Notes: a model not told the origin generated them from the sequence alone. A stretch of 62,870 nt of DNA, filler included, from Dimargaris cristalligena (GCA_003614675.1; 2 parts of 2 records of this genome joined end to end with filler, not necessarily neighbours in it); one strand, 5' to 3'. Positions 1-62,870 are shown, counted from the whole stretch's first letter. Translations and numbers: made by a program.

Positions 1-1942
1 GCTCAGCCCCAGCCCTAGTCCCGGGAGAGAGGTTCCTCAAACCACCGGCCCAACATACCCATCATCCCAGGAAGTGATATGCCTAAATAACTGCTGGTTG
101 GTTGTTCGACACCTACGTCCCCCAATAGAAGAAGCCAGGCCCTTAGATACCTTTCATTTCTATTATCACAATCAACAGCATACATTCATAGAATCCTAAC
201 ATGCAGATAATTCTAGACTAGCCATCAAAGTGGGATAATTTAAAGCATGGTGGGGCGAATGGTAAGTCTAACCTTTGAACCGATTGATACTGTCCTAATT
301 GTGTTTGACTTAGTACACTAGCATGGACCAGGAAACTGAGTAAAAGCAACATTGTTCCCCTCGGACCCTATTGCTATAAATTCTAGATGGATAAAAGACC
401 GGTTAGATATTGGTAACGTCAGATATTATAGTCCTCCAAGACTGAACAGACTAGACTAATCCCTTGAATCATCCCAACTATGCTTGGGCACTTGGTTGCA
501 CGGACAGGGGTGGTTTTCCCACCTGTGTACCATTCTAGGTCTAACGTTCGCCATTGGGGGTATAACATAGTAGGACCTTAAATGTCTGTGTTCTCGGCGA
601 CTCCAAAAATTACTCAGTCGGACAGTATTAGGATGAAGAAAAGGGCGCTTTTGCATCAAGGCCCTTTCAGCACCACTGCCCATTCGTTAACTTCAGCAAC
701 TTACCCGCGTGCCTGTCATTTTGTGCCACCATGCGTCTCCAAAGGTGTTTCAAGTTCTTCCAACTACAGACTGACGGATGCCTGCCCTGCCAGACATCCA
801 CTCCCAGATTATTATTAGTTTCCAATATAGAGAACCATGGGCAATGTGCAATTTAGCTAGTGTCTCCCCCAAAAGTAAAATCCCGGACTAGGAAAATACA
901 TAGCCTACCTACTTCCTGACAACTCGTTCCGTACCATAAATCATTCCCCCGGTGTCACTATTGAAGAGAGGAAATCATGAATACTGGAGAACAAAATATA
1001 TTCCCTGAACATTACTAGCCCCTAAAAAATTGACTGTTGCAAGAGTATTGATTTTATTCAAGGATATTGGTGTGTGATCATGGTAGTCTATCATGCTGAT
1101 GCCCGCTGAATAACACCAAACCAATCCCCAAAGAGACTTTCGCCCTAATTTACTGTGGACTAAACGAAATTCCAGCCTGTCGAACGAAATCCTCTTTTTT
1201 GGTTGGTTGCGGTTTAATCGACCATGCTATGTCATTTTAGTGAGTATAGAACTACCTTGTCTCCTATTACTCTGTTCATACTTCTGAGTAATTAACTCTG
1301 ACTTGGGGTCTATTTAAAATTTGTTCAATAATATTAGTAGACGGGCCTCCAAACAACTTATTAATTGACCAACTTCCCTTGGTATTTTTTATATACACAT
1401 TCATATATAGTATACTTAAGTCGTAGTTGTTTACTCATCCTAGACAATTTATATAAAGAATAAAGATAAAGGATGTGGATTTAAATGATATTCTTATCGT
1501 TGAATCCTCCGAACTTGAAGTGTATCACTAAACTGGCCAGGTTCTTTATTACTGGCGACTTAGTAGCGGCTTCCCTTTCGCCATTTTTATGTAACAAGCC
1601 CTGGGATCTACCTATGAAGGCCTGAACACAATGTAACAATATGTATAACACATTCCATTACTACTAGTGTATATCGGTGGGTCGATATTGGGGGAATGCC
1701 ATTTAAGAGGCCAAAGCCAACATAATGTTCATACAATATACTCGTGGAAGCAGCGACAACTTCATAAAATATGAAAGGAAAGAGGTGGGTCGAGTCATGG
1801 GATTCATTGGGTGTTTTATTGGAAACAGGTCGACTGGCGCAGAAATGGTGGACATCTAAATTAGGTAGTATCTAGCCCAATTCGTTGCATTAGAACTGTT
1901 CGATTAAATGAACATTGAATAACTACAATGCACTTTCAGAAG

Positions 1943-1952
1943 AATATAAATA
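1943..1952 (+). promoter_or_regulatory. TATA-like box upstream of the small secreted peptide gene
   Basis: AATATAAATA about 100 nt upstream of ATG 2052, followed by a pyrimidine-rich leader. Confidence 0.5.
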
Positions 1953-2051
1953 GACCGCTGGCCAGCCACTCTGATACATGTATCTTCTCACCCAACACCG
2001 CTTGCCTCCATCTGCGCCGACCCTTCCCTCTTGCCCCCAACTACCCTTGCC

Positions 2052-2294
2052 ATGTGGTTTCTCTCGTTTGCCAAGATCCTCCTCGTCTCTGCCATTGGCA
2101 TTAGTTCCATAGCCCTGGCCGAACCCACCATATTACCTCGGCATATATCTAACCTCAAGCACCCGGATTTTGCTCTTGGAAAGTCCCTTACCCGTCGCAG
2201 CCCCATGCCCCAGCGTCGTCCCCCCCCTCCGTCAATCTACACCACTCCCTACCCAACCCCACCCCAGTCGCCACCCGCAAATCCTGGTCAATAA
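2052..2294 (+). CDS. Small secreted proline-rich prepropeptide (80 aa)
   Basis: ATG in GCCATG context; signal peptide MWFLSFAKILLVSAIGISSIALA; dibasic LTRR site, then SP-MP dipeptides and the Pro-rich tail QRRPPPPSIYTTPYPTPPQSPPANPGQ. Confidence 0.7.
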   Translation: MWFLSFAKILLVSAIGISSIALAEPTILPRHISNLKHPDFALGKSLTRRSPMPQRRPPPPSIYTTPYPTPPQSPPANPGQ

Positions 2295-2699
2295 ACCCAG
2301 GTTATGGTCTTCACCACGCGTAAAATAGTCGCCCAAATGACAAGGTCGCATATTGGTTATCACTACCTTCGGTTATAGATTCATGTATCTATGAACATTC
2401 AGGCGTTGGTACTTCTGCACTTTTTCTTTTTTATAATTTTTCCGTATTTATCTTTTAGACTGGTCGAATTCCATATACCTTAAAGTTGAAAAATTTAGCA
2501 GTATTATAACTGCATTTGGGATTAATAAAATATATAGGTTTTCTTGTATTTTAATTCTGTATTGATGGGGCAGTCTTTTGTTATATTAGCAACGTCAGAA
2601 TTTTGAAACTATATCATTGGAACAGCCTATGTTTTAATCCTAATTTGCAGTAGAACCCATTGTAGTTGTGCAAATATTATTCTCAATCCCATATCACAG

Positions 2700-4200
2700 T
2701 GGGAATGTCCGTTGGGGGAAAGTGGTAGGGAATAGGGCCAGCTGTGTCCCTGATAGGTTTAGGACATGGAATATATCCTGTAGAACTGGCCAGGATAGCC
2801 AGTGGGGTTAACTGTAGGTGATTGACTTGAATTATTAAGACTGCCAATTCTGAGAGACTCTGATATCCCTGAATATTTTTGGATTAGAGAACTTTATATA
2901 ATATATTATGTAGGGCCTGAAGGGGATACCTTAAGGATGCAGTTGGGGAAAATAATTCAGTTTTAGGTAGTTGATATCCTGTAGGCTGGCTTAGAGGTCT
3001 TAATAAATTGTTTCTTGAGTGTCGGCTATATCCCAAATAAGGCAGAGGCTGTGGGGAAGATGTAATACCTAGTGGATAACAGTATAGGCATTAGTGACCA
3101 ACCTACAATTGCTCGGCACTGTGGGGTGCTATGATGGGGCAGAGTGCCCTTGATATGGGTCAAATTCAACCCATTGGTATGAGATTTTGGGTAATACATA
3201 TGTGGAAAAATTGGCAGTAAATTCATTTCTTAATGGTAGTGCTTGTTTCATTCAATGTAATTTTAGTTTTGTTGCCCAAGTTAACCACTCTTAATCTGTC
3301 AAGAGTCTTGGGGGTAGGCTTCTAATGGTAGGCAGGGCATTGGACATGGCCAAGTGGGCTACTAGCTTTAGGGCAGGTCAGACTAACTAAATAAAGCAAG
3401 TGTTAAATGTGTATGCAGGGGACGTGCACCAATGCACACCTACTAGTCAGTATGGGGGGTGAGAATATATAGAGTTTATTGAGGTAAACCAAGGGGGGGT
3501 AAGAATAAGCTAAGGTACTAACCGGTCCCAACAGGGGCCTGGTTATATATACGTGGGGGACTACTCCAAAGGGAGGTCCCAAGGGGAACTATATAACAAA
3601 GATAATAATAAGAAGGGCCAGGTGGTCCTCATCCAAGCAGAGACTTCCATGGGAACTGGAAGACACTAAGATTACCTAGGAGTGAGTAGTGCAAACTCCA
3701 GGGGGGGGGTTCGGCTGGTAGGATAATATATATGATATCTGGTCCCATTAGGGCTGGGGTACAATATGGCGCTATATGGCCTGCTATGATGGTGATCATA
3801 GCAAATGGATTAGGTTAGTTTAGGAGGGGCAACAAGTTTTATAGCCTGGCTGAAACTCTAACATATTTAAAATCAACTCATTCTTAACTAAGAAATAGTG
3901 TAGCACCATAAAAGACATCACATAGTACTACTGGGCTACCTTTGATTATACTACCTGGAGCTACCCAGCCACCTCAACTATATCTCAGCCATATTTACTC
4001 ACAATCATTATGGCCTTCCTCCTACTTCTCCCAGTCCAAAACACCATTTAAGTTCAATTTTCATTTTCATTTCCTTCTTGATAATATACTCAATTTACAC
4101 TTTCATTTCCTTCTCGATTATATATTCAATTTACCTGTCTATAGCTTTATTATTTAGTGGCCCATGATTACCAACTCCATCGCTCTTGCATTCAAAGAGC
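2700..4200. other. CpG-depleted, stop-riddled degenerate region (possible decayed repeat or pseudogene)
   Basis: Only about ten CG dinucleotides seen by eye in ~1.5 kb; TA/TG rich; no long ORF; internal repeat ATATCCTGTAG near 2772 and 2974. Confidence 0.35.
4053..4134. repeat. 36-bp imperfect tandem repeat (~2.3 copies)
   Basis: Unit YTCAATTTWCAYTTTCATTTCCTTCTYGATWATATA starts at 4053 and 4089, with a partial copy at 4125. Confidence 0.8.
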
Positions 4201-4943
4201 CACTAAGACGCCACCCCTAATTTAATTAAGTCTGATAGTTCCACTGACCTTATTTTAACCAGCGATGATCATGGTGGTAGAAAATAGCGAGAACCATGGT
4301 ACAATCCCTCTAAATGAGGGATATAACCGAAAAATTGCCACACTCCTTATTCATTGCGTTGGCTAGAACATCCAAGAAGACCATCGACCTCTGCATAGCC
4401 ACCGTAGAAATGAAATAATGGCCTAAAAGAAAAATGATAATCATACTAACCCCGGCACAATGCCACAGTCAAATAAAGAGCTATTCAAAGTTGACAGATA
4501 GTCCATATGTGTACATCATTAATCGGAATTTATGTGGTAGGCCTAATCAGCTTCTACCAGCGGCATTTATAATAAAGAGATTCAAAGTACTCCATTGACC
4601 AACCAAGCCATTTATACTATCCAGAAAGCGCGAATGCGGCCTGTGGCAATGCTGGAGTTTGTTGGAAGGAAATGGCTGCCCAGAAGGGTAGTCATATCAA
4701 GAGTTTACATGGGGAGAATACTCTAGTTCTTCACGCTTTAAATATCCGTGTAGCCGCCCCCACAAGGAAAATCATCATCGAATACCGTATGACCACATTC
4801 ACTTTATATTTTCGAATACTTGACCCCAACCCTAGCATTCTTGATTTCAACACCTGCTTTCCTTATTCCATTCATAACTTACATATTTTTATACACATTA
4901 TTTTCTTCTAAGCTCATTCGTTTATCCCACTCCACCTCGCGTC

Positions 4944-7697
4944 ATGGATTTCGAAACTATGGGGACCATGTTCCCCCTACAAGTCATTTTGTGGCCCACT
5001 ATCATGGCCATTCTCACCGTGGTCTACCTGATTCAGTTCCTGCGGTTCCAACAAGGCCCCGCCTATAGACCGGCATCCGGCGTGCCCAAATATTTCAAAT
5101 GTGAATCGTACCCCACGGCCACGAAGGATCAGCAACTAGCCATCAATGTCCGCCTCGAAAATTTGCAACGCATAGCCACAACTTCCATCATTGGTTTTCA
5201 AGTCCTAGCCGTCTTTATTATGGTTACAATGCTAATGTGGACGAGCAAGGAAACTTGTTCTGAAGTGATATATGCCCCGCTAACTTTCGGTGCTATCCGA
5301 AGCGTTGTTTTGGCAGCTGCCTGGTCCTATTTTGTTCTATCCCGCCGGAGCTCGCGACCAGCCTCTCACCCCGACCAGGCCCTGTGGCTCTACCGCCTGA
5401 GTCTGCGTAGCTCGGCCCATCTTCGGTTTTGGTATACCCACGCCAGTTTAGCATTCATCGAGCTAAGTATTGTGGCCTTCCAGTATTTCCACAGTGGCCA
5501 ACCATCCCTCTCTACGATGATAGTATTAGGCCAAGCCATGGTCTATTACATTCCTCTAATCATCACTACCTGTTACCAAACTCAGTACCACCGCCGCCAT
5601 ATGGTCCCTATTCTTGATGATAGTCTCATGTGGCTGCCGGCCCGGACTCCCGACTGGCTTACCCAACCCATTTTCCGCAATTTCTCCAATATCCGTGTCT
5701 TGGATTCCGCTGATAACCCCGCAACCCCCCACCAGCTATTCGGTATAACCTGGGATTCCTCCAAAGCCCTCAAACAGGAATTCGAGTACGATAAAATGAG
5801 AAATGGACTGGCTGAGCTACTTTATAGAACCTTCAACGCCATTAATACTTTTCAGGACGACGATAAGGTCGAAGCTGACCCGGACAACAGCGTCTCCGAA
5901 CCCTGGTTTTTCAATCGTGAAGTCGGAACGTACTCACTCCTGCTTTCCCACTTGTTTTTATGTTGGACAGTAATTTCCGGTACTCTATTTATATTGCTTG
6001 TGGCATTAGTGCGCATTGGGTTAGGTCATATTCAGTTCGAGGCCCACCGTAGTTTTCAAGACAGTGTACTGACCCAAATGGCCACGATCCACAGTTACTT
6101 ATGTTACTACTATCTCCCCAGCCAGGTAATTAACAATATCCTCCCCGGCTTGTTTACGCATCTGGAGACTTGGCTTAGCTGGAATATACGTTCTGAATGG
6201 AAACGCCGAACCTACAACCGCATTCAACATCTGCATCAACAATCTACCAAGGCCCTGGATTACCCCGAACTTTTTCTTCAGGAATATGTGAATTTCGCCG
6301 TCTATTTGCACGGCGATGTCGTGGAAATGATTGGACATTGGGTGACCACATATTTTGTGATGGCTAGTGTTTGGCAGGGAATAGGGTCCGAGGCACTAGT
6401 TATACTTACTGTCTACTTTCTCCTTAGTACATTGGCCTATTACCACTGCCGCCTCAGTAACGAGACGGATTACCGCCGGTGGCATTTATCCAACCATGTA
6501 CTAGAATGGGGAATTATCGATCGATTGAAAAGAACCGCGGTATTCAGCCAACTAAATAGTGAGAAATATGAATACCGCAAGCTAAACCATATCCTACCTG
6601 CGCATCTCCGACTAAAGGCAACCAATGTACAGATTAATGCGGAGTTTTGGGGGGCTGCCATCCACTACATTATTTACTACCCCTGGTTAGGAATGTGCGC
6701 CTGGAAATTCCAGTCTGGGAGCTTGTCTTACGCCGAGTGTATCATTGCGATTGAATCCTACCATATGATTGCCATGAAAGCCGCCAATATAGCCTGGATG
6801 TTTACCTTACGACTCCGACCCTCCGATCGCGAGGCCAGTTTAGTGAAGATACTCCACGAGACGCCTGACCTTCAGGATGATGCCGGGGCTCCTTCACTTG
6901 AGCTTACAAATGGGGGAACTATTGAATTTCGCAACGTATCGTTCTCCTACGATGGACCGGTCCCGGTATTACAAGGGATCAACCTCACTATCCCAGCTGG
7001 GCGTACCACGGCCATTGTGGGTATGAGTGGACACGGTAAATCGACCTTGTTCAGCCTGATAATGCGGATGGCGGATGTCACGGAGGGGGAAATCCTCATC
7101 GATGGTCAGGATATTCGCCGAGTGGCACAGGGTGACTTACGCTCCCATATTGCGTACGTCAACCATTCCTTCGTGGCCTTCCCGGGTACTATCTATTACA
7201 ACATCGCCTATGGAACTGTCAGCCGTGGCGAGTTGGCATCCAAAGATGAGGTGGTGGAGGCGGCCAAAGCCGTGAACCTATATGATACCATCATGGGGCG
7301 CGAGGATGGATTTGACGCCAAACTCAATGGGAGTGGCAGTAAGATGAGTGGTGGCGAGCTGCAGCGCATGGGAATTGCACGGGCCCTGGTAAAAAAGTCA
7401 CCCATCTTACTTTTGGATGAGGCCACGGCCGCCCTGGATACCGCCACTGAAACGAAGATCATGGACTACATTCGTAACTCTAAGAAGTCGCGAACGACGG
7501 TTATAATCGCCCATAGGATTTCGACGATTATGGATGCCGACCAGATTGTGGTCCTGGGACACGGCAGGGTGGCCGAACTTGGCACGCATAATGAGCTAGT
7601 GGTCAAGGGCGGCATTTATGCCGAAATGTGGGCCAAGACCCAGGCGGACAGCCTATCCGATATGCCGACCGTAGTTGACAAGCCCATTGGCCCATAA
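4944..7697 (+). CDS. ABCB half-transporter, HMT1/ABCB6/ATM1-like (TMD-NBD, 917 aa, intronless)
   Basis: Extended multi-TM N-terminus; IEFRNVSFSY; Walker A GMSGHGKST; signature MSGGELQR; Walker B ILLLDEATAALD; H-loop IAHRIST; GGIYAEMW tail. Confidence 0.9.
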   Translation: MDFETMGTMFPLQVILWPTIMAILTVVYLIQFLRFQQGPAYRPASGVPKYFKCESYPTATKDQQLAINVRLENLQRIATTSIIGFQVLAVFIMVTMLMWTSKETCSEVIYAPLTFGAIRSVVLAAAWSYFVLSRRSSRPASHPDQALWLYRLSLRSSAHLRFWYTHASLAFIELSIVAFQYFHSGQPSLSTMIVLGQAMVYYIPLIITTCYQTQYHRRHMVPILDDSLMWLPARTPDWLTQPIFRNFSNIRVLDSADNPATPHQLFGITWDSSKALKQEFEYDKMRNGLAELLYRTFNAINTFQDDDKVEADPDNSVSEPWFFNREVGTYSLLLSHLFLCWTVISGTLFILLVALVRIGLGHIQFEAHRSFQDSVLTQMATIHSYLCYYYLPSQVINNILPGLFTHLETWLSWNIRSEWKRRTYNRIQHLHQQSTKALDYPELFLQEYVNFAVYLHGDVVEMIGHWVTTYFVMASVWQGIGSEALVILTVYFLLSTLAYYHCRLSNETDYRRWHLSNHVLEWGIIDRLKRTAVFSQLNSEKYEYRKLNHILPAHLRLKATNVQINAEFWGAAIHYIIYYPWLGMCAWKFQSGSLSYAECIIAIESYHMIAMKAANIAWMFTLRLRPSDREASLVKILHETPDLQDDAGAPSLELTNGGTIEFRNVSFSYDGPVPVLQGINLTIPAGRTTAIVGMSGHGKSTLFSLIMRMADVTEGEILIDGQDIRRVAQGDLRSHIAYVNHSFVAFPGTIYYNIAYGTVSRGELASKDEVVEAAKAVNLYDTIMGREDGFDAKLNGSGSKMSGGELQRMGIARALVKKSPILLLDEATAALDTATETKIMDYIRNSKKSRTTVIIAHRISTIMDADQIVVLGHGRVAELGTHNELVVKGGIYAEMWAKTQADSLSDMPTVVDKPIGP

Positions 7698-8842
7698 TTC
7701 CCCAATTGTGTTTTCAATGTTCCCTACCATCCGATTTTAGATTCTGGCCCCTTTGGCATACAGCCTTTTGTAACGATTTCCTTGGTTTCATCTACTGTTC
7801 AAAAATACGCCCCTATCAAATATCCCCGATAACGAAGCAGCATTTTTATGTCCATATTTTAACATATTTTGCTAAGTTAATCACGTCACAGTGAATGTAA
7901 CTGTCATTCCGGATGCTAAATGAAGGACGTATAGTTTTGAAAATACGTTGTTCGGATATGGACAGATGCTGGAGAAGGACCACAAGAGACCTGTAGCTGC
8001 GGCTTAGGAATCCCAATTGGTTATTAGATAGGTTTCGAAGCAATCATATGCCAGCCCAATATATATATATATATGTGTGTGTAGCTCTGGAAGCAAGAGA
8101 GTGCCAAAGCTATATATTATCGGTTTGAACTAATTTGACACAACTGTATAAGAACCTAAACGATGTGTGTAAGAGAAAATAGGCGGTATATTCGTTTTAA
8201 CGGGGGGGTTTTGCCTCATGCAACGGATTTGTCGTTAGATAGCCTGGCTGAACCTCTCCCATACCCTTCTTCAAATAAATGGCGCTGACATTCTAGCCTT
8301 AACTCACACCCTTGCGAAAGCCACCTGCCATCAAACCAACGCCCCATTATCCAGTAGCTTGACATATCTGCCTTTATTTATCCATCCACTACTTGGCTTG
8401 GTTTGTACACCTTTGTGCCCCTTTAAAACCCCATCGTTGTTTTCATACCCAGGGCTGGCTTGAGTACTTACCATTCTGCTGCAGGGTTTGTTTGATGTGG
8501 GCCACCTTTTTTATACTTATAGCCCGCTCCGTTTCACCAGCATCAGTAGTAATGTTTATTTGGGGAACAGGTCAAGGGGTTGCTTCCGTTGCAATGGCAA
8601 ATGGCCCTCGCCAGCTATCATGCCATGCCGTCAAAAGCTGTAAACAGTGCCTTTGTTGCTGACTCACAAACCCAAATTTTATATAACCTTCTCTATGTTA
8701 AATTTAGTTCCTACATATCCACCTAAGAGCGTTCTCCATTTTGCCGTTTTCCGAATTCGGTTGGTATACACCCATTCGATTCCCGCTTTTCCCACTCAAG
8801 TGTGTTATATTCCTATCTTTTCAACTCCTCTTCCACTTAACC

Positions 8843-9490
8843 ATGACTACCATTCGGCGCTTTAGCGCTCTCGATCTATTCAGCTTTAACAATATCAACC
8901 TTGACGTCTTCACGGAAAACTATACCATCTCCTTTTACCTCCAGTACCTCGCGAAATGGCCCGGCATGTTCCACATGGCCTTGGCCCCCGCCGGCTCATT
9001 CCTTACCACCCGGCCGAACCCCGTCGAAAGCAGCAACAGCAGTGGTAGTAGCAGTAGCAAAAAAGGTTGTCTTATCTCAAGACCAGCTACTGGTATGACC
9101 CGGTCGGCCCGGACTATGGGTTATATGATGGGCAAAGTCGAGGGGATCGGTCGCGACTGGCACGGTCATGTGACTGCCGTCACGGTAGCCCCCGAATACC
9201 GGCGGTTGGGGCTCGCCCGTCGCCTCATGGCTCTCCTTGAGGACGCCACCGATCGGGTCTACTCCGGTTATTTTGTCGACTTGTTTGTACGCAAGTCCAA
9301 CCACTTGGCCGTCAATATGTACAAGCGGCTGGGCTATGTAGTGTATCGACGAGTGATAGGCTACTATAGTTCCGATGGAGACGATCCCGAAGATGCCTAC
9401 GATATGCGTAAAGCCATGTCCCGCGATACTCATAAACTATCAATGATCCCACTAAAACACCCAGTGCGACCCGAGGATGTGTGGAATTGA
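8843..9490 (+). CDS. NAT3: NatB N-terminal acetyltransferase catalytic subunit (Nat3/NAA20)
   Basis: MTTIRRF..NNINLD..TENY..FYLQYLAKWP; MGYMMGKVEG; WHGHVTAVTVAPEYRRLGLA; FVDLFVRKSN; EDAYDMRK. Confidence 0.95.
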   Translation: MTTIRRFSALDLFSFNNINLDVFTENYTISFYLQYLAKWPGMFHMALAPAGSFLTTRPNPVESSNSSGSSSSKKGCLISRPATGMTRSARTMGYMMGKVEGIGRDWHGHVTAVTVAPEYRRLGLARRLMALLEDATDRVYSGYFVDLFVRKSNHLAVNMYKRLGYVVYRRVIGYYSSDGDDPEDAYDMRKAMSRDTHKLSMIPLKHPVRPEDVWN

Positions 9491-11357
9491 TCCGAGCTAA
9501 TGTTGGGCGAAGGGGTGGCAGCAATAAAAACCATCTGTGCGATTGGTGTAGAACCTTGTGGCATGGTTATTTCTCTATAGTATTTACTTGGGCCCTCTGC
9601 TTTCACGATGACTCACTTCATCCCCTTCATATTTCACAATGATTTAGTTGGCTTGGCTGTTTTTTTTAAATACGATTTCTCAATCTATTTGAAATAAAGC
9701 ACGGTGATATACTCTCGACGGTGCCTATCGGGCAGTAATTTACTGATTTGCTGCGTTATAATTTACCTTATTACTGGCCATATATCTTATATATATATAC
9801 TACCCATCGCTTGCAACTATTTGTGTTTTCTGTAAGAAAATATCTAAGCTCGAGGTGTATTATGACTGACTCCACCCCCACTGCATAATTCATGGGTATA
9901 TTTAAAAAAATGGGAATGGCTGGGATGTACCTTCATTTTTTTCTGCTATTATACGGATAAGATATTGGAACCGCTGGTGTCGTTTGGGTCTTTAAGATCG
10001 CATGTCGCATATACCAGAATGCTTCCTGGAATGGGTACTAATACCAGGTGCTAGGCATTTTGACACTGCATTGGTTAGGCACCGTGAAGTTATCTGCACC
10101 TTCATTTGAATAGTTTCGCGGCTATTTCAAGATCTGTATATCATCCGAAATTCGCTAATCGCTAGGTAAAGGTGTTTCAAGTAAAGAAATGCGTATAGCC
10201 CCATACACAATATGGGTAAAATCCGACCCAGTTGTATAAGGTTTTGGGCAGTATGTAGGGGGGAAATGTGCGAGAGATCCATTTTTAACCAGTAATATTT
10301 ACTTCACCTAGTAGATTTTTCGAAGTATAGCCTAGTCTAACCCCTGCCATATAGTTCAAAGTGAAACACTTGGTAGTGCCGAGTCAATAAGGGCTAAAAT
10401 GTAATAGCCGATAGTAACAGCATCCCTCAAAGTCCATCGTAAATATGCCGTATCGTATAGCACAGTATATGATGGGTGCAAAAGTATTACAGGCGACATG
10501 GTAGGTATAACCACTACCCGCGAGCATAGCCAATGCGCGGCCTGGTAGTCATTTTTGTACACCCAAAGAGCAATATTGATTTTTTTGACCATCTGCGGAC
10601 CATGTAATAGGTTTATGAAAACCGTATCTTGTATTTTTAGTCCCAGCGAGACCTGCTGCATTCCCTGAACCCATTTCAATTCCAAGGATACGACCATGTC
10701 CCGATTTTATTGAAAACAACACCTATACAATTCACCTATTCCCAAAGCCCCTAATGTCCACAATGTGCCCATGGAAGGTGCTGATAATCACCCGCAAATA
10801 GGCACTACGAACCCTCTGATCCGTACTAATAGGAAGCATTTATTAGATCCCCTTTATTTTTCCGCTGCCAAAACAAAGTCGCGGTTTACCGCCCCTTCTT
10901 ATACCTAAACCAATCAACGGGGGACCAGAAATGTTAAATGGTATATTCAAGACATAGTCCTTCTATTTTCATATATCCACACTCTAATGGTCGGTTGACA
11001 ACTGTATGAACAAGCTACATTGCCATACTTGTGTGTTCCCTAAACTTTAAGTGTAGGTTGCACTTACTCAAGGCCCTTGACTACCGGGACGGATACATCT
11101 GGGGGACCCATTGATTAAAGCGGTAGGGCCTACACACCACCGTGTCGCCCCTACTTTTTAATAGGCAAGATCACCCTCCTATACCATTACTCCGGCTCGC
11201 CCATCACATAGTATATATTAACGAACCCTGCCATTTTCAGGGACTCCACAATCCGTCTATATCTCTGCACCATTTTTTGCTGCCCTTCGAATTATTTTAT
11301 TATATTTCTCGCCATTCCCCCCTTCACCCTAGCCCTCTCCCACCTCTTTTGAAAACC

Positions 11358-11894
11358 ATGGTCAAATTCCTTTCGCGTAAAGCGGTCCTGGCCCTGACCG
11401 GTCTGCTGCTAATGACTCTCACCACGGCGGTAACGGGCGCCCCGACCCCCACTTCCCCGGGGGCTGCTTCCACCAACAAAGTCTCGTCGTCCGCTAACCC
11501 CACTGGGTCGTCCGACGAAGTTTGGGCCGCTACTCTCCAGCTACTCAGAGACCAGTCGGAGTGGTCGGATATGGACCTAATGCTGCCGACGAAGGATTCG
11601 TACAACCAAGCTGAATGGTTGGCTATCCTTATGAAGCTCTTCGACGGTTCAGAAGTGACCAGCTCCGATCAATTCAACACCAACAATGAACTTGCACGCC
11701 AGCTTTGGGACATCCTTACAAATGACCCATCGTTCAACGGCCAGCCTACCACGGCCGAAGGTGATAAGACTTTGAAGACCAAACTGCAGGCGGTCTTCCT
11801 CGAAAACAAAGTGGAGGTGAACCCCGAAGTGGACCTGTCCTTGTTTCAATTAATCACCTCATCGGCCCAGCCCCCTACTCCCGACCAGGTATGA
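11358..11894 (+). CDS. Orphan secreted protein (~178 aa)
   Basis: ACCATGG start; signal peptide MVKFLSRKAVLALTGLLLMTLTTAVTG; Ser/Thr/Pro linker then an acidic helical region. The 3' end could be spliced at CAG|GTATGA (11889). Confidence 0.7.
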   Translation: MVKFLSRKAVLALTGLLLMTLTTAVTGAPTPTSPGAASTNKVSSSANPTGSSDEVWAATLQLLRDQSEWSDMDLMLPTKDSYNQAEWLAILMKLFDGSEVTSSDQFNTNNELARQLWDILTNDPSFNGQPTTAEGDKTLKTKLQAVFLENKVEVNPEVDLSLFQLITSSAQPPTPDQV

Positions 11895-12661
11895 GAAGGG
11901 AACGAGGAAGCAACTGATACCACCAACTGATCAGCGTTGGCTACCTCGAGCCCATCGGCACCCAGCGACACCCCTCAGCAACAGACAAGGGTCCGTCAAT
12001 ATACAAGCTTTGGCCTTTAAGTATCCTGATGTATGTGCCCCTTATTAAAGCACCATTGTTTACCCCTCGACTTTGAACCCGCATCGCTTGGCTTTGGAGC
12101 TTTAAAGAATTCGTATGGTTTGTTCGCGTGGTACATATGTTTCCCTTATGGGCGCTGAGCTTACTTCGTAAATCGATTTAGTTTTTACGTACATTTGTTA
12201 ATCATTAGCTGAGCTACTAGACGTTGGGGCCTTTGGTCATAGATTTATTTTAAGAAAAAATCATCATTATATTACGTCTCATTAAATAGTTTACAATTGG
12301 GTTTATGCAATGGGGCCTGTCAACTGAAATATCCTAAAGGGCCAGTGTACTTTATTATTGTGATTTCCCGGGTATCACCACCTTAACCACATTGTCCGTC
12401 AAGAAACTACAGTTGCCTTTGTAGTAATTGTGTCTATATATATAGGCGCAGTTCATGACATTCCAAAATTTGGGGATAACACAGGTAAAAACGAATGCTG
12501 GTAGGTGAATTAGAATCAACAGGTCTTTATCTAGCACTCAGAACCTTAACTGATTAGCATAATACATCAATACGAACAAAATAATGGTTATTGTACCGAA
12601 TAAAGGAACATATGTAACAAAATGATCCAAAATGACCACTCCTTTCCCTTGCCGAGCCATA

Positions 12662-14743
12662 TCATTCCGCCAGAGTCATGATTTGACCAAACGGTGTGAG
12701 AACCAGTCCTTTAGTAGGTTGCAAAACTTGTAAGCTACATTTTTCCGGCCGAGACGCCACCGCAATAGCACGAAACCCACAGGTCGGTAAGTTAAGAGGC
12801 GAGCCGTAACATTGACAGGGAACCGCTTTACGGGAGGCTGGCGAGTGATGGCAAAAACAACCAGGTATGTTGGGGCGTTTTGTCTGGGGTGAGGACGACA
12901 AAAGGGTCCCATTATTTAAGTGACTGGGCATTCGACCCAGAGTCGCGTGCATCACTAAAAAGCGATGCGTGGGAAATGAGCGCCAAGTAGGAAAGTTCAA
13001 GTCCTGGAACGGAATATAAGCCCCCGGCCGTAGGCTGTCGTCCATACGAGTCATAGTTGTGGCCTCCCGCGGCGAATGCTGTAGCGGCATGTAGGTAGTG
13101 GCCACTACCGCCAGGTCCGATTCGCGCTGCATTTGACGCACCACGTGGCATACTCTGGCATTCATAAGGGAGGCGACCGATGATGCCCGGTCATGACGGG
13201 GAAAGCCGTCGGTTTTATCGATCCAATAGAATGCCGAAATATTATGTAGTAGTAGTAATTGGTGGCGGCGCCGCAGTGGAGGTTCGACCAATGCTTCCAA
13301 GGCTAGGTATTGCTTTGGTATAGCTGGGGGCCGCCGCCGTGGTGGAACGAACCTGGGAACGGGTGGTGTAGAATCTATGGCCCAACTCGACGCTAAAGAG
13401 GGGTCGTGGGATCCCCGACGCCGAGGGGACGATCGGTCTGGGGAATGGTCTTGGGACCATGTAACAGAAGAAAGGTTGAGTCTGTCCCAGTCCGATGGTT
13501 GCGAAACGGGTAAGGAGCGCGAAGGTGCTATTGAACTAGGGTTGGGTATATTTCCGTGACCGGACTTTAGTCGACGATAATGATCCTGAACCAGATGGGG
13601 CAGGCGGCCCAGGGTGGCAATTAATTGGGTCGTGGACTGGGGTCGCAGAACCACGAGGTGACTCAGGTAAACATCGGCCATCGCCTCAGCCCGCTGGTCC
13701 AGATTTCCGTTGAATGATGCCTGGTCGTCCTGAACCATGGATTGGACCGCCCGCATTACCGGCTGAGAGGCGCGAAGTTGAAACTCCGACCGACCGAACG
13801 TCCGGGCCCGGCCACCTGGCCCTGTAGTCGCTGAAGCCTGAGGATGGCGGCCATGGGCACGGGTGAGTAACAACTGTCGTTTTATACGGCTAATTAATAC
13901 TTGCCGGAGTCGACCCATTTGGAGGTCGCCTTGCAGATCGAGTAGAATCACGGTACAGCCGCTCGTCGATATCGCGGCTGATGGGGTCGTTGCCGATCTT
14001 GGGCCAAGCAAGTCTTGGGATGAAATCAGTGAGTGGGCAATCAAGGTGTATAGGATACCTACCAATACCGGGTTGGAATAGCCCATCAATTCGATGCGAT
14101 CCCCGGGGCAGATGGTATGGGGTTTGAATAACGCTGAAGGCTTTCAGAGCCACATGGGAAACAAAAAAGAGTTTAGGGATTTAGATATCGCCCAATTTTA
14201 GCCACCAATTATTTTTTTATTAACCATTCAATGGTAATATAAATCCGTCGATAGGTAAGATACCCGATTAGGGAGACAATAAATCGGGGCACTTTATAAT
14301 AATTGACTTACAGTAGGGGATGCAGGCTGACCTCGGGCCGCTAACAGTTGAGTGTCAATCGCATCAATATCGAACTGGGCGATACTGGTCGTTGGTTTAA
14401 GGGCCCGGTATAGCTACCGAACAGAGTTATATGGCAGGGTTACGGATACCACAGGTACAATAATAGCCCAGGGCACGCGTAATTAGAAAGGCAGTAAAAA
14501 AGGCGAGTGGTCGCTGTGACTATAAACAAGACCGTCAACGGCTCATTTGGAATGCATTTCGAATAACTCGCCCACTTTATGAAGGAATGCTGCATAAAGA
14601 AGTGGGGTCGGTTTGGTGGCGGGCGACTTGAAGATGGTAGGCCGACAATATGCACCCATGGAACGGACATTTACCTGGTAGCCATCGGTACTTTCAATGC
14701 AGTTTAGAAGGTGGGTCCAGTGGTGGACGGGCGGGTCGGTCAT
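12662..14743 (-). CDS. XRCC2: RAD51 paralog XRCC2-like; exons 14743-14675, 14413-14312, 14140-12662
   Basis: Spliced N-terminus ESTDGYQ|LYRAL; PGDRIELMG..LYTLIAHSLI; VILLDLQGDLQMGRL; ISAFYWIDK matches the XRCC2 hallmark LSAFYWIDR; GT-AG introns keep the frame. Confidence 0.85.
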
Positions 14744-15181
14744 GCAGAATCGAATAGAGGCAATTCGAAAAGTGGCAGGTACTGGGGAGGAAAGACTGGA
14801 CAAGCAGGGGAATCGAAATGGGAGAGACAATGGGCAACTGCGAGTGCATGTACATATTGCTAGGAAAAAGAAATGTGGAGGCGGACAAGTGCTTTCCTAG
14901 TAGGCAATATTTCTGTGGATATGTTTGGCCGATAGCTTGGCCAGTGATTATTACCCGAGTGGATGTCCCAATCCACGAAAAATCGCAGGAACTATCACAA
15001 CAAAATCCAATTACCAATCTGCCGCAGCTCAGCTATTAATCGAGGTGTGCAACTGGCTCTCTCGGTCTCTTGCTTGGTATATGCGTCTGTCTAGACTCTT
15101 TACGTGACTATATAAGCCTACCCTAGGCTGACTTTGATCCGCTTTCCTTTGGTTCTATCTTCCTCCAGATATTATAATTGA

Positions 15182-16896
15182 ATGAGCATGGATGCCTCTC
15201 TTCACTGTAACCATCTACCCTGCCGTACACCCCTCGGATCAAAGGGTGAAGCCTGCGTCACCAGCTGTTCTCGTTAGTACCCCTTCACTAAATATCGACC
15301 AACTAGTCGTCCCACTGATTTATATCAAGCCAGTACATAAAATAATTACAACTTCACCGTATATGTTAAATCGTGCTAACAGCCTACCCAGTTGACAGTT
15401 TTACGCGCCACTACGATTCAAATAGATATATTTTGTATGACCTGTGCTCAAACCTTCTTCACCTCCGCCTTGGTCTGCCCGGCTTGCGAGCTGGCCCTTC
15501 CCGGAAGGTAGTCATCAAATCACTCATAAGTGTTTGGAAAAACCATAACGCATATACAATTGGGTATAAATATATCCAGTGCCAATCTTAAAAGCCACTG
15601 GAAAGTGCCTCATCAAGCAAATGTATCTTAAAGCCAATTTCCGGATTACAAATATACGCCCCTACTAGAGAGGATGTGGTAGTCGCTTGTCTAGATCCAT
15701 CGGACAGTTATAAGGCGGTGAGTAAACTTCAGCTACTAATGCTCAATGGGAGCAGATAGGTTTGGACCGATGCAGTATATGCCCACGCTGCTTGGTTAAA
15801 TATATAAAATTTACTGATTCCTTATTTAGAAGTGTGGTTGTTGGCACCTTTATTTAGTCTATATTGGCCGGCCTTCGTCCCGAAATCATTATGGAGATTG
15901 CCACACGAGGGCTTAGATTTTGGACATACCAAGTATCACAGGAATTAATCTACAGAGAGTTATCTGAAAAACGAACCATCGAAAAAATGAGGTCGACGGA
16001 GACTCAATCATCGCTAGCTTCATGTCAGGTGAAGGCCGAAATCGACCGTAGGTGCTCACGGGCGATGTACTTCGATATACGAGCATGCTTATATTTTAGT
16101 TAAAATTGGGCACGTGTTTCTTCGCTTTAGGAATAACCATTGATGCATTCGTCGATTCATTCCTTAAATACTGGCAACTTGCGGTCGATTTATCTTGTGG
16201 CCCAATATTTAGTTTACCGCGAGAAATTAGAATGCTTAAAGAAGGAACTGGAGTTGGAAAAACGCAAATCATTTGATTTGATGGAGCAGGCGAACCATAA
16301 GGAGCGCCAAATTCGTCGACTGCGGGTAAGTTTTTATTATTATCCACAGGGGCGTGCGCCTAGCTGCGATTTTGTCACGTATGGAACTACTGGGGAGGTT
16401 CTATTTAAACATAAAAGTGATGGCTGATGGACAAGTCCAGTCCATTATTTGGTAATCAATTTACTATTGAAGCTGAGGGCATAGAGCAGACTATATTAAT
16501 TTGAGTTGGTTGGATTGATATCACCCCCATTAGACATCTGTTGATAAGTACATGAATACTCAAATGGCCGACTCACTGCAGCGACATGTGGCGGAGTCGC
16601 CAGGCCGCGAGGCTGCACCCCGACCATCGCTCCCCCAGACACCATTCTATACCCCACAACGTAACTTGCCCGTAAGAAAACCTAATTTCATTTTGGTTTA
16701 GAATACCCCTTTAAGGTATTACCATAGTCTATGCGGAACCTGGGTGCATCGGAAACCGGTACATTAAATTATAACCAGTTACTATTTCCTATATTTAGTG
16801 ACTCCGCTGCCTGACACTCGAAAACTAACCAAAGGCGAAACTTCAAAGGGTTATAGACATGACCCAGGGTTGGCCTATATTCCAAAAGTATCGTAG
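15182..16896 (+). CDS. HEI10: Meiotic RING E3 ligase HEI10/CCNB1IP1; exons 15182-15272, 15426-15507, 15669-15717, 15858-16047, 16213-16325, 16534 onward (stop at 16701 or 16896)
   Basis: Spliced RING CNHLPC..CVTSCSHIFCMTC..CPAC; LDPSDSYKA|SILAGLRPEIIMEIATRGLRFWTYQV; coiled coil follows; all introns GT-AG and in phase. Confidence 0.9.
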
Positions 16897-17167
16897 GCTC
16901 AATCGACCTTTAGACCCCCTCATAATTACCAAGAGTGGAAGTAAAACTACAGCTAATAAACCCAAGTTTTACCTATAACTCACCAACCATTCCCCTGTCA
17001 AACAATGCAGACCTCTTTCCAGTGACCCTTCATTCTTTCCTAATCTACCCGCAGGCTGTGAATTTATCGGCACATTACGCTCGACTTTATTATTCATTTC
17101 AGAAGTAGTGACCTTCTATTCGACGCTAACCCGATACCCCATCAACTTTTTTATTACATTGGTACTC

Positions 17168-19220
17168 ATGGTTAACTCACCGGACCATTCGCTTCTACGA
17201 GAAGCTGAGACCCCATTGGACAAGCCAGTGTCCAAATCGGGCCATTCGTCGCGAAGGTCTGGCCGTGACCGCGACCGCGACCGTCAGACATCCCGCAGCC
17301 GTAGCCCACGACGACATGGGCATTCATCGGGTTCACAGGGCCGTGATCGTAGCCGCCATAGAAGTAGGAGTCGTGGGCGCCGACAGGAACGACAGTCTAG
17401 TCACCGTAGACACCACCGCCGTGACCGAAGTCGCAGTCGTAGTAAGAGCCGCTCTCCCAGCCGGCGCCATTCCCATCGGCATCGTTCTCGCAGCCGACAT
17501 TCGCCCAGTCCGGCCGGCTGTAATTCCGATAATAGTGGCGCTTCTTCCTCGGGATACGAGTCAAATGAAAGAAGTCGGTCGCCCCGGCGTTCGCGGAAAC
17601 GATCAACTTCTCGCGATAGACACCATCGCCGACCCCGTGGGGAAAGCGATGACAAGAAGAAAAAGAAGAAGACGGATAAGAAATCCCGGTCGGTTTCCCC
17701 CGGTAGTCCCGAAAGGCGTAAATTGAAAAAGTCCAAAAAGTCCAAAAAGGTAAGTATTGAATATAACTGTGGTAACTGGGGCCTGACTCTACAACATTGA
17801 CCACCATGTAAACTGAGATACTAATTCCCATACTAGTGAAGGTTGGCTTTATTTCAGATACTAAACGCAACTATTTCAAAACCACATCACATTCTATGCT
17901 ATACTGCCCGGTCCATCCTATCCAGAGTAAAAAGGACTCTTCCTCCAAGGGCTTTTCAGTCAATAAGTACGGCAAATACGGGGTTCTTCACGAAACTGAG
18001 TAAGTGTTTCCAATTGCTCGCATTTGTACCAAGTCAGTATTTATTGGGTATCTGGAAATTAATTTTATTAGTGATTGCCAACTAAATCACACCACCTTCA
18101 TATGCCAATCTACCCAATCTCGCCCCCCCCCGTATCCCGCATAGTATGAGTTTAAAGGAAGATGTAGGTCAATTTCAACCCCAAATGGATACTCCTCAGT
18201 ACCGTGCGCATTGACGGTCGTGATTTCCGTGACCTGGCTGGCGAGTGAGCTAAGCTTTGAACTAATCATCGCCAAGCCTCCATAATTATAGGGATCGCCC
18301 GAGCGGGTTATTTATTTGCCAACTCACTATAGGCGTATTGGTGACTAACTGCGTCGAATCCGGACTCACGCTCTACTTAAATTGTCTTTCCCAAACGCTT
18401 TGCTTAGGAATTCGGCCTGTGGCTGTATGAAACCAAAGGGATTCGCGACCAAGAAATCAGCACCCAAGAAAGCAAGCGACACTTCCGTGTTTACATGGAA
18501 GGTAGGTTGTGTGTAATTTTTTTCAGACTATAGTGTTATATGTGGCTTGCTGCGAAGAATTCGGCCACTACGCTTGAGTGCTCACCTCAATTAATTGTAT
18601 TCCCATACCACTGTCAATTACGCTTATAGATTTTAACACGGTTACCCTGCCTCATAAAAAGTAAGTCTCGAGGTGAGATACACCTCAATGGTACCATCCC
18701 TGTCTGGAACCCTTTGATGATCAGGAAGCTCACGGACGGCCACCTATTATTTAGCCGGTGGTTGATGCGAAATGGTCAAAGGGTTTATTCCCAACAGGCA
18801 ACGATATGTTATCAGCCCCATTCTAAGTAATGGACACTGCCCACCTCGCATACCACCATATTAATTCGCGTAATAATTTAATTTTAAAAAATAACAAAAA
18901 CCCCCGGTAATTCACACCCTGTCTATAGGTACTATGACCTGAAAAAATGGGAGGCTAAGCAGGAACTTCGCCAGGGCGGTCAGGCGACCATGGACTCGCG
19001 CGCAGAAGATTACGGTAGTTTCAATCTGTTCGAGGCGGAAAAGCAGGCTAAGCGACAGCAGCAGCAATCCCGCCCGGCTAATGCCGCACTGTCGGGCCCT
19101 CTGATCACCCGCAATCAACTGATTGATCTTAAGCGGGTGGAAGATGAACGTACTGAGGCCGACCGGCTACGCAAGATGGGATACAAGCCCAAAGAAAGCA
19201 TGGGGATCCGGTATGAGTGA
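17168..19220 (+). CDS. RS/K-rich nuclear protein with a conserved-looking C-terminal domain; exons 17168-17749, 17926-17999, 18145-18163, 18408-18501, 18630-18660, 18929-19220
   Basis: RSRSRS and poly-K exon 1; the spliced product reads KYGKYGVLHETDMSLKEDEFGLWLYETK..YMEDFNTVTLPHKKYYDLKKWE..LRKMGYKPKESMGIRYE. Confidence 0.75.
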
Positions 19221-19913
19221 TAGCGGCTCAAGACCCCGGCTATAGCGACGACCGTGGTAATGGAGGTTACCTTCGAGGATTGGCGCACCTTGTCTGTGGT
19301 ACTTGGAAGAAAATGAAGGTTAGCTCAAGTGTATGGTTCGCTTGGCTTCTCAAAATATACGGTATTGGTGTGAGTATATTGTGTCGAATTCGGCCCTACG
19401 AACTCTTTGCTACCGACTTCCAATTATAATAGTATAAACCATTTAACAGCGCTAATTTGGCCAAGAAGTTGACAACGTCATATCAGGGTAAATTAATAAG
19501 TGTACCTGGTTGAATTTCTTACTTCAGGACAATATTGCTTAATCAACCCTTTGTAGAAATATTGCATCATTGGTGGCACATAAATTTAGTGGTAGTAATA
19601 TACATGGCGAAATTTGGGAATGTGTGGCGTGTGCACCGCCGACTCCGAAATTAAAGACATTCATCGTAATGAGGGCCACTGGTTAAATCAACACCAGAAA
19701 CCATCCCGAAATTTCGGCTAACCGATCATTAACAACATTGAGACGTAGCCGAAATGCCGTAGTTGGTATGTAAAAGAGGGGGATGGGTGGGGCAAAAAAA
19801 AAGGCATGGCGATACCATAGGTACATCAATCTTCTTAGGGAAACTGGAAACAATACGAAAACGGGAAAATGAACTTGAAATTAAACCATTAGGGCGGGGG
19901 AGAGGAGACATCA

Positions 19914-21131
19914 TCAAGTGACAATCGATTCATAAGCGGGAGGCGGTAACATAATGTGATTGACGGATGTGGTGTTTTGTTCTAAAGTGTCGTAGGACGG
20001 CAGGTCGTGCATATTTTCCATCGTTTTTGGGGTCACGACAAAGGGAATGGCGATACACACATTATGGATGGCCAAGTTACGGTCTCGGATTTGCATGATG
20101 CATTTGACCTTGTGGGTCACCTCCAAATGGGCACTGGCCATATCATACTGCAAACGCTGGTAGGCCACGGGAATATCCAGGGTCAAGTCCAGGGCATTGG
20201 AGTCGTCGTTATCTAAATTGAGGCGGTTGAGGAGGTCCCCGCTCTGAGTTTGACTAATGATATGGGCCCAGGCCTTTTCCCGGCCGGTACCGGGTGAGAC
20301 GTACTTGGCGTATTCTTTCAGGAGAATGCGGACGCTAATGATGCGAACGGCGGGGTCTAGGGGTACGAATTTAAAGGATACGTCGATGGCTTCCTCGTCG
20401 GTGCATGACCGCAGGGGAAGAAAGACCTCGTAGTGGAGTTGGCTGTTCCAGGTGTTGTTGATACTGAGACAGTTGAGGTGGTTCCAGGACCAGGCGGCCG
20501 GCTGACGTTTGATGGCCACGTACTCGGTGGCCAGGAGATTGGGCCGGAAACCAGGACGGCGGGCGACGGCCTTGAGTTTATAGACGACCGATAAATGATG
20601 GGTATGCACGGATTCGATCATGGCACCCGGCAATACCAGTTCAAAATCATATTGGTGGTGCCCCGCGGGTAATTCCAGAAGGGGGCCCGGGGAGGGGGCA
20701 CCGAGAGAGGTGGATGATGATGTGGAGAAGGGGGCCGAAGAGTTGAAGAAATGCCATTGGTATTCTTCGATGGTGCGGGTCTCTTCGTGGGGTACGGAGA
20801 ATTCCCCCGTGGTGTCCATCCAGCAGGTTTTCAGTTTGCCCTGGAAAGTCAGGGAGAGATCCACGAATTTCGTGGGTTTCGACAGGTGCAACAGTACATA
20901 GCCCCGAAGGACCCCGGCGGGCCGGTGGGGGTCGGCGTTCTGGACAAAGACGGGTTTCTGCAGAAGAATGATGTCCACCTCGCACTTGTCGGGCTTCCGC
21001 CGGTCCCGGATTTTGAACAGGTCGGGTTTCTCATTGTAGCTGGTGAATATGTAGTCGGCGATTCGCTCTTGGAAATAGGTGCTGCTAAAGCCACCGTAGC
21101 TGAATCGCCGGTTCTTGAAGAGTTTGCCCAT
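19914..21131 (-). CDS. Alpha-arrestin (ART; Rod1/CreD-like Rsp5 adaptor)
   Basis: LRGYVLLHLSKP; LPAGHHQYDFELVLPG; VVYKLKA; VTHKVK; C-terminal PY motifs LPSY and PPAY. Confidence 0.88.
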   Translation of the reverse strand: MGKLFKNRRFSYGGFSSTYFQERIADYIFTSYNEKPDLFKIRDRRKPDKCEVDIILLQKPVFVQNADPHRPAGVLRGYVLLHLSKPTKFVDLSLTFQGKLKTCWMDTTGEFSVPHEETRTIEEYQWHFFNSSAPFSTSSSTSLGAPSPGPLLELPAGHHQYDFELVLPGAMIESVHTHHLSVVYKLKAVARRPGFRPNLLATEYVAIKRQPAAWSWNHLNCLSINNTWNSQLHYEVFLPLRSCTDEEAIDVSFKFVPLDPAVRIISVRILLKEYAKYVSPGTGREKAWAHIISQTQSGDLLNRLNLDNDDSNALDLTLDIPVAYQRLQYDMASAHLEVTHKVKCIMQIRDRNLAIHNVCIAIPFVVTPKTMENMHDLPSYDTLEQNTTSVNHIMLPPPAYESIVT

Positions 21132-21374
21132 TGGCTAGGGGGTATGGAGGTCGTCGGACCAGTGTGTGTGTGTGTCAAAGTGGTGGGGGGTACGTATAAA
21201 GAGGTGGGGGTGAGGTATGAAACAGGATAGTAAATTTCAAGGAGGTTTGGGAATAAGAGACAGGGCGGACCTTGGGATGCAAGCAATACACACTGACAAT
21301 GCTGACGAAATACAAACCTGGGTCTATACAGAAAGTATAATCAAAGATGTCTGATGATGATAGGGATACCTGAG

Positions 21375-21401
21375 TATATATATATATATATATATATATA
21401 T
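21375..21401. repeat. (TA)n microsatellite
   Basis: Pure TA run; similar runs lie near 8059, 21795, 24614 and 30025. Confidence 0.9.
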
Positions 21402-23962
21402 TTCCCACCCTTTTAAGAAAGTGATAGAGTGGAAAAATTGATACACGAGAGTATCAAAAGAGATGTAATAATTGGAAATGTGCGTCTGAGCAGGCCCGGC
21501 AATCAAGCGGCAGGGGAAAATAAGGATATGTAGACCCCAATAAGGGCAGCCGTGAGACCACGAATTGGCAAAAGGCCAAGGGAAACTCGGCCCGGTCAAA
21601 AACAGAAGGTGACCAAGCACAGTGAACACCCTATACAGTGCTGAAGGTGCAGAAAAAAAACACAACAAATCACCAGCACGCTTATGGCGGTGATTGTGGA
21701 GTTTGGAGTGTAAGTTGGGCGCAGGAGGGGGGTGGGTGTGTGGGTGGGAAAGACGAGGCTACGAAAGTGCAGTGGGTGTGTGTGTGTATGTGTTATATAT
21801 ATATATATATATATATATGTGAATGAGAAGGATGGAGGATGTCGGGCGGAATAATAATAGGCAGTGGGCCAGAGCAGAAAAGGCGGGCGGTCGGACAATA
21901 AATGAGGCACGAAATTAAAAGGGGCGGGAGAAAGCAGCGATACGGGGAAGAAGCACACCCAAGCTATCGGGCAAGCAGGGGGAGGGGAATAAAGAGGAGT
22001 AGAAAAGGCAGCGACACGCGTCTAGTCTACAGAATGGTGTGGTATTCTCGGGGAGTATTCCGCTACTATTGCTAGTACTGCTATGCAAGTGAATGGCTGT
22101 CGAAAGGAAATGGGTCAACGGAATGAGGGGAAGGGGAGGGGGGCTGGGCAGTTGCCGGTGAGGAGGGAGGTATGGTATCCCAAACCCAAACGCGAGGAGG
22201 TTTTATTGGCGGTGGTATTCCGAGTTATCTCTTCGTATCGGTCGGTAGTAAAGAGCCGGTGAAGAACCAAACACAATCGATGAAAATTGTTGAGTCACGC
22301 TTAGGACGGCACAGGCGAATAGATTGGGGTTCCGATGATGAACTAAATAGGCGTGGTGTCTTTTAAATCCGAGAACGAGTCAGAGGCGGGGAACAGGGTC
22401 TCGTGAAAGGTAACTGGCTGGAAGAAGGCACTGGCATGGGCCAACGGGAGAGACGTATATATAGATATATATCAAGTACAGGTTCAAACCAAAAGGCCAG
22501 AATGAATAAATGAGATAAAACAACTCTAAATAAACGAACAAGAGAAAAGAAAGGAGAGAGAGAGAAAGAATGAGAGAAGGTGAAGCTCCAATATGAGAAA
22601 CAGAGTGAACAAGCGGAATCTGGTGATCACAAAAGAGGTGCAGTGGAGTATGAGTCTGGTAAATACAGGTAGGTGCAGCCAATCTAGCCGGAAACGTAAT
22701 ATGTGTAGCAGGGGTCAAGCATGGCCCGGAGCGGCGTGGGCTCAGTTTAAATATAAGGAGGGGAGTGCCCGTCAACAGGCTAAACAGACAGTGGCTTATA
22801 GGTTCGTACAGCACCCGGTAGTCCAGTCTGGAGCGAGGAAAGTCTAATCTGAAGCGAAGGTGGTGAGGAAAATAGTGGCTACACTTTGGGCAGGGATTGG
22901 GATTATTAGTGTAATATACTATTATAGCAAGGGTGTGGGAATTCGATAAGATCGGAAAAAATATGCAGGCTATCGACAAAACTCGGGATGACAAATGGGC
23001 AAAAGAGAAGGTTTGGAATAAAGGCATATGGAATGCTTCGGGCAATTAGTGACGAAGGGGTTCACCAGAAAGCGGGGAACGAATGTGGTGGCGGTTCAAC
23101 TGGGTAGCACAAGTGAATCGGACAACAATGGAAATACCAAAATAAAATCAATGATAGAAATAATAATATCAATATTAATGGATAATTGGCAAATGTCTAA
23201 ATTAAGTAAAAAATGACGGGTCAGATGTCGCAAAAAGAATACGCCCTCGAACAATCTTTACTTGAATGGTCTATTAACAACAACAGCTCCGACCAGGCCC
23301 AAAAACAATAAGGCAGGGGGAGAGAGGGGGGACAATGTGAAGATAAAGGTGGGAAAGCACGGATGTGATAAAAGAATATATATATGTGGGTGGGGGGGGG
23401 GGCGGGTGCTTAAATACATTGGGAGTGAGGATCGTCAGCTCCCTCTATATTGCAATCCGACCTTACTCTGCTCAACCTCGCCAACCTCCGCAAATCCTCT
23501 CAGCCGATTATCCACCATACCCGTGGGTTGGCCGGCGCCAGCCCCAAAAAACCCCTTGGAGAGGGGGAGGAAAACAGCGTTCCAGCTGGCTACTACTATC
23601 ACCAGCCTATTGATTAATACGCGGATATGCATCCCCCCAATACAGCCTGTACGTGCGTGCGGGAAAAGGGGCTTCGAACGTACTTGTACCCTGGTAAGCT
23701 GGAGTATCTATATGTGTATAAAAATCATACAGAGCTCATACGCTGACTCGGCGCGCATCCACTTCTATTTACCGCCTTCTAAACCTTGCTTCGAAACAAC
23801 CAGCGTGGGGTGAGGGGCGTCAGGGGTGATGAAAAGCGGCTCGCGCCCAACTGCAGGTCCTTGGTGGTTGCAGCCTTGAACCTCATGGCACTCGGTTAAT
23901 TTCCAGGTCCCTGCCAACTCCCCCTCGTCCAGAGATACTACATATACATAACGACAGCCGAA

Positions 23963-23984
23963 TGCCATGCCATGCCATGCCATG
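23963..23984. repeat. (GCCAT)4 pentamer repeat beside a minus-strand TATA-like run
   Basis: tgccatgccatgccatgccatg followed by gcctatatattttt. Confidence 0.7.
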
Positions 23985-26849
23985 GCCTATATATTTTTAT
24001 TTATCCCTAAAGAACCCCAGAAACCGGCCTATACTTATAGATACAGTAATCGGATAGCCGCGTTACCAGCGTAGACTACCCGATTCCCCCTAAAAACACG
24101 AATGGAAAGAAGCGGGCTGACGGGAGACCCAGCTACACAAAGTCCATCCTTTTGGCGTGGCCCCATAACATTTACTAGATGGCTTCCAATCCCGACCATC
24201 CTCCCAGAATATACAAAGAGGGATTGTCCTTCTCGTCACCTTCACCTTCACTCTACACACTTCCCGCTGCTCTCTATCCACCTGGAGGCAGTGACCAATG
24301 GCTCAGCTGAAATAAGGAACTGCAGGCACGTAGGTCACCAGGGCTCTCCTTCGTCCATCCCGTGTTTTCCCAGACCACTGCTTCCAAAAAAATTATTTAG
24401 CCCTGTTTTCCCTCTCCCTCCAGCCCCCCTCCCCAATTATATCCGCCTAGGCAATGGCGATCTGCAAGGACACTGAGTCGGACTTAGCTGACCAGCTGCA
24501 CTATCGTGCAGGCGGACTTGTCGTTATTATTAGGCATGCAATAATATGCACATGGCGCTGCCCCGACGAAAAGTTTATTTCGAATTGTAGGGGGAATGTG
24601 TTACATATAATAATATATATATATATATATAGCCACCCAGCTTCTCCACAATGCCCCTATCCGCTAAGTCCGTCTAGGCATGATCAAGGGGCAAGGTGGA
24701 GAGCCCACCTGAAGCCACCGATGCATGGGCTGGTTTCTCCACAGTGGTTGCGGAGTCGGACGTGTACCGTCACGAGCGGTGAAACCCTGACATAGATAAA
24801 GATACCTAACGTAGGGTGCCGAATGCAATCCAGCGGCTTAGATTACTGCACCTCCCCTTCCTTTTATTCCGACGATCTTTTTATATATTTTTATAACCAG
24901 GAAAATTTGAGTCGTGGGTCAATAAAGGCTTGATTAATCAATTACCTGGTTCCATGGGTTGGTTGATGCCTTTGGGGTAGCAGGCCGTAAACCAAACCTA
25001 CTCCACCTTCAGCGGGTCCATTGTTAGATAGGACCAAGACGGCGGCGTGGCCGAAGGAGCCGGCATCCCTCTGCTCTCCTTGAATCCCGGTGTTATGCAT
25101 CCCTCCTGTAGCCACCACGCCATTATCTTGTATTTCTGCGCCTGTGGTTCGAATGATCATGCCTGAGTCGGGCCCGTGAACCACCGCGAATAAATCAGAG
25201 TCCTCATGGGATTGGTGACATCCGCATACCCATTTATTAGCATCCTAGGAGGATATTCTCGAAAGTGATGCATACGCCGGTTAAGGGAATCATCGACCGA
25301 GTGAATGGAAAGAATTGCAGAGAGTAGCCATCGCGACTAGATCTTACGGCCGGGCTAGGGATTGCCGATAACCAGCGCGAGTGGGACGGGATCGTGGATT
25401 CGCAAATACCAGATCATGTTCGATGTACTGATTTTCTAGGTCGCACTAATTGTATGTGTAAGCGCTGCTTTTGATCGCGAAATCTACTGTTACCTGATAG
25501 GAACGACATGCTCTTGCTAATCCCCGATATTTCATAAAGAAACTTCAAGATAAATCCTTAGATTCCTAGTTGTAGAATAATGGTACATTATTTATTGAGT
25601 GAGTGGTTGGGGGAGGGTATAGAAGGCCTACACTGTTTCACCGACTGCTGAACTCGACTAGGTTGTTGGCGTCATATCCCCCAGGTACCATTCCACCTTC
25701 CGAGGCATTCCTTTGGAGTTTCATCAATGCGGATTTCAGTGAGCCAGAATTAGCGAGGATCGCGCGTTTTGCTTTAAACCCAGTTACAAATAATCCCCAA
25801 TGTATCGTAAATGCCATTCAGAGATAAACTGCCAGGGAGACACGCCTACATATGCCATCACAGAACTGTGCATCACCTCGACTGCTTTCTTTGCAGAACC
25901 GTCGAGGCGCGGGAAACTCCTCCCCTCAGTCGAGTGTGCCAATTGGGATACCCCCCCTATTAACCAGTGACTACGTCATTTGACTCTCTTTACCGGGTTC
26001 CCCCTCTTCCTCCTTATCGGTACACTACTGTACTTGGGCGGTGGAGAAAGTGGGTCGCAGTCTCTAGGGATGATGCACCTAATGAAAATATTATTGGTAT
26101 CAAAATTTAATTGTTATTGGTAGTTATCCTCAAGCAAGGTATAGTAGAAAGAGAGTCCTGGAATCCGCCTACCCCCAAGTTCCCTGTGACAGTCAAGCGG
26201 GGAGGAGGGTGAACAGCCGGCATGGGTCAACGGCGCACTTCACTGTGGTGCCTATAGCCTGAGGAGAGCCCCCTTTCCTCTTGGACTAATGTGAGGCGGG
26301 TTCTTCTTACAAATATGGTAAGGTGTGACAGTCACTTGGAAAACCTAGTCAGCTGCTGAAAAAATAATCCCACCATGGGAACAGCCGTCCCTAGATTCCG
26401 AGGCAAGGGGCGTTGTGGTGGTGGCACAGAGCCCCTCTACCGAGTTGGTAGACGGAGGTCATAATGGCAGGGCCTTCTATAGCTCAGGCTATTTCAGCCG
26501 AGTGAGGTTGAGGGATTCCTTGCAACTACTTATGCTATTCTCCCTCGCTAGCAACCTTCCTTTTGTACCTTTACTTCTATATTTCTATACTTAGTTTCGG
26601 TATAGCTTCTTATTCCACTCCCACCGCCCCCGAGACCTATCGTCTATTTGACCGTACTGTATTCGTGGCGCACTGTCCCCTCCCTCAGCTGCCCTCGCCT
26701 CCACCCCCCACCCACCCAACTCCCTATAACGGACCCTGTGACTCTGCCTCACCAACCCATCCCGGGGATTCCTTCACCCTTAGCCCGAAAATAATATTTC
26801 CTTGTGGCAATCGCGCACTGTTACTACTACTGGTGGTTGAATTCTGGCC

Positions 26850-29719
26850 ATGGGTATGCTACGCAAGAACAACCTGCTGCTCACCGCTTCCGGGCGACCG
26901 TAAGTCGAACCCCCTTAATTTTCCTGCCACTTTTATATATTTTCGACCGCCCGGGCTTTTATCCGGCCCACACTCCCTGACCGTTTGTGGTGTTGGTAGG
27001 GCGGGGGAGGCCTCTAAGGCAATAACCCTCGACCACCTTTCTCACCCCCAGCCCGAGAAGTTCCTCGAGGGAGGGAGGGGGGGGGTGCCCCTGTATTATC
27101 GGGATTCTTTCTACTCGAAGTTCTCGGTTGCGGGAGGTATTTTAGACGTGCATTCTGCAGGTCCGCGCTCTTCATAGCGTTGGCGTACCCCCTCCAAAGC
27201 CCATACCGCACCATTAAAATGAGTTAGGCCATCTCCCCTCCTATTCCTTATGTTGGGGCATATGGGCGCTACTCTCACTAATGGGCGTGGTTTTTCCACT
27301 GTTCACCCTATTTTGGGGGTTGGACTAATGGGAGCCTGGGGTCATATGGCTAATCACGCGCGCTATTCGGTGTCACTGGAGCCAAGCCAGCTCGCTCAAG
27401 CATCCTCCCCCCTATGGTTTACATGGAATTAGGAGGAGCGACTACTATGGTCCCCCAATGGTGAATGGCACTATGGTCGGACCAAGGGGGGTGCTGGGTT
27501 ACTTGCTGGGTGTGGCTTGGTGTAGCCGCTGTGCAACCTTAGACCTATACTCGCCTCAGGACCCACCCACCCGCCCCTCCCTCACTCCCAATTCACCCCC
27601 CATTTGGCATCTCCTTTTATGATACCGTCCTCGTTGATTAAAAATATATGGACTAAACCGCACTGTAGCTAATCTATGTCCGCTTTATTATATCCATCGC
27701 CGATTGATTGACCTGTCGTATATCGCTCCGATTCCATCAATCCCCCGTAATTAGCCCGTGGTACACGTAAGTCGTTTAGGCCGATAATGTTCGACCGACC
27801 AAGTATTGTTACTAGAATCGTATGGTCAATGGCCATAGCCAACCATTTACTACCGATCGCGCAGATACTAACCCTTGCTTTGTTTCATCTACCGTATCCC
27901 TCAATATTTACCAAACCACTTGGGACAATTCCCGATTTATAGGAGCAAGGGCAAGAACTTGGATGTGTTCATTGTCGGAGTGGCAGGTAGGTTCCGATGC
28001 GTTATAATCCGAAGTGTATGAGTAGAATATCCCCTACATTCCTGAAGGTTCATTGGTGCACCGCGCATCATCACAATCATCACGTACCTTATTATTGTAG
28101 ATTGCAACTATTGTATTAAACCGAACCTGTGCTCGAAATATTTCCGCTGCTAACCACACATGTATCTATTTAGGCGGCAGTGCCAGCGGGAAAACCAGTG
28201 TAGCCGAGTAAGTAGCATCGTAGAACCTCATTTATACTACTTACCAATCGGCCCCAGAAGCGTACTTATTTGGTAGTTTAGGCCCGACCACTCCGGTCTT
28301 TTTCAGTTCTCCCACTCCCAATATTGGATTATCCAACGAAAAGGAAACCAGACCACCCTACTAACATCATACCTATAGCTTTTCTCTACCCCCTTCCACA
28401 TCATCAGAGTCATTCTCAAGTCGCTGAATGTGCCCTGGGTCGTCATTTTAAGTATGGATTCTTTCTACAAGCCCTTGACTCCTGAACAATCGGCCCGGGC
28501 CTTCCGAAACGAGCACGATTTCGACCACCCGAATTCTTTTGACTACGAGCTTCTTTTCAAGACCCTGCAGGCCCTCAAACAGGGCGAAAAAGTGGATATT
28601 CCCATCTACGACTTCAAGACCCACTCGCGCACCAACCGCACCCAGCGGGTGTACGGCGCCAATGTCGTGATTTTCGAGGGTATTTTCGCCCTCTACGATC
28701 CCGCGGTCCTATCTCTGATGGATATGAAGATTTTCGTCGATGCCGACGGCGATGTGCGCCTAGCCCGTCGTTTGCAGCGTGACGTGTCCGAACGGGGCCG
28801 TGATTTGGCCGGCGTCCTGGCCCAGTACCAGCGGTTCGTCAAACCGTCATACGAAACCTATATCCACCCCACGATGCGCAACGCCGACGTGATCGTGCCG
28901 CGCGGCCTGGCCAACCAACGGGCCATCCACCTCATTACCCAAATGATCACCAAACAGCTCCGCGAAAGCTACCTCAATTTCCGTTGGGAATTGGCCCGGG
29001 TGCCCTGTAGTGAATGTGCGTTGACCGACAAGCCGAACCTGACGGTGCTGCCCGCCACGAACCAGCTCAAGGGCTTGCACACCATTATTCGGAACCGCGA
29101 CACCTCGCGCCACGACTTTATCTTTTATTCCGAACGGCTCTGCACCCTGGTGGTGGAGCGGGGTCTGTCCCTCCTCCCCTTTACGGACGTTACCGTGACT
29201 ACCCCCACCGGCGCGCCGTACGCCGGCCAACGCCTGCAATCCCCGCGCCTCTGCGGCGTGTCCATTCTGCGGGCCGGTTCCACGATGGAATCCGGTCTGC
29301 GTAAAGTGTGCAAGGACATCGCGGTGGGGAAAATCCTGATCCAGTCGGATCCGGTGACGGGGGAACCCAAACTGCACTACTGTAAATTCCCCCGCGATTT
29401 GGCCACGTCGTACGTTTTACTCATGGACGCCCTGGTGGGAACGGGGGCCGCCGCCTTGATGGCCATTCGGGTGTTGTTGGACCACCGGGTCCCCGAGGAC
29501 CATATCATCTTCCTCAACCTGCTGGCGGCACCCCAGGGTATTCACGCCGTCACTAAGGCATTCCCCCAGGTCCGTATCGTATCGTCCATGGTCGACCCCC
29601 ATCTATCGGTTGATAAACTGTACATTGAACCCGGTTTAGGTAACTTCGGCGACCGTTACTTCGGTACGGAACCGGCGGAGTCGGCTACCGGATCGAACAC
29701 TCCGACCGTCCTGGCTTAA
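26850..29719 (+). CDS. URK1: Uridine kinase / uracil phosphoribosyltransferase-like fusion (Urk1/UCKL1); exons 26850-26899, 27755-27766, 27943-27986, 28174-28207, 28408-29719
   Basis: Splicing rebuilds SGRPPWY and the P-loop GVAGGSASGKTSVA; also LSMDSFY, DFDHP, FEGIF, SILRAG and PGLGNFGDRYFG. Confidence 0.93.
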
Positions 29720-30723
29720 ATAGAGCAAGAAGGGGGGCGATGAAGGAATACCATAGTCGGGGCAAAAAGACACCCCTCCCGACTAGTAAGATACGGGATA
29801 TAAAGAATAGGGCGGTTGTTCTATCACCCACCCTCCGTGTCTTTAGAGAATATATATTCTACTTGGCATAGTCAGTGGGAATCAAACATATACAACCTTT
29901 AGTATAGATTTTAACTAAAGGCAGTCTTATGTTTTTTTTTAAAAAAGAATCTTACCGCTAGGCCGCAAAATATCTCCCTTTTCATCGCCTCTCCCCTTTC
30001 ACTGCCTTTTGACTCAATCAAATTATATATATATATATATATATTCCGTCCATTTATGTTGATTATTTACCACAACTGAGTGTTTTTACTATTTTTGGTT
30101 TACCTGGTGTATTTTTCATTTCTTTTATCTATCAAAGGGGCCCGTTGTCCGCCACCCACTAAATACGATTTCTATTGAAATGCCTGGCAATGACCTGACT
30201 AAACGCCGTTGGAGTAGGATAAATGATATATGGAAGGGGTTCAACCAGACTGTATTACGAATATTCCGTTAGATGAGACAGATACCACTGGTTAGGTACG
30301 AATCACCCGCCTATTTCTACACACATATCACTCAATATCTTATACAGTTGGGCCAAATTTAGCGAAAATGCAGTAGTTTACAGTTGACAAATACGGATGG
30401 CCCAAGGCTTAACTCTAGAGGTCATCTATTCCGTAGGAATGCATGTCAGATTGGGTACAGGGGATACGTTCACCATTTGCAACCAGAGCTGAGCACGATG
30501 TATAGTATTGCCCTAGAAAAAACTAAATCATCCATTAAATCAAGAGCTCACCAACATCTATTATTAATTATAATGTATTTATGTATGAACAGTATGATAA
30601 ATGATTAAAACGATGTGATATAATAAAATTTGGTATAAATTAACAACATAGTGATCCACAACCCAATAGAGGGGTATGGTATATAAATATAGGTATAGAG
30701 TTGCGAACTAACCGCCTATTCCA

Positions 30724-31394
30724 CTACGGCGGCCTATCGTCCGTCTGGGTCTTGGTCCACATTTCAGCGTAAATACCGCCCTTGGCCACTAGCTCACAAT
30801 GCGTGCCAAGTTCGGCCACCTTGCCGTGGTCCAGGACAACAATTTGGTCAGCATCCATAATCGTTGAAATCCGGTGGGCAATAATCACCGTTGTGCGAGA
30901 GTCCTTGGAATTTCGAATATACTTCATGATATCAGTCTCCATGGCGGTGTCCAGAGCGGCCGTGGCCTCATCCAGAAGCAATATGGGTGCTTTTTTGACC
31001 AGGGCCCGCGCAATTCCCATGCGCTGTAGTTCACCGCCGCTCATTTGTTTACCGTTGCCACTCAGCCTGGAGTCGAAGCCATTCTTACGTTCCATAATCG
31101 TATCGTAGAGACGTACCGCCTTGGCCACCTCAATTACGTCGGCCTTAGAGGCCAATTCGCCCCTATTGACAGTACCATAGGCGATGTTATAGTAAATGGT
31201 GCCGGGGAACGACACGAAGGATTGACTCACATACGCAATTTGGGAGCGCAAATCGCGCTGGGCCACTCGACGAATATCCTGGCCGTCGATGAGAATAGCT
31301 CCCTCCGACACATCCATCATACGCATGATTAAATTGAGCAGTCGACTTGCCATGTCCGCTTATACCTACGATGGCAGTGATGCGTCCGGCTGGA
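30724..31394 (-). pseudogene. Partial paralog of the ABCB transporter (NBD only), truncated at the contig end and frameshifted just after Walker A
   Basis: Highly similar to 6991-7650. Walker A GISGHGKS is out of frame with LLNLIMRM; 2 nt are missing near 31341 relative to copy 1. Confidence 0.7.
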
Positions 31395-31494
31395 NNNNNN
31401 NNNNNNNNNNNNNNNNNNNNNNNNNNNNNNNNNNNNNNTTAATTAATTAANNNNNNNNNNNNNNNNNNNNNNNNNNNNNNNNNNNNNNNNNNNN
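31395..31494. other. Artificial assembly linker or gap
   Basis: 44 N + TTAATTAATTAA (stops in all six frames) + 44 N = exactly 100 nt. Confidence 0.95.
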
Positions 31495-34400
31495 AAAATA
31501 CTAATAATTACTAAATTTCTTCCCTCAAAATACATCAACACTTAACACTCTCTCTTCAATGCCGTGCCTCCCCATTCGTTCCTCTGGACCTAGCGTCCCA
31601 CCTTCATCCGGCCCGGGTACACCGCCATCCACGCCCCAGCATTCTGCACTCGAGCAAGGTACGCCAGTCCGTAATCCGAATCCTAGCGGTGGATTAGATG
31701 ATCCCAACGCCAACACAGATACACGGAGAAGTAATAACAGGGAACAATGCCCATAAACTGTGATAGCGTATAGTGCCACCAACTTGTCTACCATTAAGCA
31801 CTAGGGATTGGTCATCTGTTTAAATGATGAGCAGTATTATAATGGGGGGGGGTCGAGGGGGATGAGGAAGTAATTACCTTGGGACTTCAGTCCGAGGGGG
31901 GAATAATCGAAGACCAAGAATTAGTGGATTAACTTTTATAGATATTTGATTTAAACATAACCGGTTCCGGGATTTCAGAACCCTTGTCTCGTTTTATACT
32001 TCCGGGGATCTGTAGTGGTCCTCGGGGTCGGCTACCGATCACGCATCGTGTGGCGGGGTTGCTTGGTCCACAGAGTCACGTGGAGGAGCGGCCCCTCTTG
32101 CGGTTGCAGTATTATGTAATTGGCAATATCAGATAGCTTGGATAATGATAATATGTTTACACTGTAGAATGATGTAAAGTGAGGAAAATCCTACGCCTGC
32201 GGATAACACCTTCCCCAACTCATGTTTCAAAGTTCCTGCTATTACACTTAGGCCAAGGTGGGCCAGCTACTGACGTCAGTTTGCCGAGTCGGATAATTTA
32301 TTTTATACTTCAAGTTCATTTATATGGGGTCGACTGTAGTAGTAGCTATTAGCGGCGTATATTTCCTGGTGGGGTCAGGTGGCCATATCCAGCAGTTTCA
32401 CTAGCTGTGTCAGCCGGGAGACAGGTCGCTCAGAATAAGGACCTGTAATATCCACCCGCATCCCCAAACTTGGTGCCAATAAATTCGACCGTTGTACCCA
32501 TATAAAAGCACTAGTCGAAAATTATATTTATTGTACGCATACACTAGTTTCGACTGACATTGGTCCTTCCTAATGGAACTACCCTCAACTACATCCTCAG
32601 TTGAGAAATAGATAAGGCTATTTTACATAATGATGAAAATGCATGACCATATTGGCCTAACAGAAACATATTATTCAATGCCAGTTCAATTCTAGGGCCA
32701 AACTCGCCACCGCCTTACACCCCATTACCCCCTCCCTCTCCCTCCCCTGGTGGCGCTCTTCCATTAAGAAGACCTAAAGGCTGGTTCGCTAATAAGCCTG
32801 CTTCAGCTCATGGTTGACCCATGTTCGTACTAAGAACATACAGGGTGTTGCTTTTCTAAAATTGCTGCAGACCTAAACAGAACAATAGGGTAACGGGGGA
32901 CTAGGCAGGTCCCATTGCTTGGGGTATGCTTCAGGTATGTGGGATACAAGGGCCTATCGGTTAGACTGTACAGGTGTTGCTTTACAAAACACGGCGGTTT
33001 GGGCCTCATTCAATAGGGCGGCTACGTTCGAGATGGCCGGTACAGCCGCTCTATTTAGTTTATCCGGGCCGGGTACCCGACAGCGCCTTCTACAGTCCAG
33101 ACCTCGGTCCATTTAATCAATTTGTAAGTGCGGCACCCACACCGACGAAGAGAGCTGGGTCTCTGGCGGGCTTACCTACTACCGTTGCCCCCTCCCCCTT
33201 TCCAGCCGACTCCCCGATTAATTTTCAATATTAACATAAAAGATAGAGTGGGTGATACCTAATCGGTAGGATTTGCACCATTGTCACCTCCGTGTGTAGT
33301 ATAGCTATGATGTAGCCCACGGTCTTTTAGTTGAGCCGGCGATACAGCTTCCGCATAATGGGCATTAGAGAAAAAAACGTGACTAGGAGGATGTGTTCGC
33401 TCTTTAATTTTTCTGGTTTACTAATTAGCGAGAAAATTATACGAGCACGTAGGCGGCTTGGCCCAAATAAGGCAGGGATTGCGGAGAAAAGGAATTTGGC
33501 GCTGTGTCGCATTCGCTAGTTCAATTGTTTCAAGTAACAATAAATATAATCGCTTACTATGCTCATGCTAATGTTAATGGCTATTATTCTAAACAGGGGT
33601 TGTAATCGCTTTCGTCATTTCACTATGCACACTGGTGTTCAATTGACCATCCCTCCCGATGGAGAACTGCAACGTTACTAATGTTTCTATATTCGGCATA
33701 GTTGATGAGGTGGGGAGTATCACGCTGACAATCCACCAGTTGATACTTGTGCGTAGAAATTCAGCACCCAACATGGCTTGACTAGGCCATAGTTGTAAAG
33801 GGGGGGGTAGAGATAACACCATCTACCTTATTCACGATTATTCATTAAAGACGGCTGTATATTTACCCGCTCTCAGTGAACCATCGGTTCACTTTATGCG
33901 ACGGTAGTCTTGACCCGCCTAACCTTATGAAGCAGTGATAGGCCGCATTGGGAGTGGCAGCCGCTCGACCGTAAGCGTTTTCTTATCGCCATGGTGGGCT
34001 TGCGCTTCAGACCATCCAACCTTACAGTGATAATATTTAAGCCGATCGTCCTTCTACTCAGTAAGTGATTGACCTGCTATACCGACTAAAGCCGCCCCTC
34101 TCATTTTTCCAAACTCCAAGCTAAAGGTGAACGCGGCGTTGAATAGGCCAATCTTGAATTTATCAAAGATGCCTCAGTAGTCTCCATCACACGGGGGAGG
34201 AAGGGTAATAACCAGGGCGAACCCAATGGGCGAATGTTTAAGAGGAAAATCCTTACCTTAATGGATCGGGACTTGCTAGGCAAAGGCGAGAAAAGTGCAA
34301 GGGCACTTAACTCTCTCCTGTTGCCTTCTTTCCCTTCCCTTTTTTTTATATATTGTAGATTCTCAGACTTGGCCGTAGTCTAGAGTAGCCTAAGTCCCAG

Positions 34401-35318
34401 ACAGGATTTCCGGGACCTTAGGTCAGTTGAATGAGAAACACACCAGGGTGATAAATCACTGGAAGGCGAGAAATAGGCCCAGACTTGAGGCATACCCATT
34501 TGGGGTCGCCTCCAATGCATCAACTAGCCGCCGGAAATGATATTGGTGGGGATCAAAAACTTATAAATAGACATGAGTTCGCCACCCTCCAATGATTCCT
34601 TAATATCTTATTTTGTATCCCTCTCATCCACCGAAGCGTAGCATCTGGTCTGTTCCTTCATCTATTCTTCATCCCCATCTTATCCCTTTCACTTTGCTGT
34701 GTTTCGGTGGCTATTTTTATGTGCTAGTTTTGTTGCTCATTAGTTCCTGCTACATTTAATTTTAGTAATAATCTCCACAACCCTCCACTTATCTGTCCAC
34801 TTTTCGATATTTTGATACCCTTGAAGCTGTGCTTTTTGGATATCGTATTCCTACTCTGATTTTTACTAACATTAGTTGTCGCACGAACTTAATTCACCCA
34901 TATATCAGTTCATATAACTGGCCTAGTTTCAAATTACTATAATCTATAGTTTGATTTTTTACTAACCGGTATTTATCAACTGTTTGGGTCTTCATTCCTA
35001 GTTGGATCCTTCTCGAATAAGATTTCTACCCCTAATTTCTATTATCCCTCCCTCCAATACACTCGTTATACTGGTTATAGCGATTTCGGGATTCCAAGCT
35101 TATCTATATCTTATCTTATAACTACCCAGTTATTTCTATTAATTCCAATCCACTCCGGCAGTTGGTTTGAATACTTTCCTTCAACGTTTTCGATATAATT
35201 TGTTCGTAACCACTATTTCGGATACATACTCTCCCGTACCTCCCTATAGTGCATATCCCTGAACCGATTCCGTCCATTTAGTTGTCACTCTATATATACT
35301 CGGGTTGTCACCGCAATA

Positions 35319-36632
35319 ATGCAGTTCAAATACTTTGTCACAATTGCCACACTGGCCATGGCCAGTTCCGTGGTCAATGCCCACGAATACATCACCAGCC
35401 ACTGCATTCGCGGTAGTCCCGAGGCCCAGTGCCAGGGTAAGTCCGGAGCTCCCGATTACGATAGCGCCTCCCCTATCGCCTCGGACGGCGTCGCCAGCAT
35501 GCCCCTTTGCCGTTACCCTAAGGGCGAGACCGTGTCCACTTTCAAGGCGGGTGAAACCATTTCCCTGAAAATGAACAACGGTGCCGTACACGGGGGAGGC
35601 CACTGTGAAGTGTCCATTTCCATCAACGACAAGGACTTCGTTTCCATTCGTACCAAGCTTACCAAGTGCATGGTGGACGTCGAAGGCGTCAGCTTGACGG
35701 CCGTTATCCCCGCAACCGCTCCTACTCTCGCCAAGGCCACTTTGGCTTGGACCTGGATTAACGCCACGGGTAACCGGGAGTTCTACATGAACTGTATCGA
35801 TGTTTCCATCGAAGGGGTTGCCGGCGGTTCCATTGTGGGCCCCCTTATCGTGCTGGCCAATTATCCCGTCAATGGCCCCCCTGTCATGATTGGCGAATTC
35901 GAGTTCGGTGCTGACCCCCGCGTGGATCTGTACAATAACCGTCCGCAGGTGACCCTGACCGCTGACGGAATCACCAGCGGAAGCGCTCCCGCCACTACCC
36001 CAGTGGCCGCCCCTGCTGCTACCACCACCGCCACTAGCTCTACCACGGCTGATACCCCGGATACCACGCCCACTGGTACTCCTACCGATACCACTCCAGT
36101 TGCCAATACTGACGCGACTCCTACCGATACACCGACCGATACTGATACTACGCCAGTCGCTATCACCGACGAGACTCCCGTTGATACTCCCACAGGTACT
36201 CCTACTGACACTACTCCGGCTGCTAACACCGATATGACTCCTACCGATACCCCCACTGGCACCGATATTCTTCCAGTCCCTACCACTGATGAGATTCCCG
36301 TTGAGACTCCTACTGACACTACTCCAGTTGCTAACACCGATGTGACTCTTACCGAAACCCCCACTGGCACCGATATCCTCCCAGTCCCCACCACCGATGA
36401 GATTCCCGTCGAGACTCCTACTGACACTACTCCAGTTGCTAATACCGACGTGACTCCTACCGAGACTACTGCTGATGCTACCACCGACGAGACTCCCATC
36501 GATACCCCTACCGATACTACTCCAGTCGCCAACACTGATGTTACCCCACCCACTACTACCACTACGGAATCGTCCCCTACCCCTACCACTGAAAAGCCCA
36601 AGTGTCGCCCCCGCCCCAAAGTTACCGCTTAA
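35319..36632 (+). CDS. Secreted AA11-type lytic polysaccharide monooxygenase with Thr/Pro/Asp-rich tail
   Basis: Signal peptide ends VNA|H, exposing His1; AVHGGGHCEVS; LAWTWINATGNREFYMNCIDV. Confidence 0.88.
   Translation: MQFKYFVTIATLAMASSVVNAHEYITSHCIRGSPEAQCQGKSGAPDYDSASPIASDGVASMPLCRYPKGETVSTFKAGETISLKMNNGAVHGGGHCEVSISINDKDFVSIRTKLTKCMVDVEGVSLTAVIPATAPTLAKATLAWTWINATGNREFYMNCIDVSIEGVAGGSIVGPLIVLANYPVNGPPVMIGEFEFGADPRVDLYNNRPQVTLTADGITSGSAPATTPVAAPAATTTATSSTTADTPDTTPTGTPTDTTPVANTDATPTDTPTDTDTTPVAITDETPVDTPTGTPTDTTPAANTDMTPTDTPTGTDILPVPTTDEIPVETPTDTTPVANTDVTLTETPTGTDILPVPTTDEIPVETPTDTTPVANTDVTPTETTADATTDETPIDTPTDTTPVANTDVTPPTTTTTESSPTPTTEKPKCRPRPKVTA
36251..36466 (+). repeat. 108-bp (36 aa) coding tandem duplication in the LPMO tail
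   Basis: TPTGTDILPVPTTDEIPVETPTDTTPVANTDVT occurs near 36251 and 36359, within further DTTPVANTD units spanning ~36050-36545. Confidence 0.85.
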
Positions 36633-37665
36633 ATGACCTTCCCACCCCTCGTCTATTATCTGTATGACTTCCCCTCCCCCCTCCTCCTTCCATAGAGACT
36701 ACCATCCGTCGGCCAATCTAATGATAACCCAGCCTCGTCGCTGGGATACCCCACCCCACCCCCCCTTCGGTGGACACTTTGCCATTATGCTTATTTCCTT
36801 GTTGCCACTTAATTCTATTCCGATCCGTGTGTTTTAAACGGTTATTGCATCATTACATTCATTATTGATGAACTTGACCCTTTCTGTATTAGCGTGGCGT
36901 CTTTTGCCAGCTTAACTAATCTTTAATGAACAACCTTGAAAATCAGACCTTGGAAGACAGCCCACTGACTAGTGGGGGCTTTTGGGCATAGCACTTGTGA
37001 GCAATAGGATGGTTCTCGAAATGTTGCGATGCTTGATTTATCCACCTTGGTCATGCAATATCCGAATGTGGAGCCTATGCGTTCTGCGCAAGGCTTCATT
37101 TTTCTAAGTTATTCAGTATATAATTGGGGGATATACAATAGGATTGAGGCGTCCCCCTATCCGCTTATCAGATATTATTTACCATACCTAATGGATCAAA
37201 ACCCCTTTTTATTGCCAGTATACAGGCAGGATGTTATACAATTGGCACATACCTACTATTAAGGAAGTGTCAGTATTATATAAAAGTTTAATACGATCAT
37301 GACCGGAATCCACTATATAGTTTTATTGTAAGGAGGGTTTCTAGATGTCATAAATATAATATCAAGTTAAATGCCCAAAGATTTTATTTACCGAATGGAG
37401 GAAACAACTTGACTGACGAGTGGTAACATTCAAAAGAAAAACAACCGACTGCTTAGCATATTGTAAATATAGACATCATATGAAGAATTAATTAATAAAA
37501 AATAAAATAAAGACACTGGGTAAAGATAGCGGCCCGCAATGATATCGCACAGAGATATAGTGGTAAATGTAGATGACCAGGTGGAATCCAGCCATACCGT
37601 TTTATATGCCAGTTGCCAAGTTATCAATAAAATTAAATATAAATGCTCATTGCAACTATCCACAT

Positions 37666-40600
37666 TTAGGTTTGGTCACGAGACAACATGAGTATGTAGT
37701 CAAGCAACTCTTGTTCACTCAAGCCTTGTAAATTCTCCGCCATGGGCTCGGAAACGGTGGCGGGTCGGTGGTCAGAGTCGGTTTGCCCACTATGAGCGGT
37801 AGGTGGTTCGTCAACACCAGCGGAGCTTGCGACCGCATCGGACTCCATAGACAAGAGCATCGCGTAGCTGAGCTGCTCCTCCTCGGACAACCCCTGGATG
37901 GAGTGTTGGGCCCTTATTAGTTGCTGGGCTGCCCGTTCCCGCTGTTCTTCGCGCATCTCGTGCTCGTAATCTAATAGGCCCTCTTGCAGGTCTAATTCAA
38001 CTTGGACTTTGAATGGGCCTGCTCCAACCGGGAGTCGACTCTTTCCTTTCTTACGATCTACGTAGTTTACAAAGCGGAGAAATGATGCAAAAGAAGTGGT
38101 GGTTGATGAATGGACGGGTTGTAAATGATTGATCAGAAATGGAAGGGCTGTGCATCAAACTATATGCACGCTCCATTATTCCGGGCTGATATGGGTGGAT
38201 CGACACTACTATACATTGCCATCAGACAACGTGTCCGCTATATTTATAAGTAGCTAGCCACTTACCTTGGCGGGAGTTTTCATCTCTCAGGTTCCAAGTA
38301 AACGCCTGTGAGCCACATACGACGCCCATGTAAAGGTCAAGAACGTGGAGTTGGTCTACCCAAGGGCCTTCCTCGGCCCAAGTCTCCCAAGGCCATTGGG
38401 GGTGATATACCGGCGACGATTCCAAAATATAGGGAGCCTGGGGGGTTAATGGAGTGGGGGGGGTGGCCCGATGCAGTTCCCAGATACTACTGAGGACCTG
38501 TGAGATATGTAGTCGGAGGGTGAGATTGGGGTCATCCTGGAGTTGGTTGGCGAGTGTTTCGGCAAAGGGGGCCATCATGGGGCCCAGCGCAGCGGGTTCG
38601 GGGGCCATTTGGCGTAGACGTCTCTGGCGGCGGCGGGAAATCTTAGTCGAGAAAGTGCGCATATGCTCCAGGGCCAGACAGTCCCACGCGTAAATAGCCC
38701 CGTCTATGCCTACCGTCACTAGTTTATAGCTGTCGATAAAAAGATGGGTGACGGGTCCATCGTGGGCCTTGAACCGACGGAAGGGACAAATAGCAGTAAG
38801 GCCGGAATCGCCGTTATATGTACGATGTTTCCCCTTGGTTGTCCATAGCCGCACTGTGCCATCAATATGACCAGTGGCCAGAATGGCGAAATTCGATATT
38901 GCATGATTCTCAGAGGGATTATCTATTTTGGGCACTTGGTCGTCCCGGGGCCGATTAACCCAATGCACCGAAGTAGACGTGATAGGAGGGACGCTGGTGG
39001 GTGCATCCAGTGATTCCCGGAAGGTGAGAAGCTCCTGTCCGGTCTCTAATGAGTAGGCCTGGAGCCACGGCGCCCTGTTCAGCCATACGTAGACGGTTTT
39101 TAAGCGCCAATGCGGAAACATTCGAACAATCGACCCAGCCGGTCCGACGGCAAAGATCAGAATGGGCAGGTTGGCGACTAAAGGGGCGGGACCAGGCAAT
39201 TCGTCCACGGAATTGGCCCGAGGGCTTGTCACAGTCGATGGGGTTACCCGGTCGATTCGGAGGGGTGCGGTATGGATGGGCCAAACCGAGACTCGGCCCC
39301 GCTGGCTGGCCACAACAATCGACCCCCGGGCGTCATAGTGAGTCTCCGTAATCCACTCATCGGTGGGCACATTAAAAGTGCCGAGGCAAACTCCCGTTCG
39401 GGCATCCCAGAGTTTTAATACGTGTTCGTCGGGGCACACCGATACAAGGGTATCCTCTGAGCTCCCATGTGACCAACACAGCTGGCTCACTGGGCTATCG
39501 TGCCCGGCAGGGAAGGTCTTGAAATTCAGTTGGCGGCTAGCTTGGTGAATCTGGACGACTCGAATCATACCAGTTGGAAAACCCCACGCCAGTCGTCGAC
39601 TAATGTAGATAAGAAGCCGAATTGAGATGGTTTAATAAGCAATGGATATCCGAATATTAATTAGAAATCAACTCCGAAACGTAAATAGTGTATCCATTCT
39701 AGCAATTTGATGGTTCAGAATATACTGACGCTTACCTCTCAATCGTCATGGCTGAAATGGGTGCCGCAAATTCATTCTCATGGGCAAACAGTGTGGCATT
39801 TCGGTTAACTGACCCGGTTTGGGAATCGCATCGCCACACCATACCTTGGTATTCAATATATGCCAAATAATAGGGATTTCAAACTTATTAGCGCTTGATC
39901 AAGAGTAATACGCTCCCGGGGTAGGCTAATACAACGGGGTTTTCGATCGCCAGGGATCAAACTGGCCCCGGGTATTTTGAAATACCATCGAATATTCTAC
40001 GAAATAAATTGTATTTAGACATGCTGTACCTTGGTGTACCGAGCCGACCATTAACTGGTCATCAGCCAGGTTAGCTTGAAAGTTGGTGATTGGCCCCATT
40101 TTCGGATCGACGATAATCTTACGGACCTTGGCTGACGACCATTGCCTAATAGATGTCATAATAAATGTAGAAGAAGATTAGGACTGGGTGATGCACGGTG
40201 GTATTTTGCGTCTGAATAATGGAAACGAGGTTGCTAAGGAAGATATTAAAGTAATCGTTTGGGCCAGGAATACCCCCGGTGACCATGGTACCCGCTAGCC
40301 TAGTGGAGGGGGATACTTACCGGAGCAGACGCACTCGCTTGATGTATTCCAGTCGCCAGCTTTTCTCCGAGAGCCGTCTGGATAGATAAAGACAATGGGA
40401 AATAAATAGGCATGCGGATTAGAGCCGAATCCGATTGAAAAGAGGGGGAGGGGTATAGTAATAACCGGGCAAGGGGGCGATTCAATAAAACGGTCGCAAC
40501 TTACTGAAATGGGGTTTGCTTGCTGAAATTCCGCAGAAAGGCTGCCTTCCACGCGGTTTCACTATTAATTACATAGAACCAGCGACGACACACCAGTTGT

Positions 40601-41140
40601 AATTTATCCTAACCCCCCAAAGAAGCAATGTGGTGTTTAGTGTGATATACAAAAGTAAGATGAGTACTGTTTAGCCTATACAATAACAGCTCTGAATATC
40701 GGGATGGCCAATACTATTACATAGCAGTGACCAACTGCCCCAAGTAGCTGGCGGTTGCTTATTAAACTATACTGCGGAGGACTAACGCCGAATTAGCGTA
40801 AAGCATTATGGACTTACCAGGTCCCTTGGCGGGAGGTGCGAAAATAGTTGGATGAGAAGCTCCTCGGGTAGATGGTAAAATGGCCCAGGGCGGGAGACCT
40901 GCTGCCCTCTAGATATTTGAATGGGTCCGAAATCGCTCTTAGTTAAGGAGTTAGTAGCCCGGATATATGGCAGCCACCCAGTAATGACTTGATTGCTACA
41001 TAGTCCAGTTTGATATTTAACCTAGCCAGATACATAAATTATCCCACAGTGGGTGAACCCATGGCAGCCTTAATATAATGGGATAACCTGGTTAAGTCCG
41101 GTACTCTGAAGGTACCCAGTACTTACCGATGAGTCGACAT
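37666..41140 (-). CDS. F-box/WD40 protein with C-terminal UIMs (Ufo1/Pof10-like), multi-exon
   Basis: Spliced F-box LPEELLIQLFSHLPPRDL|DKLQLVCRRWFYVINSETAWK; WD motifs GHDSPV..LKLWD, GTVRLW, AHDGPV..IYAWD; UIMs LSEEEQLSYAMLLS and LSEQELLDYILMLS. Confidence 0.85.
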
Positions 41141-41935
41141 GCTGCTAGTCGGGACACGGGTGTTAAGGTAGGCTGCTTAAACTATGATGGACTCTGTTTG
41201 AACCACTGCAAATTCGGCCCAGGATTTGTCTAAACGGCGAGGTAATAGCAAGTGGGCCGGAATGAAGACCGCCGTGATTGGAGAGATTCCCGAGGGGAGG
41301 GATTGAATGTCAATTGAATAACTAGGGTGGAGGCTCAGGTAGCGGGACCTATAGGGCCAGTCGGGCAAGCACGAAGTCAGTACAGTATAAACGATTCTAC
41401 TATGATGAATTGCAAAAGCACTAGGGTGCCAGTTAAAGTAATTGAAAAAGGTGACGATGCACCCAATGGAGTATGCCGGGGGTTTATAGCCTTGTTTCAC
41501 CATTGGCAGTGAATCGGGCTTAGGCAGCTGTGGAATTCCAGTCGAGGCCAAGAGTATCCGCAGCACCACAGGGTCCAGTAAGAAACCTCATTCGGGCTAC
41601 TGCGGACATAATTCAAATACTAAGAAAAAAACAACCTGAAAAGTTGTATTGGAAGTTGGCTCAATCACCACAACTATACTTTGGACGCCACGCAACCTAT
41701 ATAATTATACTCCATGTCCTTTCGAAACAACATATATAACCCCAAGGTCACAAATGTTAACTAAATTTATTGCTAGAACCACTCAATTCTACCAGACTCC
41801 TACTACCTTTACTTTGGTTTAAATAAGTCCTAATTAATGAATGCCCGAAGTAATTAATCAAGATATGTTGAGGCAGTCCTGAACTTTTCTTAGGTATTGA
41901 ACTGATTAAACCGCTATTTTAAAATGACCGCCGGC

Positions 41936-43450
41936 CTAGCTTGCTGGAGCCTTATACTTTAGAATGCCACGTAAAAACTCCGTATTTTTCTTTAATACCT
42001 CCGTGGCCCTATTCTCAAAGAGTTTAGGAAGATATAGGCCCAGGCCCATGTGCCCCACTTCAACCAACGTGTACTGCGTTTGTAATTGGTCTTTAAACCG
42101 GCCAAAGTCCTGGCTGCCTTCGGAGGGATGGTAAATAAAGGCGAAGCCAAACTCCAACCGGCTCGGATCCCAATACACCAAATACACCGACTGGGTCGGA
42201 TCCTCCAAGACTTTGTACATGGCCTGCCGCCGCCGCACTTCCGTCGGTAGTAGGTCCGTCTTAACCTGCGTCGGGAATACCTCCTGGATCGTCGATTGGA
42301 GGGCTTGGGAAGACAGCTGCATGGCGATTCGGGCCATGGTACCCATCTGAATGGCCAGTCGGTTCTCGAACACGTCCAGGGTCTTGAACACGGTCAAGGT
42401 TTCGACTTCGGACCGGGGTGCGGGGTTTGTCGAATGAGTGGCCGCGTTGAAATACGCCTCCAAGTCGAAGGGTTTCAGGAAAGCCTCCCTGAGTCCGGCA
42501 TAGAAAGTGACCTGATCAAAAATGAAGACGTCGTTGGTCCATCTAACGCGAATGAAAGGCAGCAGGGGATTAGGGGTGATATAGGGCGAGTTGAGTACGT
42601 CCGGGGATGTACTATGGGGTATATTAATACTGGGGGTCGACTGGGAACCGGGTGGGCTGGGCTGAAGAAGACGTTGCGCGGGAGTAGTAGTGGGAGGAAG
42701 ACTCAACCGGACCCTCTTATTATTCTTGGGTGGCAGAGGGTCGGGTAATAATGGCTGTTGGCCATCGGATTCGGCCGCGTTCGATGGAGCTGAGTCCTGT
42801 TTGTCGAGGTCCGCTCGGAGTTGGGCGCCGTGGTAGGCCGCTAAAGTTCGGTAGAGTAGAGCCTCCATGGATTGGTCCGGCGGATTTCGTACGGGCGGCG
42901 GGGTGGCCTTGGTGGGCAGCAGGGAATGTGAAATTGTCCGCCGGGGCTGTATAGTAGGGAACGTGGCACGGCCGTCGACCGAGGGACGCTTATTGTTCAC
43001 CGCCAAACCAGCAGCAACATTGGTCCAGCCAGCTTCGGTATTGGTATTGGTGGGGTGTTTCTGAGTGTTGAAAGGAAAGTTGGTCGGTGGCCCAGTTGAA
43101 CTGGAAGTGAAAGGTGGCGGCGAGTTATCGATTAAAGTCCTGTCATCACCCCCGTCGTAAACTGAATCCATCTGGGATACGGAACTGAGGGGACTTGGTT
43201 CATCCATGAAATTGAAGAATTCGTCGAAGTTAATGTCGACGACGGGTTCGTCATTGAACGTACCAATGGTACCAGAGGTGCCGGCCTCCCATGGTGGCAG
43301 GGCCAACGTTTGGCCAGTTGGATATCCGCCGCCACTACCACTGGACGATGGGTGACCCGAGCCCTGTGTAGGGAAAGGGGTGGCGATAATACAATGGGGT
43401 AGGCCCATGCAGCCTAATAGGCCAATAATGGCGAAGCGAATATATACCAT
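41936..43450 (-). CDS. Secreted protein, effector candidate A (504 aa)
   Basis: Signal peptide MVYIRFAIIGLLGCMGLPHCIIA; long disordered middle; globular C-terminus; TATATAAAA upstream near 43617-43627. Confidence 0.8.
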   Translation of the reverse strand: MVYIRFAIIGLLGCMGLPHCIIATPFPTQGSGHPSSSGSGGGYPTGQTLALPPWEAGTSGTIGTFNDEPVVDINFDEFFNFMDEPSPLSSVSQMDSVYDGGDDRTLIDNSPPPFTSSSTGPPTNFPFNTQKHPTNTNTEAGWTNVAAGLAVNNKRPSVDGRATFPTIQPRRTISHSLLPTKATPPPVRNPPDQSMEALLYRTLAAYHGAQLRADLDKQDSAPSNAAESDGQQPLLPDPLPPKNNKRVRLSLPPTTTPAQRLLQPSPPGSQSTPSINIPHSTSPDVLNSPYITPNPLLPFIRVRWTNDVFIFDQVTFYAGLREAFLKPFDLEAYFNAATHSTNPAPRSEVETLTVFKTLDVFENRLAIQMGTMARIAMQLSSQALQSTIQEVFPTQVKTDLLPTEVRRRQAMYKVLEDPTQSVYLVYWDPSRLEFGFAFIYHPSEGSQDFGRFKDQLQTQYTLVEVGHMGLGLYLPKLFENRATEVLKKNTEFLRGILKYKAPAS

Positions 43451-44460
43451 ATTGCTGGGAAATAAACCACCGTCAAGGGCTACTATGCTTAGATTTAGCG
43501 CAAGTAACAACAGAAATAAGTGGAAGCGTAGTAAAGAAATTGAAGGATTTTCTTTCCAATAAATAAATTAATAAAAGAGCAGGTAACGAACAAAGGGAAG
43601 AAGAGGCAGGGTCAAATTTTATATATACCCATCAACGCCCCTCCCTCCCCCCCCCCACCTGGTGGAGGAGAGGTGTACAAGGCAAAAATAAGACATGCGG
43701 ATTATCGAATAGGCAGGCTCCAAGGTGTAGCACAGAGGGGGAATCTTTGAACAGGGATAAAAATCACAATGTTAGCTATGGGAAGGACCATGCGGCTGCG
43801 TTTTTGGTCTGTTTGCACATTAATCGCTTCTCTCGCTTCCCTTTGAAAAAAATCGTTTCAAGACCCACCCACCCACCTCCATCATTCATACTATCCGATT
43901 CTGTACGACAGTGGGGGGTAACATGGAAAAACCACTATGGCCTGAGGGCCAGCTGAGGAGGGGAGGTTGGTTTCTGAAATGGCCGAATTTGGGATTACCC
44001 CATATTACTCGTTTTCATTCTATAAAATCATCCACTATCAACCGAAATGTGTCCAAACGAACTCCTCGGGACGGCTCTTTTGGGCAATGTCCCTAGGTAA
44101 AATGTATCCAAGAAAAAATACCCCACAACGTATTTATCAAGGGTTTGGCTGTTATGTTCGTACATGGCTGCTTTATTCGGGCTGCCTCTATTGTTATAGA
44201 GTACATTCCGCTTATAGATAGTTGGTCATTTATTGCTCCCTTGTCCTTATTCAAAAAATTCCGATATAAAATTCTAAACCACTAGTGCCGTCAAGTGCAG
44301 TGGTACACATATAGATATATAGATATAAAGATATATATATAAAGGCGGCTGTTTAGCTGGTATTTACTGGTTCTAGAGCGACACGCCGTAATGATATTAA
44401 ACACTTTATAGAAGTATAGGATAGGAAATGCGTCAAAATAAAAAAAATACCTCACAATGG

Positions 44461-46002
44461 CTACGGGGCCTCCACAATCAGTTGACCAATGGTAATGTGG
44501 TATTCCAATTGCTCCGAAGCCAAAACCACCGGACTAACTTGAATGTAGCCTTTTGTGTTACTCCAGAAATGAATCAAATGTCTGTAGCTTTCCTGAACCT
44601 TGGGGTTGCCAAACACAAACTCAAATCTATACGCTCCGGTGGACTGGTCCCGGTAAATGGCGTACAAGGACTGGTTGCCTTGGCGGATGGCATGGCACAT
44701 AAAGGCCAACTGATAGACGTATTTATCCAAGTCGCCGGGCCGGACTTTTCTCGTCAACAACGGCTCATCATTGTCGTAGTTGTTGGAGGATGTGAAATGG
44801 TGTTTCATAAAATTGGCTTTCGATGCACGAACGACCTGCTTAAACTCCTCCGCCGAGGCAGGCCCGGGAATGGTCGAAGCTGACATACCTCTCAACGGCC
44901 GGGTCGGTCGGTTAGCCCGCTGCTGATTCCGCTGGAATAGGTTGTTCACCACATAATCCTGGAAAACACTAAAGTTCAGTAGGTAGTCGCCGCTGGCCTG
45001 GGGCATCAGGCGGATGCCGGGGTAGCATTGGAGGAGGAGGTGCGGTTGGCGGGACCCCTCCCGCAGTATGGGCATAACCGGGAGTTTCGGCATAGGTGCA
45101 ATCACGGGGACTAGCCGGGCAGCGGGTCGCGGGGGCGATGAGGCTTCCCGGGCCCGTTTTGTACGAGGAAAGGAGTTGGGGCGGGCCCACGGGTACATGG
45201 GTTTGGCGAATTCCTGGGATCCGTTGGCCGAAATGGTTGGCGCGAACTGGGCCGTCGCACCTGGGGTAAACGCCGGTGTATTCTCGATAGAGGATAATCC
45301 AGTGGATATCCCCGCCTGAGTGATGGGGATGGTGTTGACCTCGTCCATAGATGGTAAGGCATCCAGAGTGGAGGCCGTCGAGAACTCCGACATGGATACA
45401 TCAGTGTGGTACTCATCCACCCCTTCACTCATGGAGTACGTATCCAAGGGCGAAGACGTGTGGTCGAGGGGATTTTTACGGGGCTTTACTTCGAGCGGTT
45501 TATCCGGCGTCTCCAACGGTATTGCGTGGCTCCCGGTAAGTTGGGCACTCGAGCCTCGCAATAAGATATCCATGGCCGGGGTCCATTCGAAAGGGACGGG
45601 CTCCGGCTTGGAAGTTACGAACCCCCAGTTGCTCGGCACCATACCCAAGGGACCATTATTAGCCGGCATGTTATTGCTAATGGGCATTTGGGGACGGTTG
45701 ATCAGGCCGGTTTGGTCGAAGGATGCCTCGTGCTCACCCCCTAAAAAATCGACATATTCCTCTAAATCCATCTGCTCCTCGGCGCCTACAGTTGGCGAAC
45801 CGTCGCTTGGGGGGACGCTGCTATCACTGGGCGAGATACCCCTGAACTGTGTGCGGTACTCGACCATATCTGGCATGAAAGCGGAGTTTCTCGTCGGCGG
45901 GCCGTAGAAATCCGAACCATGGGCCTTCAGAGCTAACCAAACGAGGGAGATCCAACACACGACCCCACTAACGCCGACCTGCTTCAGCACTGCCATGGTC
46001 AT
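44461..46002 (-). CDS. Secreted protein, effector candidate B (~513 aa), distant paralog of A
   Basis: Hydrophobic N-terminus GVSGVVCWISLVWLALKAHG; same architecture as A; shared motif QSxYxxYxDxS..F.F. Confidence 0.8.
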   Translation of the reverse strand: MTMAVLKQVGVSGVVCWISLVWLALKAHGSDFYGPPTRNSAFMPDMVEYRTQFRGISPSDSSVPPSDGSPTVGAEEQMDLEEYVDFLGGEHEASFDQTGLINRPQMPISNNMPANNGPLGMVPSNWGFVTSKPEPVPFEWTPAMDILLRGSSAQLTGSHAIPLETPDKPLEVKPRKNPLDHTSSPLDTYSMSEGVDEYHTDVSMSEFSTASTLDALPSMDEVNTIPITQAGISTGLSSIENTPAFTPGATAQFAPTISANGSQEFAKPMYPWARPNSFPRTKRAREASSPPRPAARLVPVIAPMPKLPVMPILREGSRQPHLLLQCYPGIRLMPQASGDYLLNFSVFQDYVVNNLFQRNQQRANRPTRPLRGMSASTIPGPASAEEFKQVVRASKANFMKHHFTSSNNYDNDEPLLTRKVRPGDLDKYVYQLAFMCHAIRQGNQSLYAIYRDQSTGAYRFEFVFGNPKVQESYRHLIHFWSNTKGYIQVSPVVLASEQLEYHITIGQLIVEAP

Positions 46003-47414
46003 TAATATTGGGTATAATCGCTGCAAGTAATATAAATATAGGGGTTTGGCGACTCCGTAGCTTCCTCACGAATATAGTTAGCCCGGCTTAGAATAAGCAA
46101 TAACTGTCCTTGACGAATAAGGTACTATAATTAAAGTTATAGTTGACAGGATCGACTACTGGGAGTAATTTCAAACAAAAGGGAAAAAGCAATAATGAGA
46201 TAAATACCAAGCAAGCGGGCTGTTGTTTAGTAGATAATGTAGGAATAAATAGATCGGATAAGAAGGTCTTGCAAGCGGTCTGGACGAGCGAGTGAGTAGA
46301 GGGTATTAGGCCCAAATAGTGCAAAAATGAAATAGACCTCCAGCTGACGGAAGGGGAGCAGGGGGTCGTTGGATAGATGTTTAATATGTCGGGTACGCTA
46401 CCCATGCTTTTAAATACTTGGTTTGGGGTTTGAAAGGGCTGCCCCATGAGCCACCCGACCTCTCAATCACCCTTAATGATTCAGGGCCGCTGCTTATACC
46501 ACAAGAGAGGGAGGGGTAAGATGCCACCATGGTTACCTCTACAGTACCACCCATCCCATTTAGGCAGGGTAGTGTGGTCCCGTTGGCTAAGTATGCCGTT
46601 TAAAAACGGAGAATGCCTGCCTCCAAAAGAGCGAAAATGGCATACAATTCTAGAAACGAAGGAAACCGCCACCAGATTTAACTTGCTGTGCCTCATATGT
46701 TCAAGGTACACGAAGTCCTTGAACCACCAATCGACTGCAATCCAGGGTATGCCAGCAAATACATTTTACCAAGATGCGAAGGGGGGATAGTTTGACAGGG
46801 CGGTACAGCTAGGGATACCCATTACCTTGGCCCAGTGACGGGGGGGATTTACGGGGCTCTGCTAAGTTTTGGAAGTGTGGCGGCCGAGCTAGGAAGCCCC
46901 GCCCGTGGTATCTACGGACCAATACCCGCGATGGTTCGGTTAATTAGGTCACTGTCTCTGACGCAACTGCAGCCCCCGTAGGTCACAAATGGCACTCTGC
47001 TCCTCATACTGCTAAATACTGGACTTGAGGTGATAGATTCCCTCCCCCCCACCCTTTGTGTCCGGGTCAGCTGGCTTATAAGGGAATCCACCAAGGGACG
47101 CAATGTTGATTTCCAAGTAGCCCAACCAAAAAATACACAAGGCGGGTGGAGGTGCTTCTGTAACATGCGGTTTAGTATCTCCTTGAGTGGGAAGGACGCT
47201 GCCGTGTGAGCCTAAAATATATCCGTGCTACGATAAGAGCCCCTTTTCCAGGTCTGTACAACTCAGGTGCTCCCTTGGTCACCTGTATTTTTGCATCATC
47301 GCAAGCCTCTTCTATTCCGTCCAAGGGCAACTCTGTTTATCTTTAAAGTTATTTTGGGGGGGAGGGAAAGCAGCCCCCTCATCTGCCTATCGGTGTACTA
47401 AATCACTCTCCCCC

Positions 47415-47447
47415 TCATCATCACCACCACCACCACCACCACCACCA
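47415..47447. repeat. (TCA)3(CCA)8 trinucleotide repeat
   Basis: Visible directly in intergenic sequence. Confidence 0.85.
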
Positions 47448-49611
47448 GTGACATTTTATAATTGATTGTATTATATATAATTCGGGTATAAAGTGGACAT
47501 GTTTAAAAGTGGTATGGGGTTAAAATCCCCTGCTGACCATTGGGATACCCCCACCTATTTTTGCCCTTTACCTGAGCACGAGTACATATTATTCCCGGAT
47601 TGAGTGTGGAGAATGGAATCCTTCGGTGGGAGGCCTGGGTCAGGTGGGCTGGCGGAATTGGGAAAACGAGAAGTCTGGATAAAACATAGGCAAATGGATC
47701 AGGCCAATGCGGGCGAACCAATCTAGCTGTATAACGATAGCACCGGTTGACAAGACAAATATAACTGGTTAGAAATATATGACACACATATGTTCCCATT
47801 AACCGGTCATTTATATAAAGGGAGACATATGATCAGCTTTGGCATTATTCGGGTGTCTGGGGCAGAGGGGTGTGCAATTGTTAGATTTTCGGCCTCCCAC
47901 CGCATCCCATTGCAAACAGTGAGTGGCCCACCGCAACTTCGTCAGCCAGCAGGATCACCAATTGGTGGCAAAGAGTTTGACAAGTAATAATCCCACAGGG
48001 AGGGGCGGCTGGCAATAACAACAACGGCCCGAGCGGCTGTAACCTCTCGGGTGACTCTGGACTGAAGATCATTGGCCAGCGGGTATTATCTGCGGGCTTT
48101 TACCGTGGACTACCAATAAAGGCTTAGGTAGTTTAGTAAAGAGCTTGATAGGAACATACGGGTAGATTGGGCTGCCTCCCTTTTATTCTCGAATATCGAC
48201 TAATTCCATTTTTTTGTAGATGGTAATGGAATATCCTTTTGGTGGCGTGTCAAGCATAGTGTGCTTTTTTCAAGGACACCCACACCTCACTGAGTGCAGA
48301 TTCGCCCTTGATTATGCAAGGGCCTCCAGGGGAAGAAGAGTCGTTTAATATCTCACCATGGTTTAGGTAGAAATAGAAGAGAGAGGTAATTTCGATTGAA
48401 ACTGAATCCATCGAACATTGCGTTGCAGCGCGTAGGCTGGTGGGGGAACCCGTGCCTACTATGCTTGGGGGCCACGAGTGTCTGCCAATGGGCCGACTAA
48501 GGAACACCCGCTGGGCGCCAAGGCACCGGTGCGGGCTGCTGACCGTGCCCCCCCTCTCCTTCCTGACCGGTGGAGATGGGTAGTGACGGGATTCCACGGG
48601 GATACCGTTCCGGGGCGGGGTCAGCCCACCTCACCGTATTCGGGGGCGTTGGGGATGGTGGCCCGCTAGTGGTGGGGAGTGTGAATGTGAAAGGCAGGCC
48701 CCATTATCAATAATAAGTTTACCTATACTGGCTAGTGGGGGAGGTTCGGTTACCCTTCCCACCAACGCCAGATATACAATCCCCCCATATTCACGAGGGA
48801 TGAAACGCACCGAAGGTCATCCGACATCGGTTCGGAGTCCCCGCGGCTGTCTGGCTAACAGAACGGTATTGCCCAAGATATAAAGGGGAGGTGAATCGAC
48901 GCGATTGCCGTAGCTCACCGCTTTGCCAATATTGCGTTATTCCAACTGGTATCCATTTCCAACTAATTCGGCTATCTCTGTATATTGCTAGTACCGATAT
49001 CACAAGCCAGGCCGTCCAAGTGGTTTCAAATATTCGGCCGCCACCCCTGCCGAGTTTTACCTTTGCCGAACCATCCCTTTATCATCTTACCCGCGTGGCG
49101 TTTTAATCCCTCAACTCTATTTCATCCGCTTTAATCCGGCTAATTAGGCGACATTCGTTACCTTGTAAGAACGAAATTACATTTGTATAGCATTGACTTG
49201 GGAGCCTCCTTGCCGGGCACGCTACTATTATTACTACTACTATATCGCCTGGGTTAGACCAATGACCATTCCCTGTTTCTATGGGCCCATTTAGCTGTTT
49301 TAAGCTGTGGTTATTATCGCATAATAAAGGCCAACGACTGCTTAATTCCGCTTAGTCTAGTTAGAATATTCTTGTTCCACGTCCCCTTTCCTCCCTCATT
49401 TTTGGCCAGGTACTAGCTGCCCCACCTAGTTTCTGGCAAAACTGCCGTCCTCCCCTCTCTCATTCACCTTTGTCTTTGTAGCCTTCCCCATTCACACCCT
49501 GCTCCCGCATTTAACTTTCACCCCCAAAGCCACCTCCCTCCTTTATTGGTGCGGCCCCTCTACTCTAAATCTATATTCTTTAGATACCGCAATTCTAGCC
49601 CGGCCTCAACC

Positions 49612-50625
49612 ATGTCCACGTCACCCTCCAGTAGCGCCTCGTCGCCCCCTGCCTTACTGGTCGAGAAGTCGCCGGAGGTGCCTCGCGCGCCCGTCGCCAA
49701 GCCGGTGGTCGCGGCCGATGAGCCCATCCCCAACCCCAATTACGAGCTCCCACCGCACGGCGAGTTCCACATTAATCCCCCACCCCGGGACCGCCCGGTG
49801 CGCATTTACTGCGACGGCATTTACGATCTGTTCCATTTCGGGCATGCCAAGGCTTTGGAACAGGCCAAAAAGGCCTTTCCCAGTGTTTATTTGATCGTCG
49901 GAGTGTGCAGTGACTACGAGACCCACCGCCGCAAGGGCAAAACCGTGCTGTCGGACGTGGAGCGCTACGAAGCCGTCCGCCACTGCCGCTGGATCGATGA
50001 GGTCATTGAAAACGCCCCCTGGATCGTGACCCAAGAGTACCTGGACGAGCACCAAATTGACTACGTGGCCCACGACGACATTCCCTACGGGTCGGTGGAG
50101 GGCGACGATGTGTACGCCTTTGTCAAAGCCCAGGGTCGGTTTTTGCCCACCCAGCGCACCGAAGGCATTAGCACGTCGGACCTCATCACCCGCATCGTAC
50201 GCGACTACGACGCCTACCTCCGCCGGAATCTAGAACGCGGCGTCAGCCACAAGGACCTCAACATCTCCTTTCTCAAGGCCCAGGAGCTGCAGGTCAAGAA
50301 ACGCGCCCGCGATATCCGCAACTCCATCCAGCAGAACCTCACCGGTACCCGCGAGGAACTTTTGGCCGAACTCGATGATCTCAAGTACGAGCTCAACCGG
50401 ACGTTTTCGTTTTGGGAGGAGCGCCGGCAGGAATTCATTAGAGGCTTCATTGGGCTCTTCGGAGCTGATAGTATGGTCAAGAAGTTTTTCAATACGAACC
50501 GGTCCCTTAACTTCATCAGTCGGTCGAATTCGTCCACCTCTTTGCGGGAGTCGTCCAGCCGTCACTCGGAGGAGGACTTGGGGGGCTCGTCGGATGCGTC
50601 AAACGGTTCAAGATCGAGCCTATAG
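49612..50625 (+). CDS. PCT1: Choline-phosphate cytidylyltransferase (CCT)
   Basis: [18 protein letters not shown] (HxGH); [36 protein letters not shown]; amphipathic M domain and Ser-rich tail. Confidence 0.96.
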
Positions 50626-51645
50626 GGTATATAGGAAGAATAATAGGGCGCCTGTCCCCCTATCCTTCCATAATAACCTAGCCACACCCACCTCACCTTC
50701 TGTTCAGTGACTCCGCTAAGGGGGGTTGACTCGATTTGGGTCTCGTACTATATATTCACCACTTCGCTTCCGTCCGTCACCAACACGTCACGCTCCGCCA
50801 GCCTTGTCACTATTCATTTCCCCTTGCCTAATTAGTCGCTTTTTTAATATTATTTTTTATAAGAAATATAGTTCCAATCCAACTACGGACCTTTTTGTAA
50901 TTCATATATTCCCCCTATTTTCCAATCCTCATTTTTGTTATCTGTTTAGCCATACCCGGGATTCTTTACACCATTGAACGTGTTGATTTTATTTTTTTGT
51001 TTGAGTTCGGCAGTAATTATAAACGCCATTGTCAGGATTTGACGATCAGTTAAATCGCCATTTATAGATGCTTGTAATAGTATAGTGGTATTTATGTTTA
51101 TTATAAGGGATAATGGGTTAGGGATATTTCCGGCTGTTATTATTATTTTTGGTGGTGAGGCTTTATTTTCGAATTAGAGAAATAGGGGTTCATTTAAGTA
51201 TATAGGAAATTGAGAGGGGTGGGGAAAGGGCATATATGTAATTACATTATGGCATAGACTAGCGTCCGTTATGTCGTGGTCTCGAAGCATATTCAAGCGA
51301 GGCCTTGCGGAAACCCCAGAAAAAGGAGGATTGCTTAGTAGTAATATTATATAGAAGGTAGAACTCTACAGCTTGGAAAATTAATGTAATGAGTCAATCC
51401 GGTGCACAAGTACCTGTGACTACGAAAATAACTAAAGTTGGTCTAATAAATACGTATATTAAATGGGTGGGGGGTCATATATATTTCGGGGGGTTGGGAC
51501 GTGAATTAGCTGAACGATAAGAGGAATGAAGGATGTGTGCTACCCATTCCCACTTGTTGTGTCTCGGTGTACCTAGAGACAAGGGAAATGCGACAACGGA
51601 TTGGATTGGATTCGATTGGGGCGGAATCAACGGATGCTCGATGCT

Positions 51646-51801
51646 TCAAATGGTATGACGCCGGCGGAGTTGTCTAGCTTTGAATGCCCGTCGCTCACGT
51701 CGCCGGTCAGCCGCCAGACGAGCCTGCGCCGCGTTCGTCGCGGCCTGATGCCGGATAGCGTCGAAGAACATAAACTGGTAGGTGTAGAACAAGTCCAGCA
51801 T
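51646..51801 (-). CDS. Small Arg/Ala-rich ORF (51 aa), function unknown
   Basis: AAGATG start; MLDLFYTYQFMFFDAIRHQAATNAAQARLAADRRRERRAFKARQLRRRHTI; GC-rich coding-like island; TATAAAAG at 52021-52028 on the minus strand. Confidence 0.45.
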   Translation of the reverse strand: MLDLFYTYQFMFFDAIRHQAATNAAQARLAADRRRERRAFKARQLRRRHTI

Positions 51802-54231
51802 CTTGGAGGCGTTGGTAATTGGGCGGGTGCGGCTGATAAGGGGTCTGTTAACGGTGGGACGGAGGATCACCCAGGCCAAGCAAACACTCAATTGGGCTGA
51901 GAATAGCAAGAGTGGGTTGGGGATCGAGGAGTGGAAGAGGGTGTTAACAAGGGCAGTATAATTAGTTAAAGATGGTCAAGGAGCGTGTTGGGGCCTACAA
52001 CCCGACCACCCATCGACGGACTTTTATACGGTTTCGGTAGGAGGGCTTACCACACGGCAGGCTAAATAAAATTACAGATGCCTGTGATGACAGAAGAGTC
52101 CTATCGAAGTGGCAGTCACTTGGACGAACCGGTTATCCAGGAGAGAAAGAAATATAAGGGGTGGTCGCTTCGCACTTATGTCACGACAACTTGATATTCG
52201 TTTACCTTCTCATGTTCGCATGGCAGGGTAAAATAATAGGCAAGACAGCTGACGGTGCCCCCTACATCCCATGCATAAATGAATCAGCCAAATTCTTGGC
52301 GCATTCGAAGGGTTTAAAAGGGAGTGAACTAGATGGACCATGTCTCGTGTCCACATACCCCTCCTACCTCCTTCTATTATTGCCAAAAACCACTTTTAAT
52401 TAGTATTTAACCCCTCAGCATGACTGAATATATAGGATTCTTTTATACGGCAGCCTGAAAAATACATTTGAAATGAAGCATGGTGTCGAAGCAGTTTGGC
52501 TAATACCCACCCATAGTGTCGCGCTACCGTGAGTCAGATGACATAGGTCATCATGGCCCATAGGGAGTGAGGTATTCGGGGGCTACATGGGTGGAAACTG
52601 GAATCCTGCAAGAACGAGACAAAGGTGGAAACGAACGCAGAAAATGGGCGTCCTCTTGCAATGTGGAGAGGTCCGTCGTGTCCCTCTCCCCCCCTTTACT
52701 TCCCCTCCCCCTTCCATCCTCCTCTGCTCTTCCATTACGATATCGCAGAATCGGGGAAAACCCCCGCTAGCCTTACTAGTTCATCTCATAGACCATGGGG
52801 ATTATTGGGGGCGGGGGGTGGTGTATCTAACAAAGCCACAATGGAATCGGCCCCCTAGTTGTCCCAATCCGGACGACAAGCCCCATTGAATGTGAATACT
52901 TGCAAGTCCAAAGCCGACTGGTTCGTTTAATCGCATATGCCGTACGGATGACCTAGTTATTGACGAGCGTTGCTGGCCATCATCAATACCATCCGTATTT
53001 GGAAATACTCTATCCTTTACCCTTAGTGAACCCAGACCTAGAATGCAATATCATTGGTCTGCAGTGCCCAGGGCCAAGAAGACCTTGGCGGGTTTCTCCC
53101 ATTAACCCATTCACTCCTATAGCCCCTCCCTTTCCTTTCCTTTCCTTCCCGTAGCCTAGCCCAGCATGCTCCATGTAAATAGTAATGAAACCCGCCCGCG
53201 TTGCTACTCTCGAGAATAGGTCATGGCCCTAATGGCCTAGGTTACACTTGCAACAGTGTGGATATCATGAGAGGAGTAGGATAAGGCTATTTGGCTATTT
53301 TTGCACACAACCAAATCTCCCACAGTGGTAGGACAGGGCCAAGCAATCGTGTATCTTGGTGGAATTGAAACGCAGCCCTAAAGGATTTTTGGAATGAAAT
53401 GCAAAAGGAATAGTAGTGCCCTTTGAACCAATAGTACCCTTTATCATCCGGCCAATTACTCGCTATACAGTTGAGCTAGAAACCCCTCCTATGCTGTAAT
53501 TACTGGCCCTAAATACCGTTCATCGTTTCGGACCACTAATGCCTTTACCCCACCACTAAATGGACCATCCCTGGCCATGGCCATAGGCTTCGCGACCCTC
53601 CCCTCTTTCGTCGAAACTACAGGGAAGGGGGGGGGGTGCGCGAAAGACACCTGCGTGGCCGGGACTGGCTAATAGTTGTGTCTGCAATTCTATAGAGCAC
53701 CTCCGCGCCTATTTTAAAGGCCTTGAGTTCGCTACTGTGGAAATACTGAGAATGTAATAACCATGAAATTATTGCTTGGAAGGCTATGGGGAAGTTCGCA
53801 AATGGCCAGAAATGGTATCCGTTATCCCCCATTTCGAGCCTCGCATACATTGGCCGGATAGTTCTCTTTAACCATGTATCACAAGTTAGTGCGGGGTGTA
53901 TCACTTTGAGCGGCCTACTTGGGTCTAGGCAGCCCCTTTAAAAGTCCGGCTATTCTCCCCAACTTGACTAACCAACATATCCATTTCCTTGGGCCGCTCC
54001 ATTTACTTTACGTTTTTGCTTTCCTTCAACCCCCCCCTCCGGTCGGCATGAATTATCCCTAATTTAGTTTTCTGGAGATTTCGATCATTATTATTATCAC
54101 TTTGGATTTATCCGCCTTCTTTGGCAATACGAGCATTACATACTCGACATTTCCTACTGTTACTACCCTTTGTAAGCGACTTACGTTTGATTTTCACCCC
54201 TCCCCTCCCACCACCCTAATAGAGAGTATTC

Positions 54232-56203
54232 ATGATGAAACTAATTGTTGGGCTGTTAATTTTCGTTGCAGCCCAGGATATCGCCGAAGCCAGCCCCGCC
54301 GATTTATCACACGTAAATAGCAAACGTTCCCAAGGCTCTACCCCTAAGGTGGATTCAACGGTGAGTAATCCCGCCATGCATAATTAACTAAAAACAACGG
54401 CTGGTAACTGTGCTGGCGGCCAACGCTGTCCGTACACCACATGGGATGCGCGCGACACACGGTCTTTTATATAACCCATACTCCGTCTATACCAAATCTA
54501 GAGCCAGTTATATGTTCTAAAACACTCATAATACCCCCTAATATACATGTATTGCCTACCCCCGCCTCCCACGTGTCCGTATCTATTGACCCAGGTACCA
54601 GAATTGTCCGTGGAGGCAGATACTTTTATCAACCAGGCCAGTTGGAACAGGGTTTCGGCCCAGCTATTTCAGTACGCCCCGCTGGAAATGTACGATACCA
54701 TTTTATTTCAACTTCGGCTTAATATGAACCAGCCCCGTGACCCTACCCCCACATATAGTAAACATCGCATCGATTATACCGGTCGATTCGAGACTTATCA
54801 AGAATTACTCCAGTCTGGCTATCCAGTGAATAGTGATGACAAGCCCCCTAGGCACAATGACCGACAAAGCCTCGATCTCCGCGCCCTTAGTATGGCCGAT
54901 TTCACCACCCAATTCCCCATGGTGGCCCGCGCCGACCGCAACACCTTACTTGACCTTTTCGAACTTCTCTGTCAGGCGGTCGTGAGCAACACCCATCCCC
55001 CCTTGCCTGCCACTAAACCGAAATTGAAGTGGGCGAAAAAGCCCCAGTTCGACTTGTCCCAAATACCTACCGATTGGGTCAGTCCCACCCGAGTGCTCCT
55101 TACCGTGGGGAACCGTATTATTTCCACCACGCTGTGGTACTGGTACGCGCGGGCGGACGAGGTGGTGGAGCAAAGGCATGACCCGAACCTGGCAAGCTGG
55201 CGGCGACCTGATTATAAAGCGAACTTAATGAACGACCTGGTAGGTTTCATTGCCGATGCGACCAAGATCCTGACCACCAAGGTGAATCGTTATGAAGTGT
55301 TACCGGGTCCCCCGGGGCATCTTGGACGAATATCTCCAAACCTACCGGCGGTTGCTCGTGTATTTAGCCTTCACCACCACCACCGGCCCCGATGTCAGCC
55401 TCATCGCCGCTGTGGTTAAAAATAGCCAGCTGGCTCCAGTTATGGTAGAGCTGCCACCAGCCAACAACAACAACGGCGGGCGCATTCCCGTATATACCGA
55501 TTGTGCCTCCCAATTCGCCAGCATGGGGATAGAGAACTTCAACCAGGTTTTGGCGCAGTTTCCGGGCGCCAGCCAAGAGCTCTGCATGGCAAAGGGTACA
55601 AGCGGCCTCGGCGAAGCCTTTGACAACTTTTATCTCAATCTAAATGGTCACCGCTTATTCCAATTGGTTCCGACGTATGTGCTGCAGCCGGCCGGGGTCC
55701 CATCGGCCCGGTTTGCCGAATTAGAATTATCCATTTGGGCGTGGGCGGCCTACATTCACGATGTCGGTCAACACATCGCCGGTATAGACGACATCTGTAA
55801 ACCCGACATTTTTGGCCAGGCCCCGTCTACCCCCGCCGACCTGTCTATTTTTTCTGACCCTTACCCTTCCAACCCGTCTATTTTTTCTGACCCTTCCCCT
55901 TCCAACCCGTCTATTTTTTCTGACCCTTATTCTTCCAACCCGCCTACTACCAAACCGTTTACTTCCAACCCGTTTACTGCCGACCTGTCGCCTACTTCCA
56001 ACCCATCTACTTACTCCTTACCCCCATTTTCTCTCGAATCCCCCGGCAAGGCCGCCGGATTCAGGGCTACCGTCAAAAGCGCGTGCCGAAGGATATTACC
56101 CTGGAGGTCAAAGAAGAAGGAGAAGAGTACCCAGAAGCCGAAGACCCGGGCGTTCGGTTCCGAATCTTCAACCTCAGAGGATTATAGCGAGAACAGCCTG
56201 TAA
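54232..56203 (+). pseudogene. Secreted protein gene (exon 54232-54360, intron 54361-54594) with an apparent frameshift near 55275-55320
   Basis: Signal peptide MMKLIVGLLIFVAAQDIAEA and a KR site; a GTGAGT..CCAG intron joins in frame to ORF 54547; coding continues in the +1 frame (ORF 55292). Confidence 0.6.
55843..55941 (+). repeat. 33-bp (11 aa) coding tandem repeat x3
   Basis: SIFSDPYPSNP / SIFSDPSPSNP / SIFSDPYSSNP, followed by degenerate PFTSNP units. Confidence 0.9.
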
Positions 56204-56493
56204 TATATTTTTATTGGACGTAAGTCTGGCTGTAGATAGCGGTATTTGTAGTATGCGATAGACTGCGCCCTAGCTCTAGAGAACACTCTGTAGTGATACC
56301 GACTTGGTATTGATTAGTATTGATTATAAATATGCGTGTATATATTTATGTATTCCTCCTATTTTCCCCGTATTATACCTAATACAATAATAATATTCAA
56401 TAAAAGAGGGTTTATACATCCGATCCAGGTCTTTCAAAAAAAAAAGAGAGAAGGGGGGGGTGAGTGGGCATATATATTTTAACATTAGGAAAA

Positions 56494-58935
56494 TTAGTTG
56501 ACTTGACTAAGCTGTTTAAGCGCTTGCTGTTGAATCCAGTACATCATCAGCGGAATATTTTCGCTAACTTGTAAAACCCGACTGAGTTTGTCCGATTGGC
56601 AGACACGTAGAAGCGCGCCTCGCCCCGGATCATTGGCCTCACTCTGCATGGCGGTGATTGCGCCGGGCTGCACCCACACCCGGGGGTACGGATTGACCTC
56701 GATAATAATTTCCAATGCAATGGAATAATACAGCGGGGTCGGGTTACTGCCGTATTGCATGGGCATGATCGTGCTGAGAGAAAGTTTACCGGGGCACTCA
56801 GCCGTGATTTCAACAGGTATATCGTTATCCGCATTTTGCAGCAGCGCTTGCCAGTCCACCAGGTGGGCATCTGCGGACTTCTCCGGCTGGCGACTGGTTC
56901 GGTCAGCGACCATATTAAAACAGCTTCGGAATAGAGTGTTGTAAAGAACTTGTTGACGGAGTACCTATATATATATACGGGAAATAATCAATCCCGAAAT
57001 TCCAGAAAGGGTTAGTGATCCCGCGGGTGAACTCTAGAAGGGGCGGCAAGGACAAGGACTGCACTGGGCGTAGTTCAAGTAAACCAACGAAAATATCCGT
57101 TAAGATACGCAATACCCAAGGAATATATAAATATTAGAGGGATACCTAATGTAACCACCACAGCAACTTACTTGAATTACCACTTGTAGCTGGCTCGGGT
57201 GGGTAAACGGAATCCGGTGGATCAGGGTTCCGTGATTCTCCCCGCCGGTATACATGAACTGAAACCGGGGGGAATTCCCCTCGCCCGGGCTTAATTCGGG
57301 GGGAGCCGTCCACGTGAAGCTATGATGGGCCAGGGCCGCTTGGCAGTCTACCACCCCCACCGGGCTTGCGTTTTCCAGCAAAAGGGCTTCGTGGGACACG
57401 AGGCCCTCCTGGGTGGGGGGGACCAGGTTGAAGTCGTGTAGGTTGGTGTCACAGAGGAACGCCAACGACTTGGCGTAGGCTTCCGCCACGGGAATCGGCG
57501 GGGCCAGGTGGGCCACGAAACGGGCCTGGGCGGCAACCCCATTCTCAGGGGTGGCCTGAAAGTACGCCACACCGAAACTCGGAATGGCGGCGTTGGGGTG
57601 ATCCAGTGGTGGTGGGACCTGTGGAGTGGCGGCTGATCCGTCAATATCCATCGAATGCATAGTATCGCCGCCAGTAGGGGCATCGAGTTGGGTATACATT
57701 ACAAACCCATCAACACTGGCCGGTAGAAAGCAAATTGGCACTGTTGACTCTTCCACACTGATCCATAATTTGTAGAAATGGTCTACCCGATGCATTATTA
57801 TTGGAGACAATATATGGGGTTAATGATATCGGTACCAATCCAATATCCCAGAGGTAAGTCAATTAGTATAACAACTGGTGTAGTTGGTAAGACATGCTGG
57901 TTGCTATTCCCAGGTAGATGACTGGCGTATTAGCTAGCAAAAGGTAGGACGGAATATTAGGGTATACTTTAGCGACTAATATACCCATGTGTTCTTACCT
58001 GGATTTATATTTGAGACCGAGGTTGATGATGATAAGTCTGCCGAGGTCGATTCGGGGGCCCAGTACAGTAGGGTAGGGCCAGGGCGATAGCAGTCGGGAA
58101 ATGGTAACCCGTGTCCTTTAGCCATCACCTCCCGCAGGTCTCCGCCCAGTGCCGCCGATTCGGCCTCGAAGATGCGCTGCAGGTCCTTCCGGATCACCGT
58201 GACGATGCGGAAGAAGTCCGTGTGTTCGTATTGCGTCGTGAGCCGATCCAACAGCGCGAGCGTAGCGATACTCTGGGTAAAGGCCGCCTTATCGCGACGG
58301 ACCAAGTGTCCCGTTAGTGTTTGGTCGATGCGGGAGTCCGTGGGGGTTCCGGTAGCGTAGGTGACTTTCGCAGCCAACACCCGACCCCCTTCCGCAACAT
58401 CCACGTCCACTACGACCACGGCCCCGCATAATGTAACGGTAGTAACGGCCGTGCCGTTGTTGCGCACATGGGAGTCAATATAGTGGGTCATTTTCTGACT
58501 TTCGCCCACGTCCACGATGGCCTGCACGATGGGCCGGGCTTCGGTCAATGGCCGGCCAGCCTGGGAATTGAGTAGGTCGATGGCGTCCCGGAGGGCCGTG
58601 GTGGTATTCCGGGCGGACGCTAAGATTCGGGATTCTTCTTTGAGGGAATTGTACAGCTTGCGAAGGATGGTATTGGACGTGGTCATGTTAAACGCCTCTG
58701 AGGTCAGGGTACGGTCCTTAAAGGACTGGATGGCCTGGCGGAGTTGTTGGACCGATTTGGTGAATTCGCCTTGGACGGCGTCAATATTGATGGGGCCGAG
58801 GGGGTGCATTTGCCCCTGGCTGGTCAGAGCCAAGGCCGGCGATGAAAATTGCCAGGCGCCCGACAATTGGCGAAGGGATCGCTCCAATTGGTCAAGGGAT
58901 TCTTGGACTTTCTGGGGCGGGGGATCGGAGGCCAT
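56494..58935 (-). CDS. MED1: Mediator subunit Med1; exons 58935-57999, 57782-57172, 56964-56494
   Basis: TVTLCGAVVVVDVDV..KVTYA; GHGLP; FVAHLAPPIPV; IPFTHPSQLQVVIQ|VLRQQVLYNTLFRSCF. Confidence 0.85.
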
Positions 58936-60419
58936 GGGGAGGAATCGGGAAACTTAATTAATGAGTAAATGAAGGCAGAGTATATGGAAGAGAAATGTGT
59001 GAGAAATGGAACTGAGCATGCTGGAAGAAAGGCTCATTGTTGGAGCCTTATTTAATTTGAAGCACAGCCAATGGAATGGAAATGCATATAGATGAGAGGT
59101 CTGTTCAAGGGTGGCCCAAAATTGGTTGGAGCTCCATTATACTGTTAATACTAGTGGTGGGTATGGCTGCTGTGATATTGATCCAAGTGGTGAACATTAA
59201 TTGGGTTATTAGCCCACTTGTGTATATGTTTATGGCCTGGCCAACTATATTATTGATATTACCAGATTTGTCCGGATCTGTCTAATCACTAGTTGCTTGT
59301 TCAAGCAGAGGGTTATTAAACCGATGTTATTCAATATTGCTAACTAGTATTTCCCTCTTTACTTTTACTCGCATAAAACCTGTAATAGTCTACTAAATCA
59401 AGTCTGCGCCCAAAATGTTCGACTAATGGATTATCTAGAATGTCCGCCGACGATAGAAAACTACCTTTTTCTGGATCCCTTCCACTACAACCACAATGAG
59501 TACGCGCAGTCACGAAATATACCAATGCCCAAGCTCGTACATAAGGTACCCCCAATTGACGCTCGATATTCTTATAGCACCTACTTTGCTTACTATAGCT
59601 CACATTTCCCCCCAAATTCGTTAGTCACCTTGGATCGATAAAGCAAATTCGGGTATATCTAAATCCGTAGTTTATTATTGTACAGAAACGGCTACGGACT
59701 TGCTGTCTCACGAACTACACCCAATTACGAACGATAAAAATATTACTAGCCCCTTTGGTTTTTACATTCAACGTATCAACCACGTATTCGACATATGGCA
59801 GTGGAGATCAGATAATAAACCGTAACTGCCAACAACGCGTAGAATCTCTTCCCCCTTCACAACACCGCCCATATTACCTACTTTGGAATCCATCTCATGG
59901 TAAACGAACCCCGACCTGGCTCTACCAATCTCCCTGCCTACTATTTCTCGCAAAACAAACCAAGACCAATCATTGGCAACATCGCCCCTCTCCTCACCCT
60001 TCCCCTTGAAACCTTATAGGTCGACATCAACTACCATCAGCAGATAATTTATCCCTTTCCTGTGGATCCGTGGCCTACATATTTTTCTACCTCCACCAAC
60101 CTCCCATCCGAATGTTTTCCGCTCCACTCCCCTTTTAAGTAGAGGCGATTCAATTCGTGAAACACTCCCGCTCATAGTTGGAAGCCTTCTCTCAGATGGT
60201 ACTTAACGGGGGAACCAGGTTACTATGCTGATTGTCTGTTCTCAATAGACAGGTATGGGTAGGGGGATTGATGGTGAAGCTGTTTTCTCCACTATCCGAC
60301 CTTTCCGAAATTTATTTAAATCATCTTATGTAACGCACATACCCGGAACGACGGGAGCCACTCTCTCCGGTCCCCCCAGCCTATCTTATTAGGTTCCCTT
60401 ATATTTGGCATCTGCCTGA

Positions 60420-61344
60420 TTAGTATTCATCCCAAAATGACATCCTTCGTTTGGCTTTATAAAACACTTTTTTCCGAATAGTACCATAGTAGGAAAAGAC
60501 GCGGCCGAGAATTGCAGAGTCGCTTAAGTAGTTCACGAATGCAGGTCCATAAAACAATGAGAATAAATATGGGTGATATTCGGCCCAGCTGTATAGGGAT
60601 TTAAATGATAAGTGCATGAGAAAATGGGTGAGATTCATTTCTAGCCAGTAGTATTTTCCTCATCCAATGGATTTTTCGTTATACAGCCTGGTTGAACCTC
60701 TCCCATATGCAATCTTACTGATCAATAACACCATCGCACCTTCGGTCACCCCCGTCGCAATTACCTGCCCATATAGTACCCCCATTGGGATGTCCTATTA
60801 TAACACAGTTATTGGGTTCACATTAATTGGTAGTGGTGCATTTCAGGTTGCAGAATTATTTTCGTCGTTTTATAGCACACTGGGGAGGGGGATTCCCATT
60901 CTTAATAACTGCTGATTGATGACCAATCCCTGTTCGTTTTTTAGTTGCAACAGTCGTAGAGTAGATTCTGGTTGACCAATGGGCTCCTATATAGATTAGC
61001 GTACTGCATTGAGCCACTTCCAGAACAAGACTTAACCTCCCCAAATCTCTGGGTAGGAAGGTGATGGATCTCCCCCTCAAGTGGCCTCTCACGAGGGTGA
61101 TTGTCGGTGGTATATCATGTTCAGCTGCGGTTTCTCGCAATGCCCTCTTCCAATACGTTTGCTTGACTCCATCCGTAAAAATGGTAAGGCGCAATGGGTG
61201 GGATATTAACAGGACTAGAGGGCTACATACAATCCCGGCATCCTCTGGATTGGTCATTAAAAGAGCAACGGGGTCGTAGTTGCATCTAGAGCGGGTTAAA
61301 TAACCACTACCTGTTTCCCCTTCATCCGTAAATTGAACCGGCAC
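60420..61344 (-). pseudogene. Possible decayed gene (fragmented coding-like segments)
   Basis: A 162-aa segment and a downstream 72-aa hydrophobic segment lie on the same strand, broken by stops; no family recognised. Confidence 0.25.
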
Positions 61345-62870
61345 TTCAGTCTATTTACAGTGCTAGATTTTGGGCCTCTTAGTTGCAAAATGCAACTGAG
61401 CCAGTGGACCAGGTGGTTTTTGCATAGTATAGGTAATGATCCCTGACAACTGGCCGAAGTTGGTCAGCATAGGCGTGCCATGGGTATATTATTTTCCGAA
61501 CCCAATGACATACCGATTAGCAGCATGTCGATACAGCCAGTTGAAGGGCAACTGGCAGTTTAGAAACATTTTCACCTTCTAATAACACTGTCTATATCTC
61601 CATTGGTCGAACTATTGGGTCTATCTCGCAGTCCGTTGGTGGACGGCAACTCCGTCTTGATCAATGTACCGGGGGATGGTGATGGTCTATGGGCGACTGG
61701 GTCGGCTATGTTTTAAGGAGATATCTAATAGCCCAGGTGGTTTATACAGTTGGTAACGTAGATCAGAAGGATCGCGCAACTTTGTCGATGGTGGTCGTCG
61801 GCTTGGATCGGCTTTCGATATCGACTGCCAAGACGGACTTGAAACCCAGTGTTTACAGACATACCATCACCTTCTTAGTCGGCCGGGCTTATTATGCACA
61901 TAGCCCATACTGAATTCTTTACTACACCCCAAACCTAATAATATTCGCAATGTAGCTTTGGCTCGGGGCTGAATGGTGTGGCCCCACCCACTCCTCTATG
62001 CCCAGGCACTGAGGGCCGTGATGTGGCCCAAAAACAGTTGTATTCCTTTTTGCATCTGGTGGTATGTGTGGTCCCATAGTCAAACCAAGTAATGGGCGTA
62101 CTAGCCTAGTGTTGGCCTATTTTTCCTTTGGGTATAGAGGCATACGAAACCACGTGGCTTATTAAGGCGATCCAATATCCCTCCCCCCTCCATTCCTCGT
62201 CCCTCTCCCACTTCATATCCCAATGCCCGATGGGTGTCACAACCCCGTCTATATATGGTCGGAAATCAACGGAGGACCTACATTCGCCACATTGTCTGTT
62301 GCAGTAACCAGAGTGTTTCATGTCCAAACCAACAACGGCAGCTCTTGAACCTGAGAGAGGGAGAGAGGAAGGGAAATAGTGAGAAAAATAGGTAAAGTGG
62401 ACATTCCAATTAATAATAGGCATAATAACCAATATATATATATATAATTTCTGAGCTAATTCGGATGCGTCTAGGTTATCTGTTTCGACAGTTGTTTAAC
62501 TTTCCGGGAATAATTATTTTTCCTTGGGCCAGCTGTGTACTCAGTCCAATTACGTTTGTGTTAACTTACCTATATTTCAGCTCACTGCCGTTTCTCTGCT
62601 GACCGAATTCACTAGAGCTTCTAGTCTCACTTAATCCCTACCAGTCCGGTGCTGCCGAACTTTTGACTATTCGCCTTAGTGGCCCTCCTTTCACTCGCAT
62701 TTTTTTAAACCTATTTTGTCCTCTAGAAAAACCCACCTCGTCTAGTGTCACATTTCTCTTCTCTCCCGAAGCCGTGGTCCTCCACTGCCACTTCCCCCCC
62801 CCCCCCCTCTGTCTCTCTCGAACACAGCCTAGGCGCCAAGCTGCTCCACCACCCCACAGAGGAACGGGCG

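Follow-up and report, generated by a model that had tools for sequence, protein, structure and literature searches.

Locus and reading frames

The window analysed is a 62,870-nt stretch of Dimargaris cristalligena DNA (GCA_003614675.1), in which two parts of two records are joined end to end with filler. It contains two adjacent genes on the minus strand, designated here A (41936..43450; 504 aa plus stop) and B (44461..46002; 513 aa plus stop). An earlier note on this DNA had described them as co-oriented ORFs of about 500 aa with uninterrupted coding regions, which was confirmed, both being intronless, and the motif positions that it gave were all exact. By codon usage, the annotated frame was the best of six for each gene, with scores of 0.119 (A) and 0.147 (B) that ranked top in both halves of each ORF; six housekeeping ORFs in the window ranged from 0.129 to 0.337. 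The product of A is 99% identical to the NCBI entry 'hypothetical protein H4R33_003758 [Dimargaris cristalligena]'. A and B are real genes with native codon usage. A TATA-like box (43617..43627, minus strand), a putative promoter element, is located about 170 nt upstream of the first ATG of A, with no ATG between the two. Searches of the window with A and B by tblastn revealed no further copies and, at E<=10, no cross-match between A and B. The region 41500-47200 contains five direct and two inverted short repeats; because none of these connects A with B, no trace of a duplication is left at the DNA level.

Relationship between A and B

The two genes had been called paralogs with matching blocks, a description that has support in the C-terminal ~220 aa, where we found similarity, but not in the N-terminal halves, which aligned no better than shuffled sequences. 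BLASTP of A against B returned a single 30-aa block (A411-440/B435-464; 9/30 identical, E=0.019), which falls in the one block detectably similar between the proteins by BLASTP, hhalign and predicted secondary structure, namely residues 401-441 of A (42128..42250, minus strand; a helix plus beta-hairpin, YLVYWDPSRLEFGFAFIY) and residues 425-465 of B (44608..44730, minus strand). The pairing of individual blocks had to be revised, as the aligner matched YAGLR of A to YPGIR of B, not LPFIRV to YPGIRL. For the C-terminal domains, the global alignment score was equalled by 3/500 local-composition shuffles and 0/500 full shuffles, and the local score by 3/500 and 10/500, respectively, whereas the local score of the N-terminal halves was equalled by 346/500 and 293/500 shuffles. 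Over the full length the similarity was not significant, with 112 of 500 local-composition shuffles equalling the score. Local comparison with hhalign gave P=0.0057 over 41 columns, yet a probability of 6.4%. The predicted secondary structures were collinear, agreeing at 58 positions compared with a maximum of 48 for circular shifts (0/214 equal to the observed value), in a comparison that drew on low-confidence models; the last 40-50 residues differed, being predicted as helix in A and strands in B. Although no shuffle (0/500) equalled the score of the last ~100 residues, this segment was chosen post hoc after alignment and was given no weight. Counting also their adjacency, common strand, similar length, lack of introns and matching location of the most acidic windows toward common descent, we consider that A and B are probably related through their C-terminal domains.

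N-terminal segments

The only strongly hydrophobic stretch in each protein is its N-terminus. In A, residues 1-23 (43382..43450, minus strand) comprise MVYIR, a hydrophobic core of about 12 residues followed by Pro-His, and the sequence CIIA, after which the putative mature protein would start with TP; in B, residues 1-29 (45916..46002, minus strand) contain a core of about 17 residues with Lys on either side and end in KAHG, followed by SD. One basic residue precedes the hydrophobic segment, and small residues occupy positions -3 and -1 (IIA before T in A, AHG before S in B). Judged only by hydrophobicity and the -3/-1 rule, both N-termini look like signal peptides, and the long core of B could alternatively be an uncleaved signal anchor. 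M1 of A, the first ATG downstream of the TATA-like box, lies in a strong Kozak context (A at -3, G at +4), which favours counting the hydrophobic segment as part of A. The NCBI model of the counterpart of A (P0003) begins at M15 and thus without this segment; since the second isolate has identical DNA at the start region, the M15 start is the annotator's choice. The database copy of B (P0004) begins at M3, and the hydrophobic core is kept from either M1 or M3.

Neither a second hydrophobic segment nor a C-terminal GPI-like tail was seen in the hydrophobicity profiles of A and B. Both mature proteins are poor in Cys; mature A lacks Cys and N-glycosylation sequons altogether, an unusual trait in an extracellular protein, and B has three sequons. 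A membrane-tethered transcription factor, with its N-terminus outside and its bulk cytosolic, was rejected, as the hydrophobic segment is followed by no excess of positive charge from which such a topology could be inferred.

Acidic patch, linker and KRxR motif

A charge scan located the most acidic 40-aa windows at corresponding positions in the two proteins: residues 64-103 of A (43142..43261, minus strand; net -11, 7 W/F/Y/L), containing DINFDEFFNFMDE (43199-43237), and residues 57-96 of B (45715..45834, minus strand; net -11, 5 W/F/Y/L), containing MDLEEYVDFLGGE (45733-45771). Each combines acidic with bulky hydrophobic or aromatic residues and lies in disordered sequence. Ser, Thr and Pro together make up 0.32-0.36 of the N-terminal regions, and P/S/T/G/N/Q 0.30-0.66 of 50-aa windows ahead of the KR dipeptide. 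The N-terminal halves of A and B are alike in layout only. Disordered regions often contain acidic-hydrophobic patches, and an acidic, aromatic-rich patch is on its own weak evidence of an activation domain. The sequence EFFNFMD in A was considered as an FFAT-like motif and dropped as a candidate, B having no good counterpart.

A basic motif directly precedes the less disordered C-terminal ~220 aa in each protein: KRVR at residues 245-248 of A (42707..42718, minus strand), which reads KRAR in the second isolate, and KRAR at residues 282-285 of B (45148..45159, minus strand), inside RTKRAR. Both match the loose nuclear localisation signal (NLS) pattern K-K/R-x-K/R, a match that V247A in the second isolate leaves intact and that shuffled versions of each protein contain at a rate of 9-11%. 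With three basic residues only, they fall outside the monopartite patterns KR[K/R]R and K[K/R]RK given in the relevant part of a review of nuclear effectors (PMC9645283). In a protein that passes through the secretory pathway, the motif can equally be read as a candidate kexin site, of furin type in B, with cleavage after KR. A KR following disorder-promoting residues was the criterion in the search for effectors whose pro-domain is processed by Kex2 (K2PP effectors), as set out in the part of PMC8528282 describing the screen, and of the sites KR, RR and LxxR that may close such a disordered region upstream of the folded part, KR is present, after a disordered N-terminal region, at residues 245-246 of A and 282-283 of B (RTKR). 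The published screen, as described there, covered the first half of each protein only (PMC8528282), and the KR of B, at 55% of its length, lies slightly beyond the midpoint; the P4 residue at the KR of A is Asn, which is non-aliphatic. The regions ahead of KR have pI values of 4.8 (A) and 4.4 (B), and those after it 8.1 and 9.7. As judged from sequence, KRVR and KRAR suit either reading equally, a kexin cleavage site or a weak NLS.

C-terminal domains and search for relatives

By composition, the less disordered C-terminal domains correspond to residues 297-504 of A (41939..42562, minus strand) and residues 327-513 of B (44464..45024, minus strand). The domain of B is basic (pI 9.7 for residues 290-513), whereas that of A is neutral (pI 6.3). 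Protein database searches with A and B returned only self-matches, and an exhaustive phmmer search with the C-terminal domain of A against 1.84 billion representative proteins likewise found only A itself. Pfam yielded no family for either protein at E<=1; of four segments searched at E<=10, three matched no family and one had a single sub-threshold match, of the C-terminal domain of B to Glycosyltransferase family 92 (GT92, PF01697; E=0.09, 12.8 bits where the cut-off is 23), which we attribute to chance, A being unmatched. No match to PDB sequences was obtained at E<=1, and thus neither a DNA-binding domain nor another known family was found in A or B by Pfam or among PDB sequences. Single-sequence AlphaFold2 models of the C-terminal domains were unusable (mean pLDDT 34.0 for A and 33.4 for B), with every residue under 50 (225/225 and 224/224). 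ESM Atlas models, with pLDDT of 0.32 and 0.35, provided no usable feature match, and their structural neighbours, with TM <=0.34 (kinases and others) and <=0.29, were regarded as noise.

Divergence between isolates

Compared with the second isolate, A has seven nonsynonymous and two synonymous differences (pN/pS 1.12), with no detectable constraint: the split agrees with the neutral expectation, 76% of sites in A being nonsynonymous, and the probability of at least 7/9 nonsynonymous changes under an omega of 0.2 is 0.02. SNPs are about as dense in A (9 in 1515 bases) as between the two genes (5 and one insertion in 1010 bases), and B has two differences in 1542 bases. Both isolates keep the 504- and 513-codon frames open. 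Should A and B go back to an ancient duplication, frames that stayed open across so long a divergence would need selection; a pN/pS of about 1, as in A, is also compatible with a dispensable gene.

Possible functions of A and B

Our preferred reading, held tentatively and at somewhat less than even confidence, is that A and B are lineage-specific, secreted, effector-type pro-proteins. They would be tandem genes restricted to D. cristalligena that arose as a pair very long ago and have diverged strongly. Each product would begin with a cleavable signal peptide, continue with ~220-255 aa of acidic disorder rich in Ser/Thr/Pro up to a dibasic KRxR site, and end in a C-terminal alpha/beta domain of ~220 aa and of unrecognised fold. 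In the most economical route of maturation, kexin (Kex2) would cut after KR in the Golgi and separate the C-terminal domain, which is neutral to basic, from the acidic pro-region, and the products may be fast-evolving proteins acting at or inside the fungal host. Secretion, kexin cleavage and a role in the host are what we infer from this layout. The Dimargaritales are described as haustorial mycoparasites in the part of PMC3734964 dealing with them, which provides a biological setting for delivering proteins into another cell.

The layout resembles that of the K2PP effectors SnTox3, ToxA and SIX1/4/6, which, in the sections of PMC8528282 that treat them, have a signal peptide, a disorder-promoting region ending in KR and a functional domain. 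A and B differ in that their putative mature part of ~220-260 aa is nearly Cys-free and that they are related to these effectors neither in sequence nor in fold, and their cleavage is putative. Their putative pro-regions, at ~220-255 aa, also far exceed known Kex2 pro-domains in length. Oomycete RXLR-dEER effectors have a signal peptide, an acidic motif some tens of residues further on and a fast-evolving C-terminal domain, and are often encoded in tandem; A and B, with N-termini that resemble signal peptides, share this layout and the tandem arrangement, but lack an RXLR motif, come from an unrelated lineage and have a much longer linker. In Gcn4/VP16-type acidic activation domains, Phe/Tyr/Leu are interspersed in an acidic stretch within a disordered context. 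The patches in A and B are like these in charge and in their W/F/Y/L content, but A and B are not known to enter nuclei, carry no recognisable DNA-binding domain, and have patches that, on the evidence of the N-terminal halves, align no better than chance. MoHTR proteins are reportedly small C2H2 zinc-finger proteins, whereas neither a zinc finger nor another DNA-binding domain was found in A or B by Pfam. Insofar as they are described in the portions of the sources concerned, MoHTR1/MoHTR2 (PMC7672089) and CgEP1 and Mlp124478 (PMC9645283) embody an idea that A and B, with their putative signal peptides and candidate NLSs, may share, namely a protein delivered by a biotrophic parasite that combines a signal peptide with a basic motif for nuclear import. 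Compared with these nuclear effectors of plant pathogens, A and B are large (~500 aa), with a mostly disordered first half, their host would be a fungus and not a plant, and their entry into nuclei is putative.

It is on such precedents of secreted fungal effectors reprogramming host transcription, e.g. MoHTR1/2, in the parts of PMC7672089 and PMC9645283 covering them, that the interpretation in the earlier note can draw: the proteins would be secreted into host hyphae, imported into host nuclei through KRxR and switch on host transcription by means of the acidic-aromatic patch, while the C-terminal domain would bind DNA or chromatin. Much of its groundwork holds, in that the genes are real and adjacent, their C-termini are probably related, their N-termini are secretion-like and the order forms haustoria, and none of the findings that the note had named as speaking against it, such as a clear match to a known extracellular enzyme, turned up. 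Acidic windows that coincide in position between A and B, a KRxR motif in both that survives V247A and arises in 9-11% of shuffles each, Cys-poor mature proteins compatible with a reducing compartment and the basic C-terminal domain of B are also in its favour. Its transcription-factor-like, nucleus-targeted core is unsupported, however: no DNA-binding or other domain was detected by Pfam or among PDB sequences, the C-terminal domain of A is neutral, sequence is not conserved between the two N-terminal halves, patches of this kind are common in disorder, and KRVR and KRAR lie outside the stricter NLS patterns and can be read as kexin sites. Two short motifs that can be explained more simply carry the claim of a secreted activator, and we regard this claim as very improbable.

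Retention at the parasite's own cell, either by an uncleaved signal anchor (as a type II membrane protein) or in the wall, with an O-glycosylated Ser/Thr/Pro stalk and a lumenal or surface C-terminal domain, is unlikely, if less so. It would suit the long core of B between Lys residues, the Ser+Thr+Pro content of the N-terminal regions, the three sequons of B and, at noise level, its GT92 match, but A has a short core, as in cleaved signals, and neither a sequon nor a GT92 match; moreover, no second hydrophobic segment or GPI-like tail was seen, the linker contains no repeats, unlike typical wall mucins, and the strong acidity and aromatic patch would be left unexplained. Slightly more doubtful again is that A and B are orphan genes, either young or in decay, that do little or nothing, weakly or not transcribed and drifting neutrally, with 'modules' that are effects of composition. 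The neutral split of differences in A, its near-intergenic SNP density, the lack of relatives in protein searches and of a confident fold from AlphaFold or ESM Atlas are as this would predict; intact frames in both isolates, native codon usage in the correct frame and the mere two differences in B argue against it, as does the selection that frames open since an ancient duplication would demand.

Almost nothing is known about host manipulation by haustorial mycoparasites among early-diverging fungi, and our literature search for Dimargaris effectors found, among the papers listed, none with the effectors of this fungus as its topic. If A and B were large, mostly disordered proteins injected by a mycoparasite into host nuclei, as acidic-aromatic activators directed to DNA or chromatin by a previously unseen C-terminal domain, they would represent a eukaryote-to-eukaryote counterpart, from fungus to fungus, of the bacterial TAL effectors, an outcome to which we give hardly any credence. 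A and B belong to an ordinary class, the orphan candidate effectors common in parasitic fungi, and as a lineage-restricted, fast-changing gene pair with secretion-signal-like N-termini, they are a reasonable entry point to work on the effectors of mycoparasites.

The A and B reading frames

The earlier note on the two neighbouring genes A and B was largely correct as an observation. ORF A (41936..43450, 504 aa) and ORF B (44461..46002, 513 aa) are uninterrupted, lie on the minus strand and are separated by a spacer of 1010 bases, and all of the quoted motifs check out in the sequence on that strand, namely the acidic-aromatic motif DINFDEFFNFMDE (43199-43237) and the basic motif PKNNKRVRL (42704-42730) of A, and MDLEEYVDFLGGE (45733-45771) and PRTKRAR (45148-45168) of B. 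The module order claimed for the two proteins was also found to be real by hydrophobicity, charge and composition profiles. In both, the N-terminus is the sole strongly hydrophobic stretch; acidity in a 40-aa window peaks at residues 64-103 of A and 57-96 of B, with a net charge of -11 each; the first approximately 280 residues have a Pro/Ser/Thr/Gly/Asn/Gln content of 0.30-0.66 per 50-aa window and few hydrophobics; a K[KR]x[KR] motif (KRVR at 245-248 of A, KRAR at 282-285 of B) follows the disordered region; and the last approximately 220 residues have an ordinary globular composition.

A codon-usage log-odds score was trained on six ORFs of the window with Pfam support, which themselves score 0.129-0.337. 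In A as in B, whether the whole ORF or either half is taken, the annotated frame scored highest of the six (0.119 for A and 0.147 for B), the other frames lying between -0.10 and -0.58. The spacer contains a TA-rich simple repeat (44302-44344), near which the contigs of run X1 break, their pieces ending at 44164-44241 with loose ends.

N-termini and start codons

Protein A begins with MVYIR, followed by FAIIGLLGCMGL and PHCIIA/TP; in protein B, the start M(TM)AVLK leads into a core of about 17 residues and then KAHG/SD. Ahead of the core each has a single basic residue, the -3 and -1 positions hold small residues, and by the usual rules both N-termini would act as secretion signals. A TATA-like box is located approximately 170 nt upstream of M1 of A, with no ATG between; the -3 and +4 positions of M1 are A and G, whereas position -3 of M15 is T. 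The NCBI model of the counterpart of A (P0003) begins at M15 and thereby loses the hydrophobic core, but since the DNA of a second isolate (run X5) is identical in that stretch, this start is an annotation choice. For B, the better start context is at M3, which is also the start of the database copy (P0004), and the core is retained from either M1 or M3. The second isolate has one extra C at 43646, upstream of the TATA-like box of ORF A and within a homopolymer tract (a G run on the minus strand).

Relationship between A and B

BLASTP of A against B returned one 30-residue block (A411-440/B435-464, 9/30 identical, E=0.019), and local hhalign gave P=0.0057 over 41 columns, yet a probability of just 6.4%; tblastn of A and B over the window gave no cross-match at E<=10. 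Observed A/B scores were compared with those of 500 shuffles per mode, within 20-aa windows or in full, by counting the shuffles that reached them. For the C-terminal domains, the global score was reached by 3/500 windowed and 0/500 full shuffles and the local score by 3/500 and 10/500, respectively (13/1000 in a separate run), whereas the N-terminal halves were no better than shuffles, with 394/500 and 131/500 for the global and 346/500 and 293/500 for the local score. The full-length local score was reached by 112/500 windowed and 24/500 full shuffles. The two top ungapped 15-aa windows in the entire A-by-B matrix were close to the main diagonal (offsets +24 and +10).

Under the sequence alignment, the AlphaFold secondary structures of A and B, from two independently made models of low confidence, were collinear, sharing the order helices, beta-hairpin, helix and second hairpin. 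In these low-confidence models, 58/137 structured aligned positions agreed, whereas circular shifts averaged 32 and peaked at 48, with none of the 214 shifts reaching 58. The last 40-50 residues differ, being modelled as helix in A and as strands in B. The tandem paralogy proposed previously has support from the C-terminal domains and not from the N-terminal halves, and one of the block pairings put forward for it, LPFIRV with YPGIRL, was not recovered, the aligner matching YAGLR with YPGIR instead. No DNA-level trace of duplication between A and B was found. Because of the C-terminal similarity, together with adjacency, strand, length and the absence of introns, we consider common descent likely, although not proven; paralogy is probable, its sequence support being limited to the C-terminal domain.

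Database searches

In a word-indexed search, the sole match of A at E<=0.001 among 8000 scored candidates was H4R33_003758, an NCBI "hypothetical protein" of Dimargaris cristalligena 99% identical to A, and B retrieved nothing but its own sequence among 5314 candidates. A separate search with B residues 290-513 at E<=10 gave only B itself among 401 candidates. Exhaustive phmmer with A residues 280-504 against 1,835,955,588 representative proteins (E<=0.001) yielded a single match, the counterpart of A, with B being absent. Pfam searches at E<=1 returned 0 families for A or B, and at E<=10 three of four separate segments were empty and the other gave a sub-threshold GT92 match (12.8 bits vs a cut-off of 23). 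There were 0 matches to PDB sequences at E<=1 for either protein and no usable feature match in the ESM Atlas. Across these searches, the C-terminal domain is one without a detectable relative. Single-sequence AlphaFold2 gave mean pLDDT values of 34.0 (A) and 33.4 (B) for the C-terminal domains, with all residues below 50; structural neighbours in the Atlas (TM <=0.34) were rejected as meaningless, the Atlas models being equally poor.

Variation between isolates

The contig of the second isolate spans 41700-46300 in one piece and differs from the window at 16 positions and by one inserted base, with 9 differences in ORF A, 2 in ORF B, and 5 plus the insertion in the spacer; the 534 flanking bases had none. 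Seven of the nine differences in A (pN/pS 1.12) and one of the two in B were nonsynonymous, and the seven replacements in A are also present in P0003. The probability of at least 7/9 nonsynonymous differences is 0.001, 0.020, 0.075 and 0.62 at omega 0.1, 0.2, 0.3 and 1, respectively, and therefore no purifying selection on A was detectable between the isolates. Both reading frames are still open and, if A and B are ancient duplicates, have been so for a very long time.

KRxR motif and acidic patches

K[KR]x[KR] occurred by chance in 9.0% (A) and 11.3% (B) of 2000 shuffles, so that its occurrence in A and B alike, at equivalent positions of their layout, is mildly non-random. The motif is preserved in the second isolate, where V247A turns KRVR of A into KRAR. 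As the nuclear localisation signal proposed in the earlier note, KRVR/KRAR would be a weak candidate: it is present at the position described, but its three basic residues match neither of the monopartite patterns that a nuclear-effector review gives, KR[K/R]R and K[K/R]RK (PMC9645283). In a secretory-pathway protein, KRxR may be read as a kexin site. One section of a published account gives Arg as invariant at P1 and Lys as favoured at P2 of kexin sites, and describes pro-domains as lacking secondary structure and as being sought via disorder-promoting residues ahead of KR, RR or LxxR (PMC8528282). The pI is 4.8 (A) and 4.4 (B) before KR and 8.1 and 9.7 after it, a charge split that fits a pro-protein. 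RTKR of B has a basic P4 residue as well, which kexins accept. On the other hand, the pro-regions would be unusually long, P4 of A is Asn, and the site of B is slightly beyond the middle of the protein.

In composition, the acidic-aromatic patches are as described for acidic activation domains, as had been pointed out, but those of A and B showed no alignment above chance in the shuffle test of the N-terminal halves. Such a composition is frequent in disordered regions.

Other ORFs of the window

The remaining ORFs of the window are ordinary cellular genes, among them ABC transporter pieces, an arrestin-domain protein, a uridine kinase/UPRTase, a WD40 protein, a cytidylyltransferase and the Mediator subunit Med1; the A/B pair therefore lies outside any obvious effector island. 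Med1 (57100-58953, minus strand) is split over two ORFs matching positions 21-151 and 271-410 of PF10744, presumably one gene with an intron. Two overlapping ORFs of 295 and 305 aa at 54532-56203 (plus strand) lack a Pfam match and show C-terminal repeats such as PSNPSIFSDP; a single gene interrupted by an intron or a frame change probably accounts for both. In the ORF at 35250-36632 (plus strand), also without a Pfam match, the N-terminus resembles a secretion signal (MQFKYFVTIATLAMASSVVNA/HEY) and the C-terminal part carries many near-repeats in succession that are rich in Thr, Pro and Asp (TPTDTTPVANTD); the His just past the likely cleavage site is reminiscent of copper-binding or LPMO-like secreted proteins. 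Arg/Ser dipeptides are extremely abundant in the RS-domain-like protein of 17168-17800 (plus strand). The 474-aa ORF at 12662-14086 (minus strand), with no Pfam match and no tblastn match to A or B, is possibly another lineage-restricted gene.

Possible roles of A and B

The proposal that A and B activate transcription in the nucleus of a host has a DNA-binding domain as one defining feature, and no recognisable one was found in either protein by Pfam and PDB sequence searches; the C-terminal domain is basic in B (pI 9.7) and not in A (pI 6.3). No test gave a result in favour of this proposal, which we regard as highly improbable. The N-terminal core of B could alternatively be an uncleaved anchor, and retention of the two proteins in the membrane or wall, although unlikely, is more credible than a nuclear role. 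Open frames in both genes combined with no detectable constraint on A are what fast-evolving genes of host interaction show, but a dispensable gene would yield identical figures; that A and B are near-neutral orphans seems to us rather doubtful, and a little less likely than retention.

Our preferred reading, held tentatively, is that A and B enter the secretory pathway of D. cristalligena and are probably matured by cleavage at KR. According to one source, the Dimargaritales are mycoparasites that form haustoria and have Mucorales and Ascomycota as hosts (PMC3734964). A and B may be lineage-restricted, fast-evolving proteins of the effector type in such a mycoparasite, and the class to which they would belong is a known one, that of orphan candidate secreted effectors.
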